64,000 nt of DNA from Perkinsela sp. CCAP 1560/9 (taxonomy: Eukaryota; Protista; Euglenozoa: Kinetoplastea). The notes under the pieces were generated by a model. That model had not been told where the DNA came from and did no database searches. It saw nothing but the letters and a program-made list of their open reading frames with translations. Below are positions 1-64,000 of this stretch, piece after piece. The DNA lies in the NCBI GenBank assembly GCA_965644495.1, contig CBFFSA010000004.1, positions 124,001-188,000 of the forward strand, written 5' to 3'. The translations under genes and the position numbers were made by a program. The first letter of the stretch is position 1, and each line of letters opens with the position of its first letter.

Positions 1-315
1 AGGCGTCGGTATGGGGATTAGGAAGCAGACCTCGTGGAAGGGCACTCTCACTCAGGTTACATTTTGACCTTGTGTGAGCGGAAGATCCGATTCCCCGTTC
101 TGCGTATTCTACGATCGAAGCATGCCGAAGAAGTGACAAATCAAATCATCAAGGGATTAAGAAAGAACATAATTTTTACTATCAGTTGTGACGATGAAAC
201 GGAAGTTTCAAAGCGCGAAAGAGCGAATGAAAATTGGGATGTAAATCATTTTTCAGTGCTCCGTATCACTCGTGGAAAAAGGGGGCTGTGGAAAATTCAA
301 AAGTCAACAAGGTAA
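1..315 (+). pseudogene. Decayed IS30-family DDE transposase fragment (runs off the window start)
   Basis: Frame 1 reads RRRYGD*EADLVEGHSHSGYILTLCERKIRF...TISCDDETE. After a frameshift it reads FSAPYHSW.KGAVENS. These match IS30 motifs GDWExD, LVERKSR, TxDNGxEF and PxxPWQRGxNEN. Contains a TAG stop at the Trp position and frameshifts. Confidence 0.75.
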
Positions 316-1407
316 AGAAGAGGTACAGATGAGCTACGAAAGCCTCTCGAAGTGACGTGAGATTTTGAAGAAAGGCTTGGGGTAAGCAGAGCGTTTTTTG
401 ACGTAAGTTTACTTCGACTCCTAGAATAGTACTGCACCAAGAAGGCTAAGTGGTAACGACAAGGTCCGCACCTACACTGGCTGCGTTTGGTAAAAACATT
501 GAAAATCTCGCTGCAATGTAACCTGATCTTTCGAAAATAAGTGTCCGTTGTCAATGAACGTCAGTAATCCGGCGTTACCACTGTATAAAACATTCGTTGC
601 TGCGTGGGCAATTTTGACGGATGCATGTCAGCCCATTTGTAATGTGGTCCAACCGTGGGTGCGTCCTTTGATCCTGACTGTGAAATATGATTGCAATATC
701 ATCATACCCCATTTATAATTTCAAGACCGCACGGAGAGCGCGGTTAACGCCACCCGTATCCCCTCATTTTATTTGTTAAATGGTATGATTAGATTAAATT
801 ATATGATTAACCAAAGATGAACGGGCAAGGATGAGACCAATTATTCTATGCGGGTTCAATGATTGAAACCAAAACATTGTTTTGGTAAATCAATGGGAAA
901 ATAAAACGATGATTCACTCTTCTACACTTTGATGTTATTCGAAAAATAGAAAAAAAGCACCAATTTAATAATTTTACCAGATACTAGTAAGCTTTTACTA
1001 GTAAGTCAGAGAACTACATTGTTGGAAAAATAGAGTACGATTGTATTAATACTTTTTTTTCATTCATTATTCATGTAAATCTAGTGGCAGTTCATCGGTT
1101 CCCTATCACATGCGCATGTACATTGTATATCTAGATTTCTGCAATTGTTTTCGAAAAAAGCATAGGTACCGTATAAAAAACTAAAAATAATTGGAAAAAT
1201 TAATTGCAGCTTACTCTTGAGCATACTTAGACTTCCAATGTATTTACTTTAGAAAATCCACCTCCTCAATCTTGCACGATTATAAAAACCAAAAACAAAA
1301 AACGGATCCACAATTCATTTGTTCTCCAGCCTAATACGTTTGTATAATATCAGATGCATAGCCATTTCTAGAACAATTGGTTCTTATCGTCAAACAAATC
1401 GTAAAAA

Positions 1408-1911
1408 TTATTTCTTCTTCTCTACTAGCTTTTCAATGAATGCCTTGCCCTTCTTACGGACCTGTGCTGCCTCAACTGAAAGTGCTTTGCGTTGAGCGGC
1501 TGACAACTTCTGGTATTTGGCAGATACTTTCTTTGCCGCCGCGCGGAAACAAGCTTTAGGATTCTTGTGGTTTCCCTTCTCCGCCTTGTATATCGCTGGC
1601 ATGTTACGTTTCAGGAACAAGCTATAAGGAAGGTAGCGTGCGCTTTTCACTTGTGATACGAGCGCTTTCTTCTGTTTCAGATTCTCGGCAGCAATCTTAT
1701 TCAAGGACTGGACTTGAGCTGGAGATAATTTTTTAAAAGCGGCATTTGCTCCAGCGAGATCTGGGGCTCCCTTTTTACCTTTGAGAAGCTTTGAGATAAA
1801 TACATGCCGCGCACTTGTCGGGGCTGATTTTCCAGCCCATGGCTTATTGATAACTTTACGACGAAGCTTTTCGATGTTCTTGGTGAGATTTGGAAGCGCA
1901 CGAGAAAACAT
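1408..1911 (-). CDS. Kinetoplast-associated (KAP3/KAP4-like) basic protein with degenerate HMG boxes
   Basis: 167 aa, Lys/Ala-rich, with a short N-terminus resembling a mitochondrial presequence (MFSRAL). Two HMG-like units: SARHVFI...AFKKLSPAQ and PYSLFLK...KYQKLSAAQRKAL. Confidence 0.7.
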   Translation of the reverse strand: MFSRALPNLTKNIEKLRRKVINKPWAGKSAPTSARHVFISKLLKGKKGAPDLAGANAAFKKLSPAQVQSLNKIAAENLKQKKALVSQVKSARYLPYSLFLKRNMPAIYKAEKGNHKNPKACFRAAAKKVSAKYQKLSAAQRKALSVEAAQVRKKGKAFIEKLVEKKK

Positions 1912-2139
1912 TTTAGAGAAAACTATATATTTGAAGTACTCTGAAATATTCTTTATGGCAATAGCTATTTTTTGACGATAAGAAACGTCGTTTTCTTACA
2001 CGAGTGTTTTCTATGGTGCACGAGTGGCCGAAGGCCACAAGTGCGTGGTTAGGAAACACTCGCCACGTCGTTGAAATATTTTTTGATTTCAACAAATCTT
2101 ATCCCCCAATTTTCTCTTTCCCCTCTTTGAAGATTTCCT

Positions 2140-2538
2140 TTATTTCTTCCCCTTCCCACCCTTCATCTCCTTTCGCGCCTTAATTTCGGCACGAATCGCC
2201 GCGGCGGCGGCGCCTCTTTCGGGCTTTTTCGGCACCGCCTGCTTCATGGTGCGCAGCGTCTCGACGTCGGCCCCGACGAAGCCGCGCTGGACGACCTTTT
2301 TAGACTTCCGAGCCCGGCGCCGCGCGGTCTCCTCGGTCATCCCTTTGCGGTTAATCCGGCGGTACATGCGGGTCCAGGGCACGTAGCGCGCGTTCTTCTT
2401 TCGCCGGTACAGCGTGGTGCAGCGGTTGGACGCGAAAGGGAGAACGGGCTTGGTGGAGACAAAGTTGGTCGCGACGAAACGAATCCCGTGCCCGGGGTGG
2501 ACGGGGAGCCCGGAGAAGGTGCACTCCTCTTTACGCAT
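2140..2538 (-). CDS. RPL24: 60S ribosomal protein L24 (eL24)
   Basis: CTFSGLPVHPGHGIRFV...KKNARYVPWTRMYRRINRKG...QRGFVGA is the eL24 signature. Confidence 0.95.
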   Translation of the reverse strand: MRKEECTFSGLPVHPGHGIRFVATNFVSTKPVLPFASNRCTTLYRRKKNARYVPWTRMYRRINRKGMTEETARRRARKSKKVVQRGFVGADVETLRTMKQAVPKKPERGAAAAAIRAEIKARKEMKGGKGKK

Positions 2539-2544
2539 GTGTGG

Positions 2545-2760
2545 GGTGTAAAAAAGAGGTAAAAAAGTAAGACGGGGATAGAAGGAAAAGAAGAAAATAG
2601 AGGGAAAGGTATAAAAGAGGAAAGGAAAAAGATTGTGATCTCTGTCTGTGGACGGAGACGAAGGGGTGGATAAAGTTTGGATGAAATATGTCGAAAAAGA
2701 GGTAAGGAAGGAGGTAATGCAGATTAGGAAATGTTAATGAAAGAGTGGATGTGGTGGATG
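2545..2760 (-). promoter_or_regulatory. Polypyrimidine-rich 5' flank of RPL24 (candidate trans-splicing signal)
   Basis: The plus strand is strongly A/G-rich, giving long C/T tracts on the coding strand just upstream of the ATG. Confidence 0.5.
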
Positions 2761-3060
2761 CAGGGATACCCAATCAAAAAATAAATTCCACTCTTTGAAA
2801 GTTAATCTCCAGCCCGCACAAAATGAGTACCAAGACATATTTTTCTAAATAGGTAGTGACTTTTCGCTATTGGGCCTGAAATGCCAACTCACAAGTCAAC
2901 GAACGCTTTAAAAATAGCGACCTGTGTAGTTGAATCCTTTTAAATTTGAACATAAGACGGCCCCTTTTACTTATGAATTTAAAAAAAACCTAATCTTAAA
3001 TAAAACCATCTTAGCCACGTCCACACACGGGGATCCATGGTCCGGGCGGACCACCACCCG

Positions 3061-5795
3061 TCACCCCTCCCCCCCTCTCGCCACCTTCCCCGCCGCGAGC
3101 GAGGCAATCTGCTTCCCCCCCTTCCCCCCCCCCGCCGTGGTCGACACCGCCTTCCGCACCACCCCCTCCAACTGGGCATGGGTGTAGAACGCCAACGGCT
3201 TCCTACACCCCTGCAGCAACCCCGGCACCGCCCCCTCCACCACCTCCCGCACCCTCTCCCCCACCGCCTTCACCCTCCCCCCCTCCACGGTGTTCGTCCA
3301 CAGCTGTACCGTAAACTGCCGTGGCCGTACCTTCAGCACCACCCCGTTCACCGTGCGCCGCCCCCCGTCCAGGCCCTCCCCCACCACCGCCAGCACCACC
3401 GCCTCCCAGAGCTGGTCCAGGGCGGGGGGGCTCCCCCCCNNNNNNNNNNNNNNNNNNNNNNNNNNNNNNNNNNNNNNNNNNNNNNNNNNNNNNNNNNNNN
3501 NNNNNNNNNNNNNNNNNNNNNNNNNNNNNNNNNNNNNNNNNNNNNNNNNNNNNNNNNNNNNNNNNNNNNNNNNNNNNNNNNNNNNNNNNNNNNNNNNNNN
3601 NNNNNNNNNNNNNNNNNNNNNNNNNNNNNNNNNNNNNNNCTGGGAGAAATGGAGGATGACGCAGAGGTTGTCGCTCTTGGGGTAAGACTCGCACGAAGGG
3701 ACAGGCCTTCGATCTTTGCTTCGCCAGGTGTCTTCGTTTCACCTTTTTCTTCTGTTTCTTCCGTCGAGGATGGTTTCAACGTACCAGGAGTTGCATCCGG
3801 CACGCGTTCTTGTGAAGATGTCTTCTCATCCGGTTTTTCGTCCTTCACGAGCGGCTTTTCCAACGAGGTTTCCTGCATCGTCTCGGTTTTCTCCCCTTTT
3901 AGTTCCGTTTTTCCCCTTTCCTCGAGTTTTCCCGTTTTTTCTCCCCAGCTCTCCCCTGGTCGCTGTCCCCCACTCCCCTTTTGTGGACTTAACGCCGCAT
4001 TCAACGGGGTTTGCATCCGTGAGCCCGGACGGCTACTGGCCCGGCTATTCACCCCTGAGGACGAATTCCGACGATTCGGTCCCATCCCACTTCCCCCATA
4101 ATACCCCGAGGGCGGAGGACCATAGGAAAACCGATGTTGAGGATTATTTTGAGGATTGTTGCTCATCCCATGATTCGACGGATGGTGACTCCCCAAAAAA
4201 CCTTGATTCTGGTTTTGTGGGGGGAAATGCGGCGTGGGATGTTGCAACGGACCACCCCCTGGGGGTGGGTGATCCCTCCCCCCCACGCCCCCCATTCCCA
4301 TAGGGTGAAACTCCAATCCGCCCATGACCCCGGGGATCGGGGGGTTGAAGGGCGGGGGAGAGGCCATGCCTGGCCCATTCCCGTTGACCATTCCCCCGTA
4401 GTGGGGGAACGAGGGTCGTAGGGGGTGGACCCCGGGGAGCGGGGTTGCTCGGTGACCCACCCCGCCGTGGTGCGGGGGTGGGACCCCGGAGTGCACGGAG
4501 GGGTAGGCGGTAGGGGAGGGGGAGAGCGCGAGATCGGCAAAGTTCTGCGTCGGGGGAAGGCTACCCCCTGTGGTGGGGGGTAGGCGCGTCGAGGGGGAGG
4601 GGTTTACGCCACTCGGGGCTACGGCTACCCCTCCATGGGGAGTGGGGGGGAGCGTGCTGTGTGGGGGGGCGACACCCGAAGATAAATGTGGGGTCGGATA
4701 AATGAGGGGGTCGGATAGCCCCAGAGGGGGTAGCGGCGGGGCTTGATTTTGGGGTTGCCCCTGCGTTTGTGGGGGTTGTTGCTGCGTTTGTTGCTGTTGT
4801 TGTTGCGCAACAAACTCCTGAGAGGGGTATCCCGGACCTCCTCCTGAGGAGACGGGGACAGTATACCCTATGGCTTGTGCTGCAGCCATTTTACCTCCAT
4901 AGCCCCCCGGGAAGGGAGGAGGGACATGGATTCGGGAAGGAGATGCAGCTCCCGAGGCGGGGTAGTGTCCCCCCTGGGGGGTCACATAGCCCGGGTTCAT
5001 TGTGGGGTCATAGCGACTGTGTGAGGACCCGTACGGGGGTGGGTAGTTCGAGGAGGACATCGGGTTGGGGTAGGTATAGGGGTTGGTGTAGGAAACGTTG
5101 TGCGTGCCGTGGTACTCGGGAAATGTGGAGAGTGGAGGGGTGAGGTCGTCGAAACGGAGGAGCGGAGGGGTAGGACCCGCGAGTTTGGGGTTGTGGTTGG
5201 CCGTCGTCGTCGTGTTCGTCAGGGTTGTTTGATGGGGCGTGGCGGGGTGACTACGAACAGGGGCAGCAGGGAGGACGGGAGCGATGTTGTTCCCTTTTTC
5301 ATGGTGGTTTCCGGAGTTAGAGACAGGAGGATTCTTGGGTGCAGTTGGGTTAAGAGAGGAGGAGGAGGGGGAAGCCGCAGCGGGAGGCGTTCCACGGGGG
5401 TTTGGGCTCGCAAGGGAGTCCTTGGAGGGGTTGGAGGGTTGCGCCGGGAGAGTGGACTGGGGGGAGGGGGAGAATGCCTGTGGGGGGTTACCTGGGGGAA
5501 AGGCTGCGGGGGTGGATGATTCGGAGGAAGTGCCGCTGCGGATCGGTGCGATAGCGGTCTGGACACTTTCCGTAGGTGTCGTTTGTGACGAGACATTGGG
5601 TAGGTGCTCACTTTTAGCGGTTGATAACTGCGTAGTGTTGCATTGTGCGCTGACGATTTCCTCGGTGGCATTCGACTTTTTTATGCATTCTGTAGGCACA
5701 CTTTGAGCACTCGAACTTTTTTCCTTCCCAGTTGGAGGGGCTGTAAAACTTGCTGGGTTGAAGGGTTTTGCTTTAGCACTTAAACCGGAGCTCAT
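3061..5795 (-). CDS. eIF4E: eIF4E-family cap-binding protein (eIF4E3/eIF4E4-like) with very long low-complexity N-terminus; interrupted by assembly gap
   Basis: Downstream of the gap, LDQLWEAVVLAVVGE...VNGVVLKVR...VQLWT...VGERVRE...FYTH is the C-terminal half of eIF4E. The N-terminus SGLSAKAKPFNP is PAM2-like. About 720 aa of P/S/G/Q-rich sequence lies between. The frame across the gap cannot be verified. Confidence 0.8.
3440..3639. other. Assembly gap (200 N)
   Basis: Run of n flanked by GC-rich homopolymeric sequence. Probably longer than shown, because the N-terminal half of the eIF4E domain is missing. Confidence 0.99.
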
Positions 5796-6405
5796 TGATT
5801 TATAGGACAGGTGCTTTTTTTGTGAGTATGACGCAGGCTTAAATGTTTACACGAAACAAGTTCAAGTCAGCAAAATGGTATACTCACGAGTTGATAATAT
5901 TTCTCCGACGCGGTAGGGCACGTTTTTGTGCGTAACCTATTCTTAAGAACTGATGGAGAGAAAAGTAGAAAAAACAACCTACAAACAATACTTCGCAATT
6001 ACCAAAGATGTGCGCACTACATTTTCTTATTTCTGGACAAGTGCTGGTAAAAAAGTACAAACACTTCGTACACAATGTTATGTTCTAACGGGAGGCATAA
6101 AATCAATTATACGTGTCCTATTGATCCTTGTTCATCATAGTGACCGCAATATTAAAAAGCAAGTGTGCCTCAATTCCTCTGCACAGTTTCAGGATGTCCG
6201 AATAAAGCACGTAATCACTTTTCTGTGTGTGCAATTTTGGAACAAAAACGGTTTCACTACTCGTACCAAAGCTGAATGCAATCTACGAATGGTGACATTG
6301 TATATCGTTCATCATGGCTTACAAAAACAATTTCAAGTTCGAAAAAAATCAGATAGATTCAACCTAGTTTCATTCTTTATTCACCGCCATAATTGTGCGT
6401 GCTGC

Positions 6406-7101
6406 TTACTTTGCCAACTCGCTTAACCATGGATACGTCACGCGAACATGCTCCACGGTATCCGGCTGCACATCAGCCTCCTGAAGCCGCAGCAACTGAC
6501 ACAAATCCTTATCTGACTTCTGCCGCAGAGCTAACACCGCCACCACGCATCCATAATCCACGCATCGCGCCATGCCGAGGTACGAACCCGCACGGAGAAA
6601 ACCCCAAAGCGGGGCGATCTCCGCCCGATTCTTTTCCGGCAGCAAGCTCTCAAACAGAAACGCTCGCTCCGAAGGCGAAGGAAAGATCTGGTGCAAATCC
6701 GAAACCACCGGACACTCCATCGCCGGCACCTTGTCCGGTGAGGGGTACAGGGTCAACCAATGCGCAAGGGTTTCTGCCACCGCAGAAACAAAAGGAAAGG
6801 AGAGGGTATTTTTTATCTTCTCCTTGTCTTCCTCCTCCTCCTCCTTCCCCCGTTCTTCCCCCTTCCCCTCCCCCTGCTGCTCCCGTCCCGTGTACCACGC
6901 GCTGTGATCCGCGACCCAGTGCTTGGGGAGGATCACCGCACGCTCATCGGTACACAGCAGCGCGAGCTCGTGCGGGTGAGACTCCAGCAGGAGAGAAGGA
7001 GAAGAGGTCGAGTCCGCCGGGGTTGTGGGGAAGGGGAGAGTGCGGTAGGGGAGGGGGGAGGGGGAGAGGGTAGGGTCGGGGGTGGGGAGAGGGGCAGACA
7101 T
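6406..7101 (-). CDS. Divergent SKP1-like protein
   Basis: LWGFLRAGSYLGMARCVDYGCVVAVLALRQKSDKDLCQLL...EHVRVTYPWL aligns by eye with the SKP1 C-terminal domain (LFELILAANYLDI..LLD..C..VA..IKGKT.EEIR...VR.EN.W). Confidence 0.7.
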   Translation of the reverse strand: MSAPLPTPDPTLSPSPLPYRTLPFPTTPADSTSSPSLLLESHPHELALLCTDERAVILPKHWVADHSAWYTGREQQGEGKGEERGKEEEEEDKEKIKNTLSFPFVSAVAETLAHWLTLYPSPDKVPAMECPVVSDLHQIFPSPSERAFLFESLLPEKNRAEIAPLWGFLRAGSYLGMARCVDYGCVVAVLALRQKSDKDLCQLLRLQEADVQPDTVEHVRVTYPWLSELAK

Positions 7102-7522
7102 GGTGGGGAGGGGGGTGTGGGACGTAGGTAGAGGCTATTTAGAAGATATTGGAGGAGAAATAGAAAGAAAAAATAATGGAATGAAGAAAAAATTGTAAAA
7201 TTGTAAAATCAGCGTAAAAAGATGAGAAAAAAGGTAAGGAAATGTGATAAGGAAAAAAGGTAAGGAAAAGGTGTGGAGAGGGGTAGACATGGTGGGGAGG
7301 GGAGTGTGAGGTAGAGGATATTTAGAGGATATTTAAAAGATATTGGAAGATAAAAAGAAAGAAAAAATAATGGAATGAAGAAGAAAAATGTAAAATTGTA
7401 AAATCAGCGTAAAATGATGAGAAAAAAAGGTAAGGAAATGTTATAAAGAAAAAAGGTAAGGAAAAGGTGTGGAGAGGGGTAGACATGGTGGGGAGGGGGG
7501 GTGTGGGGCGTAGGTAGAGGAT

Positions 7523-7830
7523 ATTGCGGTGGCTGTATAACTACCGCTCTACCCTCGATTATTGAAAAAAAAGTGAAAAAAACAGTGAAAATATAAGAGA
7601 AACACAGCAATATAATAGAAGAAAAAAATATAAAAGGAGGCTCCGGTGGTCCAAAATTAAAAAAAAAATTGAAAAAAATGGGGGGTCCATGGGGGGGGTC
7701 CAGGGGGGGGCATACGTCGTTTTTTGAAAATTTCAAAATCTTGATTTTCGAAATCGAGCGCAGGGAAGTGGTAGAGTAGGCCGCGGCGATGACTTTCCAC
7801 CCCACCACCTGGGGGAGGCGATTTTTCTGG
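7523..7830. repeat. Dispersed repeat family R1 (terminal hairpin plus GGGGGGGTCCA array)
   Basis: TTGCGGTGG(T/C)TGTA.AACTACCGCTCTACCCTCGATTATTG... is shared with copies at 23170, 24075/26814, 27400-27970 (inverted) and 42785-43070 (inverted). Confidence 0.85.
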
Positions 7831-7846
7831 CGATTTTTCCTTTTTA

Positions 7847-7941
7847 GGCTCTTCGTTAAACGCTGAGGTAGTTTTCAACGCGCAGCGCGCAGCATGAGTG
7901 ACTTCTGAGTTGAAAGCAACCACCGCGTTTAACGAAGAGCC
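7847..7941. mobile_element. 95-bp MITE with TIR GGCTCTTCGTTAAACGC, flanked by TA
   Basis: Inverted ends are perfect. A near-identical copy lies at 23974-24068, with relatives at 28246-28405, about 32300-32322 and about 37515-37570. Confidence 0.8.
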
Positions 7942-8399
7942 TAAAATAGTCGTAATTTTAGAGGCTATTTAGAAGATATTGGAAGAGAAATAGAAAGAAA
8001 AAATAGTGGAATGAAGAAGAAAAATGTAAAATTGCAAAATCAACGTAAAATGATGAGAAAAAAGGTAAGGAAATGTGTGGTGTGTAAGGAGATAGGATTA
8101 CTTTTTTGAGAACCAGTGGAATACGGTGGAGGAGCAATTAATCGGGGGTGGGAGTGGGTCGATTCTATTACTGGGGGTTTACGGTAGTTGCTTAAAAACA
8201 ACTACCGTGGGATTTGGGACTCTCCTCTGAGTGCATCTACGAAGTTACGTTTGTTTGACTGTCTTGTATGCCCAATCTTGACGTTTGGGGCAGATTCCCT
8301 CTCAATCTCCAGTAAATCCCTTCGTAAAACAGAAAATTGATAAACAGAAAAATGAAGGGGCTCACGAGGGGGAGGAAATTCACCGCAGTCCATGGAATC

Positions 8400-9330
8400 C
8401 TTGCTGGATGTGTGGGGGGTGTGATGGGTTCGCGTGCGTCCGTACCTGGAGAAACCTTAACTTTGTGCCGCAAGGCGAAAAAGCCTACGACTGGATGCTA
8501 ACGCACCAATTTACTCAATCCTCCGGAGTGCCAAAGGCACGGCACGGAATTTATGCAACCGTATAAGAATAAACCAAATATGAGTGAATACCGACATTAC
8601 GACGAAGGTTCAGGTAGTTTTTCTTTCTGCGCCTTACCTGGACAGCCATTCATCATTGACCCTTGCGAAGCTGTTATTAATATGGGCCGATATAGCCAAT
8701 AATTTAACTACGGGTCAAATTTACCGGAATTGTGGAGTTCGCCAGAGAACTGTGACCAAAATTCTCCACATGGTCGCCAACGCAGCTTTGCACGAGCAAG
8801 ACACTACAGAATTCAATTTTTCGAAACTGCAAGTAAACGAACTTTTATCGGCAAGCGTATGTATCATCGGGGCAAACGCATTCGCAAGATTGGGTGGTGG
8901 TTTGTAACTGCCACCGAAATCGGTTATCGACAAATAGTAGGTCGCGCCCACTGGCGCCTCGTAAAACGACGGGATCAGGGAACTCTTGCCTCATTTGTCA
9001 TGCCTCACCTTGTCAGCGTGCGATCTGTTGTGATCACTGATGAAAGGCGGGGGTACATCCATTTCGGTGAGTACTGTCGCCATTTCACGGTGAACTTAAA
9101 GGATACCATACGAATCATGCAGAAGCTGCCCACAAGACTATTAAGCAATGGATCAAACAGCAGCACTACAATTATGTATAATTATGGCGCACCCTCCATG
9201 GACCTACGCCGTAATGTCGCTCTTCAATGCGTAAAATTTGGGTACGGCAAGACAGACAGAAAGTGAGCCTGGCAAATTCGTTTTATGAACATCTTGCAGT
9301 GCATCCAAAAGCATTACAGCTACATGTCTG
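8400..9330 (+). pseudogene. Merlin/IS1595 (ISXO2-like) transposase remnant
   Basis: KRMYHRGKR...WWFV...VKRRDQGTL...VVITDERRGY...HFTVN, with frameshifts. Confidence 0.8.
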
Positions 9331-9699
9331 CTGATATACTCGATGATGTATCCGAGAGCCATCGTAGTTGTTCAGAGGACGACATCGAGCTTTCTTCATG
9401 TGAATCATTTTCCTTGTAAGTCAGCGATTTGTCCTGACCATGGGTCGCATTTTATCGAGCAATCCGAAGAGCTGGGAATTATGAATTGTGTGCACCGCGG
9501 CCATGGGCAACATGAACGGTGCCACAGAAAGATCAGTTTCCTTTCCTTCGTCATTCCTCACCATGCTCGCTACGCGGCGGGGGCTATCTTCTGCAATTCT
9601 AGGCCGCGGATCATTTTTCAACCGGTTTTCTAGGTCGCGGATCATTTTTCAACCGGGAAAACATACAGTATGTATGTTTGTACTGTATGTTGGGGGAAT

Positions 9700-10140
9700 A
9701 AAGACCATCCCCCATATTTTCAAGGATCTATGCGACACGGCTCTACAGCACGAAGAGAGCCAAGTATCGCGATTCGATGGTATGGCTGTTGATGAAAACT
9801 TACCTTGGAAAACGTAAATCTGAGCGTGTTTGCAAGGAAGCGTGATGGTTCGTTACAGAAATCCTACGTGACGGTACATCCGGGAGGACTGTTTCGACGC
9901 TCGTCCAGAAGCGTGACCGACCTACCTTAACGACATTCGTCGAGAAACACACACAGGAAGTAGGCACTGTGGTGGTCACCTACTGTTGGAAGGGTTATGC
10001 CGGTCTCTCGGAAATGTGAGAGCCGAAATCTGTCAGAAGCGCGTGGCTCTGCAATGTATGAAACTCGGCCGAACTCAAATTCGGCCGAATTCTCTTAAAG
10101 AGAATTCGTTTAGCTAACTTTGTCTCATGTGTCGCACAGT
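9700..10140 (+). pseudogene. Second Merlin/IS1595 transposase remnant
   Basis: Frameshifted AVDE.YLGKRK...WFVTE...VQKRDRPTLTTFVEKH...VVVTYCWKGYAGL. The C-terminal VALQCMK motif is shared with the 8.4-kb copy. Confidence 0.7.
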
Positions 10141-10655
10141 AAAGTAGAGTAACTTTTGGATATTTCCCGTGAGACGATCCCCTCCGGCTCTTTAGCAGAA
10201 GTGTTCCGCGAGTTACAGTGGTTTCTATTGCCCCCCCCCCCCCCCCCCCCGAGGAAATTTGATTTGATTTACCCGTTTTTGTTATTTTTGTTGCATACGA
10301 GAAATCTCGTTCCCCTAGCGAAGCGCTTCGCCACCTTTTATGGTAGGGATCCTCTGGTGTTCATATGATTACCCGAAAGAGAGCTAAAACAAGCTTTTTG
10401 GAAAATATGAACCTTGGAAAAAAGCAGTAAAATGGAGGAAAAAAGCGAATTTAAACGTTGTTGAGAACTAGACTAAACGTTGTATCCTGCTCGCTTGAAT
10501 TCTGAAACGAAAAGAGAAGCCTTTCAACTTTAAAAAAAGTTTGAAAGCAGGTAAATAAATAAATCCTAATTGAAAAGATATAAATTCACTAATGCTTGTC
10601 GTCACATTCAAATAATTCAATTGATGAATTACTATCACAAGTTTACAATATGATG

Positions 10656-11273
10656 TTATGATCTGAAATGCACACAAGAAGGAAGTTTTCCTGAAGGAAA
10701 TGTTAGTTGCGTTTTGTAGACTGAAAGCGTTTGTAGACCATGAGGAAGCTTCGAAAAGTCTGGAACTCCATAAATCGAATTACAGTGGAGAAATATCTTA
10801 ATCATGGTTTCTGGAAAAGCAGTAAAATCCAGACTACCCTGTATGTTGTTTCCATAGAGATCCAGTATGCGAAGCGAAGGGGGAAGATCGCTTACTTCAA
10901 GGGACCCGCTGATACCCAATTCCTTAAGAATTAGCTCTAAGAGACCTCGGGGTAATGATGCAAAGTCAACGTGCGGAATCTCGCCCTTTAAGTACACACA
11001 AGTGCTGTTATAGTTGAATCCTGAACTTAAATTCAAATGCAACAAAGAGCTCGGTAGAGAAGACCATTGGAACTCACCAGAAAGACCAAGGCCACTCCAT
11101 TCCAACCTTTCAACACTATTTTTCTCATTACATTTCACACCTTCCCACTCACATGCGGGGGTGTGCGTACTCCATGATTTTCGAGGATTGGGAAGACTTT
11201 TAATGAAGAGAGCGAGAGTGTACTCTTGCGGTAAATCTGCACGACGAACTCGATGTGCCACGCTGTCCGACAT
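10656..11273 (-). CDS. LRR family protein (copy 1)
   Basis: RVRRADLPQEY motif, cap SW...PACEWEGVKC, and 23-aa LPxxLxxLxLxxNxxxG repeats. ATG at 11273. Confidence 0.9.
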   Translation of the reverse strand: MSDSVAHRVRRADLPQEYTLALFIKSLPNPRKSWSTHTPACEWEGVKCNEKNSVERLEWSGLGLSGEFQWSSLPSSLLHLNLSSGFNYNSTCVYLKGEIPHVDFASLPRGLLELILKELGISGSLEVSDLPPSLRILDLYGNNIQGSLDFTAFPETMIKIFLHCNSIYGVPDFSKLPHGLQTLSVYKTQLTFPSGKLPSCVHFRS

Positions 11274-12229
11274 ATTTGTGAACACTAGTCTAGGGATAAA
11301 TTGCAAAAAAGATAGATAAAAGACTTTTTCTTTTCAAATACTTTTACACTTTTTTGCCTCCACACCACCAAGTCTAACCATTGTACATGAGAAAGTTCGC
11401 TTTTGCATAGCGAAGACTTGGAATGCGACTGGACACTAATTTTTCGAGCAAAGAAAATGACCTCTTTCGGATTAATTTTTTTGTATAAAAAGTTAGCAAT
11501 TTTGAGAACCTTTCCACGGCTAAAAGGGTCCCAAAGAGAGCGGAAGGGCAATAAATTATGCTATTTTTTTTGTGTTTTTTATAAATATTTTGGACCCCCC
11601 GAGTGGGGGGTGGGGTGGGGTGATAGCTAAACAAACGGCGAGAAACGATCTAGTTTTTCGAGATTTGTTGAATGATGCAGGAATTAGGTCAACAGCTCTT
11701 ACGGTCTGCTCTGGAGCCTGGAGGAACGAGTACTTCGACTGTATTTCGAAAAGTCACCCTTTTAAAAAACATTCGTAGTGTATGCACCCTCGCTAGTCCA
11801 CCTAAATTTTTTATTTGGAGAAAGTACGCCTAAATTGCACAAAAAAGATTTTGTTTTTGAATTTGCAGTGCAAAAATAATTTTTTTCTTTCGTGAAATTG
11901 AGTGGGTCCAACTGCGCCAGATAACTCCACTCCGCCAGACATGTTTTTTATAAAAAAAATTATTGATTTAAAAAAAGAAAAACTTGAGAAGAGGTGCTGC
12001 GTTCGTTGAAGGAGGAACTATAAAAGGCGTCTTTTCCGTGGTCTGGAAATGTAAATAAATTTCCGTGGTCTGGAAATATTGGTTAACCATACACGTACTC
12101 CCGCCGGGTAAATAGATATGTAATTGCCCGCTTTACTCCGCATTTGCACCCCTCTCCAGAAATAATTTCTGGAGAGGTCTTTTGGACAGTCTCATAATTT
12201 TAAAAAACAGTTATTCCAAGTGAATCTGA

Positions 12230-12625
12230 GAATCTTCTAGAAAAACTAAGCGTTTTAGATTTACCTTGGGATGACGAATGTCGCATTTTGCAGGAGCATG
12301 GAGGGGCTGTTCTATCTGCGTTAGATAGAGCTTCGAAATCGCAGGACATCGAAACTCCCAAGTTAGGTGGTGTCACGCGTTGGTGCCAGGATAAGTTTGT
12401 AACAATGGAGTTCATAGCCAATAATATTAATACCATTAATGCGTTTGTAGAAGCCAAACAGAACAAAAAAAAATCGACCTCTCAGTCTATCGTAAAATGC
12501 TCAAAACTAATTGCTCGTTACGGGGTCGATGGTATCCGTGATTCCTGCTCATCATTCCTTAAAGATCGTAAGATTTTGTATGTCGCACTAAACAAATTTT
12601 CTGACTTAAATGGGAAACCGACGCC
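12230..12625 (+). pseudogene. hAT-like transposase fragment
   Basis: TPKLGGVTRWCQDKFVTMEFIANN is homologous to 62400-62480 (TPKLGGVTRWCSDKFTSMEFLANY). Confidence 0.7.
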
Positions 12626-13052
12626 TTCGCGGAGCCATATTCTGGAGGGGGGCACAATAATAGAGGTCGGTTCCACTTATTGTGCCCCCCCGGCACAATA
12701 AATAGCTATAGGCCCATTAACCCGGAACAGGGTTCAATTGCCGCGCTCTCGGACACGTACATCCCCAGCTGCGCCAACCGGTTTTCTCCCGGGGGTGGCG
12801 AGATGAACCGCCGCGGCGAAAGACGAGCGGCCTTCTAGAGGGCCCCAAAACCTACTCCCCACCCCAAAAATCTACTCGTGCTTGCTTGTAGAAGAGACGG
12901 CGAACAAACCTACCAGACTCTTTAAAAATTTCTTGGAAATATGTATGGAATGGGGTTCAGTATGTGAGCACGGAAAAACATCGAAAAATGCTAATTTCAA
13001 TCGGTGACTAATCAATGCCGAAAAATGGGAAAAAGTGTTTTTCCTCTCTTCC

Positions 13053-13241
13053 TGAAACCCAGGCTAAAGTGGACGAGGGAGATACCAATAGTGTAGGTGC
13101 GACAGTTTCCCGCAGGAAAAACGGCATCTCCACCTTTTTAGGCACCTGTCTTTATGCCATAAGGGAGATACCGTTTTTCCTTGGGAAACTGTCGCACCTA
13201 CACTATTGCTATCTCTCTCGTCCACTTTATCCTGGGTTGCA
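13053..13241. mobile_element. Foldback MITE (about 80-bp arms)
   Basis: AACCCAGG(C/A)TAAAGTGGACGAG(G/A)GAGATA... is inverted at the other end. The same outer arm occurs at 25973-26170. Confidence 0.85.
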
Positions 13242-13274
13242 TAGTAAAAATATGTGCCCTAGGACTTCTTACAG

Positions 13275-13472
13275 CTTCCTTTCGGTGCCGTCGGTCGTGT
13301 TTAACCCTGCAATTCCGGTCCAAAGCCCGGAGCCACATGCCTCCTTGGTAACGTGGAAAGGGGATGGAAGACGCACTTCAGCGGACAGAAGTAAAAAAAA
13401 TGGGGGGGGGTATGCTTCCGACCGGCCTTTGTACCTGCAGGGTTTAAGACGACCGACGGCACCGAAAGGAAG
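13275..13472. repeat. Inverted repeat (about 37-bp arms) at the left end of the tyrosine-recombinase element
   Basis: CTTCCTTTCGGTGCCGTCGGTCGTGTTTAACCCTGCA ... TGCAGGGTTTAAGACGACCGACGGCACCGAAAGGAAG. Confidence 0.85.
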
Positions 13473-14025
13473 TAATGCATGACTACCCCGCTGGGCACGT
13501 TATGCGCACTTCCTGTCCGGAGTCCCAGGTCGGATGCATCCAGGTTGTGGCCAACCCTCGCGGCATCTGATTTTTGAACTTCAGAAGCCTTTTGGACTCA
13601 CAGTAGCGGGCCAACCCTCCTGGTATTCTGATTGGGAAAACGCATCCAAAAATGGGTAGATTGCACGGTCCTCCTTCGGGAGGCGTGTACGGCGCGGTTC
13701 CCGCTTGGGGATACGCGGATTGCACATCCTTCTTCGGGAGGCGCGTGCGGCGACGCCTTTTATGGGAAGTTGTCTAAGTTGGTGCAACTTCTTAAAGAGC
13801 GAGCGGCGAACCGGGACAACTCAGTATCCTGGCCAAATAGGAATGGATTAAATTCCCACTTGCAATTTGATAGCTCGCACAAAAATTTAATGAGCTAAAA
13901 AATAATAGTCCAACGATGCGCGTGAATTACACGCAGTGTTGGTGTATCGGATAAAACTTGTGTCGGCATTGCGTCTTATAATACGCATGGTTACGATATT
14001 ATAATACGCCTCTGCGATAGGTTTT

Positions 14026-14490
14026 GTGATTAGTTACCCTCATACTTTACTCATGGTTGACGTTGTTGCTGAGCTTATGCCCGAAACACCACCCGTCATA
14101 TCGTCCCAGGATGCCTTTAAGGAGATCTGCTCCGTGAAACGACTTGGCATCACTGCTCCGGAAGAACTACGTCGGGTCCTCCCCGGGGCGATAGTTTTTC
14201 TAAGCTCCGATCTTGCGTATTACGCGGAAGTTCTATCGAAAATGCCCCCAGGAACAACTGCACCAAGCATCGAATCAGAAAGTGTTCGATTAAACAAGTG
14301 GTCGGTATTATGTAAAATCGGAGCAGTCGAATTGAGTTTCCAGCTTGGGCACGAGGGAGTTGCCCTATCCCCGGAGTTTCTCGAAACAGTCATGCTAGAC
14401 AATGTGGTGGAGAATAGCAACAAACTGATTATTGCACACCTAGCGGCTCATTCTCGCGCGATTAACCAAGTCCGTAGTGCACAACACTGA
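14026..14490 (+). CDS. ORF1 of tyrosine-recombinase element (unknown function, gag-like position)
   Basis: VLPGAI and VRLNKWSVLCKIGA...KLIIAHLAAH...INQV are homologous to the broken ORF at 47147-48010. Lies directly upstream of the recombinase. Confidence 0.55.
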   Translation: MISYPHTLLMVDVVAELMPETPPVISSQDAFKEICSVKRLGITAPEELRRVLPGAIVFLSSDLAYYAEVLSKMPPGTTAPSIESESVRLNKWSVLCKIGAVELSFQLGHEGVALSPEFLETVMLDNVVENSNKLIIAHLAAHSRAINQVRSAQH

Positions 14491-14499
14491 CACATAACA

Positions 14500-15756
14500 C
14501 TGCACAGAAACGAGCATATTATTTTGAACGTATGAAACAGTTTATGGGCATACATGGAGTTACGAACATTACTGAAGAAGACTTTTGCTCTTTGCGTAAG
14601 TCTCACACGCTTCTACCGTCCTTCAACTTTGGAAGCGTATCGCGCCGCACTCAAATTGAGAATCTCGGGGGCGAATGAGTGTTGGACGCAGACGGTAAGA
14701 CTCCGTCGGCGCTTTAAAGGAGTGTTGAAGCTGTTCTTAGACCCCAAGCCTCGAGGGTCAGTGACACTTGAGCAACTTCGCATGCTCAGTCAAGAGTGCA
14801 CAAATGAAGGCAATATAACCTTTGGACAAGGTTTCACAGTAGCCTACTTTGGGCTACTCCGTCATAGTGAGCTAACTTGAGCAACTTCGCATGCTCAATC
14901 AAGAGTGCACAAAGGAAGGCAATATAACCTTTGGACAAGGTTTCACAGTAGCCTACTTTGGGCTACTCCGTCATAGTGAGCTAGTCTCACTGCAAAAAGA
15001 CGACATTGAAATCAGCACTTCGAGTGCACTGAAAAAAAATCGGGGAGGGAAAGGTCGCCAACATTATGTTGTGGATACGGTAGAGGCTCCATATGAAATT
15101 AAGGGTCGAATTGAACGAAGTTTGCACACTTTAAAAAATAAATTTAAAACGATCTTGTTATTATTATTTTTTGCTTCTGTTGCTTGTAAAAGATATAGTT
15201 TAGCATCTTTGCTTGTATCTTTGACCTTTTTACATTCTCAGGTACGGTTGAAGTCATGGTCAATCACTTTGATGGTGGGTTTTGTTATGGGTGCCTTGAA
15301 ATGAACTGTGTCACACGTCTTCCGTTTAGTGAGGTTAAGAGAGGTTAAGCCCGCTGGTACGAGTTTTGTTGGTTGTGGCATTGTTTTGTGCGGAAATCGT
15401 CTTGTCTGCATCATTTTGTTTTTCTTTGGAATTCGTTGATATTTGGTCACTTTTAGAATTTTTTTGCAAAGTGTGCAAACTTCGTTCAATCTGACCAAAT
15501 TAAGTAATTACTGACGTATCTAAAAGCGTCCGGTAGTCAACAAACTTTTTCCGAAATGGGATAAGATAAAGGCTAATCGCTTAATTTCAACCCTGGCTAA
15601 TCGTTTAGCATGGAATCAACACCAAACGTGGTCTTTTCATTGCCTTCGGCACGGGTGCGCGGGACATTTGACCCGCGAAGGAACTGATCTGACCACACGG
15701 CTTCGACGGGGACGGTGGATGTCAGAACGTTCTGCATCTCATTACTCAATGCAGTA
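14500..15756 (+). pseudogene. Tyrosine recombinase (TATE/VIPER/DIRS-type), disrupted
   Basis: RPSTLEAYRAAL...PRGSVTLEQL...YFGLLRHSEL...GGKG...LFPKW...WSFHCLRHG...GRWMSERSASHY* supplies the R-K-HxxR-W-Y set. It has an internal duplication of about 110 bp (14766-14985) and a foreign insert at about 15133-15510. Confidence 0.85.
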
Positions 15757-16424
15757 GTTGTAATTTTTATCTTGTACTGCTAAATGAATGATATAATGTG
15801 AACAACCGACACAAATGTATTGTATTATTGTAAAGGGTAGGCTACTTTAACAGTGGATAGCATTTACACAAGTAAAGAACACTAAAAATAATTGGACCAT
15901 GAGATACATTTCATTTACTTTTACTTCAACAAATAACTTATTGCTAAATGCGGTGCCATCCTCTTCCTTGGAACCCTCCCAGTGGGATTGGCACATGGTA
16001 GGCTAACTACATAGTGTTCAGGTCAAAGTGAAGCATTATTTCACACTTTTTTTAAAACATTTATTATCGCCCTATTTTAGTAAAAAAGAAAAAATTAACT
16101 CTCTTGCCCTTGTTCTAGAACGATTTCTACGTTCTCGCAATGTCATCTGAGGTGCTAAAACGGGCGACGGAGGGCATAATCTTCATGTTTTCCTCTCTTT
16201 AGCTTACTTTTCACAATTTCTGCGCCGAACTTCAGCCGATTATGTCGCGCTTCTTTCCCACTATCAAGCGTACGGTCACCGCGAAAAAAGTACAGCTGTA
16301 TGTAAACAAATGTCAGAAAAATACTTTCAGTGCCCGTAAAATATGATAAGACAACACTTAGAACACATAAAAAAATTAACGAAACTAAATATTTTTTATG
16401 TGAAATAATGCTTCACTTTCACCA

Positions 16425-16800
16425 GTGTTCATTGTCACTTCATCCGAAACTTCGGAAAGACGCAGAGTATATTTTGCATCCCTCGAAAGATTGTTAGACG
16501 TCCACGGAATCGTCAATATTTCGGAAGAATCGTTTTTAGCGTTATGCAAAAATCTCTCCCGTTTTTACCGACCTTTGACGCTGGAATCGTTCCGCGCCGC
16601 CCTCTTGTAGCGGCAACTTGAGAATATGCCAGAATCTCACTGCTGGACATAAACTAGTCGTTTTCGCCGTCGCTTTAAAGGGGTGGTAAGCGTACGCCCG
16701 GATCCACACCCGCGAGGACCGATTACTGTAGAGCAGCTTCTCCAGTTGACAACACGTTGCATGCAGCAGTCTTATGACGACTACGTACATGGATCCACGA
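16425..16800 (+). pseudogene. Second tyrosine recombinase, N-terminal fragment
   Basis: FLALCKNLSRFYRPLTLESFRAALL*...WT*TSRFRRRFKGV...PRGPITVEQL is paralogous to 14554-14800. Confidence 0.8.
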
Positions 16801-17314
16801 TGACAGTCTTATGACGACTACGTTACGCATTAAGCAATTAGACCATTCTTGATAACACGTTTAAATATTAAAACGCTGCGCTTGTGCTTGATCAGGAACT
16901 CTCCCAGCGGGATTGAGATGTATGATAGGCTAACTACGGAGTGTTCTCTGTCACTGGTGAAGGACCTAGGAGAGCATTGTGTACCTGTACCCGGAACGAT
17001 CCCGGGAGCCGGAGTGGTACTTGCGGCGCTTGCATGTGGGGATTGTAGGCGCTCTTGTTACCATCACCACCCCCACCCCCACCACCAACAAAACTGAAAC
17101 ACCTTTTGGAAGATTCGTTAATAAGAATGGATCAAAAATATTAGAAGTAGCCTAGGGAGATCCAGCTGAAGATTTTAGATTGATTTATGTGTATATTAGA
17201 CCAATCAGATTTAGTTGGCCCCTTCGCATACTGAGCAGTGCAACACAAAAGAAAAGCTACAATTTGTTTGATCATTCAAAAGTAGCGGAGATACTTACTA
17301 CCCCATCTCCGTAC

Positions 17315-17962
17315 TCACAAAAAAGCCTGCTCCTCATACTCCTCCACAGACCGAAATTCCCTTCGTATCCCCGTCCCCCCAATCTCCAAACTTTTTAACG
17401 AGAGAGGTAACATCACCGAATGTACCTTTCCGTACAGTTCCTCATTATAATCGAGACACAACCCCCGTAAACCCGGCGGGAGTTCATGAAACTCCACTCT
17501 GCCGTTGAACTTATTGTGATCCAGCCACACCTCAACCATTGACCCCGGCAGGTCTTGTAAACAAATCGTGCCGGAGAACCGGTTGTGGGAGAGCATCAGC
17601 TTTCGCAGCCCCCGGGGTAGGGACCCCAGGGCTACCTCCCCCGTGAGCTGGTTCTGGGCGCCGTACCGTTTCGGCACGTTGCGGTCTCCCAAATCCAGCT
17701 CTGTGAGGGTAGGGGGGAGAAACTTTAGAGCGGGGGCGCCGGTAAGGTGGCCCCCCGCCCAGTCGATACGCACGACGTGCTCGTGGGCGTCACAGGCCAC
17801 CCCTTTCCACCGACACACGGGGGTTTCGTGTGTCCACGAGGGGTGATGGGGCTGGAGGGGTTCCAGGAAATACTCCAGCGCGAGGTGAGGCGCCAAGAGC
17901 GTCCGGTGGACTTTGGCGGGACGTCGGGGAGGGGCGGTGTCGGCAGACACAAGAAAATGCAT
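17315..17962 (-). CDS. LRR family protein (copy 2)
   Basis: ADT.PPRRPAKVHRTLL motif, cap SW..ETPVCRWKGVAC, and 23-aa LRRs. Confidence 0.9.
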   Translation of the reverse strand: MHFLVSADTAPPRRPAKVHRTLLAPHLALEYFLEPLQPHHPSWTHETPVCRWKGVACDAHEHVVRIDWAGGHLTGAPALKFLPPTLTELDLGDRNVPKRYGAQNQLTGEVALGSLPRGLRKLMLSHNRFSGTICLQDLPGSMVEVWLDHNKFNGRVEFHELPPGLRGLCLDYNEELYGKVHSVMLPLSLKSLEIGGTGIRREFRSVEEYEEQAFL

Positions 17963-19778
17963 GGGGGAAAAGGAAGAAACGGGGGAGGTAGTGTGGAAAA
18001 TCGTGATCTATTGTACGTACTCTACCGAGTATGCGGTATAGTATGGCTTAGACTAGTAAAGTAGTAATCACATGACTACAGTGTATGTAATTGTAGAAGA
18101 ATTCTAAATCATATGGCATATTTTGACACCCAAGTTTTGCATACATACAATGTATTTTTCGTGCAACGAATGTACACACTACGTATTTCGGATCATGGCA
18201 TCCGGGTCTTGCATCGAAACACTATTAGTAATAGTTAATATACTATTAGTAATAGTTAATAATTACTTACTTTGCACTATTACTTACTTGATTAATTTTT
18301 GCATTCTATATGAGGTCCACACCACGGTACATAAAAACACGAATTTCGGAGCTGTATGATGGCGGGGTTTCCTTGAGTTCTATTTCAGGTACTAAGGAAG
18401 AAGCGCAAGCAGGAAATGGTAAGCCAAAATATAAGCGAAATGAAGCGTTACCCCAGGGCAGAAACAAGTGACTTTCGGCCCAAAAAGAAAGATGACAGAG
18501 ACGATAGAACTCACCGATTCGGATACCGAAATCCCTTTCAACCCTTACGGCGGACAGCCACGGACATGCATGTACGCTACCGGAGTGGAAAATATGTAAG
18601 AGTGGAAAATAGAAGACTCAATATCGCGCGAAAAACCGTTTTGCAAAAAACGAAACGAAGCCACATAGGAGTATTGAAGGGAAACTCGGATGAAACTAAA
18701 TCGGTGTTTAACTTGCCTGAACGCTTTTTTGATAAAGATGGGTGATTCGATAAATAGAACATTATAATATAGGGTAAATTACAAAGCGCAACACGCAACA
18801 AGGAAATAAGGAAAATATGAGAGCATAGGTGGGAAATATAAAGTTATAAGCGTACGAAGCAAAGTGGAACTCCTAATTCATCCACAAACTGCACAGGACA
18901 AGGAATGCCAGGCATGCACAGCTCAGGGTGAGGGTTTACGCTCATCTATTAGCCCCGTATCCCGTTGCCAGGTCACACTGGATGGTGATCCTGCGCTTCA
19001 AACGAAGTTATCTTCCAACAGGATAACGACCCCAAGCATACCAGCCGTTGTGCGCAATGGCACCTCTAGGGTACCGGGTTTGAAGTCATGCGGTGGCCCC
19101 CGCAATCCCCTGACTGACGCAGGAGCATTGCACGAATGCATCGTGAAAAAGATGTGATGTAGAGGCTCGAAACACTCCGGCACAAATCGCAGTTAACGCG
19201 GACAATGCGTTAACGTGATCAGTCGATTTGTGATCAGTCGATTTTTCTCCTCGTCCTCGCAAAGGAAAAAGCAATACTGCGAATGGCCCCCTGTCGTTTG
19301 GTTCTCTAAGAAATCAAAACCTCTTGGTTTTCACATGCGCTCCAAAAGGATGTGAAGCTTGGGCCATAAAAAATGCTAAAAACCCCGTGGGTTCTATTAA
19401 ATGCGTCAGCCTGGGTCACACTCGACACATGAAATGCACGCAATGCACATTCGTAACCCACAGTCGAATTGATACATTGTGCTATAAGCATTTAAAGACC
19501 TGCACAGGCAAATCAGCGATACATCTTTTGATGGATTTACCTCCTGATGACACTGTGTTCTCTGAAGACAGGTATTCCGGCTCATATTCTCCCGTGTACG
19601 ACTGTCTACGCAAGTGAGTGAGTTATAAATTCTTTGAAACAATGATTGTCCCTTAGTCTGACAAAGAAGTGGTACATTTGAATTTTGCTGGTCTTTCGGA
19701 TGTGGAGAAAAACAAAATCAAGTACGCAGACAAAACCTCTTCCTGCGCAGCAACTAAAAGATTTAGAGGAGAAAAAAA

Positions 19779-20579
19779 TCAGACTTTGCAGGGATTTGGA
19801 CCGTTTAAGAAATGAATGCCCAAGTCTGGTGGAAGTTCCACGTTTTCTATAGGACAAGAGAGCTGCAGTACGTTATCCAAACGTAAAAGCATTAAAGTTT
19901 TCGGAAGCGTCGTAAAATCAACGACACCAGTAAACTTATTTCTTTCCAAGTTAAGTTCTATCAAGTTCTGGGGTAGAAAGCGAAGTTCAGGGGTTCCGGT
20001 GAAAAGATTTCTATGTAGATGCAAGAAGAGAAGTGTGGAGGGCAAATCACACAGGTCAACGTTCCCAGTAAAAGAATTGTGACTTAATATCAAAACCTCA
20101 ATATTTGCTGGGAGAAAAGCAAAAGAAATGTTACCCACTAATTCATTGCTTCGAACACAGAGTTCTTTTAGCTGTTGCGGGAGGTGTTGCAAATCAAGTC
20201 CGCCTTCAAAAAAGTTCTCTTCGAGGTTTATGTCGTCTAGATTATTGGGCATAAAATGAGTTTCGACTTTACCTAGTAACAAATTTACGGAAAGATCGAG
20301 AAGCATCAACGACTGTGGAAGATACGCCCAGTGAAGACTACCTTTTATGTACATGTAATCCCAGCTCAGGGCTGTGACTTCTCCTGCGTCATTGCATTTC
20401 ACATATTTCCATTCACACGCGGGGGTGTGCGTATTCCAAGACTCCTGCGTATTTTCCACGTCCTGAACAAAACGCACAAGTTCGTATTCGGTCGGCAGAG
20501 ACGCACCACGAACTTTTCCACGAATGCTCGTTTCTCGCGTTTGTTTTCGCCTCTTGAGAGGCGGTTCAGCGTTATCCAT
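19779..20579 (-). CDS. LRR family protein (copy 3) with NLS-like N-terminus
   Basis: PPLKRRKQ, then RGKVRGASLPTEY, the cap, and about 7 LRRs. Confidence 0.9.
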   Translation of the reverse strand: MDNAEPPLKRRKQTRETSIRGKVRGASLPTEYELVRFVQDVENTQESWNTHTPACEWKYVKCNDAGEVTALSWDYMYIKGSLHWAYLPQSLMLLDLSVNLLLGKVETHFMPNNLDDINLEENFFEGGLDLQHLPQQLKELCVRSNELVGNISFAFLPANIEVLILSHNSFTGNVDLCDLPSTLLFLHLHRNLFTGTPELRFLPQNLIELNLERNKFTGVVDFTTLPKTLMLLRLDNVLQLSCPIENVELPPDLGIHFLNGPNPCKV

Positions 20580-20844
20580 GAATAGATAAAAAATAGGAGT
20601 TTTTAAAATAGTGCTTTACACCCTTTTCTACTGATCATTGAATGTCATTGAATGACTAAAATCGAAGAAATATGAGTACGATAAACAAAAATCATGAACA
20701 ATAATCTATTTTATCCCAATTTTAATATTCTTTCATTAGAAAAGAGAGAGAGCAGAGTACCAAGATATCTAAGGAGGAGTAACGGTGCAGTAAAGAAAAA
20801 GAAATAATGCAAGACATCAGTTTCAATAATTTTCCTTTTTAAAA

Positions 20845-22563
20845 TTAGGCAAAATAGGCAAGTGCAAGGTATACGAATCTTTTCCACTCACAATCGGGAA
20901 GGCAATGCGCCATTGCTAGAGATCTCGGCTTCAACAGTGCAGACCGATGAGACTTTGATATATTCATCGTGGCACCTCGACGATCAAATCTTGTGCTTAG
21001 TTTTTTATGACAACTAGGTGGGACTCTTCCGGTTGTTTGTTTTGCCGCGGTAATGGAATAGGAAGAACTAATCGGTAAAACGGTGGACTGAGATTCTGCT
21101 GTCTTTAAAAATAACTCAGGATTTGACGTAAATAACTTTAGGGCCCTTGTCACACACTTACGCAAGGAAACAAGTTGTTGTATCGGTAAGCCCCTGGTTG
21201 TGCTCAGAGCAGTGGAGAACAAAACCGTAAGAGGTGAAATCCATAATGAGGGAAAGTATCCCAGTCGTGCAAGGGCATAAAAAATGCGGACGACATAGTC
21301 TACAGGAAGATGGTCGACGTCCAGGACATAGGCTTGAAGGAGAGCCTCAAGAAATCCCTTGTGCTTAACACCACGTCGGGAACACACCTCAAAAAGATAC
21401 GGCAAGGCTCTGGTGATTCTTGGATCGAACTCAACTCTGTCTGAATTCATACAAACAGGACGTTCTCCCTCTTGATCAAGTTCTGAAGGACGTGTTTTGT
21501 CGTGAGCTTGGATAATAGAATGTAAGGTGTCTGCTACGAGAAACGGAAAGGGATGCCACTCTAACGCGAGACCGTTGAGCAGAAGGCTTTCACCTCGAAC
21601 CATACTTCTTAACTTCATTCTTGCCAAAACATTTGACGACATCCAACTCCCGTGTTCTCGATTCAGTTTCGCATACTTTAGTAGTCGGAGTGCAAAGACG
21701 ATTTCGCGGAATGCAAACATCATGGTCCTTGGTGATGGGTCTTTACTTTCTCTGTTCCATCCACCCATTGAGGAAAAAAGCTTTTCCGATTCTTGCGCCT
21801 TCACCGCTTGAATCTCAGCAACAAGCCACCGCAAACCATACTCCGAATTGACGTGGTGTAAAACGTGAATCACGCTTCGTCTCAGATACGGTAGCTGCTT
21901 AGGCGATATCGTTTCTTGTTGTCGCAGCCCATCAAGAATGGATGAGCTCAAAAAAGATGGATATCCAATATTCAATCGCCCGTACGCTTCTGTAAGCGCG
22001 AAAACATGTATTGGAGTAGTACACTCTGTTTTTGTGTAAAACCCACGTGCTTTATGTATTTGGTGCGTGTGAGCCAATAGGACTATCTTCCCCAAGTTAT
22101 CCATGGCGTGAAGAAGGTTCAACCATTCACTAAAAGCATTTACGGAACTCGGGAGCTGAAGAACGAGTAGAATGTGAAGCAAATGAACCACGCGAGGGCG
22201 AACAAGACTGTTTCGTGAAAAGACGACGGGCGTGATTCTTCGCCTCCCGTGGCTTTGGTATGCAGCCCATAAAGCCCGTACGGCTTCCATCATTCGAGTA
22301 TAGTGTGGACAAACAACAAGATGATTTCGTAATTCTTGTGAGTGGGCAACAATGGGAAGTGGCGTACAGAATGAGGAGAGAATCGAGTCGATGCTCGTGG
22401 TAAGGGAGAGGGGAAGAGGTTCGTTGTAAATCGGTAAAAGAGAATGATCTTTCTCTGATGCATTGAATGATCTACTACTTGTTTGTACTGCACAAGAGAT
22501 CGTTTTGATGTGTGCATACACGCTACAACACGTATTGGGGTCACAATGTTTCGTGTTGCACAT
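20845..22563 (-). CDS. Hypothetical helical protein (true start may be MMEAV near 22292)
   Basis: 572-codon open frame, co-oriented with the host genes. No family recognised. Confidence 0.65.
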   Translation of the reverse strand: MCNTKHCDPNTCCSVYAHIKTISCAVQTSSRSFNASEKDHSLLPIYNEPLPLSLTTSIDSILSSFCTPLPIVAHSQELRNHLVVCPHYTRMMEAVRALWAAYQSHGRRRITPVVFSRNSLVRPRVVHLLHILLVLQLPSSVNAFSEWLNLLHAMDNLGKIVLLAHTHQIHKARGFYTKTECTTPIHVFALTEAYGRLNIGYPSFLSSSILDGLRQQETISPKQLPYLRRSVIHVLHHVNSEYGLRWLVAEIQAVKAQESEKLFSSMGGWNRESKDPSPRTMMFAFREIVFALRLLKYAKLNREHGSWMSSNVLARMKLRSMVRGESLLLNGLALEWHPFPFLVADTLHSIIQAHDKTRPSELDQEGERPVCMNSDRVEFDPRITRALPYLFEVCSRRGVKHKGFLEALLQAYVLDVDHLPVDYVVRIFYALARLGYFPSLWISPLTVLFSTALSTTRGLPIQQLVSLRKCVTRALKLFTSNPELFLKTAESQSTVLPISSSYSITAAKQTTGRVPPSCHKKLSTRFDRRGATMNISKSHRSALLKPRSLAMAHCLPDCEWKRFVYLALAYFA

Positions 22564-23169
22564 ACAACAACGTGATGGGTTGCGTGTGGTGCTGTGTAAA
22601 AGGATTGTGCATTGAGGTGTTATGCGTTGCGATATAAAAGATAAATTATTCTAAACCGTGTTCCGGGTTATTGTGCCCCTCCTGCACAATAACTGTCTCT
22701 AGGCACAATAGCTAAATATAGGAAAAAACCAAAAAACATACCCCTGCCGGGTCGATGGGTAATTACCCATTAGCGGGTCTGTGCGGGTAAATTACCCGGG
22801 TCTGTGACCCAGTTACCCGCACCGACCCACACAGACCCGCATCGGCGCACTAGCCATTAAATACAAAATGATTTCCTCTCAAGTGTGCTGATTCGTAGGA
22901 TTGGCACGGAATGCTCTATGTACAGAAACGGTATCTTTAGCGATGAGGAATTCCTTCCATAAGAAGAATTCCCTCTACTGATTTGCTTGTGTCGCCCATC
23001 AATTTTTTTTATTTTATTTTTTTGGTGTGAACCCCCCAGGCCTACCGGAAGCCTACCCCCTAACACCGCAATGGTACCAATTTTTTTTTACTTTTTTTGG
23101 CCAGTCGAGTTTACCCTCGAGTCCTAGCAAACTAAGGTGAAACTATAAAGAATCACCACATAGAAAACA

Positions 23170-23600
23170 TTGCGGTGGTTGTAAAACTACCGCTCTACCC
23201 TCGATTATTGAAAAAATAGTGAACAAAAACAGTGAAAATATAAAGGGGAACACAGTAATATAATAGAAGAAAAAAATATGAAAGGGGGCTCCGGTGGTCC
23301 AAAACTGAAAAATTTTTTTGAAAAAAATGGGGGGTCCATGGGGGGGGTCCAGGGGGGGGTCCAGGGGGGGGTCCAGGGGGGGGGTCATGGTCGAGCAAAT
23401 TTTTTCTAAAAGATTAGTTTTCGAAAAAAAACCGCAGAAAGGGTAGCCGGGGTCTTGGCGCGCATTTTCCACCCCCCTACCAGGGGGTGACCCCCCCCCG
23501 CGTATCCGCAGGACGGGTCCGCCAAGTTCGGATTTTTTCGGAAAAATTTTATTGAAAAAAATTTCAACTTGGCGAAAAAAATGGCAAAAAAAATATTTTT
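23170..23600. repeat. Dispersed repeat family R1, longest copy
   Basis: Hairpin start, (GGGGGGGTCCA)n array, and a GGGTAGCCGGGGTCTTGGCGCG...CCGCCAAGTTCGGAT block that is also inverted at 42787-42880. Confidence 0.85.
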
Positions 23601-23973
23601 CCAAAATCGTTTCCCCTATTGTATTTTGATAGTTTGGGACCTACACTAGCTTTCTACGCAGTTGTTTTCGCAAGGTATGCCTTCTTCGAACTGTGGTGCG
23701 CCCCTCAAACTGACCCATTTTTGACTAAAAAAGGTGAAAAAGTATTTCGGACCTAAAGGGGCATTTTTGTGTCGAAAGAATGGTATGGTTGGAGTCGTAT
23801 TCTCTACCCAATACGTTCGGTAGGCTTTCATTCATGCCTACGAGTGATTTCCCACGCGCAAATGTCGGATTTAGTGCTCTGAGAGCAAAAGTACGCGAAA
23901 ATCACCCCATTTTTACCCGAAATTCGGCTATATTTGGCTATAATCTTTCCGTTTTCCAGGCTAATTTTTTTTA

Positions 23974-24068
23974 GGCTCTTCGTTAAACGCGGCGGTAGTT
24001 TTCAACGCGAAGCGCGCAGCATGAGTGACTTCTAAGTTGAAAACAACCACCGCGTTTAACGAAGAGCT
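23974..24068. mobile_element. 95-bp MITE (copy of 7847-7941)
   Basis: GGCTCTTCGTTAAACGCGG...CCGCGTTTAACGAAGAGC. Confidence 0.8.
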
Positions 24069-24387
24069 TAAAAATTGCGGTGGTTATAAAACTACCGCTC
24101 TACACTCGATTATTGAAAAAAAAGTGAACAAAAACAGTGAAAATATAAAGAGGAACACAGTAATATAATAGAAGAAAAAAACAGGGTTCGCAGAAACTAT
24201 AATATAGTAAAATATAGTTTTTTTCATTGAATATAGTTACTATATAGTACTATATTTACTATATTTTACTATAAAACTATAAGAAAACTATAAAGGTTTT
24301 TTCACCTTACAAGTGATATTTTTTGAGTCCTCTCCGCTTGTGAAGGACATGCACACGCCTCTACATGCGTTCTTACACGCTTACATA

Positions 24388-25940
24388 CAGGGGTGGGCGC
24401 CTTCAGAGTGGGGGGGTCTAAAATTCGTAAAACTTGACCAATTTTGGAAAGTAATAGCGCATTCGAGAGCTCTCAAATAGTCTGGTGTAATGGCAACATC
24501 CGTTTCCCGTTTTTAGACATTCGAGATAAATGACAGAAAAACAAGGAATTTATTTTTCCCCGAAGATGCAATTTTTCAGTTTTTTTGGCTTTTTTTAGTT
24601 TTTTTGCGCCGTTAATGCCTCAGAAACGTGTACGATCGCGAACATCACGGTTTCCCTTCCAGAGAGATGCTTATTCACCACCTGGGAAGGTAGGGCCGTC
24701 GCATCGCATGCTTCTCGTAGACCATTACTTTCGTTCTGGGTCCTACAATGCTACAGCACGCCACTTTGAAGTAGCGGAGAGCACTGTGAAGCGATGGGTC
24801 ATTCGTTACAGCGAAACTGGTGATGTCGAAAGCATTCCCAGACGTCTGAATTTTACAGTTAGGACATCACTGTTTATCGGAGAAGCACTCCGCATAGTAG
24901 ATGAGGGTACACGGGATCTTCCTTATGGTGTGGAATCATGGTGCGCTCTACATCGCGAACTTCTATCCAGAGGGTTTCAGTGTTCCAGACGCACTTTGGC
25001 TCGAGCTTTGAAGCCCGATATTATCCTCCGCGTAGTTCAGCGTAAACCACGACTAACCCAACAGCATAAAGACGTTAGAGTCCGATTCTGTAAGGACATG
25101 ACGGGCTGGAGCGAACACCAGCTTGATAATATTATTTGGTGTGATGAGAAAAAGTTTACCTGCAAGAAGTCTACCAAAAACGCCTACCTTTGCCGACGGT
25201 CCGACCCTGTAAAAGAGCAGCTAGGTGAGCTGGAAGCGTGGGTAGGGGGCGATGGTATAATGGTGTGGATGGGGGTAAGCATAAAGCATGGATTTCATCT
25301 GCACATTTTTCCTAATAGAGATGAGCAGGGAAATAGAGTTACTGTGAACGGGGCTGTTTTCGAAGCTGCCATGACCAAGCGTAATGGTCTTTTGAACTAC
25401 CTACACAGGCACCGTGCAGTTGTTGCTATGGACAATTGCCCTGCGCACAACTTGGCAAGGCGTACTTTTCAGCAGCAAAACGTGCGAACGCTCCCCTGGC
25501 CCGCAAAGTCACCAGATCTCAACCCCATCGAAAACTTGTGGAATATCATGGATCAGCACAAGGATCGCATGCGACCACGCAATCGCGCAGATCTCCTCTC
25601 TTCTATCGAGAGTGCATACGACGCACTTCAAACCGATCTCAAAAGTACTTGCGTGAAGACCATAAAGAGTGTCTCCAAGCGCTTTCAAATCGTTATTGAG
25701 AAAAAAGGGGGAAATTGTGGGTACTGAGATTTTTTTTTTTGGAAAAAAAGGACTTTTTCGTTAAAGTTGCAATTCGTGTTTGGGACCATTCTAGCTTTCT
25801 TTGATTCCCGTAAACTTTCGCAGAGTGCTTTTTACGATTACACTAGACTATTTGAGAGCTCTCGAATGCGCTATTACTTTCCAAAATTGAACAAGTTTTA
25901 CGAATTTTAGACCCCCCCACTCTGAAGGTGCCCACCCATG
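24388..25940 (+). mobile_element. Full-length Tc1/mariner-superfamily DNA transposon
   Basis: TIRs of about 100 bp (CAGGGGTGGGCGCCTTCAGAGTG...GCGCATTCGAGAGCTCTCAAATAGTC), TA on both sides, and an intact transposase ORF. Confidence 0.95.
24615..25727 (+). CDS. Tc1-like transposase, DD32E
   Basis: HTH (TARHFEVAESTVKRWV), RKPRLT, IIWCDEKKF, MVWMG, MDNCPAH, WPAKSPDLNPIENLW. ATG at 24615. Confidence 0.95.
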   Translation: MPQKRVRSRTSRFPFQRDAYSPPGKVGPSHRMLLVDHYFRSGSYNATARHFEVAESTVKRWVIRYSETGDVESIPRRLNFTVRTSLFIGEALRIVDEGTRDLPYGVESWCALHRELLSRGFQCSRRTLARALKPDIILRVVQRKPRLTQQHKDVRVRFCKDMTGWSEHQLDNIIWCDEKKFTCKKSTKNAYLCRRSDPVKEQLGELEAWVGGDGIMVWMGVSIKHGFHLHIFPNRDEQGNRVTVNGAVFEAAMTKRNGLLNYLHRHRAVVAMDNCPAHNLARRTFQQQNVRTLPWPAKSPDLNPIENLWNIMDQHKDRMRPRNRADLLSSIESAYDALQTDLKSTCVKTIKSVSKRFQIVIEKKGGNCGY

Positions 25941-25972
25941 TACGTATGATATGACAAGAAATTCTGAAAAAA

Positions 25973-26170
25973 ATGTGACCCAAGCTAAAGTGGACGAGGG
26001 AGATACTAAAAGCACCTTTGGCAAACCACCATAAAAATGGAAGGGTATGTCCCTTAAAGATTCTTTTGGTACGTCGGAATCCTTTCCAAACCGGGAGATA
26101 TCATTCTATTTTTGTGGTGGTTTAAAGGTGCTTTTAGAATCTCCCTCGTCCACTTTATCTTGGGTTACAT
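25973..26170. mobile_element. Foldback MITE related to 13053-13241
   Basis: ACCCAAG(C/A)TAAAGTGGACGAGGG inverted arms, with an inner arm different from the 13-kb copy. Confidence 0.8.
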
Positions 26171-26961
26171 AGCTATCGAAACATCCTCCCTCTTCCCCGC
26201 GATTCCATCACCGCCGAAAAATATCATCAACTAGTGTGTCATCTCCTCGGAAATAGCAATGAAACGCATGCGAAAGGAGTGACGATAGGAAGTACAAACT
26301 CTCCACTCGACAACACACCGCGTAGTTTATTCAGACTCATATGATTGTATTTATTCAAACTCATAGAATTGTGAGCAGCAATTATTCAGTCCCAAGACAT
26401 AACGTCGGTGGCTCCAGCCAACGCGCGGCGACAGCGATGCAGTGAGAAGATGTTCGGGACGCAAGATTCGCACAAGGCAATCTGTCAAGGCCACGTGATG
26501 GGACTGGGGTACGTCCCCTCCTGACACAAGTTACATTCAACCGCTTGTTTACTTCCCTCCGTGTGCAGCAGTTCAATAAAATAATCTTTGCAGAAACTAC
26601 CCCTCGTAACTTTAGTTTCGGGCATCAATTTTCGGGTTTAAAAATAAGAAAAATCGTACACAAATGAATTCGCCGTGTATTTATGGTGTGTTGGTGAGCT
26701 TCGGAGTGCTTAAAATGTGAAACAAAAAAATATAGTTTTTTATAGTTTTCAAAAAAAGTTTATAGTAACTATATAGTACTATATTGATAGTTTTATAGTT
26801 TCTGCGAACCCTGGAAAAAAATATGAAAGGGGGCTCTGATGGTCCAAAACTGAAAAAAAAATTGAATAAAATGGGGGGTCCATGGGGGGGGTCCAGGGGG
26901 GTGGTCCAGGGGGGGGTCCAGGGGGGGGGGTCATGGTCGAGCAAATTTTTTCGAAAAAATT

Positions 26962-27300
26962 ATGGGGGTTTCCCCCCAACTAACTTCTACAACTCCTATC
27001 CCTCTCTCTGTCTGTATTCGTTTATTCCGCAAGTACAAGGAGTCGCGTCCCGAGGTTTCAAAGGCAGAAAAGATAAATGTTATCCCCAGGGACGTGCGCA
27101 CTATTCAGCATGACATGAGAATTCTTGCTGATTGTGTGTGGTTAAACATTCGCGAGACCATAGACGATCCATAGATATTTGGGCTTGCGATTGATGCTGG
27201 AATGGACTCCGTCCTGCACGAACACGTCTTGGTTGCTGTATTTATGTGGGGTCGCACCGGCGGCTGACTCCACCAATGTGTCATCCAAAGTCCAGCGCCT
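26962..27300 (+). pseudogene. Possible hAT-like transposase N-terminal/first-Asp fragment
   Basis: RLFRKY...PRDVRTIQHDM...IFGLAIDAGMD...VLVAV resembles the hAT FSLxxDESTD region. Contains an internal stop. Confidence 0.45.
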
Positions 27301-27557
27301 TTAATGGGAAAGAGACAGCAGAAATATTTGTTTCTTCAGAAATATCTTCAAAGGACTAGAATAGGGGGGGTATGGGGGTCAAACTTACACACACACTTTT
27401 TTGTTCAAAATTGTTTTCGGTCATCCCAAAAATCCCTCCATGCCCCCCTCCCTGGACCCCCCATGCCTCCATGCCCCCCCATAGACCCCCCTTTTCTTCA
27501 ATTTTCTTTTTCGGTTTTTGTGTAACGGGGCCCCCTTTAATTTTTTTTATTCTATTA

Positions 27558-27879
27558 CTGTACCCCCCCCCCGTTTATAATAGCCTCGCTTTTGCCCAAA
27601 CCTATAAGGGGGGAGGGCGATTAAAAGTTGGCACAGGAATCGCCTTACATTTGTGAGCGAGGAACCAGTAATTATCCAATCGCTAAGTGGGCCCCGGCGC
27701 TCTGCCAAAGTAAAATGACCAGCACGACCCCTCGAAGAACCATGTGAAAATAAATATCAAACTATTTAAGACGGCGCAAGAAAATTTAAAAAAATCTTCC
27801 TCGGTTTGCCCAAAAAAACCTATAAAGAGGGGGTGGGGGGGAGGGGTCGAGGCTATTATAAACAGGGGGGGGGGTACAG
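27558..27879. mobile_element. TA-targeting MITE, TIR CTGTACCCCCCCCC.GTTTATAATAGCCTCG
   Basis: Inserted in an inverted R1 copy. The empty site TTCTATTATATTAC in other R1 copies confirms the TA duplication. Confidence 0.85.
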
Positions 27880-28497
27880 TATATTACAGTGTTCCTCTTT
27901 ATATTTTCACTGTTTTTGTTCACTTTCTTTCAATAATCAAGGGTAGAGAGATAGTTATACAACCACCGCGAATAGTACTATAAAGTAGTTTTTGTAGTTT
28001 TGCGGACCTCTGGCTGAAACGAAGGACGTGTGTTTTCAATATCCCATTTCATTTGCTTACGTGATGTCAATTATTAATGAGAGGAGGAGTATTCTGAGAG
28101 TTCGGGATAGCTACGATTCTACGACATTTCGTTTTTCCAAGAGATATTCTTCCTACCCCCACTCTTTAAAAATGACCTGAATTCAAGGAAAAAATTGGTA
28201 TTGTTTCGCCCCGAAATGCCGAGGGTTCCTCAGATTTTTGTTTCCTAGTCTCTTCGCTGAACGCGGAGGTAATTTTAAGCAGTGTAGATATAGCAGCGGT
28301 GACTTTTAAGAGGGCTGAAACCAGTAAAATGAAAACCCAGGCTAACCTAGGCAAACCCCAGGTAGTTTCAGTCCTCTAAGTTGCACCGTCTTTAACGAAG
28401 AGACCATAATATAAAAACGTGGAGAGTGAATTACGGTGTACAATGCGTTGCCGGGAAGCAAAACCCCATATACAACTGATTGTAAATGCAACAATAG

Positions 28498-29208
28498 TCA
28501 CAAGACTACGTTCTTCACAAGATCCATTACATTTCCACTCGGAACTCGAAAAGCTTTGTCTTTGAATGATCTGTCATTGATGTATAGAAACGGGTTACCA
28601 TCCAAACTCAGGTGATTCATTCCTTTGGGAAGAGAACTCAAGCTCACATGACCACGAAACCGATTATTACTTAGAAAAAGTGAACTCAATGAGGAGGGCA
28701 GGTTTGTTAAATCTAGCGGTCCACTGAATTGATTGTTTATCAAGTTAAGTGAAGAAAGATTTTGAGGCAACTTGGTGAGACAGATCTCTCCGGAAAAATT
28801 GTTGTTGCTTAAGACCATATAGGCCATAGTGTCTGGAAGCGCAGTGAAGTCAGCCTTACCTCGAAAAAAATTATTGTCCATGCAGGTATTAAAAAGTTTC
28901 GGTGGCAGCTCCGTAAAAGGTACTTTACTTTTCATTTCATTGCTATTAAGATTTAATGTAACCACAGTATGAGGAAGAAATTCCCACTGAAGACTTCCTG
29001 AAAGGCGGAATCGATACCATTTGATTCCAATGACATGGCCTTCCTCATCGCATGTGATTCCACTCCATTTACATCCGGGATTGTCTATACTCCATGAGGG
29101 CCGATGACGTTCCACGATGAGGTTTTCAATGAGATGCGCAAGTTGATATTCTGGAGGCGGCAAGTTCCCTCGCACCTTTGCAGCCTTCAACGGAATACTC
29201 GTGTTCAT
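28498..29208 (-). CDS. LRR family protein (tandem cluster, type A)
   Basis: 236 aa, AKVRGNLPPPEY motif, cap and LRRs. Confidence 0.92.
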   Translation of the reverse strand: MNTSIPLKAAKVRGNLPPPEYQLAHLIENLIVERHRPSWSIDNPGCKWSGITCDEEGHVIGIKWYRFRLSGSLQWEFLPHTVVTLNLNSNEMKSKVPFTELPPKLFNTCMDNNFFRGKADFTALPDTMAYMVLSNNNFSGEICLTKLPQNLSSLNLINNQFSGPLDLTNLPSSLSSLFLSNNRFRGHVSLSSLPKGMNHLSLDGNPFLYINDRSFKDKAFRVPSGNVMDLVKNVVL

Positions 29209-29776
29209 TTTTTTGAATACGTGGTTGTAGAAAATAAATAGAAACTTTTATATTAAGTAACGCGTTTGGTATAATGCAGTGATTCGCTTCATGGCGGAAG
29301 TCACATTACCACTTGTTGTAAAGAAATCTATTTTAGGACGAATAAAAGCTGGACGAAAGTCTTGCCGATTCAGAATGATTAGGTCCAAAAATGGTGACAC
29401 GTAAAATATTTCCAAAGTAAAGACCTATAGGGGGGGGCTACACATTGATAGCGCGGTATATTAGGAGAGTATCACGAAGTGCTCTGTCTTCCAATATGCT
29501 ATTCTTTGGTTGCAAATTTAAAAATATTTATAAAACGTTACAAAATATTCATTACATTCATTACTGGTATTACAGATTACAAATTACAAAATATTCTTTA
29601 GTGATAGTGTTTCTCCGGTGGTATTCTCATCGGTTTAAAAAAAGTGCCCAACTTCAACCATTCAGCCACCACCGGTCATATTTAGCCCAAACGAGTCCTT
29701 GAACAGACTTAAAATTAGTTCCCGAGACTTTTGTGGGTCCAAGTATAATCGTTAAAGTCTACACTAATGAACACAA

Positions 29777-30487
29777 TTACGGAATTACCTTCTTCACAAG
29801 ATCCATTACATTTCCTCCCGGAACTTGAGAGGTTTCGTCCTTGAATGCACTGTCTTTAATGTACAGAGACGGGTTACCGTTCAAAAACAGACGACTCAGT
29901 CCTTTGGGGACAGAACTCAAGCTCACATGACCACGAAAACGATTGCTATGTAGAAAAAGTGAATTCATTGAGGAGGGAAGGTTTGTGAGATCCAACGTCC
30001 CACTGAATTGATTTCTTGCCAAGTTAAAAAAATAAAGAGTTTGAGGCAACTTGGTGAGACAGATCTCTCCGGAAAAATTGTTGTCACTTAAGACCACATA
30101 GCCTACTGTATCTGGAAGCGCAGTGAAGTCAGCTTGGCCATAAAAAAAATTACCATCCATGCAGAGAGTAGTAAGTTTAGGTGGCAGCTCCGTAAAAGGC
30201 ACCTTACCTACGAGTTTATTGCTATTGAGATTTAAAGTAACCACAGTATGAGGAAGAAATTCCCACTGAAGATCCCCTGAAAGGCGGAATAGATACCATT
30301 TGATTCCAATGACATGGCCTTCCTCATCGCATGTGATTCCACTCCATTTACATCCGGGATTGTCTATACTCCATGAGGGCCGATGACGTTCCACGATGAG
30401 GTTTTCAGTGAGATGCGCAAGTTGATATTCTGGAGGCGGCAAGTTCCCTCGCACCTTTGCAGCCTTCAACGGAATACTCGTGTTCAT
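29777..30487 (-). CDS. LRR family protein (tandem cluster, A/B chimera)
   Basis: The 5' flank and N-terminus match 28498-29208. The C-terminal half and 3' flank match 34434-35144. Confidence 0.92.
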   Translation of the reverse strand: MNTSIPLKAAKVRGNLPPPEYQLAHLTENLIVERHRPSWSIDNPGCKWSGITCDEEGHVIGIKWYLFRLSGDLQWEFLPHTVVTLNLNSNKLVGKVPFTELPPKLTTLCMDGNFFYGQADFTALPDTVGYVVLSDNNFSGEICLTKLPQTLYFFNLARNQFSGTLDLTNLPSSMNSLFLHSNRFRGHVSLSSVPKGLSRLFLNGNPSLYIKDSAFKDETSQVPGGNVMDLVKKVIP

Positions 30488-30589
30488 TTTTCTCGAATAC
30501 GTGGTTGTAGAAAATAAATAGAAACTTTGATATTAAGTAACGCGTTCGGTATAATGCAGTGATTCGCTTCATGGCGGAAGCCACATTAC

Positions 30590-31325
30590 TGTACCCGGGT
30601 ACAGTTATTATTGTCAAAAGTTTTGACAATAATATGATGATTTGGCAATAATAACGTGATTTGGAAATAATAGGAAGCTTTGCATCATATTATTGTCAAA
30701 AGTAGAGGAAGCCCACCATTTTTAAAGTATTTTTAAGTAAAACCTAGAAAGCACAGTATCAATGATCAATGGGGAAAGCAGTTTCGAATTCAGAAAAGCC
30801 CAGAATCTTTTTTTTCTCGATTAAGAATGAATTAATAAGGCTTTAGCAAGCATAGGCATAGAGATCTAAGGCTGTCGGAATTTTATAAAGTCTGTCATTT
30901 TAAATTGCTTTTTTTCAGAAGAAAGTTTTGGTTTTGATGATTTCAATATTTCCAGCAAGCTTCGTTGGCAAGCTAATTCCTTCCTTTCTTTCGTCAAGTT
31001 GGCATCCGGCGGGCCTTCAGTAAGGGAAATAAATTTATAGTCTTTACCCTCGCTGGAGGAAGTAGAATCTATTTCATGAGTAAGAGACTCTCCGTCCGAA
31101 GAAAAGGCCAAAGCATCGTCATGCGCAACAACACCAGTACCAAACTCACTCTTTTCTACGCGAAATCGTTCGAGTTGAAGAAGAAAAAGGTGTTCCGAAC
31201 AATCTGGAATATGAATGTCCTCCGAATCGGTGATCGACGACATGCTGGAGTAAATCAAAAAACTGCCCAAAAATCACCGATGAAATAATAATAAAATGAC
31301 GATAATAACGTGATTTGACAATAAT
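30590..31325 (-). mobile_element. DNA transposon remnant (possible pogo-like C-terminus)
   Basis: Abruptly truncates the LRR 5' flank. It has repeated GAT(T)TG.CAATAATAA subterminal motifs and an acidic ORF fragment ending in a PIP-box-like KQFKMTDFI. Confidence 0.45.
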
Positions 31326-32460
31326 AAAGGACAATGGAACCCATGCAGACCGCCACTGCGAGCCAGTGCCAAACGCTGCCAGCCAGTACCAAATGCTGCC
31401 AGCCACTGCGAGCCAAAAACGTCCTCTGAGGGCCTTTCTCCTGAGGCCAAACCATCTGGTTACCCGAACATTTAGTCCATGTCTTGAAGGTACGCTTCAA
31501 GGTCGGCGGTTGCCTCTCCAAGGGAGTACGCGCTACGGGGGCGGACGCTCAGAAGCAGATGGCCCCGGAGGTCAACCAAATGGAACAGGACGCGAGTCAC
31601 GATGCATGAGGTCAATTCAATGCCACACACAGAGCGCGCAACATGTAGGAAGTTGTCCATCGTGCATGAAACGCGCCCTGCGATTTCCACTTTACTACTG
31701 AGCTCCGCATTGCTTATCTCCAAACGTGGCTCGGAGAAAACGTCGGGCCTTTGTAAAGACCCGGGCTGTCGAAGCCTTGATGACGTTGAAGAGTTTGTCT
31801 TCGGCACTTGTCTCAGGCCCAAGAGCCAAAAAATCCGAATCATTCCGGATTGCTCCAGATGGTCACTGGCAAGTCAGACCCTTCACAGACAGATTTGGAA
31901 GTTCCGAGGCCGACTTCCTCTACCAGTTTCCGCTTGTCCAAGGTGGCACCAACGTGCTGTTACCAACACGCTGCGTTGACGAATTGTACGTCAACACGGC
32001 TCATCCAAGAGGTGTAAGCCGGCCCAAGAGCAGTCAATCGCTCTTGCAATGCGTCATTGCTCTCGGTAGACATAAACATTTAGGAGAAAAGTTTACGGGA
32101 AAAGAAGAATGTACTGTTGTTAGTAAAAAGGAATAAATTGATTCAGAGAAAGAAACAAAGAATAATATAGCTAGAAGCGTACACCGAATCGGAAATTCCA
32201 CATAAAAATAATAAACAAATGTAAACTTTTGCCAGTTTTGTATCTTTTCCCACCGAAAATACAAACCGCGGTCTCGGTCGAAGTACCCGCAGCCCCTCAA
32301 CTACCGCGTTTAACGAAGACCCTTAAAAAGAGAATTAATTTCTATACGTCATTCTTCTTAACTTTGTGTCATACGCTGCCATATACTAGTAGATTACGGT
32401 GTACAATGCGTTGCCGGGAAGCAAAACCCCACATACAACTGATTGTAAATGCAACAATAG

Positions 32461-33866
32461 TCACAAGACTACTTTCTTCACAAGATCCATTACATTTCTA
32501 TTCGGAACTCGAAAAGCTTTGTCTTTGAATGATCTGTCATTGATGTACAGAAACGGGTTACCATCCAAACTCAGGTGATTCATTCGTTTGGGAAGAGAAC
32601 TCAAGCTCGCATGACCACGAAACCGATTATTACTTAGAAAAAGTGAACTCAATGAGGAGGGCAGGCTTGTGAAATCTAGCGGTCCACTGAATTGATTGTT
32701 TATCAAGTAAAGTGGAGAAAGATTTTGAGGCAACTTGGTGAGACAGATCACTCCGGAAAAATTGTTGTTACTTAAGACCATATAGGCCATAGTGTCTGGA
32801 AGCGCAGTAAAGTCAGCCTCACCTCGAAAAAAATTATGGGTACAGACCACTTATATTGCACCCACTTTCAAAATAATGCTATGAATGCATTGAAATGTTT
32901 TCTTGCGCAGCTTAACTTTACACACTTTATCTCACTTCCTCCTTCCGCCTATTTTACGTCAAAAAAATATTGCAGTATGCTTAAAGTTGGCCACTTTACA
33001 CGTCAAATGCCCATGCACAGATAAAATGCTTGTGGGCAGATAAACTGCCAATGGACAGATAAAATGCCACAAAAAAAAGCTTGGCGTCAGTGCCACACGA
33101 CAGGCGGGGAAGACCGCTAGGAGGTCCCATGTTGGACCATGTTGCCCCATGTTAGGGCTGCGGGAAATATTGAGAAGACTCCTAGTTATTTATATTATAT
33201 TACCTGTTATATTACCTATTTATATTACCTGTCTGGAGGTAAGGCCCAACTTTGAGCGTAGCCCACGTCTGTGAGCAAAGCCCAACTGTGGGCGTAGCCC
33301 TGAGACAGAATTATATTTTAGCTCCCCTGCACACAGAAGCGAGCGGGGGCGCGTACTAAGAACCAACGTTTGTCCCTTCCGCAGGCTTGTGTACTTGTTT
33401 TCCTATGTTGTGTGACCGGGCGTGTGATCCAGTAGCCTTTTAGGATATGCTGTCCATTTCAACTCTGTGGCACAGTTTGACCCAAAAAATAGAAAAGTGG
33501 GTGCAATATAAGTGGGCATTACCCAAAATTATTACCCATGCAGGTATTAAAAAGTTTCGGTGGCAGCTCCGTAAAAGGCACCTTTCCTTCGAGTTTATTG
33601 CTATTGAGATTTAAAGTAACCACAGTATGAGGAAGAAATTCCCACTGAAGACTTCCTGAAAGGCGGAATAGATTCCAATTGATTCCAATAACATGGCTTT
33701 CCTCATCGCATGTGATTCCACTCCATTTACAAGCGAGATTGTCTATACTCCATGAGAGCCGATGACGTTCCACGATGAGGTTTTCAATGAGATGCGCAAG
33801 TTGATATTCTGGAGGCGGCAAGTTCCCTCGCACCTTTGCAGCCTTCAACGGAATACTCGTGTTCAT
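32461..33866 (-). pseudogene. LRR family type-A copy disrupted by a MITE
   Basis: The halves at 33525-33866 and 32461-32837 rejoin into a 236-aa ORF once the insertion and one TSD are removed. Confidence 0.92.
32838..33524. mobile_element. 687-bp MITE with 8-bp TSD (Merlin-type ends)
   Basis: TIR GGGTA....CCACTTATATTGCACCCACTTT and TSD AAAATTAT. A second copy lies at 44680-45368. Confidence 0.9.
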
Positions 33867-34433
33867 TTTTTTGAATACGTGGTTGTAGAAAATAAATAGA
33901 AACTTTGATATTAAGTAACGCGTTTGGTATAATGCAGTGATTCGCTTCATGGCGGAAGTCACATTACCACTTGTTGTAAAGAAATCTATTTTAGGACGAA
34001 TAAAAGCTGGACGAAAGTCTTGCCGATTCAGAATGATTAGGTCCAAAAATGGTGACACGTAAAATATTTCCAAAGTAAAGACCTATAGGGGGGGCTACAC
34101 ATTGATAACGCGGTATATTAGGAGAGTATCACGAAGTGCTCTGTCTTCCAATATGCTATTCTTTGGTTGCAAATTTAAAAATATTTATAAAAAGTTACAA
34201 AATATTCATTACATTCATTACTGGTATTACAGATTACAAATTACAAAATATTCTTTAGTGATAGTGTTTCTCCGGTGGTATTCTCATCGGTTTAAAAAAA
34301 GTGCCCAACTTCAACCATTCAGCCACCACCGGTCATATTTAGCCCAAACGAGTCCTTGAACAGACTTAAAATTAGTTCCCGAGACTTTTGTGGGTCCAAG
34401 TATAATCGTTAAAGTCTACACTAATGAACACAA

Positions 34434-35144
34434 TTACGGAATTACCTTCTTCACAAGATCCATTACATTTCCTCCCGGAACTTGAGAGGTTTCGTCCTTG
34501 AATGCACTGTCTTTAATGTACAGAGACGGGTTACCGTTCAAAAACAGACGACTCAGTCCTTTGGGGAGAGAACTCAAGCTGACATGACCATGAAAACGAT
34601 TGTTATTTAGAAAAAGTGAATTCATTGAGGAGGGAAGGTTTGTTAGATCCAACGGCCCACTGAATCGATTTCTTGCCAAGTTGAAAAAAAAGAGAGTTTG
34701 AGGCAACTTGGTGAGACAGATCTCTTCGGAAAAATTGTTGTCACTCAAGACCATGTAGCCCATAGTATCTGGAAGCGCAGTGAAGTCAGCTTCGCTATAA
34801 AAAAAATTACCATCCATGCAGAGAGTAGTAAGTTTAGGTGGCAGCTCCGTAAAAGGCACCTTTCCTTCGAGTTTATTGCTATTGAGATTGAACATAGCCA
34901 GAGTATGAGGAAGAAATTCCCACTGAAGATCCCCTGAAAGGCGGTATTCATCCCATTCGATTTTAATAACGTGTCCTTCCTCATCGCATGTGATTCCACT
35001 CCATTTACAAGCTGGATTGTCCATACTCCATGAGGGCCGATGACGGTACATGAAGAAGTTTTCAATGAGATGCGCAAGTTGATATTCTGGAGGCGGCAAG
35101 TTTCCTTGCACCTTTGCAGCCTTCAGTGGAACGCTCGTGTTCAT
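34434..35144 (-). CDS. LRR family protein (tandem cluster, type B)
   Basis: 236 aa from the ATG at 35144, with a unique 5' flank. Confidence 0.92.
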   Translation of the reverse strand: MNTSVPLKAAKVQGNLPPPEYQLAHLIENFFMYRHRPSWSMDNPACKWSGITCDEEGHVIKIEWDEYRLSGDLQWEFLPHTLAMFNLNSNKLEGKVPFTELPPKLTTLCMDGNFFYSEADFTALPDTMGYMVLSDNNFSEEICLTKLPQTLFFFNLARNRFSGPLDLTNLPSSMNSLFLNNNRFHGHVSLSSLPKGLSRLFLNGNPSLYIKDSAFKDETSQVPGGNVMDLVKKVIP

Positions 35145-35510
35145 TCTTTGGATCAGAAAATAAAATAAAAGAATGGGTGAAACTGAAGCAAATTTCATTT
35201 GTTTTTCTATTTTTTTCAATCAAATTTTCTGATTGTAGAAAATACATCTCGAAATATTTTACTTGTACATTTTTTGTATTTCTCGCTATTCATTTCGTCA
35301 TTTTCAGTTGCTTGGTCTATCTTTCCTTTAGTTAGATATATTTCCCTTAGTTAGATATATTTCTTCCCCGAAACAATTGGCGTTCCACTCGCATTTATGT
35401 GTCATGATTGTTGGAGTCACCCGCTATAGGTCATAGTTTTCTGGCCTCATCCTATGCAATTTATGGTAACTTGTGACTACCCCAGAGATAAGCGCATTTA
35501 ATATTTTTAA

Positions 35511-37502
35511 TTAGCGGACACCCGCCTTCCTCCACTCTTTTACCGCGGAGGATAGTATCGCGGCGTTGCCTTTTTGAATAGCCACATTAATGGCTTGTAG
35601 TGCATGACGCAGGAAACCTTTCCTGTCATACGTATGCCTTGCGATCTCCTTTAGGAGGAGTACGGTGCGCTTCCCTGCCACACCAAAAACGGTAAATGCA
35701 AGGGGGTAGAAATGCATACCCCTTTTCGTGTCACTGTGCGCTTTTGCTTTCAAGCTTTCCACCCTTTCTAGAGTGTTGCCAGGCGCTACCCATTCGGCCT
35801 TAACATAAGAAGGGGCGAGGGGGTTAACGACGGTCACGTCCACCAGACATATCTTCCCTCCCAGCATAAAGCAGACGTCGGGGCCCTGACCAGCAGAGAA
35901 TCGGGGTTCATGATTGTCAGGAGTGAATCCGTACTGTCGTAGCAAGTGCACGAAGGCATTCTTAACAAGTTTGTGGCGAGTGGCCGCAGTGTCGCCTTTG
36001 ACTTTATTGCAGTCAAGGGCGTGCACAACAAAATCTTTGTTTGAGAGGATGTCTCCGCGCTCACATTGTGCGAAAGGATCCGAAGTAGGTGCTATCAAGT
36101 ATCGCATGCGCATGGCTGTTTGCCATTCTGCGTCGCGCATGAAGTACTCACCCCGATTCCTACGCGCCTCTGTCCAATTGCGCGTTCTCTTGTCCATCAA
36201 CTGAAGTGAATGGACGTCATGTAGTTCGCTGGTTTCTTTACGCACTGCTGACTTCGATTCTTCATATCTTGTCAAGGCAGAACGTCGTCTTTCCATACAC
36301 CCTAATACCTCAGCTTTTGTGCGAGAATACAGAGTTGCCGCTTGCTGCGCAAAAGGTTTCGCCCCCAAAAGGTCGCCCGTCATGAGAGTACTGTGAAACG
36401 GGTTCTTTTCCAGGTCTTCGAAGCCTCCTAGCAGCTCTGAGGCACACTCCTGTATGGCCTTGTCCGCTAACACGTTGGCTTTTGCCGTTACCTCCGGCTC
36501 ATGACACCGCATTAGGTAGTTCCACCGGGGGACTCCACATCTCTTCAGCAAAATGTAAGCACTTTGTAACGAAAGATGTTGCAGCCGCTCCAGGAATGTC
36601 TGCAATTTAGGCATTTGGTTGACTACCCATCTGGTTTCATCCGCGCCTTCCTTGGAGACGAATGCACCTAGGAGCTTTTGTCCTTGCTCCGCATGCTCTA
36701 TGTTCATACCTCTGAAAGGAGCGTACTGGTCATTGAAATGCGTCGAAAGCTTACATTTGGCCGGATATACCTCCAGTCCTATTCCCGAAGCGTGATCACA
36801 GAGAGCGCCAAACGCCTGTGCGACACGTTCTGCCGGGCCGATGATTGAAAGGTCGTCTAGGTAAGCCCAAAGCGTCAGATCACTGAACTCATCCTTCAAT
36901 TTTCCAAGAATTTGGTGCAAGCCGAGAGAAAACAGTAACGGTCCTAATGGGTCGCCTTGTCGGACTCCCCTCAGAACCTTAGTCGGCGAACACGAGGAGT
37001 TAAATATCGTAGTTGGAGCCCCATATACATATGAGGTCACCCCGTATAGCTCGTGAAATTCATCATTTCCCCTTAGATACTGAAACACCGCGTTTCTTTC
37101 AATTGAATTGAAGGCGTTACGGATGTCTACTGTCAAGAGCACAAAGTCCGCTTTTTGACGAAACGCGTTTCTTGCCCTTAATATTATTTTAGGTCCTCCG
37201 TTTCTTGTTCCAACACCAAATTGTGTATCTTGGAAAAGTCTGCCCGTTGCTTCTGCTACCCTGTCCATGGCGATTTGGCTAGCCAATTTAAGAAAGATTT
37301 CCCCCATTGCTATAGGTCGGCAGGCTGGGGATCCTTCTACGGAAGGGCCCTCCTTGCGCAGCAAGATCAGAGTGGAGCTGGTTAAGACGTCCCTTAGCTG
37401 AGCGTCTCGGGAGTTTCGCAGCACTGCTGTAGCTATCCAAGTAACGCAGGCCACGATATCCTGGTCCTCTAGGAGCGGTATATTGGCGTTTCGTTGTTTC
37501 AA
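35511..37502 (-). mobile_element. 5'-truncated non-LTR retrotransposon, CRE/SLACS/CZAR clade (RT plus restriction-like endonuclease)
   Basis: RPIAMGE, QFGVG, VDIRNAFNS, GVRQGDPLGPLLF, AYLDD, a degenerate zinc knuckle (C..G...HALDC), RHKLV, PDV...VDVTV, and a C-terminal IQKGNA. Confidence 0.92.
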
Positions 37503-37914
37503 CTAGATTTTCATTTCGAGGTAGTTTTCAACGCAAAATGCGCAGCAGTAGCGTGAATATTTGAAAAACTTACTGAGTATTGGAGAGTATCCAAACGATC
37601 TAAAAATAAGAACCTGACAAAAATACGGGTGCCGTCACACCCCTCACTTCGCTTGCCAGAAAGGCAGAAAATTTACAGGTAGAAAAAGAGGAGAAGTCAC
37701 CCTGCAGGATAAGCCGCGTAATACCTCATCACCCCGTATACGTAAAATATTTCTTCACTAAAGACCACCGAAAATTGGGTTTGAAAAGTAAATTGTCTCA
37801 CAATACTCTTCCCACCCGTTGTGCTCTTTTTCGAAAATATCGTTTAGTCTTGCTGGGTGAGAGCACCCGTCAAGGCACTGTTGTATACGCAGCAAAAAGA
37901 AGAAGCTAAATAAA

Positions 37915-38496
37915 CTATGGGGTTATGTCCGTGTCTATCCAGCTATGAAGTCTTAAAGGCACAGGAAAGTCTGCAAGGCAAGCGCTTCCTGTAAGCTTTG
38001 TGTTGTACCCCAGAAAGAGCTCCTCAAGCCCGCTAGGCAAGTCATGAAAATAAACTCTACCTTCAAATTTGTTGCTCATAAGATAAACCTTTTGCATACT
38101 GGGAGGCAACTGTTGAAGTTGAATCGCACCCGTAAACTTATTGCCGCTTAGGTTAAGTATTATCAACCCTCGTGGAAATTCTTCAAAATTCACGGCCCCG
38201 GATAAGTTGTTGTCTTGAAGAAACAGATTCTCAAGGCTCCAGGGAAGATGTCGCCATTGGGGTTCACCTTCCAGATGACGGGCACTCCAACGTATGGCAC
38301 GCACCATGCCTGTTTTGTCACAATCCACATCGGCCCAATTCGAGACGGGTTGGCTCGCATTCCATGAGATGTGTGTTCCTTGAAGAGTTTGTATAAAAAC
38401 ACCAAGTTCGTATTCTGGAGGAAGATGTCCCCTAACTTTACTCGCACGATACAGTGGGGAAGTACGTCGGGTATCGGCAGGTTTTACAAGCTTCAT
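37915..38496 (-). CDS. LRR family protein
   Basis: ADT...RASKVRGHLPPEY, cap and LRRs. ATG at 38496. Confidence 0.9.
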   Translation of the reverse strand: MKLVKPADTRRTSPLYRASKVRGHLPPEYELGVFIQTLQGTHISWNASQPVSNWADVDCDKTGMVRAIRWSARHLEGEPQWRHLPWSLENLFLQDNNLSGAVNFEEFPRGLIILNLSGNKFTGAIQLQQLPPSMQKVYLMSNKFEGRVYFHDLPSGLEELFLGYNTKLTGSACLADFPVPLRLHSWIDTDITP

Positions 38497-38739
38497 GCAC
38501 ACAAAAACAAAAAGCAACAACAAAATATGGTTCTAAAATAAGATGATTAGAAGGTGTGGAAAAGGTGGTGTAGTTGAGATGCTGCACACGGAGATAATAT
38601 ACAAGGGGTACGGTTAGGTGAATACGAGGTGCTGTACGTGACAAATCAACTGTACGGATTCTGTAATGCAATAAAAAATAGCAAAAACGGATAAGAAAGG
38701 ATCAATCGCTAGGGGGGAGACTTTTGGTTGACACTTTTG

Positions 38740-39995
38740 ATAGTGTAGGCGATAACATGTTTACAATGGTCACACCCTGGAGTAATCGATGTAGTACATT
38801 ACTACCGATTACTACATTTTTCAGAAAACCACAACGAATCAATATACAGAATGTCCTCCATTGTTTTGCATTACTTTTCGAAGCCTATTGGAAACCGGAT
38901 CAATGGAGTTTAACACTTTTTATTTTTGAACGGGTCGTTTTAGGAAAGAAAAATATTTTTTAATGGCTCGTGCAAGGGTGGCGTAATCGTGAAGCTTAAT
39001 TAGCTTGTTTACAAATTTATCCGCTCTATTGCATAGCTATTGATGTTTGTACAGAATTATTGCTTGAGCCTCTAAGAAAGCCTCTAAGAAATTAGAGGAC
39101 TATTCAGTCTACACACATTCAAAAAACCCACAAAATCATGAAATAAATCGGAAAAAATAGTTGTGCGCACAAAAAACGTCCTAAAAATCCGTACTTTTTG
39201 CACCAGCGGGCACCAGGGGGTCTCTATGAAAAAAAGGCGGCAAAGCGCTTCTTTACGGGAACGAGATCTTTTCAATACTGCAAAAAATTCGTGGATTGCA
39301 AGCAAAGACAGGGTAGCTGTTAGGGAGGAGGGAGGTAGGAATATTAAGCACCATTGGGACACTTAATATTCCTGGTAGGAATAATACGAGGAATGCTAAC
39401 CCGGACAGTGGTTTATTTGTTTCATATACAGTGATAATCATAATAACGTCCTCTGGTGTGATAATTATACACCTTTAAAAAGGTGCTGTTCCCCCCGTTT
39501 AAGCGCACCTCGTTTTCCGTGAAAAGTGCGCTTAAACGGGAGGGGGTCTGAATCACTACACAAAAAAAAAGTGGCGCCGCTTTGCGGCCCCCGGCTCTGC
39601 ACCTCAACTATGTATGTGTGCTTAAACGGGGGGTCCGACCGTGTGCGCTTAAGGGGAGGAGGACAGTACATCCGAAAAATCATCCCCCCCCCAAAAAAAA
39701 ATATCATACATATCTTTAGAAGTTTTTGCTAAATCTCAACAACCTACGTAGGATATGACACCGATTGCGAGGAGTGTCACGAGGAGTGTCTTTATGTCGT
39801 ATCAGTCCTTCTTGTACCTGCCCCAATCATGTCCGAAACTGCTGCTCCACACTCTCAAAAGGCAGATGTAGTAATCGAGGTAGTAATCAGTATTCGGTGT
39901 AGTAATCAGTAACCAAAATGTAGTAATTTACTATCGATTAATCATCATGTAGTAATTTACTACAAGATTAATCCAGGGTACGAATGTTTGACACG
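38740..39995. mobile_element. Degenerate TIR element with GTAGTAAT subterminal repeats
   Basis: CCCTGGAGTAATC/ATTACTAC motifs on the left are inverted relative to (GTAGTAAT)n...GATTAATCCAGGG on the right. Confidence 0.5.
39486..39666. mobile_element. MITE of the CTGT-C-run TIR class
   Basis: CTGTTCCCCCCGTTTAAGCGCAC ... GTGCGCTTAAGGGGAGGAGGACAG-TA, with an internal GCGCCGCTTTGCGGC hairpin. Confidence 0.7.
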
Positions 39996-40091
39996 GCAAA
40001 TTAAAGATTTAAAGTCATTCAGACCCCTTAATTGATGACAGCATTTGATATTCCTACTTTATTATTTAAATGAACCACTATTATCGATTGA

Positions 40092-40721
40092 CTATTCCAT
40101 GGCAATCGGCTCTATCGTAATTCCTGTCCCTTTTACCTCAAAAAAGAAATACTCCTCATATTTCAAGGATGCACAGGTACCCGTAAGTCTCATGTTATGC
40201 GCGAGGTTCAATTTCACCAACGACGACGGAACAGCCTCAAAATCAAACACTCCCGAAAAGTTATTCCACTCCACGTCCAGTTTTTTCATTGCTCGCGGTA
40301 GCAATGCGGCCTCCAAATTTCCTTCCAGCTCGTTGAAGGAAAGATCCAAGGACTCCAACCCTCCCGGGAGACTTGCCAGCTGAAGTTTCCCGGTGAGTTG
40401 GTTACGCAGACCCAACCTGCGCGTGCGATCCCACCCACACGCTATGACCTCCACGGAGGCGGGGGTGTGCTCCCAACGCATCGGGCCCTTGAGCTCCATG
40501 CCGTTCCATTCTATCGTGGCGACCTCCCCGGAGGGGCTGACCCGGACCCCGGTCCATTGACTCGCTGGGGTGTCCCGGGTCCACTGCGCTGGAGCATTTT
40601 CTAAATCCTGAACCATACGAGAGAGAGAAAACTCCGGGGGGAGGTTAGCGCGGGAGACTTTCCCGCGGCGCGAAGATGAACGCGGCGGTTCCGTGTCACA
40701 ACAAGGATACAGTAGACGCAT
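40092..40721 (-). CDS. LRR family protein
   Basis: DT...RRGKVSRANLPPEF, a cap lacking the Cys pair (TPASQWTGVRV), and LRRs. Confidence 0.9.
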   Translation of the reverse strand: MRLLYPCCDTEPPRSSSRRGKVSRANLPPEFSLSRMVQDLENAPAQWTRDTPASQWTGVRVSPSGEVATIEWNGMELKGPMRWEHTPASVEVIACGWDRTRRLGLRNQLTGKLQLASLPGGLESLDLSFNELEGNLEAALLPRAMKKLDVEWNNFSGVFDFEAVPSSLVKLNLAHNMRLTGTCASLKYEEYFFFEVKGTGITIEPIAME

Positions 40722-40849
40722 GTAGAAATGAGAGATGAATCTACAAGTGTAGAAGGAAGAGGACCTTGGAACTATTTATAACACTTATTTAGATAGTTTT
40801 AATTATTTAGATAGATATTATAAACTACACTATACATATCCAAAATATA

Positions 40850-41601
40850 CAGGGGGGTAAATCAGATGCTGCGGGGGGTCTAAAAATTGCGAAACCTTTC
40901 CAACTTTGGAAAATGATAGCGCATTCGAGAGCTCTCGCAGAGTTCTATGTTTTAGAAAAGGCAGCTTCCCGGGGACAACGACTTCGTTTTCTTTAAAGGT
41001 TCTAAAACTTCTATTGTGGCAAGGAACATTATCCGAAAACGAAAAAATGAGCAAATTTGGGAAAAACTGCATATTTTAGAGGGGCAAAAAAACTTTAAAA
41101 AAATGCCATAAACAAAATTGCTTTCTTTTGAGGTGAAAATAGCGCAAAAACATAAAGGGGGGGTTCGTCTATTATTAACAAACTTTTTTGCTAATAATAG
41201 ACGGTTTGTTAATAATAGATGAAATAATACCCCCTTTTTCAATAAAAGATGAACTTTTCATCTATTATTAACAATAGACCTTTTCGGCTTATTTTAGGCT
41301 TGTTTCCTACCCTTGTCCCCAAGAATAACCCCACTTTTACGAAAAAAAGCTCCATGAAAGTTAGTTTTAGCGAATTTTCCTTTAGGGAAGCTGCGATAAA
41401 TGAAGAAAAATAATTCTTGTTAATAATATATGAATGTTAATAATAGATGAAATAATACCATTTTTAATAATAGATGGTTGTTAATAATAGACGAACCCCC
41501 CTTTTAGAACTCTGCGAGAGCTCTCGAATGAGCTATCCATTTCCAAAATTGGAAGGGTTTTGCAATTTTTAGACCCCCCGCAGCATCTGATTACCCGCCT
41601 G
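40850..41601. mobile_element. Non-autonomous Tc1-type element related to 24388-25940
   Basis: TIRs of about 100 bp (CAGG.GGGTAA...GGGGTCTAAAA...CATTCGAGAGCTCTCGCAGAGTTCTA) with TA flanks. Solo related ends lie at about 45963 and 58378. Confidence 0.88.
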
Positions 41602-41759
41602 TATGTATCACTATTTTTTCCGCAATAGAACCAAAACACGTTGTTCGCGCCACAGGCAGCCCGAAACTCCGTCAAAAAGGACTTTTTAAATAGGACAGTA
41701 GGCTACCACTTGTACAACATTACGAATGATAACTTTGCTCACTTCATTTTTCATGCGTA

Positions 41760-42620
41760 TTATTTCTTTTGCCCACGGACGTGACAAACTATTTTAGTTT
41801 TGTGTATGTACACCAGTGCTCTTGCTTGTGGTGTTGGAAACAACGTTTCAGAAAGAATGGACTCGTCAACCACACCGTAGATATCAGGGTTGTCATTTAC
41901 GTACATGTATTGCATTCCTGATGGAAGAGAATCAAAGATAACGAGGCCCGAAAAGCAATTGAAACTGGCACAAATACACTCAAGTAATGGTGGCAAGTGT
42001 TGCAATTGAAGGGGACCTGAAAATCGGTTTGCTGATATGTCAAGAAGTCGCATATTAGGCGGCAAATGCGAAAGATCGACGCCACCGGAAAATTTGTTGT
42101 ACGAGAGTCTTAATTCTTGCAGGCTAAGAGATAAATGGGCAAGATCTACACCTCCTTCAAACCGGTTGTGCTGCAGATGAATAAGGCGTATGGTAGCAGG
42201 CAAACACGTTAGACATATCCCACCGGTAAACCTGTTGTGCCGTAGTTCCAACTCAACCAAATGAGGTGGCAACGCTTCGAGAGTCACGGACCCAGATAGC
42301 TGATTATCCACGAAGATACCACGAACAAGCGATCGTGGTAAATATTCACATGAAAAATAACCTGTCAGACGCTTAAAACCCCAAGTCATCTCAACCACAT
42401 TGTTCGCAGAATCACATTTAACTCCTTCCCAATTGCATGGGGAGACGCTTTGGACATGTCCAAATGAATTCTTCTTAGTTGTACGCCATGACTCATGTTT
42501 TTCGGTGAAATTGTCAATAAATCGTTGGATCAAAGCTGCTTGAGGCAGTAACATAGGGGTAACCTTACCGCGACGTGAGTTGGAACCGCTGTCTTTCATA
42601 AGTGTGCCTCGTACGTTCAT
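41760..42620 (-). CDS. LRR family protein (longer, about 8 repeats)
   Basis: RRGKVTPMLLPQ, cap SPCNWEGVKC, and LRRs. Confidence 0.9.
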   Translation of the reverse strand: MNVRGTLMKDSGSNSRRGKVTPMLLPQAALIQRFIDNFTEKHESWRTTKKNSFGHVQSVSPCNWEGVKCDSANNVVEMTWGFKRLTGYFSCEYLPRSLVRGIFVDNQLSGSVTLEALPPHLVELELRHNRFTGGICLTCLPATIRLIHLQHNRFEGGVDLAHLSLSLQELRLSYNKFSGGVDLSHLPPNMRLLDISANRFSGPLQLQHLPPLLECICASFNCFSGLVIFDSLPSGMQYMYVNDNPDIYGVVDESILSETLFPTPQARALVYIHKTKIVCHVRGQKK

Positions 42621-43350
42621 TTGTACAAAATCGTAAAAGCAGTACTTACAGTCCGGTTTCAAAGATCCCTTTCACAGAACTACTGACTGTGGACGACAAC
42701 GAACTAATCCCGTTCGTTGAATATTCGACGTAGAGAGAGTAGAGACGTACACAAATCTTTGTTTTACCATTTTCTTTCTAAAAATATCCGAACTTGGCGG
42801 ACCCGTCCTGCGGATACCGGGGGGGGGGTCACCCCCGAGTAGGGGGGCAGAAATTACGCGCCAAGACCCCGGCTACCCCTTGAGGGACGAAAAAACTTTT
42901 TTTCGAAAAACGTTTCGTGCGGTATGCCCCTTCTAGAAATTTGGACCGCCGGAGCCCCTTATGTGAATCTTTCTTTTATTGTATTACTGTGTTCTTCTTT
43001 TTCACTGCTTTTGCCCACTTTATTTTTCAATAATCGATGGTAGAGCGGTAGTCATACAACCAGCGTAATTACTAGTAATTGCGGGACGTTTGACCCAAAA
43101 GGGGGCGTCCCTGGATTAAAGTTTCCCGTAAAAACAGCGTATGTACAAAGTATGTAAGTTCCGAGATGTATTTAGTTAGTCTAATCTGGAGTGTTTTGCT
43201 TATTACAAATACCCGCTTAGGTTCTCGATTCTTAGTTTCCAAGAATGCGGGATCTTTTACAAGTAAGAAAATCATTCCCAGGAAAGGCATAATGTTTCTC
43301 TCTATCTGCGTATCATTATGGTTCATGCAGTTTCCGCATTGTAGCTTGAA

Positions 43351-43980
43351 TCACACCAAAGAGGGATCTAAGGTTTGGACACAAGAGGGGAGGATTCCAG
43401 AAGGAAATGTTAGTCGCGTGTTGAAGAGCGTAAGCCGTTCTAGGCCATGAGGAAGTTTCGAAAGATCAGGTGTTCCTTTAATAGGATTGTCATGAAGGAA
43501 GATCTCCATCATGGTTTCTGGAAAAGCGGTAAAATCCGGACTGCCCCGTATCTTGTTTGTGCTCAGATCCAATACGAGAAGCGAAGGAGGAAGATCACTT
43601 ACTTCAAGGGACCCGCTGATACCCAGACGGCAAAGAATCAGCTCTAAGAGACCTCGCGGTAATGATGCAAAATCAACGAGTGGAATATCGCCATTTATGT
43701 ACACACAACCGCTGTCAAACCTAAATCCTGAACTCAAATCCAAATGCAACAAAGAGCTCGACAAGTGAGACCAATGTAGTTGACCAGAAATCCCAAGACG
43801 ATCTCACTGCAACCTTTGAACACGATTTTTCTCATCACACATCACACCCTGCCACTCACATGCGGGTGTATGCGTAGTCCACGATTTTCGAGGGTTCGGA
43901 ATATCTTTGATGAAGAGAGCGAGAGTGTACTCTTGCGGTAAATCTGCACCACGAACTCGATGTGCCACGCTGTCCGACAT
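43351..43980 (-). pseudogene. LRR paralog of 10656-11273 with one premature stop
   Basis: In frame throughout except TGA at the conserved Trp (RLQ*DRLG, 43804-43806). Confidence 0.85.
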
Positions 43981-44679
43981 ACTTATAAATCAAGAAGGTT
44001 ACCAATTGAAACGATTATTAAGGATAAAAGTAATTAAGGCAGAACGAATTTAAAAATTAATTATTGCCTCAATTAAAGTTGCCTTAATTAAAGTGGCGCT
44101 GATAAAAGCCCAAAAAAGTTCGTATTAATATTGTTGTTTGTAGCATAAGTATCACATTTCTGCTAAAAGTGCTCAATTTCTGATCATTTGTCATGTTTTT
44201 CGAACTTTTCTAGACGAGCTTCGCCCGTTTCGCCTACCTTTACGGTCTTCAACCAGTTCAACGTGTGAGAGAAAAGCTAAAACGATCATTGAAAGAAGTC
44301 TGAGACGAAATCATGAAATTAATTTTCCCCAAAATGATAAAAAATTAATTATTGCCTTAATTAAAGTTGCCTTAATTTTATTTACCCTTAATTGAAGTTT
44401 CTACGGTATATCGAAGCTAAGTTCGTACGCTAGTGTGTTCGAACGTACATGTGTGTATTCTACATGTGTGTATTCTTATTTCTACATGTACATGTATTAG
44501 AATACATGTATGTATTCTATTGTACGATACTTGACCATACAAGTATTCTACATAAAGTTTTTGTAAAAGTAAAGCGAATCCGATAGAGCAGTGATGAATA
44601 GTTCGACTTACATGTCGAATTACTTACATGTATGAATTGACTCGATTTTGAACAAACGTTTGTAGAATAGTTTTTTTTT

Positions 44680-45368
44680 GGGTACAGACCACTTATATTG
44701 CACCCACTTTCAAAATAATGATATGAATGCATTGAAATGTTTTCTTGCGCAGTGTAATTTCACACACTTTATCTCACTTCCTCCATCCGCCTACTTTACG
44801 TCAAAAAAATGTTGCAGTACGCTTAAAGTTGGCCACTTTACACGTCAAATGCCCATGCACAGATAAAATGCTTGTGGGCAGATAAACTGCCAATGGACAG
44901 ATAAAATGTCACAAAAAAAAGCTTGGCGTCAGTGCCACATGGCAGTGGAGGGGAAGACCGCTAGGAGGTCCCGCCTCCTGCTAGGAGGTGAGTGTCCTCC
45001 CATGTTGGACCATGCTGCCCCATATTAGGGCTGTGGGAAATATTGAGAAGACTCCTAGTTTACCTGTCTGGAGGTAAGGCCCAACTTTGAGCGTAGCCCA
45101 CGTCTGTGAGCAAAGCCCAACTGTGGGCGTATCCCTGGTACAGAATTATATTTTAGCTCCCCTGCACACAGAGGCGAGCGGGGGCGCGTACTAAGAACCA
45201 ACGTTTGTCCCTTCCGCAGGCTTATGTACTTGTTTTCCTATGTTGTGTGACCGGGCGTGTGATCCAGTAGCTTTTTAGGATATGCTGTCCATTTCAACTC
45301 TGTGGCACAGTTTGACCCAAAAAATAGAAAAGTGGGTGCTATATACTTATTGTAAGTGGGCATTACCC
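44680..45368. mobile_element. Second copy of the 687-bp MITE
   Basis: Near-identical to 32838-33524. The empty site is visible in the paralogous repeat at about 49300-49560. Confidence 0.9.
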
Positions 45369-47146
45369 GTTCTTTTATTTTTCATTCATTGCTTTGACAC
45401 GCTCTTCTTGCGAGCGTGGGATGAGCGGGCGCCGTATACCGTTACCCTCCCCTTACTTAGCCCCCACTTTTTGTTCCAAAACCCATACTTTGTGGTGAAG
45501 TAAGGGGGGTGGTGAAGTAAGGGGGGTGGATAAGTGATTCAAAGCTCGATCAATTTATAGTTCTCTAGGAAATCCTCAAATTATTTAAGTACACTATGCT
45601 ATCGACATTAAGTATAATTTTCTTTTCCTGAGTGTTGCACATTCGTGTTGCACATTCTATATTTTGTGTTTCTTTTAGCTTGTGTACTTTCAAAATGTGA
45701 TCGCCTCACAGAGGACGGCAGAAAATACGACCTTCTTGTCTTCACCTTGTCGTGGCACTCTGGCTTAATACCCTTTGGGTTAACGAAGAAATGGCCAATT
45801 TATGTTGTACAACCCCGTTCACATTTACTTCCCACAATTGATTGAGCGGCTCGCGGGAACTTTTCGACTAATTCCTTCGTGATGCGCGACGTACGTCCGT
45901 TGTGCGCCTTAGAAAAATGCCTTTTCGTTCATTATTTCCACATCAACGCAGCTAGATACATACAGGGGTGTAAATTGTGGGGGGGGTCTAAAATTTGTAA
46001 AACTTAGCCATTTTTGGAAAATAATAGCGCATTCGAGAGCTCCCGAACAGGGCTCATGAAGGAAACAAGGCCGAACTATGCACAAGGGGGTATTGCCCCC
46101 TATACAAAGCGCCCCCAAACGCTATTTGCAACTTTCTAAAACAATAGCAAATATCGAAAAAAAAAATTATAATTGCTATTATCGTTGATTAATCTCAATC
46201 ACAATACAGCATCGCTTTCGAAAACTCTTCATGACATTTTCAGGGGCCTTGAAACGCTGCTTCGATCGCAATGATCAAATCTGCACGATTCCGAGAGGCT
46301 CAAACATTTTTGGAGTCGCCCAATGTGGAACATGATTTTTTAATGCGAAAAAGATTGTGTTGTTTCGTAATCAGCAACAAGAATCATGCACCAGCTTGCT
46401 TTTACGTTCCCAGGCGAAGAATAAACCCTTTCGTAGTCTTTGTGTTCGGGTGATGGCCCACAACCCCATCTTTGTAGCATTATTTGTAAGCATCTTTGTA
46501 GCAGGGTTAAAGGAGGCCACAGACGTGAGCGGGAAGTATGGCGTCACGCACGTGACGCTCACTTCCCGATCCGTCGCCGGCCGGATGCCCAACCCTAGTC
46601 GTGTTTGAGGGTCGCGTTTTTTCTTTTAAAAAGAATCAGCATGAAAGTGATTAGTAGCCGAGGGACCCCTGAATACACTGACAGAGCTAAATTACCGTTG
46701 GGCGAGGGATCTCCGGATCCACCAACGTCGAGCTGTCGGGCAAGGGATCTCCGGATCCCTTGCAGAATTTAAGTGATCCGTGTTATTAGAGATATTCTAT
46801 GGCCATTCTTCCGGGAAGTTGTTTTGGCTCACGACTACTGTACGTGCAATGTATGTACGTATATCTGGTTGCTCTCAGGAACTTTTTGTTTGCAAAGGAA
46901 CTCTGTTCTCACTGACAAACAAGGATGTCTAAAAAAATTATAAGAAGTGATTTTTTACCGGGGAACATACATGCAATGTATGTGAAGAAGTGAAAATGCA
47001 AGTGAAGGTTGTCCATAAAAAACTACAATACCACACAGAAGAGTGGTTTATTCACAAGAGTGCAACTGTTCACAATTTTAGCGGTTTACAGATGCAAACA
47101 TTCCCTAATCTCATCAACTCTTCTCTTTTTCTTCCGTATTAAGTCA

Positions 47147-48010
47147 ATGGACTCTGTATCAGACATAGTTAATTTCATCGCGGATGCAGAAATATGACCT
47201 GAATCTCAGAACCCAGAAGATGCGCTTGAGGAACTCGCTTCCTTAAAAGGATGAATGTCAGCCTTCGTTCTATGATTACGGCAGTGCTGCCGGGTGCGAT
47301 ACAACATGCTAAAAGCACGAGTTCTGTAGACCACGTATTGGAAAAAGCTGCAGCTCTGGCCGGGAGCGGAGCCACTGAAGAAAGGGTTGCAAGCATAAAA
47401 GGAACCTTAAATGCCCTTCAGATTGGAAATTTCGCATCGGAAAGAATCCCTGACAACGTAATTCTGCATCTGCGTGATGAATTGTGGAGTCTACAGCCAT
47501 TGAACGCAAAAGAACATGAATAAAAGGTAAAGGATAGCAGCCGCAGCAGCGTTATTCGTGGGGCACAAGACGTCCTAGAGGCCTTCGTTCCTCTTATAGG
47601 ATCTCCGAGTGATCCTCGATGTGGGCGGCTGATACATCATTACCTTTCCAACAAAGGCTTTTCATCCGAACCGTGGCTCACGAACAGAGTAGTGGAATAT
47701 GTCCGGAGCCAAATAGGAACGGACCCGGATAAAATAATGTGCGCCGAAACTATGGTAAAGCTAGACCCCGGGGGTTCAACTGCCAATGGTACGAGTGCAA
47801 CAAGTGCGTCTCTCGTATTGGGCGTTACTTTGCAAGTTGGGAGCAGCCATTTACTTTCAACGGCTTGCCGCTCAAGGAACCTATGTATCACAAGATGCGA
47901 TAGAAGATCTTCTAAATCGCGAGGTCTCGACCACAGACAAATGTATAATCTCGGTTCTGGCAAGCCACCAGGCCACAAATCAGCTTTCCAGGTATGGTGC
48001 ACGAACGATG
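47147..48010 (+). pseudogene. Homolog of tyrosine-recombinase element ORF1
   Basis: VLPGAI and VRLSYWALLCKLGA...KCIISVLASH.ATNQL match 14026-14490. Contains stops and frameshifts. Confidence 0.65.
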
Positions 48011-48269
48011 TTTGTCTCTATTAAAGGGGGGGCTCAAATGAGAATCCGAAACAAGAAAAACAAAAATCGGCGCCGCTTCGTGGCGCCTTTTTCCCAAGCC
48101 TTAAATATATGCACATGTGAGGGTCCTTTTACAACTACTCAGAATAGTAAACATGTAGTACTCAGAGTAGTAAACATGTTTTACAGAAACGGTATATTTA
48201 TCGTTGGAGCAGCTGTTCTACTCATGTTTCTGCGTAATAAGGACTGCTACTAGCGCAAAGTAAACGAGA

Positions 48270-49303
48270 AAATAAAAGCGCAAGAACGCTGTTACAGTTT
48301 TCTTAGGGTTGGTATCCATAATTTGGGGTTGGGCGCATCCGATCGGTGCGAGCGTATAGCCCTGTACTACTCCATTGACGAAAACAGCAGTCCCATCACC
48401 GAAGAACGCAAATCTGTAGCGGCGAACTGCATTTTGACTATACAGTTTTTCTGCCTGTGCGATGCCTCAACGTCTATGCGTCCGATCGCCTCAACGTCAA
48501 TGCGATGCTCAACGTCTGCAGGGGCAAGGCACTGAGTTCTTTCCCAACGCAGCCACACCCACCCGTAATACTTTCGAAAAAACAAATACGTCTCTTCGAG
48601 TGCGTTTACGGATGTCAGACCTGTGTGCTCTCGAATCATATCCATAACGATGGTTTTGGTAAGAGGGCACGAGAGGGAAGAAGCTTGCTCGCATGCGCGA
48701 TGTACGCGTTCCATAGCAACTGCTTTACTGTACGTTATGGGCTCCGCGTCATTATAATCCCCCCTCTTCCATTAAAACCGCGATTTCTGCAGCTGCCGCC
48801 CATGGAACGATTGATCAAGTTTTGATAATGTTTCGCTCCTCGGTTGCGTATTTTGTACAAGGCACTTCGATAGAGTCTGTACTTATTCTGTATCTTGGAT
48901 ACCGGCGATTTCGACAGGCATATATCGCGCTTGTCATACATACTTAACTCTACTCGCTCTCTCTTTTCACGGACAGTGCTTGGAAGAGGATTATTTGTTA
49001 TTTCGAGTGTCGGATTCCGATTCGTGGCGCTGGAAGTTCTGTAATAATCCAGGAGCTTAGAGACCCACACAAAGAACGAACTGTGTTGGGAATACCATCT
49101 TTCAATTTCACAGGTGGATGATAGCATTGGTAGAGATTCTTGAACGTTCGGTGAATTCTAAGTATTTTTCCTCCCATTTTAAGCAACATCCCAATTTTTT
49201 CTCTACTTTCGCCAAAAAATACCCCCCAAACAAATTCCCCCAAAAATTTGTCTCTAATAAAGGGGGGGATGAGGGGGGTCTCTATTAAAGTGGGGGCCAC
49301 ATT
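48270..49303 (-). mobile_element. pogo-like (CENP-B HTH plus DDE_1) transposon remnant
   Basis: PLTKTIV...FFRKYYGWVW HTH, then FGDGTAV...TLAPIG...KKTVTAFL, homologous to 59025-59200. A TIR-like end TATTAAAGTGGGGGCCACA lies at about 49300. Confidence 0.65.
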
Positions 49304-49675
49304 ATGTATTCTTATTTCTACATGTATGTATATTCTATTACACATGTCATATGTATTCTATCGTACGATACTTGACCACACAAGTATTGTACATAAATTT
49401 TTTGTAAAAGTAAAACGAATCCGATAGAGCAGTGATGAATAGTTCGTCTCATGAAATGTCTCGATTTCAAAAAAAAGTTTGTAGAATAGTTTTTTTATTT
49501 TTCGTTCATTGCTTTGACCCGCGCCTCTTGCGAGCGTGGGCATGAGCGGGTGCCGTATATTCTGAGGGGAGACAAGTTCCACTGCCGGCAAACCAATTTC
49601 TGATTGATGACTGATGGCGATTGTTTCCTTCTCTTATAGCATGCAAAAATCTGAAGTTTACAGACTGAGGTATTT

Positions 49676-50551
49676 CTATTCAGTCATTCGTAGCTCTGTT
49701 CCCTCGTAATAAAAGTTTACCAATGAGTCAGGTAAAGCCGAGCCCTTAACATCGCCCGATAGTTTTGAATTGTCACAGAGGTTTAAAGTTTGTAAGCACT
49801 GAGGGAGAGAACTGAGTTGTACCACTCCCGAAAAACAGTTGTCTGCCAGCTCCAGAAAACGAAGAGAACAGGGCAAGTGTAGGAAATCTGGCGTCCCTGT
49901 AAAAGCGTTAAAGCTAAGATCAAGGGATGCCATGAAGTGGGGCAAACGTTCTAGCGCAATGGCCCCGGAGAATTGATTCTGTGCAACCGAAAGATCAACC
50001 AAGCAAAGAGGGATATGGGTTAGATCTACGTCCCCATGTAAAGAATTGTCATCCAAGAATAGCTGCAGTAAGCGATTCGACCCGTACGGCAACGCTAGCG
50101 TTCCGCTCAATCGATTCTCCGAGACATAGAAACGAGACAGCGAGGAGGGAAGCGACTCCAGTTGTAGCGCTCCAACCAACATATTGGAGCTTACAAGAAA
50201 ATGTTTTGTGGATCGTGGCATCCACTCCCATTGTAGCGACCCGGAGAGTTTCAAATGGCTCCACTGAATCTCAAACACCTGACCTTCGAAATTACACCTC
50301 ACATGAAACCAAGTACAGGCCGGAATGGATGCGTTCCATGAGGGATGAGGACTTTGAATATTTGCAATCAGTCGTGTGAGCTCAAACTCCTGTGGGAGAT
50401 CTGTTCCACGAACTTTGCCCAGACGAACGGTTTGTAAGGACCGCTTTTCTTCTCCTAGCGCACTGGAGTCACTGTTTGGCTTTCGTCGCTTTGCTAAAGG
50501 CGATGAACTCTCGGATAATTGAACGGCGCGTGTTTGTGGGGTAATAAACAT
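49676..50551 (-). CDS. LRR family protein with NLS-like N-terminus
   Basis: PLAKRRKP, then RLGKVRGTDLPQEF, cap PACTWFHVRC, and about 8 LRRs. Confidence 0.9.
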   Translation of the reverse strand: MFITPQTRAVQLSESSSPLAKRRKPNSDSSALGEEKRSLQTVRLGKVRGTDLPQEFELTRLIANIQSPHPSWNASIPACTWFHVRCNFEGQVFEIQWSHLKLSGSLQWEWMPRSTKHFLVSSNMLVGALQLESLPSSLSRFYVSENRLSGTLALPYGSNRLLQLFLDDNSLHGDVDLTHIPLCLVDLSVAQNQFSGAIALERLPHFMASLDLSFNAFTGTPDFLHLPCSLRFLELADNCFSGVVQLSSLPQCLQTLNLCDNSKLSGDVKGSALPDSLVNFYYEGTELRMTE

Positions 50552-50604
50552 TGGAAAGCGTAGGTGCTTTTGTGTGTACTTATGTTTTGAAATATATTTA
50601 ATGC

Positions 50605-51646
50605 TTAACTGTTTACCGAACGATCTGTACTAAAACATTTTCGATGTACGCTGTGGTTGTTTTGAGCAAGAGAAATATCATTGCTTACGTATGTGCTTTG
50701 CGTTGAAACTTTTTGTTTATAGAGAAGTTTGATTTCTTTGATAAAAGTTAAATCAAGAAGCAAGCTCACGGTACGAAACTCAGGACCTTTCCCCCCTTGC
50801 CTCACCCCCGCACCCATTCCCTTCGCAATGGAGGAAAATGAGCCATAAATCGTTGCTCCTCCATTGCGTTGTCCAGAATTAAACTCATCGGCCCATTGGC
50901 ATTATTCCGGACCTCATCACTGGAGCTTAGCATGGCCGAGACCTCAATCTCGTCATGGCCCTCCAACACCACTTTTTGACAGTGCCTTATCTCAGCGCCG
51001 CCGTGGCATCCGCGACGCTTTCAAATTGTACAAGCGCCTTGGTGACTTTCTGTGGAGGCGCTCCTGGAGCGGCCAGCACAATCACTTTCCGCATGTGCGG
51101 TACGCCATAAAAAAGTTGAAAAAGTAAAAAAGGGGTAATCGGGAGCAAACCCCCAGCCCCGCAGCGTACCCGGGTGATACGCACAAACAGCGTTCGCACG
51201 AGTAGACTGGTTTGTTTACGAGCGTAGTCCACAAAGAAGCTCCACCCGGTCCGCGGGTCGGTGATTTTTTCAAGTCTCACCAGCTGCGCGGCCGCTTTTC
51301 CCGAGACCATCTGGACAAACGCCTGGCGCCTCTCCTCATTATGTTGAATGGACTCGATTTTATAATCGGGACCGAAGGATTGTAGAATTCGCGCCATTTC
51401 GTATTCATGCGTGTGACAGGAGAGATTGCGAAGATGTATAATTTTTTTCGGAGCCTCCACGAGGGTATCGACAAGGGAGAGGCTCGGGGGGAGGGAGGAG
51501 AGATCCGGGAACTCGACATCTTGGTAGCAAACACGGCAGGTGAGACGGATGCGGGAGAGCGGGGTCTCGGCCTCCGGTTTGAAGTAGGTGATGGGGGAGG
51601 GGAGACGTCGAAGCCACTCGTTGTGGTTGCAGGGAAGGGAAACCAT
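50605..51646 (-). CDS. PTB/hnRNP-L-like tandem RRM protein with apparent frameshift near 50990
   Basis: RRM1 is IIHLRNL...RQAFVQM...VDYA. RRM2 (TLFVRI...ITPFLLFQLF...KALVQFESVADATAAL) stops mid-domain, and an open alternative frame continues to 50605. Confidence 0.6.
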
Positions 51647-52138
51647 GTGTTGGTCCTATTGTATTCGTACGCGAAGAATTATACCTCTATAGAAAAGAAA
51701 TGGATCTAAAGTTGTGTGTAGGTTTTAACGGTCACGGTGAATAGTTGTGCAGATGAGATACTCTGATTCTAGGGTGAAATCGATAACGATGTGTAGAGAA
51801 AAAGTGCTAAATGGGAGCGAAGTTTGTACTATCTTCTAGATTTTATGCTCTATTTTTTCGGTTATACGACAGGAAAATCGAGAACAGTGAACACACTGCC
51901 TCTGTTTTCCAAAATGAACCTCCTCAGAGTGTCCTGATCTCAATAAATGTTGAGAAAATTATACTGCATTACTAAACTACAGTACTATTGTGTGAATATT
52001 GTACTAACACGCATTTACGCCTTGCCCGCTGTTTATGAAGCTTGACGCCTAGAATTGCATTCCTTAACCATGAAAAAGAAATACTCTTTCGACATAGGCT
52101 CAACGACTCTATGTTCTACTATTTTCTTTTTTGACTCT

Positions 52139-55100
52139 TTAACCCTGCGGACTACCCAACGACCCACCCAGCTCCTTCCGTACTCTCGCGCGTAACAACC
52201 GCATGACATAGCGTCCCACCAGCGTGCGCACAAAAGCCAATGCCGTGGCCTTTGCCTGCTCCACCCCACGTGGGGTAAACCATAAAATATTCTGTCCAGG
52301 AAAGGGGTACCCGGCTGTGGAGACTTCCTCACTTTTTGCAGAAGGGACAGCAACCTCTGGCCCAGCCTGTTGTTTCAAAACTTGCGTATTTTCAAAACTT
52401 GAGGGCACACAACCGGAGGGGAGCCTCTCGCAGTAGACCAGCACCAGCTGACACGCTGCCGAGGCACTTTTCGGCGACTTTTTTCTAAGATTCTCAACCT
52501 CTCGTAAATCTCTTTCCCAATTCGGCTCAGAGGTAATCAACAGCACCGGCCGGGAGGGTTCCTCCACCAGAAGATACGGGTGCGTACCCATTAACGCCGC
52601 AACCGAGGGGACATCCACCACACTCGCATCCAGCAGCCCTGGACCCCGAAACAGCAGCTTTGGGGCCGAGCTCCCTAATCTCCCTCCCTGGAGGATTTCC
52701 TCCACCTCACCCCCCTCTAGCTTTTTCTCCTCGAGAGGTCTTGAAAATTGATCCTTTCGGTTCGCGTAACCCAAATGTGGCAAATTGGATAAATTCATTC
52801 CCTTTTCCTTTTTCTCTTTATCCCTATCCCTCTGTTTTCCTTCCTCTCCCTCTCCCCCCTCGGCTTCACCAACCTGTGTCACCTGGAGTCGAGCATAATC
52901 CGTAGGTTCACTACGCAGCTCCAGACACACACAACGGTGGCAGGGGCGTGTCATGGCCAACCCCAGCGCGGGGTAGATGTTCCCCACATCGACCGTCTCG
53001 GGGTTCTCTTCCCCTTCTCCTTCTCTCCCCCCCACTTGTCTTCCCCCAATGATAATGACTTGCGGAAAATCACAAGTCCTCACAAACTCCGGGAGCAGCT
53101 GAGCTCTTAACACCCGGAGGTACCCCGCGAGGGTGTGGGGCCGAAACCGTTCCAGAACGGCTGGCCCCCGCAGGAGCGCCGTGGGAAAACAAAGATGTAA
53201 GTCCCGTAGAAAAATATCCCCCGGGGTCCCGGGAGGGGCGTGGACGACAAAAGGAGTGAGAAACCTTTGTGGAACACAAGAAGAATTCGGGTTTTGTGAA
53301 TTCAAACAGGAATTCGGGTTTTGTGAATCCAAGCAAGAATTCGAGTTTTGTGAATCCAAGCAAGAATTCGGGTTTTGTGAATTCAAACAGGAATTTGGGT
53401 TTTGTGGAACAAAACAAGAATTCGAGTTTTGTGAATCCCAACCAGAGTTCTTGTTTTGTGAATCCCAATAAGAGTTCTTGTTTTGTGAATCCCAACAAGA
53501 GTTCTTGTCTTGTGAATCCCAACAAGAGTTCTTGTTTTGTGAATCCCAACAAGAGTTCTTGTTTTGTGAATCCCAACTCGAATTTGGTTTTTGCGAATCC
53601 CAACAAGAATTCCGGTTTTGTGAATCCAAACCATTCGGATTGGTTGGGGAGAAAAGAGAAAAACCTTTTTGATTTGTTGTTGTTGTTGTTTTCAACGAGG
53701 CGTAACCCCCGAGGCGGTGCCAGGGCTCGATACGGAGCCCGGCCCCGGGCTGGGGATCCACCACGTAGCCTCGGGGCTCGACTTTTTTATTTATCTCGGC
53801 CAGGGTGAGCCCTTGGCCGCTCTCACGCTCTTCTGTTCGAGGGAGCTGCACGACCACACTTATGGGGTCATGGGGGCGAACCAACCGCAGACGTTGGTAT
53901 AGGGTACTCTGGGTACTGTCCGCGGGGGTGAGGGTGAACGGGGGGAGCCACACCCCGTAGTCCGGGTAGGGGCCTTTGAGGAGCGTAAGCAACCCGTCGA
54001 GCCCGGAGAGCAGGGAGGCGTTTTGGGCAGAGCTCCGCACCGCGAATTGTCCGTTTTGGGCCGCGCAGATGGGCTCGACCTGGGTGGCGAATCCAAGGAC
54101 GCGGAGGAGGGCGACGACAAAGCTTGCGGGTTGGTGGGCGACGTGGTCGATGAGGATTTCGACATCTTCTTTGAAGGCGGAGGAAGAAGAAGAAGAAGAT
54201 GTTGGTGAAATGGTGCCTCGAACTCTTGAAGATAAAGATGAAGAGTTTTTGGTAAAGGAGGAGGTTGTGGAGGAAAAAGAAGAAGATCCGCGAGAGGATC
54301 TTAAACAAGGTGAGGGGGTGCGGATGCGCGCCCTGCCCACGTACCGCAGAGCGGAGGAGGCAAAGGGGGGGATTTTGGTTGCAACCCTGTTGTTCGTGGT
54401 TTGGGGATCATTGTTTTGAGTTTCTCCATCGTCTACTGAGGCATCGCTGGGGTTCGATGCGTCTGGGGGATAGTGGGCCAGGGCAAGACGAATCATTTCC
54501 TTGGCCACGCGCTCACGTGTGGTGAGACCCCAGACCAGGTTCTCGGTAACGGTGCGAGGGGTTAGACCGTCCCGGTGGGGATGAAATCGCAGACAGGCGT
54601 TGTCTGGGAAGCTCTCCGCAGGTCGGGAAGAGTTTTTTTCCAATAGGCAGGTCTGAGAACTGATTTCATAGCGGTCGCAGTCGGAGGTGCAGAATCCATA
54701 CCACGGGATAGGCTTCCCTACTCGGGCGGGGTGAAGCCAGATGACATCGTCACAGGAGTTCCCGCGCACGATGGTTCGAAGAGATAAGAGGTACGAAAGA
54801 TTAGGGTCGGAGACGGGAAAACTCTCATTTGTGGTGGCATGGTGGGAGTAGGTCGATTCAGCAGAAGGAAAGGCCTCGGAAAAAATGGGAAAATCGCCAG
54901 GATTCACCCCATGCGAGGGAGCATGTCCCGAGAAAGAGCTGAAGATCGGAACCCCACCTCCTTCCACAGCCCCTGAATAGGCGACAGTAGGCTGTGGGGG
55001 AAGCGATCCCCATTCACATGGGTACGTCGCAACTTGACTCCCCACACCATTTTCCACGCCTTGAGCATTCCCCTCTACATATTTATCCTCTCCCCAGAAA

Positions 55101-56221
55101 GGCATTTCTACCCCATTCCCCCCCTCTGTCCAAGCCCTCCCTGTCGTCCCCCATCCCTCGCTCCCCACCTTCGTGGCCTCCCCCCCTTTTCCTTTCCCCT
55201 CCCCCCCGTGTCGCACCAGCTCACGAACCACGGCCCCACCGTACCCCTTCCCGAGCCTGAGGTTCTCCCGGGCTTTCTCCACCAACGCCCGGGTCACGGC
55301 CTCCATGGTGGTAATCCCGCGCGCGAGATTCTCATGGAAGCCTCGGGGCCGAGACCCGTCCCGGCCTTTGTGGAAGTACTTACACACGTTGTTGGGGAAC
55401 GCGTGGCCCCGGAGTCCCCCTTTCACGGAGATCGGGGTCTCCTCGTGGAGGCAGATCCCGGTCTCGGGGTTGTAGTTGTTGCACTGACGCACTTGGAACC
55501 CGGCCCACTGGTTTTGGGTTTTACGCTCGGGGGGACGAGCGCCAGGGGGGTGGGGGTTGGATGAGGATAATGGGGGCGTTCTGTTTTTGTGGAGAGCGCT
55601 CAGGGAGGGCGTTCCCAAGGCTTGATGTTTAGGATCAAAGATTGGGGAGGAAGATGAACCTAAAAAAGTGTGGGTTTGTGAAATAGGTTTTGTTTGGGTG
55701 GTGGATGAATGGGTGGCTCCCAAGGCTTGATTTTTAGGATCAAAGATTGGGGAGGAAGATGAAGAAGAACCTAAAAAGGTGTTGATTTCCGAATTAGGTT
55801 TTGCTTGGGTGGTGGAGTTAGGAGAGATGGGCGTTGGGATAGGGGAATGGGTTTCTGTAGGTGGGGTAGTGGATGAATTCGATGGTTGGGTATTTCCGAA
55901 AGGTGGGCTGAGACATAGAGGGAGGGTTGCGCTCGCCCTCCATGTGGATTCGATGGGAGGGTTTACAGAACGGGAGAAAACGGGGGAGCAGAGAGGAGAG
56001 AGGCGGGTCATGGGCTCGTGACCGGGTAGCGAAGGACTGGTGGAGTTGTGCAAAGAATTTCTGTTCCTATTACCTCGAGGACGGGAGACGAACTGTTTCC
56101 ATCGAGCCGTAACGTTGGGGTTGGCTTGAGATGGTGAGTTCTTTAGTTCTTCAACTTCGTTTGACTGTGAAGATGCGTTGAATTTCGCGTTAGATTGCTC
56201 CATGCTTGAATTTTCACTCAT
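52139..56221 (-). CDS. Large hypothetical protein with two CCCH-like modules and a 9-aa tandem repeat
   Basis: 1360-codon ORF containing C-x9-C-x22-C-x3-H, C-x9-C-x17-C-x3-H and (NSCWDSQNK)n. Confidence 0.8.
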   Translation of the reverse strand: MSENSSMEQSNAKFNASSQSNEVEELKNSPSQANPNVTARWKQFVSRPRGNRNRNSLHNSTSPSLPGHEPMTRLSPLCSPVFSRSVNPPIESTWRASATLPLCLSPPFGNTQPSNSSTTPPTETHSPIPTPISPNSTTQAKPNSEINTFLGSSSSSSPIFDPKNQALGATHSSTTQTKPISQTHTFLGSSSSPIFDPKHQALGTPSLSALHKNRTPPLSSSNPHPPGARPPERKTQNQWAGFQVRQCNNYNPETGICLHEETPISVKGGLRGHAFPNNVCKYFHKGRDGSRPRGFHENLARGITTMEAVTRALVEKARENLRLGKGYGGAVVRELVRHGGEGKGKGGEATKVGSEGWGTTGRAWTEGGNGVEMPFWGEDKYVEGNAQGVENGVGSQVATYPCEWGSLPPQPTVAYSGAVEGGGVPIFSSFSGHAPSHGVNPGDFPIFSEAFPSAESTYSHHATTNESFPVSDPNLSYLLSLRTIVRGNSCDDVIWLHPARVGKPIPWYGFCTSDCDRYEISSQTCLLEKNSSRPAESFPDNACLRFHPHRDGLTPRTVTENLVWGLTTRERVAKEMIRLALAHYPPDASNPSDASVDDGETQNNDPQTTNNRVATKIPPFASSALRYVGRARIRTPSPCLRSSRGSSSFSSTTSSFTKNSSSLSSRVRGTISPTSSSSSSSAFKEDVEILIDHVAHQPASFVVALLRVLGFATQVEPICAAQNGQFAVRSSAQNASLLSGLDGLLTLLKGPYPDYGVWLPPFTLTPADSTQSTLYQRLRLVRPHDPISVVVQLPRTEERESGQGLTLAEINKKVEPRGYVVDPQPGAGLRIEPWHRLGGYASLKTTTTTNQKGFSLFSPTNPNGLDSQNRNSCWDSQKPNSSWDSQNKNSCWDSQNKNSCWDSQDKNSCWDSQNKNSYWDSQNKNSGWDSQNSNSCFVPQNPNSCLNSQNPNSCLDSQNSNSCLDSQNPNSCLNSQNPNSSCVPQRFLTPFVVHAPPGTPGDIFLRDLHLCFPTALLRGPAVLERFRPHTLAGYLRVLRAQLLPEFVRTCDFPQVIIIGGRQVGGREGEGEENPETVDVGNIYPALGLAMTRPCHRCVCLELRSEPTDYARLQVTQVGEAEGGEGEEGKQRDRDKEKKEKGMNLSNLPHLGYANRKDQFSRPLEEKKLEGGEVEEILQGGRLGSSAPKLLFRGPGLLDASVVDVPSVAALMGTHPYLLVEEPSRPVLLITSEPNWERDLREVENLRKKSPKSASAACQLVLVYCERLPSGCVPSSFENTQVLKQQAGPEVAVPSAKSEEVSTAGYPFPGQNILWFTPRGVEQAKATALAFVRTLVGRYVMRLLRARVRKELGGSLGSPQG
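53272..53632. repeat. 27-bp coding minisatellite, about 13 copies
   Basis: CAAGA(A/G)TTC..GTTTTGTGAATCCCAA units. Confidence 0.95.
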
Positions 56222-56689
56222 TTTCGCCCCGAAATTATACCTCTTTATGACTCGAACGAATACACTCTGTTTTCCTGATAAGACGTTTGTGGCGCTGAAA
56301 ATTCAACTCAGAGTCATGTTGAAGTCAAGGAGAACTGCTGATGATGTTGGTACTATGAATACACACTTTACGTACTTTGGATGAGCAACGTACTTTGGGT
56401 GAATTATAATCGTATTGTAAATATCGTGAGTAGTTAGGAAATTTGTCAAAAAAGTTGGGAGACAAGAGAAAACTGGCCAAAAAAGCATACTCCCCCAGTA
56501 AGAGAGATTTGGCCATTTTTACCGAAAATCGATTCTCCTACTGGGGGGTCTACGGTACCCCCGAAAACTCTACAAAATGGGACTAACCTTTAAAGAGCTA
56601 CACGACTTGTTTTTATTTGGCTACAGAGAAAGGGTACAGTGAAAGGGAGCGGACTTGGATCTGGAGAGTGGTTGGACGACCTCAAAACG

Positions 56690-57112
56690 AGATCACGTGA
56701 GATCATGCGAGATCATATCCGCAGCCCCTCAATTGAAGTCCTTGGAGAAAAAAATCAATGTCAAGGATGCAGCTATCAAGAGGCTATACGTAACAAACTC
56801 TGTAAAACTAAACGAAAGGTAAGAACTCTTGAAAAACAAGTGGGTTGTCTGACGAAGAAAAATCAAAGAAAATGGCATCTAACTGTTCTTTTCAAACTGC
56901 CTGGCAGCTTAACTCAGTCTGGGTTGTTTGACGTTCAATTGACCGTCGCTTCAACGAGAGAGAGAAAAAGAACGAATATGCGCCCATTTTTACCAAAAAT
57001 AAGAAACATTCTGTTTTTCTTACTTTGTTCCACACCACCTTTTTAGAGTTAGCACGACTTTCTTTGACATAGATTGAGGGACTGCGGGCATGATCTTGCG
57101 TGATCTTACGAC
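56690..57112. repeat. Imperfect inverted repeat, probable old MITE
   Basis: GAGATCATGCGAGATCATATCCGCAGCCCCTCAAT ... ATTGAGGGGACTGCGGGCATGATCTTGCGTGATCTT. Confidence 0.6.
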
Positions 57113-57488
57113 CACGTCAAAAAAGTTTCGCACCGCTTCGCGGCGCGTTGGTCGCTACCAATATGTCTGATTTGATTATAAACCCCGCGTCATGAAAAGT
57201 GACCGCCCCACTTTTGTTTCTTACAAAAGTCCGTTTGAGCTAATTTTTGTGGAATTTTGCAGATCTCACAATAGGAGCTTTGCGCGCTTATTAGCGGGCA
57301 ACAGAGAACACCAATTATTTATAACGTACAATTACAAAATTTTCGCCTTTCAATCTTATACACTTCACACTTAAATAAAATGGAGGTGATTTTTTTGATA
57401 CATTTTCATTGGTCCCTACCCGAACGAATTTTCGACTCCCAACATGTGACTTGCACATCTGAGATTGGACACTTCTGTGCTTTATTTG

Positions 57489-58118
57489 TCAGAAGACTAC
57501 GCCGTTAGGAATAAAGTCCGGTACTTCAAAACGATTTCTACTAAGAAGTATCTTGAGATCAGATGAAACTCCTGTGAAATCCAATGGTCCATTCAACAAG
57601 TTGTCTCTGAGATCAAGCTTTCTTAAAGATGCCGGAAGGCGCGTGAGATCAATTCCGCCATAAAATTCGTTGTCATCTAAGGAAAGGATTTCCAGCGCCC
57701 TGGGCAAATCGGTAAGATCTATGCATCCATAAAATTTATTCATACTGACGTCGAACTTCGCTAACGACTCTGGAAGTGAGGAAAAGTTTATAGTACCCGT
57801 CAAATTCTGCCAATATGCTACGAAGGAAACAAGCGTCCGGGGTATATGTTCCCACTGCGGTGTGCCTTCTACACTAGGATAGTCGGAGTCAAGAAATCCG
57901 CTATTCCAGTGAAGATGAGTCACTTGCATTTCGCTGTTACACTCAACATGGTCCCACTCACATGCGGGTGTCGACTCACTCCACGATTTTTCTGAAGTGG
58001 TTACATTACTTATGAATCGCACGAGAGTACACTCCTGTGGTAACAGAGAGCCATGGACCTTTCGAGGACGAGATGCGCCGTCCTTTGTCAGCAAGAATGT
58101 GCTAGGCATACAGAGCAT
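57489..58118 (-). CDS. LRR family protein
   Basis: KDGASRPRKVHGSLLPQE, cap TPACEWDHVEC, and LRRs. Confidence 0.9.
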   Translation of the reverse strand: MLCMPSTFLLTKDGASRPRKVHGSLLPQECTLVRFISNVTTSEKSWSESTPACEWDHVECNSEMQVTHLHWNSGFLDSDYPSVEGTPQWEHIPRTLVSFVAYWQNLTGTINFSSLPESLAKFDVSMNKFYGCIDLTDLPRALEILSLDDNEFYGGIDLTRLPASLRKLDLRDNLLNGPLDFTGVSSDLKILLSRNRFEVPDFIPNGVVF

Positions 58119-58654
58119 ATTGAAATGTGAAACTGAAAAACTCCAAAAACCTCGTTAGAAGATGGTTTGGCGATAATTGGAAGACGAAAATGTTCCTCAA
58201 TGTTGGTCGCAGACCACACACTTACGAGAGGTTCCGCAAGCGTTTTTAATCTTTTTAGAGAGTTATACATGTGTAATTATTAATGAGAGTAGTAAATATT
58301 AGGAAAGTAGAAACTAGAAAACTAAATCATGCTCCGGGTTTATAAACCTACCAGGTACAATACATGTACGTCTGTATTCAGGGGTGAGCACGAATAGTGC
58401 GTTAGAGAGCTCTCGCAGAGTTACGCCTTTTTTACCTTTTCTTGTGGTGACACATACTGTGCCCCCCCACTTACATGCCCCCCCACTTATTGTATTTGTC
58501 ACCTGTTTTTCGAAAAAAAGGGACAAATAAGTAGGGGGGGGGTTAGGCTATGACAATTAAGTGGGGGTCAAAATACTTTTATAAACCCCCGTCCGGGTTA
58601 ATGTACCCCCCCGGTACAGTAACTAGATACAGGTACAATACGTCGCGACCGGTA

Positions 58655-59520
58655 CAGTAAAACCTCCGAAAAATAACGAAAATAGTGAAAAAAAAACTGG
58701 TGACGCATCTCTATTCTCATGTCTTCGCTGGTAAAATAAAAAGGCCATGATAACGAAGGCAGGTAGCAAAAGTAAGCGGCTGCGGAAATTTAATCACGAC
58801 AGGGAAGTGCACGGGAAATTGTGCTCTATATTACAGAGACATTGTATGATTACTAAGGAAATGGTTCATGATGCCATGCAAAAATATGGCGCCTTCTCAG
58901 AAGGTCTTCCGATAGGGGAAAAGAGCGTATCTACAAAAAGTTTAAGATTTTTTTTGAATCACAGGAAAAGCATCACATATCTCAGAGCAAAATCGCCGAC
59001 AGAATACAGCAATAGGCAAATCACTTGTATACTCAGCATAGTGTCAGAAACTATCCATACGCGTTTTTCGGAGATGAAACAAGTTTGAGCGTCGGTGGGG
59101 AGGTCCGCGAACGAACCCTTGCTCCAAAAGGTGTGCACAATGTAAGAGTGAGTGGAAATAATGCCAAGGAAACTCTTACCGTTTTTCTTGCTCGCCTGTA
59201 CGACATAAAAGAAAAAAGGGTCTACCGGCTTCCACCTACCATCATTTTCACTTCATCAGCACAGGAAGCAGCAAAATCGCGTGTCCTACATTGTACAGGA
59301 AGTTACCCGTATAGCGGGCACCATGAACCACGCGGTATACGTCGAAGTAACTAATTCAGGGTACATCTTTTCACTCATCTTTTAAAAAAATATATTAACA
59401 ACATCAGTGGTCATAAACCGCCGACTGCGATTTTGGTGGATGATTACACAGCACATCGTACCACAGACCTACAAACTGCGACATGCATCGCGTTCCCGGT
59501 GCTGGTACTCCCTATAGTCA
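58655..59520 (+). mobile_element. pogo-like transposon remnant
   Basis: TA-CAGTAAAACCTCCG end, then frameshifted FFGDETSL...KETLTVFL...LPPTIIF...ILVDDYTAH...VPGAGTPYSQ. May continue at about 59950-60408. Confidence 0.75.
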
Positions 59521-59589
59521 AGGAAAAAGGGATATACAAGGAAAAATATAAATATTTCATCAACAATTTTAAAAAACAGCGAGTGAAAA

Positions 59590-59800
59590 AGGGATGACCC
59601 TCTTCCGGCTAGCCTTTACGGCCTTCGGAATCCCGGGTAACATGACACTCTCCCTTTTACGTAAATTGGGGAGACAAGCAACCAACCCATCGGGCTTCAT
59701 GGAGCACGCCATCATGTCCATCGGCGTCCCCATCCAGCGCGGAAACGCTCAGATGTTGAGAGCTGCCGCGGCAATGAAGGTGGGGGACACGGTGTGGTAG
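59590..59800 (+). mobile_element. 3' fragment of a second CRE-like retrotransposon
   Basis: LAFTAFGIPG.....LL....GF..HA...I.V.IQRGNAQML matches the C-terminus of 35511-37502. Confidence 0.8.
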
Positions 59801-60544
59801 GGATTCTGAAGAGGAATCTTGTTTATTAAATTTACATCTATCGCACCTTTTTGTTATGAAGGGTTGAATAATTCTTGCCTCCATCGTGGTCTAATTCACC
59901 TCTTGTAAATAGTTTTTCTTTGAAATGAATAGGCTTATCTTCCAGAGATTTTAAGAGAATTTACCATCGCGCACTGAAGAAGTGGAAGGCTGAATATCCG
60001 TCCATTAGAAAAGTGCCCAGAGCGGTATTCATGAATCTTATTTACTACGCTCATGAAAAAACATGGGAGTGGTACCGCGAAAGAAATATTAAAATTTCAA
60101 CTCAGTTAATTTTCAATCCACTGACTAGTCACCAGTGGAGTTGGAATGATTGTAATGTCCCATCTTCAGAAGAGAAAATTAAACAGAAGCAAGATCATGA
60201 CGAAAAAATTCTTTCAAGCTCAAAACCTTTTAGAATACCACCTTTCGTTGCGCGTGCAGCTCTGGAATCAATTTCTAGCTCTCGAATCTCCAAACCAACA
60301 CAGCCTTCTCTTGCCCCCCAACTATCAGAGCAGTCTCCGAAAGTAAATAAATGGGCACGTCTGCGACGAAAAGGTGCGAAGCTTGCTTGGTCCCTCCACC
60401 AAGCTTGACATTCTTTGCGATAGACTTTTTTCTTGTTTATAAGGAGAAATTTCCTTCTGAAGATGTAATTTTCTGGAATGTGCAGACTATGCTTCTTATT
60501 ATGGGACGGGCCGAATTTCATTCTCAAGTCTCACATAGCACATA

Positions 60545-60945
60545 TTATGTATAAAAAATCTTATTCCTCACAGGACGAAAGCTCTTGATCATCTCCCGAA
60601 CAAGAGCAATAACTCTCGCTGGCGTCATCGAGAAAATTGCAGTAGAAGTAAAGTGAATTGCAGTAGAAGTGAAGTACTGCAGTATACACTGCAACAAGTT
60701 CGCAAATCTAATCTGCCACGCTTGCTTTCGTTCAGTTTTACCATAACCAAACTTTACACATTGCAGAGCAACGTTTCGTTGGATATCCATAGATGATGCC
60801 CCATAATTGTAATGTTGCTGCTTCACCCATTGTTTAAAGGTTTTGTGAGCAGCCTCAGCATGATTTGTATGATGGCCTGCGAGCGTGATAAACTCTTTGC
60901 TGCGGTTGACTGTATAGTGGCGGCAGTAGTCACCGAGATGCAGAT
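60545..60945 (-). pseudogene. Merlin/IS1595 transposase C-terminal fragment
   Basis: YLHLGDYCRHYTVNRSKEF...HTNHAEAAH...WVKQQHYNYGA...NVALQCVKFGYGKT is a close paralog of 9050-9330. Confidence 0.85.
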
Positions 60946-60956
60946 ATCATTACTTA

Positions 60957-63018
60957 CTGTGACCCCCCCTTTAATATGCACACGTTTTTGGGGTTTGTGC
61001 ATATTAAGGGGGGGGGGGGGGTAAGAGGGGGAAGAACCAGCCCCTCCGGGAAAAAAATTGCGCCGCTTCGCGGCGCCTTTATTTCCTGTGCGTTTTTCGA
61101 ACTTGATTGATTGATTGATTTTAAGGGCATGTATCCCATAGGGACGTACCCTCCCGGAGATAGCCGGGCACTAATTTTATTATTATTCCAAAATACACTT
61201 ATTATTCCAATTTTTTTAGTATTCTGCCACCTGAAAGTTTTCTCAAATTATATTCCATGGATGCCTTTGTGCCTGGCTACATAGAGAATCTTTTGTATCT
61301 ATCTTTAGAGAATGCACAAGAACGGCGCGGCTACGGCCTAGGGATCGTAGAAGGCTCAAGCGATGACGATAGTGAAGTGAATTCTGTTTCTTCCGATGAA
61401 GAACATGGTAGCGATATAAAAAATGTTAGCCTCGAAACCCCTGATGGGGTTCTACCACTGATGACGGCAGTGATAACGAGGAAGGTTTGGTTGATTCCAG
61501 TGGGGCCCGTAAAGTAAAAGTTGCCAAGCGTTCTAGAGTCGTTCTAGATTCTCGGAGAAACGTACGCCGCGATGTTCCTTTCGTTGTGAAGCATAAGACT
61601 GTTTTCAAAACAGAAATGGCGAACTATGTCTCAAACGCACCACAAAGCTATGGCAACAGCACAACAATGGATGAGAAGAACCTTTGGTGAATTATACACA
61701 GTGCATTCTAAATCTCAACTAAAAGAGTGGGATGCAGAAATCAACCGGCAACTTTCCAGTAACCTAGGCGAGGAACGCCTGCTAAAGCTTAAGTTCTTGA
61801 TGGTGGATGGCGCCACTGTCAACCATGTTGCCCGTGTGAATTGCGAAGGTTTCTTAAAATCCATTTACGATCGTATTGACCCGGTGGGAGAAGAGGACCT
61901 AGGAAACATACAGCGCGGAATAAATCAAAAGTACCGTGTGTCACTATTATCTTGTATAGGACACATGTTAAATAATGTCTGCAAAACGGCGTTTCAACCC
62001 TACGAATCGTCTCCAGCCTTTAAATTTAAAAGAAGCTTTTCGAAGGCCTTTTTTTCATGGGGCAAGGCGAGTGCCACAAAGGGAAAATACAGAGGAATTG
62101 CTTTATCCCACTTGCTGGTACGATTCGATTCCAACGTAATGCGAGCTGAGGCACTTCTAAAGCAGTGCTACCTGGTTCTTGGAACAATTTCTCCGACAGC
62201 ATGGAAAACCAATTTGGCGGAAAAGTTGTGCGAAAGCCTTTGTGTGCTCAAGCAAGTGATACTACAAGAAGTTAGTGAAGTGCAGGAGAAACTTTTGAAC
62301 CTTGGGGAAAACGATTTCCAGGAAAAACATCGAGTATTTTCAGAGTGTGGTCCAAAATTTTTGAACACCATGACCAGTGCTCGCATGTAGCATGGCGTCG
62401 TTACTCCGAAACTTGGAGGGGTTACTCGCTGGTGCTCCGACAAGTTCACGTCCATGGAATTTCTGGCAAACTATTTGCAAACTATTCAGTTATTCATCGA
62501 AGAAGCGAAAAAAGGGCCACGAGATTCTAATTCCATTAAGCGGTGTCAAAAAATCTTGACTAAATACGGCTCACAATGCATTCAGAAGCAGTGTGAAATT
62601 TTTTTGAGCGAATGTAGTGAACTACATGCGGCACTCAAGGAATTTAGTGAAAGCAAGGATACTCCTATGGCCACACACGTTTGCCAAATGTTGGAGCATC
62701 TATACGAAATTTCCGAAGGTACAGGAGCACCACAAGGATTACGATCATCCCTTTTGCACCACAAGAAAAGACTAGATAAGAATCATAACATGCGTCTCTG
62801 GAAACAGGTAATGTGGTTTCGACCAAGTTGGGTTGTCCTGTTCGGTCGGCCAATACGTCAACATGCTTTGTGATATTGGCGAACTGAAATTTTGTCTGCG
62901 CAACCACCGTGAAAAAAAAATATTTTTTTTTTGGGAGGAAAAAAAGTCCCCTTTCACCAAAATTTGTGCATATTAAGGGGGGGAGGGAAGGGGGTGCATA
63001 TTAAGGGGGGGGTCACAG
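60957..63018. mobile_element. TA-flanked TIR element enclosing a hAT-like transposase fragment
   Basis: TIR CTGTGACCCCCCC(T)TTAATATGCAC at both ends, with TA flanks. Confidence 0.8.
61626..62873 (+). pseudogene. hAT-like transposase, central region
   Basis: FLMVDGATVN, SCIGHMLN (CxxH) and VTRW, with one in-frame TAG at 62388. The first Asp and final Glu regions are not visible. Confidence 0.7.
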
Positions 63019-63047
63019 TATATACTTTACATTGGAAAAAGTATTAT

Positions 63048-63984
63048 TAAACCCCTCCGCATCAAAAAGGCACCCACCCTTATTTTTCGCACAAGGGGGG
63101 CTAGGGGGGTTATCGCACCACTTTATCGTGCAAAATTTTGAGATCTGTACATTCCCGTTGTCTTTAGGTCATTTCGAAAAATATAAAAAAGTTGAAGGTA
63201 TGTTTTAAAAAAAAACACTTTTCATGCCAAAAAATACGTATCGACTCCCCAGGGGTGGTCTTACAGAAAGTGGAAAAGTGTTATGGCGCATGAGGCTTGG
63301 CCACGGGGTTGCGATAAGGTAACTAGCCCGCGGGTTTAATGTCAATGTGAAACATATTGGAAAATATTTGAAAAACAATTCGCCTGAAATTCTTTACACT
63401 CTGAGCCCTGAAGTAAAAAAAGAATCCAAAGACACTTTGTTATTCTTCCATCCAACTCAATTACATGTGTTTCGTACATTAAAACATTAAAAAAAGTACC
63501 ATTCACCACAAACTGTATTTTTCAGCAAGATGGGGCAACACCTCACACTGCGAAGGAAACAAAAGCGTACCTTGATGACAACAAAATGAAATTTTTGAAA
63601 AATTAGCCGCCCAACTCCCCCGATCTCTCACCAATAGAAAGCGTGTGGAGCATGGTACAAAGTCTTGTAGATGAATACAATCCGGCAAATAAAGAAGATC
63701 TCATAAAAAGCGTACGTAAAGCTTGGCGTAAATTGTCTCAAGATTATATTTATGATTGGGTTTTGAGCTTAGATGCTCGCCTCAAAGCTTGTGTGGCGAG
63801 TAACGGAGAAAAGGTGACAAAATGGTAAACTTTCTCTAAAATATACGTATTCGTTTCTTTTTGTTTCATTTCTTCACGCGCAAAGTCTTTATGTTGAGAT
63901 CTGCAAAATGCAACAAAAATCAGCCCAAACGGACATTTCGCTGAAAAGTTAAGGGTGGGTGCCTTATTGGTGCGGAGGGGTTTA
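63048..63984 (+). mobile_element. Internally deleted Tc1-like element
   Basis: TIR AAACCCCTCCGCA.CAA.AAGGCACCCACCCTTA, with remnant FQQDGATPH...PPNSPDLSPIESVWS. Confidence 0.85.
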
Positions 63985-64000
63985 TAAGCGTATTCTAAAA

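Follow-up and report, generated by a model that had tools for sequence, protein, structure and literature searches.

A duplicated pair of leucine-rich repeat genes in a kinetoplastid, with a low-divergence tract that probably arose by gene conversion across the spacer and both gene ends

Four minus-strand leucine-rich repeat (LRR) gene copies in the kinetoplastid Perkinsela sp. CCAP 1560/9, here called A1, B1, A2 and B2, make up a duplicated A-spacer-B unit in which two near-identical spacers lie beside clearly diverged genes. It is attractive to read such a frozen spacer as the result of selection on the genes, but it is here probably the trace of a recent conversion tract. The locus as a whole is probably best explained by an older duplication of the unit followed by recent non-allelic gene conversion, along one tract between the two units and another between A1 and B1, with concave-face replacements piling up in the older paralogs because these positions are the least constrained. 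This is ordinary gene-family evolution and not a special diversity generator. The window that was analysed comprises 64,000 nucleotides, and all positions given below are those of the window.

The first unit (28430-30488) contains A1 (28498-29208), an open reading frame that forms an intact LRR gene of 236 residues, and B1 (29777-30487), an intact mosaic gene of the same length whose 5' third is A1-type, the rest being B-type. Between them lies spacer 1 (29209-29776, minus strand), which consists of the 3' flank of B1 and the 5' leader of A1. An A-type 5' leader is also found upstream of B1 (30488-30589, minus strand), where it shares 95-98% identity with the A1 and A2 leaders. The second unit (32393-35146) contains A2 in two pieces, spacer 2 (33867-34433, minus strand), which is the counterpart of spacer 1, and B2 (34434-35144), an intact gene of 236 residues that is the least converted B-type copy. 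The outer flanks of the two units are unrelated. The upstream flank of B2 is unrelated to those of the other copies and abuts a retrotransposon, with an RVT_1 match in the open reading frame at 35511-37502, beyond B2.

A2 is dead. It is split by a non-autonomous inverted-repeat element of 687 bp (32838-33524), which has 31-nt terminal inverted repeats and an 8-bp target duplication, AAAATTAT. The 5' piece (33525-33866, minus strand) holds codons 1-114 and the 3' piece (32461-32837, minus strand) holds codons 115-236, after the target duplication. The changes private to A2 are 13 non-synonymous against one synonymous, and 13 of the 23 replacements between A1 and A2 are private to this transposon-broken copy. 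A contig joining 32829 to 33525 was considered as an empty-site form of A2; it is probably A1 placed on A2 and was left out. The A2 pieces were compared with A1 separately in pairwise tests. Placed end to end in A1 codon numbering, they entered the runs test, the table of sites and the parsimony counts, and they were excluded from the maximum likelihood (ML) selection fits.

The near-identity of the spacers described in an earlier note on this DNA amounts to three substitutions and one single-base indel in 568 columns, with variants of spacer 1 at 29249, 29451 and 29536, and the coding counts of that note were likewise recovered. A1 and the two A2 pieces differ at 35 nucleotides and at 23 of 236 residues, and B1 and B2 differ at 53 nucleotides and 31 residues, 12 of which come after residue 106, within the last 130. 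Absent from the earlier description is the contiguous extension of the near-identity beyond the spacer and into both gene ends. The low-divergence tract at 29100-29910 in unit 1, with its partner at 33758-34567 in unit 2, takes in nt 1-109 of A, the whole spacer and nt 578-711 of B (109 nt of A and 134 nt of B). There are four differences in its 811 nt, compared with 89 in the 1247 nt of the unit that lie outside it (Fisher p=1.7e-15), and within coding DNA the count is 0/243 inside the tract against 88/1179 beyond it (p=8e-8). Inside the tract the divergence of spacer and coding sequence is not distinguishable (p=0.32).

Outside the tract dS is 0.05-0.14 (0.06 in A, 0.14 over nt 307-576 of B; dN/dS 0.4-0.84) against a divergence of about 0.005 in the spacer, and the units diverge by 4-7% outside the converted tracts. 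The proposal that the coding sequence is diversified by selection whilst the spacer stays fixed does not survive this comparison of coding with spacer divergence, as the low divergence crosses both coding boundaries and dS is also raised outside it. Moreover, with synonymous divergence at this level, the gap between coding sequence and spacer cannot be put down to amino-acid selection. The spacers look frozen, it would appear, because a single recent tract made the two units nearly identical over its length. No comparable low-divergence pattern is seen in subfamily pairs other than the A1/A2-B1/B2 units.

Exchange between the copies is most directly visible in B1, which alternates between donors as had been described. 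The first 207 nt, together with about 100 nt upstream, are A1-type, and over these 207 nt B1 has two differences from A1, nine from A2 and 26 from B2. Further on, the SGD codon (nt 213-215) is of B type, A-type sequence returns at nt 244-255, and everything from nt 309 onward is B-type. A Sawyer-type permutation runs test on 236 polymorphic sites, used in place of GENECONV/RDP, bears out the patchwork exchange that had been claimed (P<=0.0004), with P<0.0002 both between A1 and B1 (nt 81-196) and between B1 and B2 (nt 578-708), and P=0.0002-0.0004 for A2-B2 and A2-B1. A derived A-type base is also present at isolated single sites in B1 or B2 (nt 384, 399), which hints at further very short exchanges outside a simple two-tract model. 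Outside the tracts, the majority of differences are scattered single changes that occur in no paralog, and the nearest other copies are just 82-89% identical at the nucleotide level.

A1 carries a patch of its own (28921-28948, minus strand; gene nt 261-288), in which nine substitutions in 28 nt change NKLEG to NEMKS. A search of the 21-Mb assembly with an 81-nt query and a 23-nt pattern found no donor with <=3 mismatches, the patch itself being the sole match. Outside the patch the private changes of A1 are all synonymous (three, with no non-synonymous change).

It is likely that the two-gene A-spacer-B unit was duplicated some time ago and that non-allelic conversion among the four copies later overwrote them in part. 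A recent tract, about 0.8 kb long, would have extended from 134 nt before the end of B, across the spacer, to 109 nt into A. A second recent tract would have carried the A1 leader and the first 207 nt of the gene over to B1, ending patchily, to give the chimera. The remaining differences would then be ordinary point substitutions, and A2 would have been knocked out by the transposon insertion and would now be decaying. The boundaries of the tract, the mosaic, the dN and dS values, the interruption of A2 and the LRR fold come directly from the analysis, while gene conversion rather than crossover is the probable mechanism and the order of events is likewise inferred.

These genes belong to a very large family of small LRR proteins of the plant type, with 1530 candidates at first look, in a genome whose spliced-leader match is of the kinetoplastid type. 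Published work on Bodo saltans yielded no match to the family. The A1 protein has an N-cap with a Cys pair followed by seven 23-residue repeats, which begin at residues 59, 82, 105, 128, 151, 174 and 197. It is predicted by AlphaFold2 to form an LRR solenoid (pLDDT 90.6) with short DSSP strands at 59-63, 84-86, 107-109, 130-132, 153-155, 176-178 and 199-201, and the model has the tandem LxxLxLxxN repeats and the concave parallel beta-sheet of the plant-specific type of LRR solenoid. The Pfam matches lie near threshold, at 19.6-21.7 bits for LRR_1 (cut-off 20.6) and 19.5-20.3 bits for LRRNT_2 (cut-off 20.7). The family consensus is the 23-residue LPxxLxxLxLxxNxFSGxLDLTx, without a conserved W, and the start MNTS is kept in 9/9 subfamily copies. 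Inspection for a signal peptide or hydrophobic tail found that in most relatives the N-terminus is short and non-hydrophobic and a hydrophobic tail is absent; KRRK-like motifs occur in some relatives. An upstream in-frame ATG with a signal peptide (MKRITALY... or MKFASV...) was considered and rejected, as there is a stop in A1 and the leader is out of frame in B1. The leader occupies three different frames among the copies and is hence non-coding.

Variable sites were related to structure via the DSSP strand positions of the A1 model, with the x residues of xxLxLxx taken as the concave-face positions. Among subfamily members, 17-23 of the 35 x codons differ compared with 29-40 of the 199 others (Fisher p 1e-5 to 1e-7). 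Between B1 and B2, 9 of 30 replacements fall on the 35 x codons (p=0.024), whereas between A1 and A2 there is no enrichment, with 6 of 23 replacements at x positions (p=0.13). The view that changes gather at xxLxLxx positions thus holds for the subfamily and for B1/B2, but not for A1/A2. The further claim of diversifying selection is borderline, as omega only nominally exceeds 1 at concave positions in the partitioned GY94 fits in IQ-TREE and the parsimony count that took the place of PAML M7/M8. The ML fit, which takes no account of recombination, puts omega at 1.70 for x positions and at 0.44 for the others (LRT p=0.048), the count-based value is about 1.1 (1.11, P=0.42), and in ten other young family pairs the pooled pN/pS at x positions is 0.54. 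Whole-gene pairwise dN/dS is 0.42-1.05. The concave-face positions may be weakly positively selected. Weak positive selection at such positions is usual in most LRR families.

It is unlikely that the family represents a true kinetoplastid recognition repertoire, in which frequent, short non-allelic conversions keep reshuffling concave-face residues under diversifying selection. If it did, it would be an innate, germline-encoded flagellate counterpart of the LRR receptor arsenals of plants and animals, and micro-tracts such as the A1 patch without a donor and the lone A-type bases seen in B1 and B2 would belong to such reshuffling. No evidence was found for a role of the A/B proteins in immunity. 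The analogy with VLR, NLR or antigen repertoires that had been drawn for the locus is at most conjectural. The locus has no cassette array and no incomplete germline gene with donor cassettes, as would be expected of lamprey VLR-like assembly or programmed conversion. All copies except A2 are complete open reading frames, and exchange runs between full paralogs in tracts of an ordinary kind.

On a rival reading in the spirit of the earlier note, the duplication of the unit would be very recent and dated by its spacers, and the coding sequences would since have been diversified into a variable binding repertoire by patchwork conversion from other family members and by positive selection on the ligand-binding face. 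The mosaicism on which this distinctly improbable reading draws is real, and the x-position enrichment, in the subfamily as in B1/B2, and the ML omega speak in its favour. However, within the tract the coding ends are no less identical than the spacer, and the differences outside the tracts are mostly singletons without a match in a paralog. Conversion from the other copies, given their 82-89% identity, would bring in dense blocks of change rather than the sparse 4-7% that is observed. Moreover, dS is raised as much as dN, the replacements between A1 and A2 are not enriched at x positions and lie mostly in the dead copy, and the pN/pS at x positions in the ten young pairs also tells against it.

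A chimeric B1 and an identical tract might also arise as an artefact of assembly or polishing, either as mosaics of strains or alleles or through cross-polishing between repeats. The comparison contigs (Logan) are just 100-750 nt long, no single one reaching across a copy, other samples of the same organism differ at many positions of the region, and an A2-like contig in sample X2 runs into unlike sequence left of 32393. A related contig is also present in a metagenome assembly (ENA ERZ24900291), and the genome may be metagenome-derived. An artefact is nevertheless highly improbable, as the unrelated outer flanks argue that the two units are not stacked alleles, an X1 contig from an independent sample matches 34065-34334 exactly and carries the spacer-2 variants, and contigs from both X1 and X2 begin at the unit edge at 32393 with an exact copy-specific match. 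In addition, the 1.13-Mb contig C4 implies long-read data, which normally resolve 2-kb repeats of 95% identity.

Parts of the spacer, namely the first 170-315 nt past the B stop and the last approximately 60 nt before the A start (the 5' leader), are recognisable in the paralogs L004, L006 and L007 at 81-89%, and the 3' intergenic regions of the Leishmania PSA genes are also highly conserved (PMC2584048). L004 and L007 have diverged by 6.7% (3' flank), 9.6% (coding sequence) and 11.8% (5' flank), and L004 and L006 by 15.7%, 11.3% and 9.3%, respectively; for L003/L008 the pattern is reversed, with 0.7% in the coding sequence against 5.4% in the flank. Purifying selection on the spacer, as a 3'-UTR or as trans-splicing signals for polycistronic expression, whilst the coding DNA drifts is therefore extremely improbable, as the same flanks in older paralogs have diverged by 7-16%, about as much as the coding sequence and against 0.5% here, which leaves a 15-fold deficit that such constraint cannot explain, and as the identical tract disregards coding boundaries, synonymous sites included, and has no match to a structured RNA family (an Rfam search of the spacer gave a single chance match at E=0.17). 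The spacer was also considered as a mobile element, which was rejected since it is found only beside subfamily copies on contig C4.

An older unit duplication followed by recent conversion has parallels in known systems. In plant resistance clusters, both of NLR genes such as RPP8 and of receptor-like LRR genes, exchange occurs between tandem paralogs, mosaics are found and variation lies on exposed xxLxLxx residues. Exchange, mosaic copies and exposed-residue variation are also features of the A/B copies. Unlike the plant resistance genes, these copies encode LRR-only products of 236 residues with no NB-ARC, kinase or transmembrane part. The best PDB matches of the A1 model are small plant LRR ectodomains (PRK6, SERK, SRF6 and BIR), with TM-scores of 0.6-0.73 and 21-28% identity, which share with it the N-cap with a Cys pair and the plant-specific second beta-sheet. 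This match is at the level of the fold only, and the kinetoplastid proteins appear to be without a secretion signal. A general survey of kinetoplastid tandem arrays describes conversion as both homogenising arrays and adding variation, with conflicting phylogenies from different parts of the repeat unit; it deals neither with this LRR family nor with this organism.

The PSA/GP46 arrays on chromosome 12 of Leishmania consist of tandem LRR genes with chimeras formed by intergenic recombination (Devault and Banuls 2008, PMC2584048). They also show segmental duplication of multi-gene blocks, variable sites at exposed LRR positions and 3' intergenic regions that are more alike than the coding sequence, for which the authors left conversion versus constraint open (PMC2584048). 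The present locus resembles them as a set of tandem kinetoplastid LRR genes with chimeras, block duplication and spacers more alike than the coding sequence. The PSA repeat has 24-25 residues and the signature G(T/S)LPxxWxx(M/I)xxLxxLxLxxxx(V/L/I)(S/T), in which G, P and W are almost invariant. Besides these repeats, PSA proteins carry a signal peptide, Cys-rich flanks, a region rich in Thr/Ser and an anchor, either GPI or membrane, and codeml detected strong positive selection (PMC2584048). In contrast, the repeat described here has 23 residues and no conserved W, inspection found neither signal peptide nor anchor, and the selection signal is borderline at best. As the same processes are documented in Leishmania PSA and in plant resistance genes, the novelty of the locus is low and its value descriptive. 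It offers a clean and datable example, from a lineage of poorly known kinetoplastids, of the way in which a huge gene family may be shaped by non-allelic conversion, by transposon knock-out and by a relaxation of constraint on the concave face.

The duplicated unit consists of two minus-strand LRR genes, A and B, separated by a spacer, and is present twice. The first unit carries A1 (28498-29208) and B1 (29777-30487), and the second A2, which is in two pieces (33525-33866 and 32461-32837), and B2 (34434-35144). Homology spans 28430 to ~30488 in the first unit and 32393 to ~35146 in the second, with a sharp end on either side, beyond which the flanking sequences are unrelated. Directly upstream of B1 lies a 102-nt copy of the A-type leader, and B2 adjoins a reverse-transcriptase ORF. 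Two short palindromes (TATTATTGTCAAAAC/TTTTGACAATAATA and ACTGTACCCGGGTACAGT) at 30590-30640 lie exactly where the A-type upstream homology of B1 ends and may mark the edge of another insertion. The DNA between the units contains a very high-copy repeat (31715-32114), with a Logan word depth of 1,000-35,000 in three samples, against tens elsewhere. At short range, Logan contigs also reveal copy-specific stretches in independent samples, together with strain differences.

The spacers differ by 3 substitutions and 1 indel over 568 columns. A1 and A2 differ at 35 nt and 23 amino acids, and B1 and B2 at 53 nt and 31 amino acids, 12 of them within the last 130 residues, so that the earlier note had described the spacers and the coding counts accurately. 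Its claim that coding sequence diverges while the spacer stays fixed does not hold, since the region of low divergence crosses both gene ends. In unit-1 coordinates there are no differences in 29100-29248, four in the spacer and none in 29537-29910; the near-identity is thus one contiguous tract of 811 nt, overlooked in that note, which reaches 109 nt into the start of gene A and takes in the final 134 nt of gene B. The tract has 4 differences in 811 positions against 89 in 1247 for the remainder of the unit (p=1.7e-15). Coding DNA behaves likewise, with 0/243 differences inside the tract and 88/1179 outside it (p=8e-8), and within the tract the spacer (4/568) is indistinguishable from coding DNA (0/243; p=0.32). 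The contrast is one of inside versus outside a recombination tract, not of non-coding versus coding DNA.

Exchange between the copies is also recorded within the genes. A site table bears out the alternation of A-type and B-type segments that had been noticed in B1, and a Sawyer-type permutation test covering 236 polymorphic sites in eight copies identifies fragments shared by A1 and B1 (nt 81-196, P<0.0002), B1 and B2 (nt 578-708, P<0.0002), A2 and B2 (nt 256-308, P=0.0002) and A2 and B1 (nt 216-277, P=0.0004). Over nt 1-207, B1 has 2 differences from A1, 9 from A2 and 26 from B2, which indicates that the 5' third of B1 and its leader were recently copied from A1, or in the reverse direction. 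The B-type SGD codon that remains within the A1-B1 tract fits patchy heteroduplex repair, and at a few isolated sites (e.g. nt 384 and 399) a derived A-type base occurs in just one B copy, a possible sign of very short exchanges or of homoplasy.

A2 is split between codons 114 and 115 by a non-autonomous inverted-repeat element of 687 bp (32838-33524), with 31-nt terminal repeats (GGGTA..CCACTTATATTGCACCCACTTT) containing 3 mismatches and flanked by an 8-bp target duplication, AAAATTAT. For pairwise tests each A2 piece was compared to A1 on its own, and for site-by-site counts the pieces were set into A1 codon numbering. Of 14 changes private to A2, 13 are non-synonymous and family-conserved residues including P44 and G57 are lost; these changes, which look like the decay of a dead gene, explain most of the residues at which A1 and A2 differ. 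In A1, private replacements are confined to one patch (28921-28948), where 9 substitutions in 28 nt turn the scaffold NKLEG into NEMKS, and a search across the assembly found no donor for it.

Diversifying selection on the ligand-facing surface had been offered, together with gene conversion, as the source of the coding changes. AlphaFold2, given a 27-sequence family alignment, returns a confident LRR solenoid (pLDDT 90.6, pTM 0.86), in which the short strands are predicted to fall exactly on x3-L4-x5 of seven repeats and whose top PDB neighbours are the small plant LRR ectodomains PRK6, SERK and SRF6. Among subfamily members, the 35 codons predicted to lie on the concave face (xxLxLxx) carry a strong excess of replacements (p=1e-5 to 1e-7), and this part of the proposal stands, although A1/A2 taken by themselves show no significant excess (6/23, p=0.13). 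Diversifying selection itself is not demonstrated: omega at concave codons is 1.11 by parsimony count, against 0.40 elsewhere (P=0.42 for omega >1), and 1.70 against 0.44 by partitioned GY94 on seven intact copies, where a likelihood-ratio test for departure from omega=1 yields p=0.048 with recombination ignored. Recombination inflates such omega tests. Pooled pN/pS in ten other young paralog pairs genome-wide is 0.54 at concave codons and 0.35 in the rest of the LRR domain. Of the protein's surfaces, the concave face is clearly under the least constraint. Outside the tract dS is 0.059 for A (A1 patch left out) and 0.142 for B nt 307-576, with dN/dS of 0.74 and 0.40, respectively. As dS lies ten- to thirty-fold above the spacer divergence of ~0.005, positive selection on amino acids cannot explain the gap between coding and spacer DNA.

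Constraint on the spacer fares no better. The spacer has parts in common with three paralogs on the same contig, C4 (L004, L006 and L007), namely its 5' leader and 170-315 nt directly past the B stop codon, and these parts are 81-89% identical to those paralogs. In control pairs flanks diverge about as fast as CDS: L004/L007 differ by 6.7% in the 3' flank, 9.6% in the CDS and 11.8% in the 5' flank, and L004/L006 by 15.7%, 11.3% and 9.3%. Hence constraint cannot account for the gap either, and the pattern of a spacer far below its coding sequence is local to the A/B unit pair. L003 (C4:25292-25990) and L008 (C4:13309-13746; truncated after ~146 matching residues), 12 kb apart, have the reverse pattern in the two regions compared (CDS 0.7%, 5' flank 5.4%). 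The spacer does not belong to a dispersed repeat, and an Rfam search matched no family.

The locus is best read as ordinary, well-resolved non-allelic gene conversion on top of an older duplication within a large family of LRR genes. Overall, the earlier observation is confirmed and its interpretation survives in part, with exchange between copies upheld by the permutation test and a selection-driven coding/spacer contrast discarded. In the 21 Mb, 110-contig assembly the A1 protein had 1530 first-look candidates, of which 211 were scored matches, indicating a very large family, and a word-based protein search returned unnamed relatives only. The 3' end of a kinetoplastid-type spliced leader (CAGTTTCTGTACCTTGTTG) is found ~500 times genome-wide and its reversed control 0-1 times, and the minus strand carries nearly all long ORFs of the window, as expected for polycistronic units.

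All nine subfamily copies begin at the same MNTS codon. A leader of ~60 nt (TTAATATCAAAGTTTC...TTCTACAACCACGT) is conserved in nucleotide sequence at 29209-29260, 30488-30540 and 33867-33920, as well as upstream of the L004, L006 and L007 start codons; it lies in three different frames and so is non-coding, and is probably a trans-splice acceptor with 5' UTR. The A1 and A2 leaders have no AG from the pyrimidine run to the ATG. A contig of sequencing run X5 over 29038-29237 runs on with 12 letters, in reverse complement TGTTG+TTTCACC, in which the spliced leader's final 5 nt, TGTTG, abut the leader of an L004-type paralog at an AG ~45 nt before the start codon; this hints that X5 may be RNA and that subfamily transcripts may be trans-spliced at that AG. 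Only in B2 does an ATG lie upstream in frame (35145-35219); it would add the signal-peptide-like MKFASVSPILLFYFLIQR, but with a pyrimidine run and AG 2 nt before the normal start this extension is probably absent from the mRNA. Relatives on other contigs (L011-L030) are mostly ~240-aa ORFs with short, non-hydrophobic N-termini, and several longer members have KRRK or KRRR motifs ahead of a conserved KVRG..LP.EY box. Judged from these sequence features, the proteins look intracellular, even though their fold resembles that of ectodomains. On a 204-kb metagenome contig (ENA ERZ24900291, ctg4008l), a subfamily protein (L040) identical to P0003 lies between MIF4G-like and ClpB-like genes, so an assembly of this organism, or of one closely related to it, already exists from an environmental or host-associated source.

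In T. brucei, conversion in tandem arrays is described as both removing and introducing variation (PMC1855330). In the Leishmania PSA genes on chromosome 12, recombination-made chimeric LRR genes, block duplication, variable exposed positions and strikingly conserved 3' intergenic regions, the last with the cause undecided, are all found (PMC2584048), and the Perkinsela locus shares these features. In contrast to PSA, the Perkinsela family has a 23-residue repeat with no conserved W, and no signal peptide or anchor seen on inspection, and is hence an analogue of PSA rather than a member.
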